Below, in pieces: positions 1-29,799 of a DNA stretch of 29,799 bases. The DNA lies in the sequence record SRR31156797_505; one strand, written 5' to 3'. Under the pieces are notes generated by a model. The model did no database searches, was not told where the DNA came from, and worked only from the letters and a program-made list of their open reading frames with translations. The first letter of the stretch is position 1. Each line of letters opens with the position of its first letter. Position numbers and translations under genes: made by a program.

Positions 1-2
1 TT

Positions 3-2468
3 ATTGCGGAAGATGATCAGCAGCTTTTCAAAGGTATGGGGCTGTATTTCAACGGCATTGAGACGGGGAAGGTCACCTCAATAGAATATGATGACAAACT
101 TAAGAGTTACCTTGTTAAGGCGTATATCGAAGGAAGTTATAAGAAATATATTAATGGGCAGTCTAGGTTCTGGAATACAAGCGGTTTGGATGTCAGGTTT
201 GATTCTGCTGGTTTTCAGGTAAGCTCGCCCCCTCTGATGAGTATATTAAACGGCGGGATATCCTATTCGTCTGACCAGATAGTTAAGGCTCCTCAGCCTT
301 TGAAGCAGTACAATATATACAGAAACTACGAAGAGACTTTGCTCAGCAATAACAGCATAACAGTTTATATGGATGAAACCTATGGGGCTATAGCTGGCAG
401 AACTCCGATACTTTATAAAGGGCTTAAGGTCGGTATGGTGACAGAGCTTGAACTTGAGATTGACAAAAAGTCTGTGCTTGCAACCGTCAAGCTTATGAGA
501 GAGCAGGAAGACCTAGCAAGGTCAGGCAGCAGGTTTGTCTTAAGGCGTGCAAAGATATCTCCTTCTGGTGTGGAGAATCTTTCATCAATAGTGACAGGTG
601 TCTACCTTGAGCTTATCGCTGGTGAAGGAGAGCCGGAGGATGAATACATTCTTTTGATTGATGATATCCCTGAGTTCCCGATTGGCGGAGTACCTGTGAC
701 TTTTACTGCTGATAATAAGGGCTCAGTTGATAAAGGGAGTGGGATATATTTTAAAGGTGTCCGGGTTGGTGAGGTTACAGCTTTTAAGCTTTCAAAGAGG
801 GGCGTTATCTTTGATGGCGCAATCTATAAAGAATACAGTCATCTCGCTGTGAGAGGGCTTTACCTTTGGGAATCGAGTGCGGTTGAGGTGAGTCTGGATA
901 CGAAGCTGAATATTAAAACGGCTCCGGTATCGCACATTATCAGCGGTGGAGTGAATGCCGGTTTCTTCGGTAAAAACAGAGGGAAACCTCTTGGCGAGAG
1001 AACTTTGAAACTATACCGAAGCGAGGATTCGGCGAAAGAAGCTTACATAGCAAGTAAGGGGATAAAGAAGATTTTCCTCATCACTGATAATGCGTCAGGT
1101 CTCTCAAAAGGTGCACCGCTTATTTACCGTGGGATGAAGGTTGGTGAGCTGGGGAACAGATTTCTAAGTGAGAAGACCGGCGTCGTTAGCATAAGTGCTA
1201 TGATCGAGCCTAAATATAAATATCTATTAAAGGGTTCTGTGTACTTCTGGAAACATGGCGGTGCTTCTGTTTCTGTGAAAGACGGCGAGCTGAAAGTTAA
1301 GACTCCGACAGTGACATCACTTATATCCGGCGGGGTAGAGTTCGAGACTGACAGTATAGTTCCAAACGGAATGAGCCGTACGGTTTTCGAAGATAAATCT
1401 ACTGCATTGAAAGCCTTTAAGCTGGCTCTTGCGAAGAAAAAATTGAGGCTTTATTCGAGGGGTGAAACACTCCCTCCGGTTGGTGCTGAGGTCTTCCATA
1501 AAGGGGTTAAGGCTGGTGAGGTTTACGGGAATGGATATAGCCCTGATAGAAAACAGGCTTACGCTGATGTTCTGTTATATGATCAGTTTGCCTCGTCGGT
1601 ATCGGACTCCACAAGGTTCTGGAAGGGGAGCGCAGTCAGTGTCAAAGCCACTGGTGACGGTATAGATGTTAAGAGTGAACCAGTTACATCATTTCTGAAG
1701 GGTGCGCTGCATTATGATTCATTTGCCTCTTCTGAAGGGGCTGATTTTATATACGCTGACAGGAATTCTGCGGAACGCCCAGACCATATCGAGGCTGTTT
1801 TAATATTAAAATCAGTTAATAATTTAAAAGAACGTGCTCCTGTTTTGCATAAAAATGAGAAAATTGGTTATGTGGAAAGTATAGAGAAGTATGGAGATGT
1901 ATATAAAGCCGGACTGGTTATCTTCAAGGGGAATAGTAAACTTTTGAGGGATGATTCTATCTTCTGGCTGGAGGATATTGAGCTCTCTTTAAGCGGTGTT
2001 AAGAATGCGGATTCTGTCATCTATGGCGCAAAGGTTGTAATGTCGTCTGGTGAAGGAGAAGAGGCTAGGGAATTTATCGCCTCTGACAAGCCTGCATCGC
2101 CTTTTTACGGTATGCCCGGTTTGCGTTTGGTTCTGACGTCGGATAGCCGAAACTCCCTTGAGGTCGGGTCACCTGTTTACTTCAGACAGGTCGCAACAGG
2201 GGCTATAGAATGGGTCAAGCTCACTGAGAGCGGCGACAGTGTCGAAACGGGTATTTTTATAGATGAGAAGTATCAGCATCTTGTAAAAGATAATTCAGTA
2301 TTTACCCTCGCTACAGGTGTTCAAGCAAGATTCGGTTTCTTCAGCGGTTTAAGGGTGAAAACGGAATCAGTGAAAGCCATCCTGAAAGGAGGCGTGTCAT
2401 TCAGCAATCCTGATGTGGACGGCAACCCTGCGGAAGATGGTGATAGATTTAATCTTTACGTTGAATAG
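3..2468 (+). CDS. letB: LetB/YebT (PqiB-family) multi-MCE-domain intermembrane lipid transport protein, 5'-partial
   Basis: The frame is open to the window edge (IAEDDQQLFKG precedes the ATG at 36). Seven MCE signature motifs are visible: GLYFNGIETGKV, TPILYKGLKVGMV, SGIYFKGVRVGEV, APLIYRGMKVGEL, AEVFHKGVKAGEV, APVLHKNEKIGYV and SPVYFRQVATGAI. Each is followed by an SRFW/FW...GG-type segment. No N-terminal TM anchor lies in the window. Confidence 0.85.
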   Translation: MAEDDQQLFKGMGLYFNGIETGKVTSIEYDDKLKSYLVKAYIEGSYKKYINGQSRFWNTSGLDVRFDSAGFQVSSPPLMSILNGGISYSSDQIVKAPQPLKQYNIYRNYEETLLSNNSITVYMDETYGAIAGRTPILYKGLKVGMVTELELEIDKKSVLATVKLMREQEDLARSGSRFVLRRAKISPSGVENLSSIVTGVYLELIAGEGEPEDEYILLIDDIPEFPIGGVPVTFTADNKGSVDKGSGIYFKGVRVGEVTAFKLSKRGVIFDGAIYKEYSHLAVRGLYLWESSAVEVSLDTKLNIKTAPVSHIISGGVNAGFFGKNRGKPLGERTLKLYRSEDSAKEAYIASKGIKKIFLITDNASGLSKGAPLIYRGMKVGELGNRFLSEKTGVVSISAMIEPKYKYLLKGSVYFWKHGGASVSVKDGELKVKTPTVTSLISGGVEFETDSIVPNGMSRTVFEDKSTALKAFKLALAKKKLRLYSRGETLPPVGAEVFHKGVKAGEVYGNGYSPDRKQAYADVLLYDQFASSVSDSTRFWKGSAVSVKATGDGIDVKSEPVTSFLKGALHYDSFASSEGADFIYADRNSAERPDHIEAVLILKSVNNLKERAPVLHKNEKIGYVESIEKYGDVYKAGLVIFKGNSKLLRDDSIFWLEDIELSLSGVKNADSVIYGAKVVMSSGEGEEAREFIASDKPASPFYGMPGLRLVLTSDSRNSLEVGSPVYFRQVATGAIEWVKLTESGDSVETGIFIDEKYQHLVKDNSVFTLATGVQARFGFFSGLRVKTESVKAILKGGVSFSNPDVDGNPAEDGDRFNLYVE

Positions 2469-2473
2469 ACATT

Positions 2474-2510
2474 AAAAACCCCCGAAACCTTATGGCAACG
2501 GGGGCTTTTT
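2474..2510. terminator. Probable bidirectional intrinsic terminator between the convergent letB and cytochrome genes
   Basis: AAAAA-CCCCCG...CGGGGG-C-TTTTT: a GC stem flanked by an A tract and a T tract. Confidence 0.75.
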
Positions 2511-2532
2511 GTGTGGTGTTGGAAGTTACATC

Positions 2533-4581
2533 CTATTTAGCAGGTCCAACCTCAGTTGCTTTCATCATAGGCTTATCTTTCGCCTCGAAGCCTGCTTTTT
2601 TCATGATGGTTTCTATCGCTATGTTATGAAGCTTATCGTTAGGAGCTTTACCTACGTTCTTCACAACTTTATCCCATGATTCCTTGTCTGCGGACTGGTA
2701 TGAGTGACAGCTTAGGCAAGCGTTTACACGCCAGATCTTCTGCTGTTCCTCTTTGTTGAATGGGCGTGCACCGTAGTGACTTGTCGCCTGAATCTGATTA
2801 CCGTCCTCGTCAACAATACGCTCAAGCTCAAAGTCTATGTCGAGACCGTTTTTGCGTGAGTCGTAAACTCCACCGCCGAGACCGAGAGCTTTCTTGCTTG
2901 CGTGGCAAGATTCGCATGTCCTTGGTGTCGCTGATGTTGTATGCGGAACAATAGGGTTTTGTGCTAATCCGCTATGTCCGTCTGATGTGGTGAAAACGTG
3001 GCTGTCGTATTTAACGCCGTCAGCATTCTCGCCGCCAACCTGTGTGAATATCGCCTGACATCCAGGTACGAACGGAGATACTTTGCCTTCGTGGTTTATA
3101 CCGAGCACAGGGTCTTCCCAGCGTACATACGAGCGTGTCTCTTTCCAGCTGTAGGCAGTTTTGTCTCTATTGCCTTTGAGAGCGGCCTGCGAAGGATCTT
3201 TCGCGCCGTCTTTAGCTGTGAGCCAGTCACCGTTTTTCTTGCTGATGTTTTGCTGTGCGTGGCAGCCGTAACATTGTGGAGCCCAGCCGGAGTGGCATGT
3301 GTAACACTCGAGTTTGCCCTGATGAGCTTCGAGCTTCATTGCAACCTGTGCGCTGACAGTTCCGTTTTCTACGTGGTCTTTCGCCTGAGGAACCACCAGT
3401 TGTTTTTTAGAACGCTTGGTTGTGAGTACAACCTTGTCGCCTTCTTGCTTAAGGTTATCAATCTTTTCGCCATTCTTTTCGTATTTAAGAGTTGAATACT
3501 CTGTATAGTCACCGTGGCAGTCAGTACACTGAACTTCTATAGCCATCCATTTTTTGGAATAGATGTTTCCGTCACCGTGCATTTCACGTGTGTTGTGACA
3601 GTCGATACAGTCCATGCCTGCATCAAAGTGTGCATCAGCCTGAAGGTGATTATAATTTTTACCGTGGAGCTTTGCTCCGGCTTTCTTGCCGAACTTTTCA
3701 TCGTCCCAAGGTGAGCCGTAGCCGTCTGATTCCATCATACCTGTGTATGAAACACCAGTTCTTGCGCCTCTGTTATGACAATGCTGGCACTGCCATGTGT
3801 CCATAAAACGCTCAAGCTTGTGAACTTTCGCTCTAGGTTTTTTAATAGCGCCTTTTTCGTTCTTAGCGTTGAGGTAAGGCTTCATCTTGTCGCCGCCCTT
3901 ATATGTTCCGTCGTTATCGTAAGGGACGTGACACGCAGCACAACCTGAAGCTCTGTAGTCGCCCGCTCTCTGGTGACCGGTAGACCAAACGTGGCAACGG
4001 AGACACTGATTTCTCAGGTAGTCATCTGCCGGATGGTTGGTGTCAGAGATAGGTTTTGCAGGGTCGTAGTATGGGAGCTCTTTCAGGCTAGGGAGTGCAT
4101 TTTCCGATTTAACATCACCATCTTTATCTTCGACAGCGTATGTAGCATAAATTGCATTCTTATCAGCCTGTGCGTTCCATGTGTATCTTGTTCCGCTGAT
4201 GATACCTGCTGATGTGCCGTGAAGAGATTTAGCGACATTGTCGACATACTCATCGTGACAGGTTCCGCAGGTTTCGCCGATAACACGGAGATCGGTAGGG
4301 TTCGCATACATGCCTTTGTGTGCGGCATCTTTTGAGTCGCCCTGATCATTACCCATATGACAGTCGGTACAGCCGAGGTCTGCCATATCTGGGATGTCAG
4401 TAAATTTCTCAATACCTTCGTGACAGCCGAGACAGCCCTTTTCAGGTGCTGGGTTCATCATCACGCCGGAGTCAGTTTTTGCAATTGCTTCTTTCGGTGC
4501 AACAGACATGCAGGCCGAAAGAACAACCACAGCAAAAAGAGCAGCCAGTATAGGTACAAATAAAAACGCTCTCTTTCTCAT
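2533..4581 (-). CDS. Dodecaheme c-type cytochrome lipoprotein, resembling the ExtM-like multiheme family; 682 aa
   Basis: 12 CxxCH motifs: CLGCH, CTDCH, CGTCH, CLRCH, CAACH, CQHCH, CIDCH, CTDCH, CYTCH, CYGCH, CESCH, CLSCH. Start re-assigned to the ATG at 4581, which has an AAGGAGG RBS. This gives MRKRAFLFVPILAALFAVVVLSAC, a signal peptide with an LSAC lipobox. The family resemblance is recalled from motif layout, not from a search. Confidence 0.9.
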   Translation of the reverse strand: MRKRAFLFVPILAALFAVVVLSACMSVAPKEAIAKTDSGVMMNPAPEKGCLGCHEGIEKFTDIPDMADLGCTDCHMGNDQGDSKDAAHKGMYANPTDLRVIGETCGTCHDEYVDNVAKSLHGTSAGIISGTRYTWNAQADKNAIYATYAVEDKDGDVKSENALPSLKELPYYDPAKPISDTNHPADDYLRNQCLRCHVWSTGHQRAGDYRASGCAACHVPYDNDGTYKGGDKMKPYLNAKNEKGAIKKPRAKVHKLERFMDTWQCQHCHNRGARTGVSYTGMMESDGYGSPWDDEKFGKKAGAKLHGKNYNHLQADAHFDAGMDCIDCHNTREMHGDGNIYSKKWMAIEVQCTDCHGDYTEYSTLKYEKNGEKIDNLKQEGDKVVLTTKRSKKQLVVPQAKDHVENGTVSAQVAMKLEAHQGKLECYTCHSGWAPQCYGCHAQQNISKKNGDWLTAKDGAKDPSQAALKGNRDKTAYSWKETRSYVRWEDPVLGINHEGKVSPFVPGCQAIFTQVGGENADGVKYDSHVFTTSDGHSGLAQNPIVPHTTSATPRTCESCHASKKALGLGGGVYDSRKNGLDIDFELERIVDEDGNQIQATSHYGARPFNKEEQQKIWRVNACLSCHSYQSADKESWDKVVKNVGKAPNDKLHNIAIETIMKKAGFEAKDKPMMKATEVGPAK

Positions 4582-4615
4582 GATATTCCTCCTTATTAGT
4601 AACAGATATCTATTA

Positions 4616-4632
4616 TGCAAAAGGAGTGCCAA
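4616..4632 (-). promoter_or_regulatory. Sigma-54 (-24/-12) promoter of the dodecaheme cytochrome gene
   Basis: The minus strand reads TTGGCACTCCTTTTGCA, i.e. TGGCAC-N5-TTGCA with exact GG-N10-GC spacing, about 35 nt upstream of the ATG. A sigma-54 activator gene is adjacent. Confidence 0.88.
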
Positions 4633-4690
4633 GTTTTGACATTTTTTTATTGAATATTAACAGTGGTTTAAAGCGTCAGGGGTCGAAGGT

Positions 4691-4741
4691 GTAAAAAATG
4701 TTACCGGTAAGAAAGTTACCGGCTGGTAAGAATCTTACCAG
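4691..4741. promoter_or_regulatory. Tandem palindromes GGTAA-N5-TTACC, candidate enhancer (UAS) for the sigma-54 activator
   Basis: CCGGTAAGAAAGTTACCGG (4704-4722), CTGGTAAGAATCTTACCAG (4723-4741) and a degenerate GTAA-N6-TTAC (4691-4704). They lie about 90-135 bp upstream of the predicted TSS and could also act as terminator hairpins for the regulator gene. Confidence 0.6.
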
Positions 4742-4744
4742 TGG

Positions 4745-6079
4745 CTAGTCATCGTCGTCTATACCGTATTCGGCAAGTTTCTTCCTTAGCGTCAGCCTGC
4801 TAACACCAAGTATAAGGGAGGCTTTCGTCTTATTTCTGCCGGACTTTTCGTAAACAGAGATGATGTGGTTCTTCTCAACCTCTTTAAGCGGGAGGCATCC
4901 GCCTTCTTCGCAGTTGTTTTCGTCGTTGCACTGGTTTGTGCTTTCAAGTTTCGGCATACAGCCAAAAAGAACTGTACGTTCCATGACATTTTTTAGTTCA
5001 CGCACATTGCCGGGCCATGAGTAGCCCCTTATTGATTCTTTATCCTTCTCTGTCAGAGGGAAAGCGGTTTTGTTCATCTTGGTTATGTACTCGTTAAGGT
5101 AGTGCTCAGCTATCTCCACAGCATCAGCAGGTCGCTCAGCTAGTTTAGGTGTTTGTACGTTGATTACGTTCAGCCTGAAGAAGAGGTCTTCACGGAACCC
5201 GCCATCAGCAACTGATTGTTTAAGGTCCCTGTTAGTGGCTGAAATGACCCTTACGTCTACTTTTGTCTCTATGGTTGAGCCTAATTTATAAAATGTTCCG
5301 CTTTCGAGGAATCTGAGCAGTTTCACCTGTGTGGTCATAGGGAGGTCGCCGACTTCATCGAAAAATATGCTCCCGCCGGACGCCATCTCCAGCAATCCTT
5401 TTTTACTCTTTTTCGCATCGGTAAAGGCGCCATTCTCATAGCCGAAAAGCTCTGATTCAACTAATTGTTCCGGTATGCCTGCGGAGTTTATTTTCACAAA
5501 CGGACGTTCTGCTCTCGGCGAGAGGTTGTGTATGGCAGTGGCTACAAGCTCCTTGCCTGTTCCTGTGTCACCTGTTATGAGGACTCTTGTGTCCGGTGAT
5601 GATGCCGCAGTGAGCACATCCTCTTTAAGTTTTTTAACGATTTCTGATGAGCCGAGGATCATGTCGAGAGGGGATTTCTTGCTGTCACTTTTCAGGACAT
5701 TAAGGTTCTGCTTGGCTAGCTTCATCTCAAGGGCGTTTTTAACTGTGTGGTTCAGGTCGTCTAAATCAAAAGGTTTATTTACATAGTCGAATGCGCCCAT
5801 TTTAAGTGTTTTGACAGCCATCTGAACTTCAGGATAGGCGGTCATTATTACAGCTTCTGTTCCGCCGGGGGACTTCTTTAAAAGTGGTAAGAGGTCGGTT
5901 CCTTCGCCGTCAGAGAGGTTGACGTCAAGCACAGCGACATCAAAAGCTTCAGAGAGAAGTTTATCTCTAGCACAGCTATAAGTTTCGCAATCTGTAACAT
6001 CAAATTTGCTTGAAAAATACTTTACCAGCGAGGTTCTCAGCAGTTCGTCATCTTCGACAATCAGTAGTCTGTTTCTCAT
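4745..6079 (-). CDS. Sigma-54-dependent response regulator (NtrC/AtoC family: REC-AAA+-Fis HTH)
   Basis: REC motifs (VEDD, LDVNLSDG, TAY, KPF), Walker A GDTGTGKE, ESELFG..GAFTDA loop, Walker B FFDEV, REDLFFRL, WPGNVREL, and a C-terminal HTH (NKTKASLILGVSRLTLRKKL). Confidence 0.95.
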   Translation of the reverse strand: MRNRLLIVEDDELLRTSLVKYFSSKFDVTDCETYSCARDKLLSEAFDVAVLDVNLSDGEGTDLLPLLKKSPGGTEAVIMTAYPEVQMAVKTLKMGAFDYVNKPFDLDDLNHTVKNALEMKLAKQNLNVLKSDSKKSPLDMILGSSEIVKKLKEDVLTAASSPDTRVLITGDTGTGKELVATAIHNLSPRAERPFVKINSAGIPEQLVESELFGYENGAFTDAKKSKKGLLEMASGGSIFFDEVGDLPMTTQVKLLRFLESGTFYKLGSTIETKVDVRVISATNRDLKQSVADGGFREDLFFRLNVINVQTPKLAERPADAVEIAEHYLNEYITKMNKTAFPLTEKDKESIRGYSWPGNVRELKNVMERTVLFGCMPKLESTNQCNDENNCEEGGCLPLKEVEKNHIISVYEKSGRNKTKASLILGVSRLTLRKKLAEYGIDDDD

Positions 6080-7983
6080 TTGAATATAATCCTTATCCCT
6101 AGTCCAAACCCTTTGACATTTTCAGCTTGCATCTCCCACCCGTTCTCTTTGATAAGGTCCTTAACTATCGCAAGCCCCAGCCCTGTTCCTTCATTTTTGG
6201 TTGTGAAGAAGGGGTTAAAAAGCTGGTTAATATCTTCGACACCGCTTCCTGAATCGTAAATGTGGAGCTGCGGTGTGTCGTCAGCTATATAGACATCAGC
6301 GTAGATTTCGCCTCCGTCTTTCAGCTCATGTATTGAGTTTATCATAATATTAAATAAAATTTGTCTTATCTCAGTTTCGTCACAGTGGAGCTTATACGTG
6401 GCGCTGGTTATAATATTAAGCTTTACCCTGTTCTTTTTCATCTCAGCACGAAGGAAGTCGTTCACCTCGTAGAGCATAGAGTGTATGTCTACATCCTTTC
6501 GCTCGGCCTGTTTTCGTCCGCCGAATTTTGTGATGCTTCTGAGGAATTCGCTCAGCTTATCTACCTGAGAGATGATTTTACCAATAAACTCTCTCTCTTC
6601 GTCGTCGTGGGCGTCCATTTTCAAAAGTTGCAAGCTTGTCTTCATAGCGGCTAGAGGGTTACCTATCTCGTGTGCCACAGTTGCGGAGATAAGCCCCAGA
6701 GACGCCAGCCTGTCGGCGTGCATAAGCTGTGTCTGCACATCTCTGAGCTGTTTCTCGTACTGCATCTGTTTTTCAGCCATGCCAGCGATCTGTTTGATGT
6801 TGCGGTCTATACGCTCTTCAAGGCTGTTATTAAGGTGCTCCAGCTCGGTTGAGGTGTTATGCAGACCAACTGCCATATTATGAATCTCAACTCCTATCTC
6901 GTCGAATTCCTTGATGCCTGTCATCTTAAAAGGTTTCTGGGATGCTTCGGGTATAAACCTCACTATGTTTTTTACTATACGAATGAGCTTACCTGAAACA
7001 GTGAGGGCGAGCAGAGCCGCAAGCCCGAGTATAGATGCGAGTGTGGTTAGGAACATCTTCATAGCATCAGTAAGCGTGCCGTATATTTCGTTGTCTGTAA
7101 CAGAAATTACCACCCGCCAAACATTACCGCCGTCCTGCATGTAGAAAAACACAGGCATAACGGAGAGGTATCCTTTTAATGTTTTTATTAAACTTTTCGG
7201 CTGTGCGTTAAAGATTGTTTCATTCGTTATTCCGAGTTTATTATTGAGAATGTCCGGTGGATTAACGACAAAGTTTGTGCCGTCATACCCGATGTATTTT
7301 CCGTGATTATTCATAAGAAAAGCTTTTTCAGAACGGTTTCCAGCAAATGGCAGAATCTTGCTGAGAATATAGTTACCGTCCATATTAACCATTAGTACAC
7401 CTTTCAGCTTCTGTTCGTGGAAAACTTTTATCCCGATCCTTGTGACAAGCCTCCAAGGCTCTTCGATTTTGTTATGCTCAACGTTAAGGTCGAGGTCTGA
7501 GACATATATATCACGTGGAGACACCCTCATCGCCTGTTTTACATAGTAATAGTTAGATTTGTCCTGAAGATTTTCAGGTTTAACCCAGCTAAGCCTTTTC
7601 TGGTTTCTATTCAGCCTTAGAACTTCTATACCATCTTTATCGATATATCTGAGTTGCAAAAATTCGGAGTGGCGAACCATTGTACCCTCAAAATCCGCTT
7701 TTACTATATCGAGGTTGTCGCCGTTTTTTAAAAAGTTCCTGAAAGAGTTATGCCCTTTGATAACAGATAGCTCCATCGCTGTTGATATTACCATGTCGTC
7801 AAGGAAGGCGCTTATAAGGCTGAACTGCTCTGATGTGCGCTGGCTTGTGTTGATGAGTGCAACTTTTTTTACTGAGTAGAAGGTGGTAAAAGTGAGCATA
7901 ATGGTAGGGATGATGGCTACTATCAGGAAAGCCGGAAGGAGACGCGCAGTGATAGAGTAAAAGAACTTGTTTTTCTCACCCAT
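6076..7983 (-). CDS. Sensor histidine kinase with a periplasmic dCache-type domain
   Basis: Two TM segments flank a periplasmic domain (QLRYIDKDG, LQDKSNYYY, YVSDLDLNVEH). H-box AHEIGNPL, N-box QILFNIMINS, DSGSG, FNPFFTTK, GTGLGL. ATGA overlap with the regulator gene at 6076-6079. Confidence 0.93.
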   Translation of the reverse strand: MGEKNKFFYSITARLLPAFLIVAIIPTIMLTFTTFYSVKKVALINTSQRTSEQFSLISAFLDDMVISTAMELSVIKGHNSFRNFLKNGDNLDIVKADFEGTMVRHSEFLQLRYIDKDGIEVLRLNRNQKRLSWVKPENLQDKSNYYYVKQAMRVSPRDIYVSDLDLNVEHNKIEEPWRLVTRIGIKVFHEQKLKGVLMVNMDGNYILSKILPFAGNRSEKAFLMNNHGKYIGYDGTNFVVNPPDILNNKLGITNETIFNAQPKSLIKTLKGYLSVMPVFFYMQDGGNVWRVVISVTDNEIYGTLTDAMKMFLTTLASILGLAALLALTVSGKLIRIVKNIVRFIPEASQKPFKMTGIKEFDEIGVEIHNMAVGLHNTSTELEHLNNSLEERIDRNIKQIAGMAEKQMQYEKQLRDVQTQLMHADRLASLGLISATVAHEIGNPLAAMKTSLQLLKMDAHDDEEREFIGKIISQVDKLSEFLRSITKFGGRKQAERKDVDIHSMLYEVNDFLRAEMKKNRVKLNIITSATYKLHCDETEIRQILFNIMINSIHELKDGGEIYADVYIADDTPQLHIYDSGSGVEDINQLFNPFFTTKNEGTGLGLAIVKDLIKENGWEMQAENVKGFGLGIRIIFK

Positions 7984-8063
7984 AAATAAACCTTCGCAAT
8001 CAAATTATATAGTAATAATAGCAACTATAATCTTATATGAAAGGTTAAATATTTAAAGGGGTA

Positions 8064-8089
8064 CCGGAGGGGAGGAGATCACCCTCCGG
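8064..8089 (-). terminator. Hairpin downstream of yqhD, probable terminator
   Basis: 8-bp stem CCGGAGGG/CCCTCCGG with a 10-nt loop. The U-tract on the minus strand is weak. Confidence 0.5.
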
Positions 8090-8100
8090 CAGTGTGTATG

Positions 8101-9273
8101 TTAAAGAGCTTTGTTAAGTATCTCTCTTGATACTTCGACTGTAATCTTTCCAGTCTCGGAAAGCTTTGTCATTCCATGCTTTTCAAGGTTTATGATTATT
8201 TTGTCTATATCGTTTTTGCCTATGCCGTAGTCTGATAGTTTTGTGTCGATACCGAGTGAATTAAAAAACTGCTCAGTTTTTTCTATGGCAGCGTCGATCT
8301 TTTCATCTTTTGTTCCTTCTGTGACGCTCCAGACTCTTTCTGCGTACTGTGCAAGCTTGTCCGCCTTCTGATCACGCATCACTCTCCACATGGCAGGTAG
8401 TACAATTGCTAGTGTCTTACCGTGGTCAATGCCGTGCAGGGCTGTGAGCTCGTGTCCTATCATATGAACTGACCAGTCCTGAGGTACTCCTGCGCCGATC
8501 AGTCCGTTGAGCGCCATGGTTGCATTCCAGACGAGGTTCGCCCGTGCATCATAGTTTGTCGGCTCATTAATTGTTTTGCGCCCGATCTCAATTAGGGTCT
8601 GAAGTATCCCTTCCGCTGTTCTGTCCTGAAAGCGACCTTCTGCCGGATAGGTTACATACTGCTCGATTGTGTGTATGAATGTGTCCACAATGCCGTTAGC
8701 CACCTGAGTAGCCGGGAGGGAGAATGTGTATTCCGGATCTAGTATGGAAAACTTAGGGAAGGCTTTTAGGTTGAAGAATGGAAGCTTGTCCTCGCCTCGT
8801 GTCACAACTCCTCCCATATTCATCTCTGAGCCTGTGGCGGGGAGTGTTACAACTGTTCCGAGGGGGATAACGTCCTGAACAGGGCTAGGATTGAAACCGA
8901 AATAGAGGAGCTCTTCCTCTTTCCCTTTGAACTGATCGGCATTTGCAGCAACTGCGATAAACTTTGTTCCGTCCATAACAGAGCCGCCGCCGACAGCGAG
9001 GAGGAAATCTACCTTTTCATCACGACAGACTTCAACAGCTTTCATAAGTGTGTCAAATTTCGGGTTAGGCTCAATACCTTCGAATAGGAGCACCTCTCGT
9101 GATGATTTTGCAAGCTCAGCCTGGACAGCGTCAAGCACGCCATTCTTCTTAACAGAGCCGCCGCCTATTGTTATAAGTATTTTTGCATCTTTCGGCACAA
9201 GTGAGTCGAGCTGTTTCACCTGTCCTTTTCCGAAAACTATTTGGGTTGGGTTATAAAAATTGAAATTATTCAC
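8101..9273 (-). CDS. yqhD: Iron-containing alcohol dehydrogenase family, YqhD-type NADPH-dependent aldehyde reductase (390 aa)
   Basis: N-terminus (M)NNFNFYNPTQIVFGKG, GGGSVKKNG, GIEPNP, AVGGGSVMDGTK, TLPATGSE, and metal ligands D..H, HMIGHE, H. GTG start at 9273 with an AGGAGA RBS. Confidence 0.92.
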   Translation of the reverse strand: MNNFNFYNPTQIVFGKGQVKQLDSLVPKDAKILITIGGGSVKKNGVLDAVQAELAKSSREVLLFEGIEPNPKFDTLMKAVEVCRDEKVDFLLAVGGGSVMDGTKFIAVAANADQFKGKEEELLYFGFNPSPVQDVIPLGTVVTLPATGSEMNMGGVVTRGEDKLPFFNLKAFPKFSILDPEYTFSLPATQVANGIVDTFIHTIEQYVTYPAEGRFQDRTAEGILQTLIEIGRKTINEPTNYDARANLVWNATMALNGLIGAGVPQDWSVHMIGHELTALHGIDHGKTLAIVLPAMWRVMRDQKADKLAQYAERVWSVTEGTKDEKIDAAIEKTEQFFNSLGIDTKLSDYGIGKNDIDKIIINLEKHGMTKLSETGKITVEVSREILNKAL

Positions 9274-9442
9274 TCTAGTTATCTCCTTTTCGTTTACCTG
9301 ATTATGGAAAGATAGTGCAACTGTAGCAATAAGAGAATATCCATTTCTGCTTAAAAGTTGCCTAATCCTGTTTAATAGTAACAAAATACTTGTGAATTTT
9401 CTTAAATACATGTTTATTACTTTCAATTATGAGAGGTGATAC

Positions 9443-10309
9443 ATGTCTGAGCTGGCTAAATTAATAAGCGGATTCGAGCTGAATGATGTTGCGGCGACAT
9501 CGACATATATCGATAGTGTAAGGTTTTTTAAATCTACAAAAACCATACCAAGGGCTCCTATAATGTATAGCTCCGGCATAGTTATTATCGCTCAGGGACA
9601 TAAGGTGGGCTATCTAGGTGAGCGCAGTTTTCGCTATGATGCGGACAATTATCTGGTAGTAAATGTTACAACGCCTTTTGAGTGTGCAACTTTCCCAGAT
9701 GAGGACAAGCCACTCTTAGGTATTTACATAGATATAGATATGCAGATGCTGCACGAGCTGATATCTCAGGTTGATAAGAAGGCTGATTTAGAAGATGTTT
9801 ATACTGTCGGTTCCGCAAATATTGAGCCGGAGCTTATGGATGCAGTGATGCGCCTTGTCAAGTGCCTTAGGTCTGAGACAGAATCAGCTATTCTCGGCGA
9901 GTCTCTGTTGAAGGAGATTCTATTTCGTGTGCTTTCCGGCTCGCAGGCACACCTTCTTTACGCTCTCGCTTCCCACGACAGCAGTTTCTCAAATATCGCC
10001 CGTGTTGTCCGTGCGATTCACTCGAATTACTACGACAAGCTCGATGTAGATAAGATGGCAAGTGCCGCAGGTATGAGTACATCATCATTTCATAGGGCTT
10101 TTAAAGAGATTACGGCGGAATCACCTATGCAGTATCTTAAAAAGGTTCGGCTGAACAAAGCACGAGATATGATAATTGGCGAGCGGGCGAAAGCGTATAG
10201 CGCCGCCGATAGCGTTGGGTATGAGTCTGTATCGCAGTTTAGCAGAGAGTTTAAACGATATTTTGGTCAGTCGCCGGCGGAGATGGTTCGCCAGTCTAAA
10301 ATTGATTAG
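9443..10309 (+). CDS. yqhC: AraC-family activator, YqhC-like
   Basis: AraC_N-type N-terminal domain (IVIIAQGHKVGYLG, YLVVNVTTPFEC) and a C-terminal double HTH (MSTSSFHRAFK, SPMQYLKKVRL, VGYESVSQFSREFKRYFG). Divergent from yqhD as in E. coli. Confidence 0.85.
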   Translation: MSELAKLISGFELNDVAATSTYIDSVRFFKSTKTIPRAPIMYSSGIVIIAQGHKVGYLGERSFRYDADNYLVVNVTTPFECATFPDEDKPLLGIYIDIDMQMLHELISQVDKKADLEDVYTVGSANIEPELMDAVMRLVKCLRSETESAILGESLLKEILFRVLSGSQAHLLYALASHDSSFSNIARVVRAIHSNYYDKLDVDKMASAAGMSTSSFHRAFKEITAESPMQYLKKVRLNKARDMIIGERAKAYSAADSVGYESVSQFSREFKRYFGQSPAEMVRQSKID

Positions 10310-11198
10310 TGACGGTTAAGTCTTTTTTCCACATACCTCTGATTATATGCCCTGTTGCTTTTAGTGCAGAGTCGTTCTCACGTCTTTTCAGCCAGCCTAG
10401 ATAAAGAGGAACAGTGAATGCGTGCTTGTCCCATATAGTTATCTCGCCCTTCTGCTCAAGTTTCTTAGCGCTATCTTCCCTTATTACCGCTACCCCCTGA
10501 CCATCGAGAAGAAGTTCATGGATGACGTATTCGTCCTCGGATTGTACAGCCATTTTCGGTGCAAGGTTTCTCTGATCAAACTCATGGCTTAGATACCTGA
10601 AGAAAGGGCAGTTTGATGATGTCCATATCCACGGAAGTTCAGCGATATCTTTCCAGTTAAGGTTGTTGGCATCGTGATGAATACTTTTAGGAACTACAAT
10701 ATTAACAGGTACTTCTGCTATCTGAGCAATATCTATTTCATCGCTCATTCCGTGATTGTAGAAAAAGCCCATGTCTAGTGTTCCCTGTTTGAGCATTTGA
10801 CACGTGGTGGCGGAGTGGCTCGCCATGAATATAACGTTTATATCCGGGAAGTGGCATGAGAGCAGTTTATTAAGAGCGCTCACACGAAGGAAATTTGGCT
10901 CAGTGTTAAGCCCTATGGTGATTGTGCCTGTAGGTACACCGTTAAGCTGGAAAGCCTTATGCTTCATATTGTCAGCAGCTTTAAGAATCTCCTGAGCGTG
11001 AGAGAGTAGTATGCGCCCGCTCTCTGTAAGCTCCATCCCTTTGGTAGAACGGATGAATAAAGGCAGAGCAAGCTCCTCTTCGAGAAGTTTTATCTGATTG
11101 CTTAGCGCAGACTGGCTGATGTTAAGCAGTTTTGATGCACGGGTTAGGTTTTTGATGTTAGCAATAGTGATAAAGGAGTTCAGTTGGTATAATTCCAT
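10296..11198 (-). CDS. LysR-family transcriptional regulator
   Basis: N-terminal HTH NLTRASKLLNISQSALSNQIKLLEEEL..LFIR...LTESG; 300 aa. Confidence 0.93.
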   Translation of the reverse strand: MELYQLNSFITIANIKNLTRASKLLNISQSALSNQIKLLEEELALPLFIRSTKGMELTESGRILLSHAQEILKAADNMKHKAFQLNGVPTGTITIGLNTEPNFLRVSALNKLLSCHFPDINVIFMASHSATTCQMLKQGTLDMGFFYNHGMSDEIDIAQIAEVPVNIVVPKSIHHDANNLNWKDIAELPWIWTSSNCPFFRYLSHEFDQRNLAPKMAVQSEDEYVIHELLLDGQGVAVIREDSAKKLEQKGEITIWDKHAFTVPLYLGWLKRRENDSALKATGHIIRGMWKKDLTVTNQF

Positions 11199-11206
11199 AT
11201 TTCCCT

Positions 11207-11225
11207 CGTTCGCTTTAATAGAACG
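11207..11225. promoter_or_regulatory. Probable LysR box (T-N11-A dyad) in the divergent intergenic region
   Basis: CGTTC-GCTTTAATA-GAACG dyad containing T-N11-A, just upstream of the LysR start codon. Confidence 0.55.
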
Positions 11226-11325
11226 TTATGAACTAAAAGCGATATTAGACGCATCCTCTAAAGTCGTATATATAAAGTATAAATAATAAAAATATTATTG
11301 CAATACGTTCTTTAGAGGTGATAGC

Positions 11326-12522
11326 ATGCCTGAAAATAAAATTGGAGCAGTTCGTTTAAGCGGTTTGATCATAGGACCTATTTTGGGCTCTGGGATACTT
11401 ATCCTTCCTCCTCTTAGTGTCGAGGTTATGGGTGATTGGGCAATCGTCGGCTGGATTTTGATGATTTGCCTCAGCTTTCTTTTTGCGTTCATTTTCAGCT
11501 ATATGTCTATCAAGTTTCCCGGAGACGCTGGTGTAGCTAATGCGATTGAATACTCATACGGAAAGGGAGCCAAGCAGCTTGCGGCTTTTTATCTTACCGG
11601 AGCGGCATTTTTCGGGCCTGTTGCTGTGCTTCTGACAGCGGCGAAATACATTAATATTGATACTGGCTTATCTGATAATACTCTCGCATTTATGATACTT
11701 ATATTTGCACTTTTTCTCCTGCTTAAGCGTGTCACATCAGTGGGGACAGTATCATTTATCATGTCGTCAATATCCGCTGTAACACTTTTCATTGGCGGGA
11801 TAGCATGCCTTTTAACCGATAAAAAACCATTTGCTCCTATGGACGACTTCGAACCGATGAGCTTCGGCTATGGGCTTCTGCTTCTCTTTTGGACAATAGT
11901 CGGATGGGAGATTATCGGGAACTATACCGCAGTGATGAAAGATCCTGCAAAAACTTTGCCGAAGGCTGTTGTGTTTAGTGCATTGATAATTGCAACAGTG
12001 ACCCTGACCGTAGTTAGTGCTATACAGTGGATCGATCATGATGGTCAACTTTCCATGACTCTTATAGTTGAGCCTATATTTGGAGAGTATTCTTCATATA
12101 TTATTGCTGTCCTCGCATTTTCCCTTTGCGGGGCTACATATATGGCGTTCACAGGTGCAGTTGCGAGGCTTCTGAATGCTCTCTCTGTGAGTGGAACCCT
12201 GCCTGAATTTCTATCAGGGAGAAATAAAGCTGATGCTCCGTCCAGCGCACTGTATGTGATAGTGTGTGTTCATATCGCTATTCTTTTAATTAACAGGCTT
12301 GGCTGGGCTGATGTTGAATCTCTTGTTTCAGTTGCAGACAGTTTCTTTCTGGCTAATGCGATGATGGGGCTTCTTGCGGGCGTGAGGATACTTGAGCAGC
12401 CTGCTCTAAGGGGTGCTTCTGCTCTGCTTGCTCTGGTGTTTTTTATTATCCTCTGTTTTTCTGCACCTCTGGCGCTCGTCATACTGTTTTTAATGGCGAT
12501 ATCAATACCTTTGGTGGTGTAA
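11326..12522 (+). CDS. APC-family amino acid permease/exporter (YjeH-like)
   Basis: Multi-TM hydrophobic protein with TM1 motif GPILGSGILILP, FPGDAGV and FWTIVGWE. Divergent from the LysR gene. GAGGTG RBS. Confidence 0.8.
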   Translation: MPENKIGAVRLSGLIIGPILGSGILILPPLSVEVMGDWAIVGWILMICLSFLFAFIFSYMSIKFPGDAGVANAIEYSYGKGAKQLAAFYLTGAAFFGPVAVLLTAAKYINIDTGLSDNTLAFMILIFALFLLLKRVTSVGTVSFIMSSISAVTLFIGGIACLLTDKKPFAPMDDFEPMSFGYGLLLLFWTIVGWEIIGNYTAVMKDPAKTLPKAVVFSALIIATVTLTVVSAIQWIDHDGQLSMTLIVEPIFGEYSSYIIAVLAFSLCGATYMAFTGAVARLLNALSVSGTLPEFLSGRNKADAPSSALYVIVCVHIAILLINRLGWADVESLVSVADSFFLANAMMGLLAGVRILEQPALRGASALLALVFFIILCFSAPLALVILFLMAISIPLVV

Positions 12523-12565
12523 ACGAAAGTTCATACTTTCCGATTGGCGGTTAATATTATGAGTA

Positions 12566-12604
12566 TATTTTCGTTTACGAACATTTCTTTTCGTATAAAA
12601 CCAT
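12566..12604. promoter_or_regulatory. GlpR-type operator(s) upstream of the citrate lyase operon
   Basis: TATTTTCGTT-TACGAACATT (12566-12585) matches the E. coli GlpR dyad WATKYTCGWW/WWCGARMATW at all 20 positions. A degenerate second half-site, TCTTTTCGTA, follows 20 bp later. Confidence 0.65.
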
Positions 12605-12750
12605 TATATTTTAAAAAAATAACTAGTATTCCTCACTTATTCATCATGTCTATTCTTTATAATTAATTGAAGTCATTAATTTTTCAATCTGCATCTATGC
12701 TGATACGGTATTATATAATCTGGCTCTGAACTATACTTAATAAAATACTA

Positions 12751-12778
12751 TTGCATTTGAAAAAACTTGGAATACCAT
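12751..12778 (+). promoter_or_regulatory. Possible sigma-70 promoter of citC
   Basis: TTGCAT-N16-TACCAT, about 35 nt before the citC ATG. Confidence 0.4.
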
Positions 12779-12813
12779 AGCTTTATAAGGTTTACTCAGG
12801 GAGAAGCTGACGA

Positions 12814-13836
12814 ATGGAAATGGTTGAATTTATATTTAGCGAAAGTGACAAGGGGCAGGTTCGTCAGTTGCTTTCATCCTACAATCTTAATTATGACGAG
12901 GATTATGACACACTTATGGGTGTGCACGATGCGAATGGTCGCTTAGTCGCTACTGGAGCGAGGAGTGGTTATATCCTTAAAATGATTGCTGTTGCAGAAG
13001 ACAGCCAGTCAACAGACCTGTACTCTGAGATCCTTACAGCTCTTGTCGAAGATGGCTATAGGGCAGGACATGAATCTTTTTTCGTTTTCACTAAGCCTGA
13101 GTTTTACTCAGCTTTCACAGCGCTTAATTTTCATATGCTGAGTATCACATCAAAAGTTGTTCTGCTCGAATATGGCAAGGGTATCAAGAGCTATCTGAAC
13201 AGGCATAAATCTAAAGTGAAAGATGGCGATAATGGTGCAGTTATTGTGAACTGCAACCCATTCACAAGAGGACATCAGTACCTTATAGAGCGTGCAGCAG
13301 AGAAGTGTGACAACTTGTATGTATTTGTAGTGGAAGAAGATTCATCAACATTTCCTTACAATGTCCGTATGCGTCTCGTCCAGCAAGGGACAGAGCACCT
13401 TAGCAATGTGACAGTTCTGCCAACAGGGAATTACGCTGTCAGCAGAGGCACATTTCCGTCTTATTTTATAAGTCAGGATGTGGATATCATCACCCATCAG
13501 ATTGAGACAGATCTGAATATTTTCGCGAAGCACATCGCCCCGTTTTTTAACATTAAAACACGTTTCGCAGGTACAGAGCCTTACTGCTCCATAACCGGAA
13601 GATATAACGAAGGTATGGACGAAATATTACCCGCAAATGGTGTTGCATTTGAAGAGATAAAAAGAGCAGAGCTAGGTGAGAGTGACTATATAAGCGCATC
13701 GAAAGTGCGCAAGCTCATATCAGAAGACAAGATAGAAGAGGCTGGCAGATATCTGCCTGAAACTACTTATAAATATATAAAATCAGATGAATTTACAAAT
13801 GATGTAAACATCAATGTTATGGCAGGGAGGCACTGA
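12814..13836 (+). CDS. citC: [Citrate (pro-3S)-lyase] ligase
   Basis: GNAT-like N-terminus, NCNPFTRGHQYL, FVVEED, FPSYF, RFAGTEP and ISASKVR. Confidence 0.95.
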   Translation: MEMVEFIFSESDKGQVRQLLSSYNLNYDEDYDTLMGVHDANGRLVATGARSGYILKMIAVAEDSQSTDLYSEILTALVEDGYRAGHESFFVFTKPEFYSAFTALNFHMLSITSKVVLLEYGKGIKSYLNRHKSKVKDGDNGAVIVNCNPFTRGHQYLIERAAEKCDNLYVFVVEEDSSTFPYNVRMRLVQQGTEHLSNVTVLPTGNYAVSRGTFPSYFISQDVDIITHQIETDLNIFAKHIAPFFNIKTRFAGTEPYCSITGRYNEGMDEILPANGVAFEEIKRAELGESDYISASKVRKLISEDKIEEAGRYLPETTYKYIKSDEFTNDVNINVMAGRH

Positions 13837-14105
13837 TGGATATCTTGAAAAAGGCGCAGGCTGGGACAATGCAGTCGAGTGACATTATGGTTTTTATAGA
13901 GCCGGCATCAAGCTTTGAACTGGATATTGAATCCACAGTTGCAAAGCAGTTTGAGCACCTTATTCGTGCAAAAGTGCTCGATACCCTTGATGAGATGGGA
14001 GTGGAAAACGGATATGTCAGAGTGAGCGATAGAGGCGCACTTGATTACGCCATTGAGGCTAGGGTTAAGACAGCAGTTATCCGCTCTGGCGGAGGTGTTT
14101 CATGA
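13836..14105 (+). CDS. citD: Citrate lyase acyl carrier protein (gamma subunit)
   Basis: AQAGTMQSSD (prosthetic-group Ser region), IESTVAKQF and DRGALDYAIEARV. TGATG coupling with citC. Confidence 0.95.
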   Translation: MDILKKAQAGTMQSSDIMVFIEPASSFELDIESTVAKQFEHLIRAKVLDTLDEMGVENGYVRVSDRGALDYAIEARVKTAVIRSGGGVS

Positions 14106-14575
14106 AAGGTGCATGGTTTAAAGCTTGTGACTCAGGTCGCAGATTTATGCTTAAAATATCTCAGGGCGAAGATATACATGAACGCCTGAAAGCCTTTGCC
14201 AGAGAAGCAGATGTGAAGAATGCCGTTATTATCTCAGGGATCGGATCTGTAAGTGACGTTAAATTCAGAGGGATTAAATCCGGAGCAAAACTTCCGCTTA
14301 CCCCTGCGAGGACACGCATTCACGAAGACGAAGGTCCTCTTGAGCTATTAGCTTTGACAGGAAATATCTTTCCTGATGAGAATGACGAAATAGATGTGCA
14401 TATACATATTTCAATGTCGAAATCATCCGGTGAGGTGATCGGCGGGCACATTTTCGAGGCGAAAGTTTTTGCATCGTGTGAGCTTCTTGTTTCTGAGATT
14501 ATCGTGACAGGTATAGAGAGGCACGTTTCAAAATCTGCTGGTACAGCAACTATTTATATCGAGGACGAAAAATGA
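14102..14575 (+). CDS. PPC-domain (DUF296) protein, predicted Zn-binding
   Basis: KISQGEDIHERL, SGIGSV, ELLALTGNI and HIHISMS...VIGGH (HxH...H triad). ATGA overlaps with both citD and citE. Confidence 0.88.
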   Translation: MKGAWFKACDSGRRFMLKISQGEDIHERLKAFAREADVKNAVIISGIGSVSDVKFRGIKSGAKLPLTPARTRIHEDEGPLELLALTGNIFPDENDEIDVHIHISMSKSSGEVIGGHIFEAKVFASCELLVSEIIVTGIERHVSKSAGTATIYIEDEK

Positions 14576-15498
14576 ATAAGGAAGAAGTTCAGCTCAGACG
14601 TTCGATACTTTATGTTCCCGGGAACATGCCATCAATGCTACAGAATATCCCTATTTTTCAGTGTGATGCAGTTTTTATGGACCTTGAGGACGCAGTTCCG
14701 CTCAGCGAAAAAGATGCTGCCCGTGAGCTGGTTGCAAAGTTTCTCGAAACCTATACAGATAGAAATAAAGAAGTTTTTGTCCGTATAAACGCCCTCGATA
14801 CTGAGTGGGGGTACAACGACCTCGCAAGGGTGCTTCAGGCGAAGCCGGACGGTATAAGGCTTCCGAAAGCTGATACGTCAGAGATAGTTGAGAGGCTCGA
14901 CACACTCCTGACAGAGTTTGAGGAAGACCTCGGATTTGAGATAGGCACTTTTAAGATTATCCCTTCCATAGAGAGTGCGCAGGGTATCATCAACTGCATC
15001 AAGATTGCAAGATGTTCATCGAGGGTTATAGCTCTCGCATTTGGCGCAGAGGATTATACTGCCAGCATGGAGATCGAACGAACCAAGAGCGGTGAGGAGC
15101 TTTTCCACGCACGAACAAGGGTTGTCTGGGCGGCTAAGGCGGCGGGCATCATGGCGATAGATACAATATTTGCAGATGTGTCAGATATGGATAGCTTCGC
15201 AACAGAAGTGGCACTTATAAAGAATCTCGGTTTTTCAGGTAAGTCACTTGTAAATCCTAGACAGATTGAGATTGTTCATGAAATTTTTGCCCCTACAAAA
15301 GATGAAATAGAGAATGCAAAAGATGTTATCGAAGCGATTATAAAAGCCCGTGAGATGGGCACAGGCGTTATCTCGCTGAATGGAAAGATGGTGGATGCGC
15401 CGGTTGTGAAGCGTGCGGTGAGAGTGATCAGAACTGCGATTTCTCAGGGACTTATAGATTTCGAACTGGATGAAGAGGTGATTTATGGTGCGAAATAG
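14572..15498 (+). CDS. citE: Citrate lyase beta subunit (citryl-ACP lyase)
   Basis: RRSILYVPG, DLEDAV, VRIN, RLPK, IESAQG, GAEDY, GK..VNPRQ and GKMVDAP. Confidence 0.95.
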   Translation: MNKEEVQLRRSILYVPGNMPSMLQNIPIFQCDAVFMDLEDAVPLSEKDAARELVAKFLETYTDRNKEVFVRINALDTEWGYNDLARVLQAKPDGIRLPKADTSEIVERLDTLLTEFEEDLGFEIGTFKIIPSIESAQGIINCIKIARCSSRVIALAFGAEDYTASMEIERTKSGEELFHARTRVVWAAKAAGIMAIDTIFADVSDMDSFATEVALIKNLGFSGKSLVNPRQIEIVHEIFAPTKDEIENAKDVIEAIIKAREMGTGVISLNGKMVDAPVVKRAVRVIRTAISQGLIDFELDEEVIYGAK

Positions 15499-17023
15499 TC
15501 TAGGCAGAGAACTGCCGGAAAGTTTTAACGGGAAAAAAGTCGTACCTTATGAAGATCCGTTCTCCAGAATGCCGAATGCTGAGCGTGCCACAAGACCTGT
15601 GCGTAAGGTTATCCCTGAGCAGAGCAAAATGCTTGCGAGCATACGTGAGGCGATCGTCGCATCCGGGCTGAAAGACGGGATGACAATAGCAACCCACCAC
15701 CACCTTAGAAATGGTGACCAGCTTTTGAATATGGTCGTGAAGGAGATAGACTCCCTCGGCATCAAAGATATAAAGATTGCATCAAGCTCCATACACCCAG
15801 TGCATGCTGAGCTTATTCCATATGTAAATAAGGGCGTTATCTCAGCTTTTGAGTGCGGAGTGAACGGACTGATAGGTGAGCTCGCATCGAAAGGTGAGCT
15901 GAAATGCCCTATCACAGTACGCACCCACGGCGGGCGTGCGAGAGCGATGGTTACAGGCGATGTTAAGGTTGATGTGTCGTTTATTGCTGCGCCAACTTGC
16001 GACGAGTACGGGAACATGAACGGCTATTACGGTCCATCAGCCTGCGGAAGCTTGGGCTATGCACACCTTGATGCGATGTACTCTGAAAAGGTTATCGCAG
16101 TTACTGACAACTTAAAGCCTTACCCTGTCGCACCAGTGTCTATATCCCAGGTTGATGTTGACTATGTTGTCTGTGTTGAAAATCTCGGCGATCCATCGAA
16201 GATAGTATCAACCACTACAAGGATAACTAAAGATCCGATAGGGCTTCTGATAGCAAAATATGCGGCGGAAGTTATCGAGTCAGCAGGCATGATGAAAGAC
16301 GGTTTCTCCTTTCAGACCGGGAGCGGAGGAACATCCCTCGCCGTGGCTGATAATGTCCGTAAAAAGATGCTCGAAAAAGGTATCAAAGGTAGTTTCGGCT
16401 CAGGCGGTATAACAGGATATTTTGTGCAGATGCTCGAGGACGGGCTATTTGAAGCTCTGTTTGACGTGCAATGTTTCGATCTTGATGCTGTAGAGTCAAT
16501 TGGTCGCAACATGAACCACCTTGAGATCAGTGCTGACATGTATGCTAATCCGTTTAACAGCGGATGCGTGGTGAACCAGCTCGATACTGTAATCCTTGGG
16601 GCTACTGAGGTTGATGTTAATTTCAATGTGAATGTAAATACAGAATCGAACGGCTATCTGCTTCATAATACTGGCGGGCACAGCGACACGGCAGCCGGAG
16701 CGAAACTTTCAATAATCACAGCACCTTCCATAAGGGGCAGGCTTCCAATTATTCGTGACAGTGTGACAACGGTTACGACTCCTGGCGAGACTGTAGATGT
16801 TATCGTTTGCGAGCGTGGTATAGCTGTGAATGAGAAACACGAAGACCTACGCCGTGAGCTCGAGAAGAGACACCTTCCGGTTAAAGATATTCGTCAGCTT
16901 CAGAAAGAGATCATCAGCATTACAGGCGAACCTAAACCTATTGAGTTCGAAGATGATGTTATTGCGCTTATCGAATACAGAGACGGGAGCATTATCGATG
17001 CAGTTAGACGAGTTAAAGAGTAA
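15485..17023 (+). CDS. citF: Citrate lyase alpha subunit (citrate-ACP transferase)
   Basis: GLKDGMTIATHHHLRNGD, THGGR, CGSLGYA, FQTGSGG, YANP, GGHSDTA and IEYRDG. Confidence 0.96.
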   Translation: MVRNSLGRELPESFNGKKVVPYEDPFSRMPNAERATRPVRKVIPEQSKMLASIREAIVASGLKDGMTIATHHHLRNGDQLLNMVVKEIDSLGIKDIKIASSSIHPVHAELIPYVNKGVISAFECGVNGLIGELASKGELKCPITVRTHGGRARAMVTGDVKVDVSFIAAPTCDEYGNMNGYYGPSACGSLGYAHLDAMYSEKVIAVTDNLKPYPVAPVSISQVDVDYVVCVENLGDPSKIVSTTTRITKDPIGLLIAKYAAEVIESAGMMKDGFSFQTGSGGTSLAVADNVRKKMLEKGIKGSFGSGGITGYFVQMLEDGLFEALFDVQCFDLDAVESIGRNMNHLEISADMYANPFNSGCVVNQLDTVILGATEVDVNFNVNVNTESNGYLLHNTGGHSDTAAGAKLSIITAPSIRGRLPIIRDSVTTVTTPGETVDVIVCERGIAVNEKHEDLRRELEKRHLPVKDIRQLQKEIISITGEPKPIEFEDDVIALIEYRDGSIIDAVRRVKE

Positions 17024-17492
17024 GTTACTCGCAGCACGTGAGAAACGTGGCGAGATATTTGAAAACTATAAAGAGTTTGATGGCTCTACGCTGGTTATAT
17101 CCACTAACACTCCAGGGGTGAACAAGCTTCCGGATGGTATCCGTGAGGTATTCTCTGATGGGTGCGAATCTGTGGAGGAGCGGTTGAGGGTTAGACATAT
17201 CCTTAGCGGTGAGGACGCCGCAGGGCTTTATATGGTTTGTAAGTGTGAAGAGATGGCGGAAACGGCGAAGCGTATTACTGTATGGATCGAGGAAAATCTA
17301 CCAGCGGGAAGACTGCTGGATATAGATATATATAAACAAGACGAGCAGCTGGGCAGGCGTGAAATAGGGCTTCCGGCGAGGAAGTGCATCGTCTGCGATG
17401 AACCGGCTGTTGATTGCATAAGGAGCAAAAACCATGATATCCACATTATCACCAATCAAGTTGAAAAAATGTTGCAGCGAGCTCACAGCTGA
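16998..17492 (+). CDS. citX: Apo-citrate lyase phosphoribosyl-dephospho-CoA transferase (holo-ACP synthase), 164 aa
   Basis: LLAAREKR, NTPGVNK, K...IEE..PAGRLLDID and RKCIVCDEPA..CIRS..H. Start re-assigned to the ATG at 16998 (GGGAG RBS). Confidence 0.9.
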   Translation: MQLDELKSKLLAAREKRGEIFENYKEFDGSTLVISTNTPGVNKLPDGIREVFSDGCESVEERLRVRHILSGEDAAGLYMVCKCEEMAETAKRITVWIEENLPAGRLLDIDIYKQDEQLGRREIGLPARKCIVCDEPAVDCIRSKNHDIHIITNQVEKMLQRAHS

Positions 17493-18252
17493 AGAAATTA
17501 TCGGCGCACTCATAGAGGGTGCTAAAGAGGAGCTTCTCCTCACGCCTAAGCCGGGGCTTGTAGATATATACGATAACGGGTCACATGATGATCTTGATTA
17601 CGCAAAGATGTGTAAGTCTATTAAACTCTTAAAGCCTTATCTCGAGGAACTTGCGCAAAATGTAGAAAAAGGAACAACACTCCACGAAGCGAGAGAAACA
17701 GGCGTTATGGCTGAGCACAGGATGATCGATGAGTGCGGAACCAACACGCATAAAGGGTACATCTTCCTCAGTGGGCACTTCCTTATCTCAGCTCTTTCGA
17801 GAGAGGACGCACGTGAGGGAATCAAGGATATCGCTGAGGCACTCTTCGAAGATCTGCCGGCGGGGACAAAAGGCGCAATGGCACGCAAAGAGTTTGGTGT
17901 TGGCGGGATAATCAAAGAGGCTTTAGCCGGATTTCCTGCTGTGTTTGATGATGCGCTGCCAGCTTTCAGGGAAAAACTTGCAGAGACTGGATGCCGTCAG
18001 ACAGCTTCCGTGCTTGCTATGGCGAGGCTGATGCAAACTGTTGAAGACACCACAGCGCTCCACAGGTGCGGGAAGGAAGGTCTGAAAAGTATTAAGGCTG
18101 ATGGAAAGAGGATAGAGAAACTCATCAGAAAGGGGAAACCTGTGCATGGATTCCTCTTTGACCTGAACGAAAAATATAAAAAGATGAACCTTACTATGGG
18201 CGGTGTAGCTGATATGCTTGCACTCACCTTCGCTCTCGACAGGATAGTTTAG
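17434..18252 (+). CDS. citG: Triphosphoribosyl-dephospho-CoA synthase
   Basis: ELLLTPKPGLVD..DNGSHDD, NTHKG, DTT.LHR and GGVADMLA. AAGGAG RBS at 17420. Overlaps citX by 59 nt. Confidence 0.93.
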   Translation: MISTLSPIKLKKCCSELTAEEIIGALIEGAKEELLLTPKPGLVDIYDNGSHDDLDYAKMCKSIKLLKPYLEELAQNVEKGTTLHEARETGVMAEHRMIDECGTNTHKGYIFLSGHFLISALSREDAREGIKDIAEALFEDLPAGTKGAMARKEFGVGGIIKEALAGFPAVFDDALPAFREKLAETGCRQTASVLAMARLMQTVEDTTALHRCGKEGLKSIKADGKRIEKLIRKGKPVHGFLFDLNEKYKKMNLTMGGVADMLALTFALDRIV

Positions 18253-18267
18253 AATATTACAGTAAGA

Positions 18268-18939
18268 CTATAAATGGTTTACGAGTTGTGTGAGAGAGCT
18301 GGCATGGGACTTGAGCTGGTCAATAAGTTCACTGTTGGCTTTCTCGCGAACTCTATTTATCGGTCCGGATATTGAGAGAGCACCGAAAAACTTGCCGTCT
18401 TCGTCGAAAATAGGTACGGCTATCGCACCGAGAAATGCTTCACGTTCGCCGAAAGTTACTGCGTGACCGTCTTTTTTAGTGCTGCACTCCTCACCGTTTA
18501 AATATGCTAAAAGCACTCTTCCGGCGGCACCTTTATCCAGCGGAACCATCTGCCCTATGGTGACTGTGTGGCGCACTGGTGAATCGCACTCAATCTTCAT
18601 CAGGCATTTGCGGAAATCACCCTCCTGAACGTAAAGAGCGATTGTCTCGCCACTTATCTCCATTATACTGTTAAGGATTTTCCACACAGAATGGTAGGCA
18701 TTGTTTCCTGCTATGTATATCTGCGCTGTTTCGAGCATCTTTGCGCCCAGGCGGTATCTTTCAGTCATGGAGTTTTCGGTTAGGAAATTATTATCTGAAA
18801 GTGTGCGGCAGAGCCTTTCTGCCTCTTCTTCTGAAATATTAATTTTGCCGGACAGTTCTACTACGGACAGGTCTATGTCCTGAATGGTGAAACAGCTTAA
18901 TATCTTTAGTGCTTTTTCCAAATCGGTAGGCTTGCTCAA
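18268..18939 (-). CDS. IclR-family transcriptional regulator
   Basis: LEKALKILSCF winged HTH, YRLG, GETIAL, GAAGRVLLAY and AIAVPIFD...ALSISGP..R. TTG start with a GGAGAAGG RBS. Confidence 0.9.
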   Translation of the reverse strand: MSKPTDLEKALKILSCFTIQDIDLSVVELSGKINISEEEAERLCRTLSDNNFLTENSMTERYRLGAKMLETAQIYIAGNNAYHSVWKILNSIMEISGETIALYVQEGDFRKCLMKIECDSPVRHTVTIGQMVPLDKGAAGRVLLAYLNGEECSTKKDGHAVTFGEREAFLGAIAVPIFDEDGKFFGALSISGPINRVREKANSELIDQLKSHASSLTQLVNHL

Positions 18940-19003
18940 TTTCCTTCTCCTGTGCTGAAACTTATATGCATTTTAGCATAATAGAAAGATATGGACTATT
19001 GAT

Positions 19004-19786
19004 TTAGTATTCCGGAGTGTAAAGTTCAACTTCGTTGTCGTTTAAGATGCTTACGATGTTCGCAGGCGGTTCCTTGTCTGTGACGAGTGTGTCTATCTCT
19101 GCGATGTTGCAGAGGCGAACCATTGCGCTCCGACCGAATTTTGAATGGTCGGTGGCGAGCATAACCTGACGGGAATTCTCTATGATAGCCTGTGCTACAC
19201 GTACTTCACGATAGTCGTAGTCCAGCAGGGTTCCGTCTTCATCTACTCCTGAGATTCCGATTATTCCTATATCCACTTTGAACTGCTTGATAAAGTCGAG
19301 GGTTGCCTCGCCTATTATTCCGCTGTCACGGTTACGGACAACTCCGCCAGCGATGCGCACTTCAAACGATGGGTTTGTGATAAGTGTCTGAGCTACATTG
19401 AGGTTGTTGGTTATAACTCTCAGCCCTTCGTGATTTTTAAGAGCTTTTGCGATCTCTTCGTTTGTTGTTCCGATATTAATGAAGATGGAAGCTTTATTCG
19501 GTATCTTCGAAGCTACAATTTTCGCTATGCGTACTTTTTCGTCGTGGTTGAGGATGAGTCTGGTGTTATAGTCGAGGTTTTCAACTGAGCTTGCGAGTGA
19601 TGCTCCGCCGTGGTGGCGTTTCAGGTGCCCCTTTTCACATAGAGAGTTGATGTCCCTTCTGATTGTCTGAGGGGTTACGCTGAACTTCTCAGCTAAAAGC
19701 TCCGTGGTGACAAAACCTGTCTCTTGTGTCATCTCTATGATATCTTTCTGTCGCTGGTTTATTTCTGCCATTGAGCTCTTTCCCAT
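19004..19786 (-). CDS. glpR: Glycerol-3-phosphate regulon repressor (DeoR family)
   Basis: HTH FSVTPQTIRRDINSL, RHHGGA, FINIGTTNEEIA, TNNLNVA and LLDYDYREVRV. Divergent from glpF. Confidence 0.93.
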   Translation of the reverse strand: MGKSSMAEINQRQKDIIEMTQETGFVTTELLAEKFSVTPQTIRRDINSLCEKGHLKRHHGGASLASSVENLDYNTRLILNHDEKVRIAKIVASKIPNKASIFINIGTTNEEIAKALKNHEGLRVITNNLNVAQTLITNPSFEVRIAGGVVRNRDSGIIGEATLDFIKQFKVDIGIIGISGVDEDGTLLDYDYREVRVAQAIIENSRQVMLATDHSKFGRSAMVRLCNIAEIDTLVTDKEPPANIVSILNDNEVELYTPEY

Positions 19787-19867
19787 CCTAACCTCTTTTC
19801 GGTAATCATTTTCTTTATTGTATATGAAAACAAAAAACTTTCAATCGTTTCGTTTGAGTTTTGAATA

Positions 19868-19918
19868 TATGTTCGTTTGCGCAAATCTATTGTATATTTA
19901 TTCATAAATTCGAATATT
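19868..19918. promoter_or_regulatory. GlpR operator half-sites near the glpR promoter
   Basis: TATGTTCGTT (19868-19877, a perfect half-site) and TTCGAATATT (19909-19918). Confidence 0.55.
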
Positions 19919-20106
19919 AAAAAGTGCATATATTAAAGAAAACGTGACTATATTTACTAATTGGTAGTTAAACTATATACGCTTTATACAATCTATGGAG
20001 ACTAATTTAACATTTTTTACGCATGTAAACACTTGTATTCAAAAGCAAATACGCTATATTTTAATGATGAAAATAAAACAAAATTAAAGTTTTTGCAAAA
20101 TTTTCA

Positions 20107-20172
20107 TTTACAATCATAAAACAGGGTGATATTGTACAAATATGAACATAAAGCGAAACAACTTCGAAAATA
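20107..20172 (+). promoter_or_regulatory. glpF sigma-70 promoter followed by GlpR half-sites
   Basis: TTTACA-N17-TATTGT with an extended -10 TG. It is followed by TGAACAT, CGAAACA and CGAAAAT at 11-bp spacing; TTCGAAAATA (20163-20172) is a perfect half-site. Confidence 0.6.
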
Positions 20173-20215
20173 AATAATAATTTTTCTTAGTTATCTTATA
20201 CAGGAGGCTTCGTTT

Positions 20216-20938
20216 ATGAATATTTTTATTGGAGAGCTGATCGGAACAGCGATACTTATACTTCTTGGTAACGGGGTTGTTGCCAACGTAGTATTGAACA
20301 AATCAAAGGGTCAGAATTCTGGCTGGATAGTTATTACACTTGGATGGGGGATGGCGGTTGCAGTTGCAGTATACACTGCCGGATGGATGAGCGGTGCTCA
20401 CCTTAATCCTGCGGTAACAGTTGCGCTCGCTTACACAGGCGGAATTGAGCTTTCTTCTGTTCCTGCGTATGTAGCAGGTCAGATGGTAGGAGCAATGATA
20501 GGTATGGTTTTTGTATGGCTTTCATACGGTGACCACTGGAAAGCGACAGAAGATGCAGGCGGGAAACTCGCTTGTTTCGCAACAGGTCCTGCTATTCGTG
20601 ACTATAAAAAGAACTTCGTAACTGAGATGATAGGTACAGCTATGCTCGTTTGCGGTGTTCTCGGTATCACAGCCACACAGAACGGGCTTGGTGCTGGTAT
20701 TGCGCCTCTCCTTGTTGGTTTTCTCGTACTTAGTATTGGTCTTTCACTCGGCGGTCCTACGGGTTATGCTATTAACCCTGCAAGAGACCTCGGGCCGAGA
20801 ATCATGCACGCAATCCTCCCTGTTCCTGGGAAGGGTTCATCCGACTGGGGTTACGCATGGGTTCCTGTAGTCGCTCCGCTGGTTGGTGGTGTGCTCGGTG
20901 CTATGGTTTATAATCTAGCAGTAAACCTCTCTAAATAA
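20216..20938 (+). CDS. glpF: Glycerol uptake facilitator (MIP aquaglyceroporin)
   Basis: [10 protein letters not shown] and [12 protein letters not shown], with the glyceroporin D after the second NPA. AGGAGG RBS. Confidence 0.96.
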
Positions 20939-20952
20939 TAGGAGTTATAGAT

Positions 20953-22464
20953 ATGTCTAAATATGTAGCAGCAATTGATCAGGGAACAACAAGCTCCCGC
21001 TGTATGATTTTTAATAAAGCAGGAGAGGTTATCTCTTCACATCAGCTTGAGCATGAGCAGATTTATCCTGAGCCGGGCTGGGTTGAGCATGATGCTATGG
21101 AAGTTTGGGAGAGAACAAAAGAAGTTATCGCAGGCTCTATGCAGATGGCAGGTCTCGATGCGAAAGACATAGTTGCTGTTGGTGTAACTAACCAGCGTGA
21201 GACAACAGTAGTTTGGAATAAAAAAACAGGTCGTCCTTATCATAACGCACTCGTTTGGCAGGACACCAGAACAGATAAAATATGTGATGAGCTCGCAGGT
21301 GAAGTTGGTCAGGACAGATTCCGTGAGAAGACAGGTCTTCCACTCGCTACATACTTCTCCGGACCAAAGATTAAATGGCTTCTCGATAACGTAGATGGTC
21401 TTCGTGCTGATGCTGAAAAGGGCGATGCCCTTTTTGGTAACATGGACACATGGATTATCTGGAACGTGACAGGCGGGGTAAACGGTGGTGCACACGTAAC
21501 TGACGTTTCAAACGCATCCAGAACTATGCTTATGGATCTTAAAACCTGTGACTGGGACGATGAACTTCTCGCAGCGATGAGTGTTCCAAAAGCTATGATG
21601 CCGGAAGTCAGACCTTCTTCAGATCCTGATTTCTACGGTAAAACAGTTAAGAACGGACCTTTTGGCGGTGAGATACCAGTTGCTGGTGATCTTGGTGACC
21701 AGCAGGCGGCTACGGTTGGTCAGGCTTGCTTTACACCTGGCGAAGCTAAGAATACATACGGTACAGGTTGCTTCATGCTTATGAATACAGGTACTGAGAT
21801 TGTTCAGTCTGAGCACGGTCTCCTTACTACTGCTTGCTATAAATTTGGTAAAGATAAAACAGTTTACGCTCTCGAAGGCTCTATTGCTATCGCTGGTGCG
21901 GTAGTTCAGTGGCTTCGTGATAATATGAGACTTATCAATACAGCTGCTGACGTTGAAAACCTTGCTAAAATGGTAAAAGATAACGGTGGTATGTACTTTG
22001 TTCCTGCCTTTTCAGGGCTATTTGCTCCATACTGGAGAAGTGATGCAAGAGGTGTAATCGTTGGTATGACAAGATATATCAAGCGTGGTCACTTCGCACG
22101 TGCCGCTCTGGAAGCCGTTGCTTTCCAGACGAAAGAAGTTTTAGACGCTATGGAAGCGGACTCTAAGGTTAACCTTAAAGAGCTTCGTGTTGACGGCGGT
22201 ATGGTGGCTAATAACCTTCTTATGCAGATGCAGTCTGACATTCTCGGCGTACCAGTAACACGCCCTATCGTTTCTGAGAGTACAGCTCTCGGTGCGGCTT
22301 ATGCAGCAGGTCTTGCTGTTGGATACTGGGATAACCTTGACGATCTTAAGAAGAACTGGGGTGTCGATAAGACATTCAAGCCTTCTGTTGATGATACGCT
22401 TAGAACTTCCAGCTATGCACAATGGAAGAAAGCGGTTACCAGGACACTCGACTGGGTTGAGTAA
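20953..22464 (+). CDS. glpK: Glycerol kinase
   Basis: [45 protein letters not shown] and VDGG. Confidence 0.97.
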
Positions 22465-22476
22465 TAATTGTATATC

Positions 22477-22510
22477 GTCCGGCACTCTTAAATGGGTGCC
22501 GGCTTTTTTT
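22477..22510 (+). terminator. Intrinsic terminator after glpK
   Basis: CCGGCACTC...GGGTGCCGG stem followed by T7. Confidence 0.85.
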
Positions 22511-22604
22511 GCGTCAGCTATTCGTGCTGACTGGAATCATTTCAGAATAAAGCTCTCTTTTTTTTGATTTTGTTACATGTGTGTGAGGGAGGGTTTTGTT
22601 TTTA

Positions 22605-22634
22605 AATGTTCGTTTTCGAATATAAATATTCGTT
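22605..22634. promoter_or_regulatory. GlpR operator upstream of glpD
   Basis: AATGTTCGTT-TTCGAATATA (19/20 match to the dyad consensus), plus half-site AATATTCGTT 20 bp later. Confidence 0.75.
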
Positions 22635-22702
22635 TTGGTGTTGATTTATGATAATAAAAGCACTAATATGAAAATAGAAGTACACAAGCTTAGGAGATAA
22701 AG

Positions 22703-24316
22703 ATGAACAGAGATAAAGCTATTCAGGCACTTAAAGCAGGGGAAACATACGATGTTCTTGTTATCGGTGGAGGAGCAACAGGCTCTGGAGTAGCTCTTGA
22801 TGCAGCGAGCAGAGGGCTTAAGGTCGCTCTCGTTGAGAAGAACGACTTCGCAGAAGGTACAAGCTCCAGAAGCACAAAGATGGTACACGGTGGGGTACGC
22901 TATCTCGAAAAGGCTGTAAAACGCCTCGACAGAGAGCAGTACAGCCTTGTTAAAGAGGGGCTTCACGAGAGGGGCATCTTTCTCAAAAATGCACCACACC
23001 TCGCTACTCCGCTCTCATTTGTGACACCTCTATATAGGTGGATAGATGTTCCGCAGGTTTTCGCAGGGCTTAAGCTTTACGATATCCTCTCAGGAAAGAT
23101 GAACATAGGTAAAAGCCAGTTTCTCAGCAAGAAGCAGGTTCAGGAAAGATATCCTATGGTAAATGATAAAAACCTCAAGGCTGGCGTACTTTACTACGAC
23201 GGTCAGTTTAACGATGCCCGCATGGGTGTTTATATATTAAAGACTGCTGTTGAACAGGGCGCAGTTGTAGCAAATCACCTCGAGGTGACTGAGCTTATAA
23301 AAGATGGTGAAAAGGTCAGAGGGGCGAAGGTTAGGGACGAGTTTACGGGGGAACAGTTCGATATTAAGGCAACATGTGTTGTTAACGCTACAGGGCCTTT
23401 TGCAGATTCTATCCGTAAGCTAGACGTGAAAGAGTCTAAAGAGATACTCAAGGTTAGCTCGGGCGTGCATATTATGCTTGATAAACGTTTCTCGCCACCG
23501 GAGAACGGTCTCATGATTCCTAAAACAGACGACGGAAGAGTTCTTTTCGTTATCCCGTGGGAAGGGCACACTATCATCGGAACTACTGATGAGCCGGCAG
23601 AAATCTCTGAGCACCCGAAAGCTCTCGAGGAAGAGATAGAGTATGTTCTCGGATATGCAAATAAATATTTCAACCTTGGCGTTACTAAGGAAGATGTAAA
23701 ATCTTACTGGTCAGGGCTACGTCCTCTCGTTTTCGACCCTGAAAAGGAGAATACACAGGAGCTAGCCAGAACACACGTAATCAAATACAACGGCACAGGG
23801 ATGGTCACAGTCACAGGCGGAAAGTGGACAAGCTACCGCAGGATGGCTGAGGACGTTATGGATGTTGTTGTTGAACAGAATAGATTTGGTCACGCAAATG
23901 AGTGTGTGACAAAAACTCTCCCAATTATTGGTGGAGCAAACTTTCAAGCTGACGGGTACGTTGAACTCATGGAGAAATTTGATCTCGATGAAGACGTTGC
24001 CCGTCATTTGAACACATTCTATGGCGATAGAGCTTATAAGGTGGCAACTCTCGCAAAAGAGGGGTACGAAAAACTTCTTCATCCTGATTACCCTTATCTT
24101 GAGGCGGAGATCATTTATTCAGTTCGCGAAGAGATGGGGATACACGCCGCTGATGTGCTTATCCGCAGGCTCCCGCTTGGGCTGATAGACATTAACGCAA
24201 CTGGAGTTGTTTCAAATAGGGTGATTGAACTTATGGACTCTGAGATCAACTGGTCACACGAAGAGAAAGCAAGAGAGAAAGAGATACTAATGAATAGACT
24301 GAACGAGGCTATATAA
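22703..24316 (+). CDS. glpD: FAD-dependent glycerol-3-phosphate dehydrogenase
   Basis: DVLVIGGGATG, GTSSRSTKMVHGGVRYL, YYDGQFNDAR, NATGPF, SGLRPL and GGKWTSYR. Confidence 0.95.
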   Translation: MNRDKAIQALKAGETYDVLVIGGGATGSGVALDAASRGLKVALVEKNDFAEGTSSRSTKMVHGGVRYLEKAVKRLDREQYSLVKEGLHERGIFLKNAPHLATPLSFVTPLYRWIDVPQVFAGLKLYDILSGKMNIGKSQFLSKKQVQERYPMVNDKNLKAGVLYYDGQFNDARMGVYILKTAVEQGAVVANHLEVTELIKDGEKVRGAKVRDEFTGEQFDIKATCVVNATGPFADSIRKLDVKESKEILKVSSGVHIMLDKRFSPPENGLMIPKTDDGRVLFVIPWEGHTIIGTTDEPAEISEHPKALEEEIEYVLGYANKYFNLGVTKEDVKSYWSGLRPLVFDPEKENTQELARTHVIKYNGTGMVTVTGGKWTSYRRMAEDVMDVVVEQNRFGHANECVTKTLPIIGGANFQADGYVELMEKFDLDEDVARHLNTFYGDRAYKVATLAKEGYEKLLHPDYPYLEAEIIYSVREEMGIHAADVLIRRLPLGLIDINATGVVSNRVIELMDSEINWSHEEKAREKEILMNRLNEAI

Positions 24317-26759
<2,443 letters not shown>

Positions 26760-26803
26760 GCCTTACTCCTATCTAGGATTTGAGATACACATTCCACATG
26801 AAT

Positions 26804-26838
26804 GCAGGCTTGATTGGTGAGAGATCAGGTCTGCTTTT
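26804..26838 (+). terminator. Terminator after gap
   Basis: GCAGGCTTGAT/ATCAGGTCTGC 11-bp stem with two G-U pairs, followed by TTTT. Confidence 0.65.
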
Positions 26839-26842
26839 CCCT

Positions 26843-28510
26843 TTATGCAATAATTTCCTCAGCTCTTTTTAAGCTCCTATCTATATCTGTGCATATGTTT
26901 TCAATGCCTATACGTGTATCAAGCCCGAGCTTTTTTATCTGCTCCAGGTTTGTCTTGTCGATGCCGGAGATTATGACCTTTGTCTTTTGTTTAGCGGCTG
27001 AATTGAGTATATCCTCCAGAGCCCTCATGGCTGTTGCGTCTATAGAAAAGATGTGCCTCATCCTTAGTATGAGCACCTTTGGAGGGTTATCGACTATGGT
27101 GAGTGTGTCTTTAAACTGATTAGCTGCGCCAAAAAAGAATGGACCGTGTATTTCGAAAACCTCAACTCCATCAGGTATGTTTTTCCGATAAATAGCATCT
27201 TCGTCACTGGAGTGGCTGGTGAAGTTGTCGTTGATTTCGTCACGGATATTAATGACCTCTGTCAGATTAGCCATACGGTACATAAACAGAAGCGAAGATG
27301 AGACTATGCCAACCTCGATAGCTACTGTCAGATCAACTAAAACTGTGAGTATGAACGTAATAAGCATCACAAAAATATCGTATATGGGCGAGTTAAACAA
27401 TCTGACAAAAATTCGCCATTCACTCATGTGGTAAGCAACAACAAGGAGCACAGCAGCTAAAGATGCCATGGGGATCATTGTTGCCAGATTTCCGAAAATA
27501 AGTAGAACAAGGAGCAGTACAATAGCGTGGGTGATACCTGCTATCGGGGTCTTACCGCCGTTTTTGACATTTGTCGCTGTTCTGGCGATTGCTCCTGTTG
27601 CGGGGATACCCATGAAAATAGGTGAGACCAAATTTGCTATCCCCTGAGCTATCAGCTCCATGTTGGACTTATGCCTGTGTCCTGTCATACCGTCTGCTAC
27701 GACTGCGGAGAGGAGAGATTCTATGGCAGCGAGAATAGCTATTGTCAGGGCGTGAGGGATCAGCTTCGGGACAAGAGCCATGTCAAGCTGTGGTATTTGA
27801 GGGACAGGGAGTTTATTAGGTATTTCACCGAACTGTGAGCCGATGGTTGCAACATCCATATTAAATAATGAAGCAAACAGGGTGCACAGTATTATAGCTA
27901 CAATAGAGCCGGGGATCTTTTTTGTCACTTTCGGCAATAGTAATATTATCAGAAGTGATATGGCGGAAAGTATAATAGTGTCTAAGCTTATAGTATGTAT
28001 ATATTTGACAGCTAGGGAAATGTTACTGATAAAGCCGTCCCCCTGCTCAGGAACAGTAATGCCTAGTAAAGCTTTTAGCTGGGTTGAGACGATGATTACG
28101 GCAATTCCTGTTGTGAAGCCTATGGTCATAGGGTAGGGGATGTATTTTATCGCCGCCCCCATTTTTAATAACCCCATAAGTATGAGTATCGCTCCAGCCA
28201 TCATCGTTGCGATAGCTAGCCCTTCATAGCCGAACTGGTGGATTATATTGTAAACTACAACGATAAATGCTCCGGTCGGACCGCCAATCTGGACTCGGCT
28301 TCCACCGAAAAAACTGATTATAAAACCAGCTATGATGGCGGTATAAAGCCCCTGCTCAGGCTTAACTCCGCTTGCGATGGCAAAGGCTATGGCGAGCGGG
28401 ATGGCTACTATCCCTACAATAACGCCGGACAGCATATCGTTTTTATAATTGTTCTTGCAGTTGTTCTCTCTGAAACATGTGAATAATTCGGGAGTTAGTC
28501 TGGAATGCAT
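26843..28510 (-). CDS. SulP/SLC26-family anion transporter with STAS domain (DauA/YchM-like)
   Basis: DMLSGVIVGIVAIPLAIAFAIASG, GGSRVQIGGPTGAF, AIESLLSAVVAD, PATGAIARTATN, and STAS motif GPFFFGAA...IDAT. Confidence 0.93.
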   Translation of the reverse strand: MHSRLTPELFTCFRENNCKNNYKNDMLSGVIVGIVAIPLAIAFAIASGVKPEQGLYTAIIAGFIISFFGGSRVQIGGPTGAFIVVVYNIIHQFGYEGLAIATMMAGAILILMGLLKMGAAIKYIPYPMTIGFTTGIAVIIVSTQLKALLGITVPEQGDGFISNISLAVKYIHTISLDTIILSAISLLIILLLPKVTKKIPGSIVAIILCTLFASLFNMDVATIGSQFGEIPNKLPVPQIPQLDMALVPKLIPHALTIAILAAIESLLSAVVADGMTGHRHKSNMELIAQGIANLVSPIFMGIPATGAIARTATNVKNGGKTPIAGITHAIVLLLVLLIFGNLATMIPMASLAAVLLVVAYHMSEWRIFVRLFNSPIYDIFVMLITFILTVLVDLTVAIEVGIVSSSLLFMYRMANLTEVINIRDEINDNFTSHSSDEDAIYRKNIPDGVEVFEIHGPFFFGAANQFKDTLTIVDNPPKVLILRMRHIFSIDATAMRALEDILNSAAKQKTKVIISGIDKTNLEQIKKLGLDTRIGIENICTDIDRSLKRAEEIIA

Positions 28511-28535
28511 TTTGGCACCTCTATATATTGCTACA

Positions 28536-28595
28536 TATCAGGTGGTCGTCTGTCTAGGATGTCAGGCAATGGCGGCCAAGTGATAGACACTACTG
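28536..28595 (-). ncRNA. Candidate cis-regulatory RNA in the SulP 5' UTR, resembling the nhaA-I (Li+/cation) riboswitch motif
   Basis: Minus strand: AGUAGUGUC-UAUCA-CU-UGGCCGCCA-UUGCCUG-ACAUCC-UAGACAG-A-CGACCA-CC-UGAUA. It forms nested stems and begins at the predicted TSS. The class assignment is from memory of the GGCCGCCA...CGACC core, not from an Rfam search. Confidence 0.5.
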
Positions 28596-28600
28596 AGGTT

Positions 28601-28629
28601 AATTTAACCAAAATTATTGTATTATTCAA
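28601..28629 (-). promoter_or_regulatory. Sigma-70 promoter of SulP
   Basis: Minus strand TTGAAT-N17-TAAATT; TSS near 28594. Confidence 0.55.
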
Positions 28630-28662
28630 ATGGTATTTGCAGTTTTAAGAAATTATGACAAT

Positions 28663-28689
28663 AAAAAAGGGCACCCGAAGATGCCCTTT
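28663..28689 (-). terminator. Intrinsic terminator after the PPIase gene
   Basis: Minus strand GGGCAUC-UUCG-GGUGCCC-UUUUUU, with a cUUCGg tetraloop. Confidence 0.88.
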
Positions 28690-28715
28690 AAAACTATTTA
28701 TGTTTTGGTGTGCTA

Positions 28716-29186
28716 TTATGATTCTACAATTTCTACAAGTTCGATTTCAAAAGTGAGATCCTGACCAGCAAGTGGGTGGTTAGCATCCATAATTACTGTT
28801 TCTTCGAGAACTTCAGCGATGGCGAACATGTGCTGTGCGCCGTCTTCTGTATGCCCCTGGATCATCATGCCAGCCTCAGGTGTGACACCTTCGGGAAGCT
28901 CAGCTTTAGGTACTTCGAATTTCTGCTCATCTATATAAGGTCCGTAAGCATCGTCTTCGCTAAGCTCAATAACTACATTGTCGCCAGCACCAAGACCGAT
29001 AACAGCATCTTCGAATTTCTGAAGAAGCATGCCCTCGCCAATTTTAAACTCAAGTGGCTCATCACCGTGTGTTGTGTCGAAAACATGACCGTCATTTAAT
29101 GTTCCTGCGTAGTGTACCTTTACTTTATTGCCTTTTTTGGCGCCTGTATTTTCTGATGAGTGTAAGCTGAGTAGTGAACCAAACAT
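28716..29186 (-). CDS. slyD: FKBP-type peptidyl-prolyl cis-trans isomerase, SlyD-like without the His-rich tail
   Basis: VKVHYAGTL..G.VFD, AYG, insert-in-flap domain and DANHPLAGQDLTF. AGGAGG RBS. Confidence 0.88.
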   Translation of the reverse strand: MFGSLLSLHSSENTGAKKGNKVKVHYAGTLNDGHVFDTTHGDEPLEFKIGEGMLLQKFEDAVIGLGAGDNVVIELSEDDAYGPYIDEQKFEVPKAELPEGVTPEAGMMIQGHTEDGAQHMFAIAEVLEETVIMDANHPLAGQDLTFEIELVEIVES

Positions 29187-29612
29187 AATGTCCTCCTAAT
29201 AAAACGAAAAGCATTCCGCTGCTAAAATATTATATGCAAATAATATACCTAAAGATCGGATGAAATCAACAATTATTAATTGTTAATTTAAAAATAGCCC
29301 ATAATTTAATTAGAGATAAACAGAGAGGTGGAGTTTCATAATGGTATTAAGTTTTGATAGATTTATAACGCTGGTCGTTTTTTATATTTCTTATTAATAT
29401 TTTTTATGTATAGTTTACGACATTTTTGAATTAGTTCTTGTGTAATAGCAATATATCGAGATGGTTGATGTATAATATTGTTATGCTATTTAATGTGTTG
29501 TTAAGTTTGTTTACAAGGATTGGTGTATGTCCGGTTGCTATGGGTGTGGATTGAAGTACCATTTTAGAATAGTAGATTTTTTTGATTTTAAAGATTTGTA
29601 TTGATAGATGTG

Positions 29613-29644
29613 AAAAAAAGACCGGCGTGTCCCTTGACCGTTCG
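29613..29644 (-). terminator. Possible minus-strand terminator of a transcript entering from the right edge
   Basis: Minus strand GAACGGU-CAAGGGACAC-GCCGGUC-UUUUUUU; the stem is imperfect. Confidence 0.45.
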
Positions 29645-29683
29645 AAAGATATGTTGCTGTATTAATAAATAGGCAAAGAGTAC

Positions 29684-29762
29684 GTCATTCTGAATGCAGT
29701 GAAGATGCTGATACTATTAAATAATCTACGGGATAAGATCCTTCGCATCCACTCAGGATGAC
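29684..29762. repeat. REP-like palindromic element
   Basis: The arms GTCATTCTGA..GTGAAG and CTTCGC..TCAGGATGAC are near reverse complements and enclose an AT-rich spacer. Confidence 0.55.
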
Positions 29763-29799
29763 TATAATGATATCTTCCATAAACAAATAATCCCCGATG

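Follow-up and report, generated by a model that had tools for sequence, protein, structure and literature searches.

A PPC/DUF296 protein as a candidate accessory subunit encoded by a seventh gene in a distinct clade of citrate lyase operons

Citrate lyase consists of three subunits (alpha, beta and gamma) and is served by three helper enzymes. In the canonical operon citCDEFXG of Klebsiella, E. coli and lactic acid bacteria, all six genes occur in the same relative order as in the DNA analysed here, which differs in carrying a seventh gene between citD and citE. The product of this gene is a PPC/DUF296 protein. Structures from the same Pfam family have been solved for PH0802 (2dt4), AF0104 (2h6l, 'metal-containing protein') and BT_1116 (3htn) and in entries 2hx0/2nmu, 3hwu and 2p6y; none of these proteins has been assigned a function or linked to a metabolic partner. 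PPC crystal structures are described as trimers in the text available from one report (PMC4209074).

The window, by which we mean the whole 29,799-nucleotide stretch from sequence record SRR31156797_505, contains a complete citrate lyase gene set, with six contiguous cit genes in one direction, all having Pfam matches, as listed here together with the inserted gene and its neighbours:

12814..13836, + strand: citC, citrate lyase ligase (acetate:SH-citrate lyase ligase); PF08218, E 2.7e-67
13836..14105, + strand: citD, citrate lyase acyl carrier protein (gamma); PF06857, E 1.8e-27
14102..14105, + strand: ATGA overlap of the citD stop and the PPC start, read in the sequence
14102..14575, + strand: PPC/DUF296 gene, 157 aa, fitting between citD and citE; PF03479, E 2.2e-28
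14572..14575, + strand: ATGA overlap of the PPC stop and the citE start, read in the sequence
14572..15498, + strand: citE, citryl-ACP lyase (beta); PF03328, E 7.4e-63
15485..17023, + strand: citF, citrate:acetyl-ACP transferase (alpha); PF04223, E 2.3e-171
about 16998..17492, + strand: citX, holo-ACP synthase; PF03802, residues 65-216 of the ORF 16830-17492
17434..18252, + strand: citG, triphosphoribosyl-dephospho-CoA synthase; PF01874, E 1e-49
18268..18939, - strand: IclR-family regulator, convergent with the operon; PF01614 and PF09339

The arrangement that the first-pass annotation had described, namely an ORF that lies between citD and citE, overlaps each of them by ATGA and retains the HxH...GGH motif, can thus be read directly in the sequence; in addition, GGAGG lies 7 nt upstream of the PPC start, and the citC stop and the citD start share 1 nt. 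CitF (TIGR01584, 645.9 bits, cut-off 501.45) and CitD (TIGR01608, 93.8 bits, cut-off 63.5) score above their NCBIfam equivalog cut-offs, whereas CitE (TIGR01588, 350.6 bits, cut-off 443.4), CitC (TIGR00124, 256.9 bits, slightly short of 262.1), CitX and CitG fall below theirs. Residue S14 of CitD, within an AGTMQSSD motif, is invariant among 29 sequences. We placed the putative start of citX at the ATG in codon 57 of its ORF because in related loci the citX match starts some 25 nt ahead of the citF stop. A promoter and terminator scan returned nothing convincing within the operon, the nine predicted promoters comparing with a shuffle expectation of 10.6, and the adjoining IclR gene is not conserved in ten other loci.

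The inserted gene is a fixed part of the operon wherever we found its relatives. Conservation of the insertion had been set beforehand as the test of the idea, and a survey of gene neighbourhoods recovered the order citD-PPC-citE in all 160 related loci (80 genomic and 80 metagenomic, from at least five phyla) as far as the contigs permit, a recurrence showing that the arrangement in the window is not due to chance. In the genomic set, which comprises the 80 relatives listed out of 94, the PPC gene directly precedes citE in 80/80 loci and directly follows citD in 79/80, the exception being a contig that starts 85 nt upstream. The spacing is tight: 76 of 79 citD-to-PPC gaps and 79 of 80 PPC-to-citE gaps measure 30 nt or less, and the latter pair of genes overlaps in 44/80. 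In the metagenomic loci, citD and/or citE is adjacent in the same order in 80/80, any missing neighbour coinciding with a contig end. Hosts named among the listed relatives include Geobacter relatives, Deferribacteres, Anaeromyxobacter and Rhodocyclaceae. One apparent PPC-CitE fusion (P0165) resembles a frameshift read-through, with the last PPC strands replaced by an unrelated linker, and was given no weight.

A second sampling was started from citF rather than from the PPC gene, and covered 201 genomes of the class of G001 as well as Deferribacterota. In the former, the PPC gene lies beside citF in 39 of the 45 citF-bearing genomes, each of these 39 copies being about 1 kb away from a citF gene that scores 601 bits or more, and 39 of the 40 citF places reaching that score are accompanied by it; in Deferribacterota, 13 of 14 citF genomes carry it. 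No genome in these two samples has the PPC subfamily without citF. A sample of Gammaproteobacteria was uninformative, as only 2/400 genomes contain citF. One locus (L076) is reduced to citD-PPC-citE-citF and lacks citC, citX and citG, so that here the PPC gene stays with the structural genes. Outside the stretch from citC to citG, the flanks of ten genomic and five further loci, the latter from the clade without the metal-binding triad described below, showed no consistently linked gene.

The evolutionary rate of the PPC protein lies between those of the core subunits and of the accessory enzymes: across 55 loci its mean pairwise identity is 0.615, compared with 0.68, 0.74 and 0.74 for the core subunits CitD, CitE and CitF, and 0.53, 0.47 and 0.41 for the accessory enzymes CitC, CitG and CitX. 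PPC distances follow operon distances with r values of 0.75-0.86.

At the protein level, residues 13-133 match positions 1-115 of the 117 positions of PF03479 (PCC) at 99.3 bits, where the cut-off is 25, and there is no other Pfam domain at E values up to 0.01 and no NCBIfam match. Searching the Protein Atlas returned generic PPC clusters only. An AlphaFold2 monomer model (pLDDT 88.2) confirmed the PPC fold, a beta-sandwich with one helix, with 2dt4 as a match at Z 19.9 and rmsd 2.6 over 143 residues and four more PPC structures at Z 16-18. Next to the PPC structures (Z 16-20) rank acetolactate decarboxylase (ALDC; Z 9) and then PTD012 (Z 5), which bears out the earlier assignment to an AF0104/ALDC/PTD012-like fold (4bt2 Z 9.0, 6inb Z 8.1, 1xcr Z 5.1; Foldseek E 1.6e-4). 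The metal triad is formed by H100 and H102 in a VHIHI motif and by H116 in G114-G115-H116, and aligns with the HxH...GGH of AF0104. Also notable are C126 and E127, as well as the conserved loop 56-70, in which residues 61-69 are invariant in sequence but modelled with low confidence in both monomer models that we made (block means 57 and 44); in these predictions, this fits a segment that becomes ordered upon meeting a partner.

Public annotation names homologues of this protein 'PPC domain-containing DNA-binding protein', and regulation of the operon through DNA binding would follow from that label. Beyond these homologue names nothing in our data favours such a role, which we judge highly improbable. 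PF03479 is the sole domain, and neither a DNA-binding domain nor an AT-hook appears among Pfam matches with E up to 0.01. Other regulators are close by, namely the IclR gene in the window and two-component systems in L069 and L074, and the stop/start coupling between structural genes implies stoichiometric output, which is unusual for a regulator. In plants, according to the text available from one source, DNA is contacted through a separate AT-hook and not through the PPC domain (PMC4209074). The first-pass annotation had preferred an enzyme to a DNA-binding protein; the second half of that proposal stands, the label being unsupported, and the first half is weakened, as far as triad-based activities are concerned, by 16 operon-borne copies that have lost the triad.

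These 16 copies, out of 159 full-length ones, depart from HHH in six ways (QYR 5, EYR 3, RYH 3, QYH 2, RHQ 2 and QHQ 1) and form a single clade with a FastTree support of 0.998. Every one of them (16/16) sits in a complete cit operon, and the gene in this clade is intact and under purifying selection: by NG86, which is crude at the dS of 0.6-1.0 met here, dN/dS is 0.36 in the His-less clade, compared with 0.29 in its sister clade and 0.27 among the remaining HHH copies. The predicted fold of a His-less representative, P0167, is unchanged (pLDDT 82.9), and 32 positions are conserved at 95% or more in both groups. None of the otherwise invariant residues of the six Cit proteins (CitC, D, E, F, X and G) is altered in the His-less clade. 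As the triad has been lost in one clade under continued selection, the conserved role probably needs no His3 metal site, and an accessory subunit becomes likelier than a zinc enzyme. The remaining 143/159 copies keep an intact triad that is invariant across five phyla, and the metal site therefore appears to matter in most lineages.

On this basis, we propose that the PPC protein is an accessory, lyase-bound subunit, the seventh component of a distinct and horizontally spread clade of citrate lyase operons, and we give this reading, drawn from sequence comparison, a probability of roughly 0.42. The operon type is citC-citD-PPC-citE-citF-citX-citG with the PPC gene as its fixed seventh member, whose product is predicted to be made in step with gamma (CitD) and beta (CitE) through stop/start coupling. 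As an accessory subunit or adaptor, small and probably trimeric, it would bind the lyase core at CitD, CitE or CitF, with a presumed task in assembly, tethering of the acyl carrier protein or control of activity. The candidate contact surfaces are those retained by every copy: the invariant but putatively disordered loop I58-G61-A62-x-x-P65-x-T67-x-x-R70; the strand G78-P79-L-E-L-L, where the motif at 78-85 would be the counterpart of the partner-binding motif of plant PPC proteins, a likeness seen by eye in the alignment pattern and not in a computed plant alignment; and residues R13, S45, S49, C126, E127, E132 and S143. The His3 metal site could then be an added feature serving stability, the binding of a ligand or effector, or secondary catalysis, and not the functional core, given that one clade does without it. 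In four PPC-less clusters from the class of G001, CitD and CitE are fused in a single ORF of 401-404 aa, so that the D/E junction is a place of physical subunit linkage in other lineages. Of the three options put forward by the first-pass annotation, a structural subunit had been stressed least and, judged from sequence, now fits best.

Several observations are in tension with a role as a subunit only. A purely structural protein need not keep the triad, and the His-less clade could represent a pseudoenzyme with a secondary scaffolding role; the slightly raised dN/dS of that clade (0.36 vs 0.29) is compatible with a partial loss of function. Moreover, the alignment shows an invariant C126-E127 pair and a number of invariant Arg and Ser residues that resemble a catalytic or ligand-binding site. 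For the 143 triad-keeping copies, both enzyme activities that had been suggested stand as less likely candidates.

One of these is that of citrate lyase deacetylase (EC 3.1.2.16), which would oppose CitC. With E127 acting as the base, a water molecule held by zinc would cleave the acetyl-S-ACP thioester of CitD. The lyase would thereby be switched off and, where a full TCA cycle operates, be kept from running futilely against citrate synthase. The hosts named above are presumably respiratory bacteria with such a cycle, and the PPC gene always accompanies citD. The fold that carries the His3 site also occurs in the human zinc protein PTD012 (1xcr: Foldseek probability 0.96, Z 5.1), which has esterase activity. 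Giffhorn and co-workers reportedly purified from Rhodopseudomonas gelatinosa a deacetylase of about 14 kDa that is formed alongside the lyase and inhibited by L-glutamate, a small size that may be set beside the 157 aa of the PPC protein. We know of no sequence for this enzyme, which is defined by its activity only, and the portions of the literature covered by our search contained neither a gene for EC 3.1.2.16 nor a link between DUF296 and citrate lyase; no relative named Rubrivivax is found among the 80 of 94 listed. Against a deacetylase stand the 16 operon-embedded copies that lack the triad yet remain under purifying selection, the coupling of the gene to structural genes and its persistence in L076 without citC, and the ATP cost of producing it stoichiometrically with the ligase unless it is tightly inhibited. 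We therefore consider this activity unlikely on the whole. A combined version, in which the deacetylase forms a fourth, integral subunit of the lyase and the His-less clade is a pseudoenzyme keeping the scaffolding half of a dual role, is likewise doubtful; if true, it would provide the first biochemical function for a bacterial PPC/DUF296 protein and, for bacteria reliant on the TCA cycle, an off-switch within citrate lyase itself.

The other suggested activity is that of a soluble, metal-dependent oxaloacetate decarboxylase that converts the lyase product to pyruvate by ALDC-like chemistry on a beta-keto acid. The likeness to ALDC described above, with the His triad at the corresponding position, and invariant Arg residues that could grip carboxylates are consistent with this, as is the precedent of citM, a decarboxylase gene that occurs in other cit operons. 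The protein itself matches neither the CitM nor the OadA family (its only Pfam match is PF03479, and NCBIfam returned none), which leaves its possible activity as a decarboxylase unaffected. As the first-pass annotation had remarked, no oad or malic-enzyme family is found among the 24 window ORFs scanned, and oadA scores above the cut-off in only one of five host genomes; but the other four carry long pyruvate-carboxylase-like matches, so the absence of oadA says little. The clade that has lost the triad keeps the gene, and the flanks of five His-less loci contain no compensating decarboxylase. Directly upstream of the operon in two loci (L048 and L035) lie genes for a Na+ decarboxylase with an acyl-CoA-type carboxyltransferase (PF01039), indicative of a succinate/propionate route that reduces oxaloacetate instead of decarboxylating it, and the hosts can presumably feed oxaloacetate straight into the TCA cycle. 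We hold a decarboxylase to be quite improbable.

The invariant polar residues, which persist even without the triad, are open to a further explanation, that of a ligand-sensing regulatory subunit or a chaperone for assembly or the prosthetic group. A small anion bound at the His/Cys/Glu/Arg site would tune or assemble the lyase, candidates being a citrate-metal complex, oxaloacetate, glutamate or the phosphoribosyl-dephospho-CoA arm. In favour of this, CitMHS metal-citrate transporters adjoin the cit operon in L069 and L074. A second PPC subfamily is encoded within operons for the cobalamin lower ligand, where its gene is flanked by a ThiC-like radical SAM gene and cobS; that pathway, too, handles alpha-linked 5-phosphoribosyl compounds. 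However, the cit-operon subfamily follows citDEF and was seen only with citF in the samples searched; as genomes with citX and citG alone lie outside those samples, this pattern has no bearing on a possible link to cofactor synthesis. A sensor or chaperone also overlaps with the accessory subunit, from which the genomic data here do not separate it, and taken by itself it seems to us an improbable explanation.

These results describe a large cross-phylum operon clade (Geobacter relatives, Deferribacteres, Anaeromyxobacter, Rhodocyclaceae and Eisenbacteria) that always has a seventh gene between the gamma and beta genes. In the text available from one report, a published cluster of this type has seven locus tags but six named genes (PMC2996986). 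For PPC/DUF296 proteins, which have solved structures but no bacterial function, the cit and cobalamin operons supply testable metabolic contexts that argue against the 'DNA-binding' label, and the His-less clade offers a natural experiment separating scaffolding from a metal-dependent role.

Compared with known systems, the operon belongs to a lyase lineage of its own: in a quick CitF tree, PPC-bearing and PPC-less sequences are split by one branch (SH-aLRT 80), and the PPC-less clusters of the same class have CitF proteins only 42-49% identical, placing them in other, distant lyase clades. ALDC (4bt2, 6inb) and human PTD012/C11orf54 (1xcr) have the fold in common with the PPC protein, as well as a His3 zinc site carried by the same sheet. 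With its single domain of 157 aa, the PPC protein is about half their size and 12-18% identical to them, and its triad is dispensable in one clade. The citrate lyase deacetylase of Rhodopseudomonas (Rubrivivax) gelatinosa, reportedly small, acting on the lyase complex and formed together with it, is known as an activity alone. Plant AHL proteins contain the same Pfam domain, and both they and the cit-operon protein appear to act through protein-protein contacts, but those of plants are located in the nucleus and joined to AT-hooks, whereas the cit PPC protein is stand-alone in a metabolic operon. Among the closest systems are the solved PPC proteins, to which the window protein is related in sequence (E 8e-12 for 2h6l and 1e-11 for 2dt4) and in predicted structure (Z 16-20 over 129-143 residues), and from which the cit-operon proteins differ in an invariant loop at 56-77 that is about six residues longer, in an invariant C126, and in being locked into one operon.

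In the window, the PPC gene lies between citD and citE of a citrate lyase operon and overlaps both neighbours:

14102-14575, + strand: PPC gene, an ORF of 157 aa, PF03479
14102-14105, + strand: ATGA of citD stop and PPC start, with GGAGG 7 nt upstream
14572-14575, + strand: ATGA of PPC stop and citE start, read from the sequence

The protein carries H100, H102 and G114-G115-H116, and the position, the ATGA overlaps and the HxH...GGH triad described in the first-pass annotation are thus all seen in the window sequence. All six surrounding genes (citC, citD, citE, citF, citX and citG) are recognised by Pfam; CitF and CitD exceed their NCBIfam equivalog cut-offs, and CitE, CitC, CitX and CitG fall short of theirs. 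PF03479 (PCC/PPC, formerly DUF296; E 2.2e-28) is the sole Pfam family in the PPC protein, which leaves the DNA-binding regulator implied by the annotation label without support and very improbable; no NCBIfam family matched.

A word-indexed protein search returned 48 relatives with 47-92% identity, and scanning a single genome from each species gave 94, of which the best 80 were taken as genomic loci and their gene order determined by tblastn with the window's cit proteins. The first pass had left conservation of the insertion to be checked, and it is kept in other cit operons: PPC immediately precedes citE in 80/80 loci and follows citD in 79/80, the exception being L002, where the contig begins 85 nt upstream of PPC. 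Gaps of at most 30 nt separate citD from PPC in 76/79 loci and PPC from citE in 79/80, with PPC and citE overlapping in 44/80, and citC, citF, citX and citG keep the window's order wherever the contig extends. Hosts include Thermodesulfobacteriota (Desulfuromonas, Geomonas, Citrifermentans, Malonomonas and others), Deferribacterota, Myxococcota (Anaeromyxobacter), Eisenbacteria and, in Pseudomonadota, Propionivibrio and other Rhodocyclaceae as well as Neptunomonas. One Rhodocyclaceae genome holds two module copies on a single contig (CAJQTY010000001.1), L074, complete from citC to citG, and L076, citD-PPC-citE-citF only.

Outside citC-citG the flanks differ between the ten genomic loci compared: L069 and L074 have CitMHS transporters with two-component systems, L048 and L035 a Na+ decarboxylase set with a PF01039 carboxyltransferase, and the others unrelated genes. 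In the window, the operon is preceded by an APC-family amino-acid permease (11326-12522, + strand, PF13520), not a known citrate carrier, and the ORFs scanned included no transporter of the CitMHS, CitS or CitT type. Elsewhere the window encodes a multihaem cytochrome c of 699 aa (2533-4632, - strand) as well as a DeoR-glpF-glpK-glpD-pyk-gap cluster (19004-26759), in keeping with a metal-respiring host, as the hosts of related loci are.

Because the genomic loci had been found through PPC, we also sampled genomes by citF. In the class of sampled genome G001, citF was present at E <=1e-50 in 45 of 201 genomes, at 47 places; 39 genomes carried the PPC subfamily (238 bits or more), each time roughly 1 kb away from a citF match scoring 601 bits or higher. 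PPC accompanies 39 of the 40 citF places at or above 601 bits (exception G052:C1) and is absent at all seven lower-scoring places (402-523 bits). Among Deferribacterota, citF was found in 14/68 genomes and adjoins PPC in 13 of these (exception G648); in the class of G003, only 2/400 genomes had citF, one of them with PPC. The PPC-less places fetched, eight from the G001-class sample plus G351 from a second class sample, are distant clades, with 37-45% (CitE) and 42-49% (CitF) identity to the window, and in a quick CitF tree, in which two long branches were flagged, a branch (SH-aLRT 80) separated 56 PPC-type rows from nine PPC-less rows.

Over 55 loci holding all seven genes, mean pairwise identity was 0.74 for CitE and CitF, 0.68 for CitD, 0.615 for PPC, 0.53 for CitC, 0.47 for CitG and 0.41 for CitX, and each of the other six cit proteins showed distances correlated with those of PPC (r 0.75-0.86). 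In its evolution PPC thus resembles a core subunit more than a helper enzyme, and it is inherited with the operon. Taken together, the evidence shows PPC to be a seventh component, co-inherited and translationally coupled, in a distinct clade of citrate lyases.

The literature searched yielded no paper on DUF296 together with citrate lyase; the PPC/DUF296 matches listed concerned plant AHL proteins, save for an unrelated protease "PPC domain". The G. bemidjiensis genome paper (PMC2996986) gives its citCDEFXG cluster the tags Gbem_3862-Gbem_3856; these number seven against six named genes, which leaves one tag without a named gene, presumably that of PPC. We regard the cit operon as giving bacterial PPC proteins their first concrete metabolic setting. 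Operons for the cobalamin nucleotide loop and lower ligand contain a separate PPC/PF03479 subfamily of ~140 aa, a further instance of a small PPC gene within a metabolic operon, in the order CobU, CobT, ThiC-like radical SAM gene (BzaF-like), PPC, CobS, CobC-like phosphatase:

L095, 4229-9200 (G038:C23): cobalamin-operon PPC locus
L092, 5451-7803 (G118:C1): cobalamin-operon PPC locus
L093 (G130:C1): cobalamin-operon PPC locus

Only three full-length PPC clusters scored above 190 bits in a profile search across 1.84 billion cluster representatives, and in two of them, P0167 and P0168, none of the three histidines is present. With these two as seeds, a metagenome scan yielded 107 relatives, 80 of which were retained; citD and/or citE adjoin PPC in the usual order in 80/80, any missing neighbour being accounted for by the end of the contig. 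A 465-aa protein from one metagenome contig, P0165, considered as a true PPC-CitE fusion, is probably a frameshift read-through, its last PPC strands being replaced by an unrelated ~27-residue linker ahead of CitE.

Full-length copies number 159 (the window and 158 loci, after exclusion of two loci for a stop codon or for coverage below 140 residues), and the triad is HHH in 143 of them. The other 16, confirmed by eye, read QYR (5), EYR (3), RYH (3), QYH (2), RHQ (2) and QHQ (1), and a further, partial copy (L170, the seventeenth) has QY-. All 16 fall in one clade (FastTree support 0.998), whose sister group comprises 34 HHH loci; they are 58-84% identical among themselves and lie in complete cit operons (CitE 67-70%, CitF 68-71% identity to the window). 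PPC dN/dS (NG86, pairs with dS 0.3-1.5) was 0.36 in this clade, 0.29 in its sister and 0.27 in the remaining HHH copies, compared with 0.20 and 0.26 for citD and 0.12 and 0.19 for citE. Conservation reaches 95% or more in both groups at 32 positions, among them R13, S45, S49, I58, G61, A62, P65, T67, R70, G78, P79, N88, C126, E127, E132 and S143, and P0167 is predicted with the same strand and helix order (pLDDT 82.9). No otherwise-invariant residue of CitC, D, E, F, X or G is altered in the clade, and no compensating gene was found in the flanks of five of its loci. Since the clade keeps the gene in the operon, whatever retains PPC needs no three-histidine metal site; the varied replacements look like drift at a disused site, not a new defined site.

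With the AlphaFold2 model (mean pLDDT 88.2) as query, Foldseek and VIA-align both put solved PPC proteins first (2dt4, E 2e-12, Z 19.9; 2h6l, E 1.7e-11; others Z 16-18). Next came acetolactate decarboxylases (4bt2, E 1.6e-4, Z 9.0; 6inb, Z 8.1), ahead of PTD012 (1xcr, probability 0.96, Z 5.1), bearing out the proposed kinship of these folds. Citrate lyase deacetylase (EC 3.1.2.16) keeps its appeal as a reading: the enzyme is small and produced along with the lyase, no gene for it was found in the literature searched, and the fold includes the Zn protein PTD012, an esterase. A deacetylase nevertheless seems unlikely, as the His-less clade would have to consist of pseudoenzymes. An oxaloacetate decarboxylase, slightly favoured by the absence of oadA from four of five host genomes, meets the same difficulty and appears less likely still. 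Also against it, L048 (2051-5566) and L035 (2114-5669) carry genes for OAD_gamma, OAD_beta, a biotin carrier and a PF01039 carboxyltransferase immediately before citC and in the same orientation. Such a set makes up a Na+-translocating decarboxylase of the methylmalonyl-/glutaconyl-CoA type, not OadA, and suggests that oxaloacetate is reduced.

We tentatively favour, at a probability of roughly 0.4 and from genomic evidence, an accessory subunit or adaptor that would bind the lyase core, because PPC is encoded between the gamma and beta genes, is conserved almost as well as the core subunits, persists without the triad, and has an invariant loop (58-70) disordered in both monomer models (block pLDDT 57 and 44). 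Against this, 143 of 159 copies, across five phyla, retain the triad, so that the metal site must do something in most lineages, and the invariant C126-E127 pair with Arg and Ser residues resembles a ligand or active site. Four PPC-less citDEF-like clusters of the same class have CitD-like and CitE-like parts fused in a single ORF of 401-404 aa:

L082, 5017-6171: CitD-CitE-like fused ORF
L084, 5516-6610: CitD-CitE-like fused ORF
L086, 7351-8502, - strand: CitD-CitE-like fused ORF
L089, 4779-5957: CitD-CitE-like fused ORF

Their ACP motif is G-N-x-G...S-D-C, compared with A-G-T-M-Q-S-S-D, and they may represent a different acyl-carrier lyase. In other lineages the two subunits are thus joined at the D/E junction, and a small adaptor encoded there is plausible. 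A further reason for the subunit reading is that the partner-binding motif of plant PPC domains corresponds, by its pattern, to G78-P79-L80-E81-L82-L83 of the window PPC protein.
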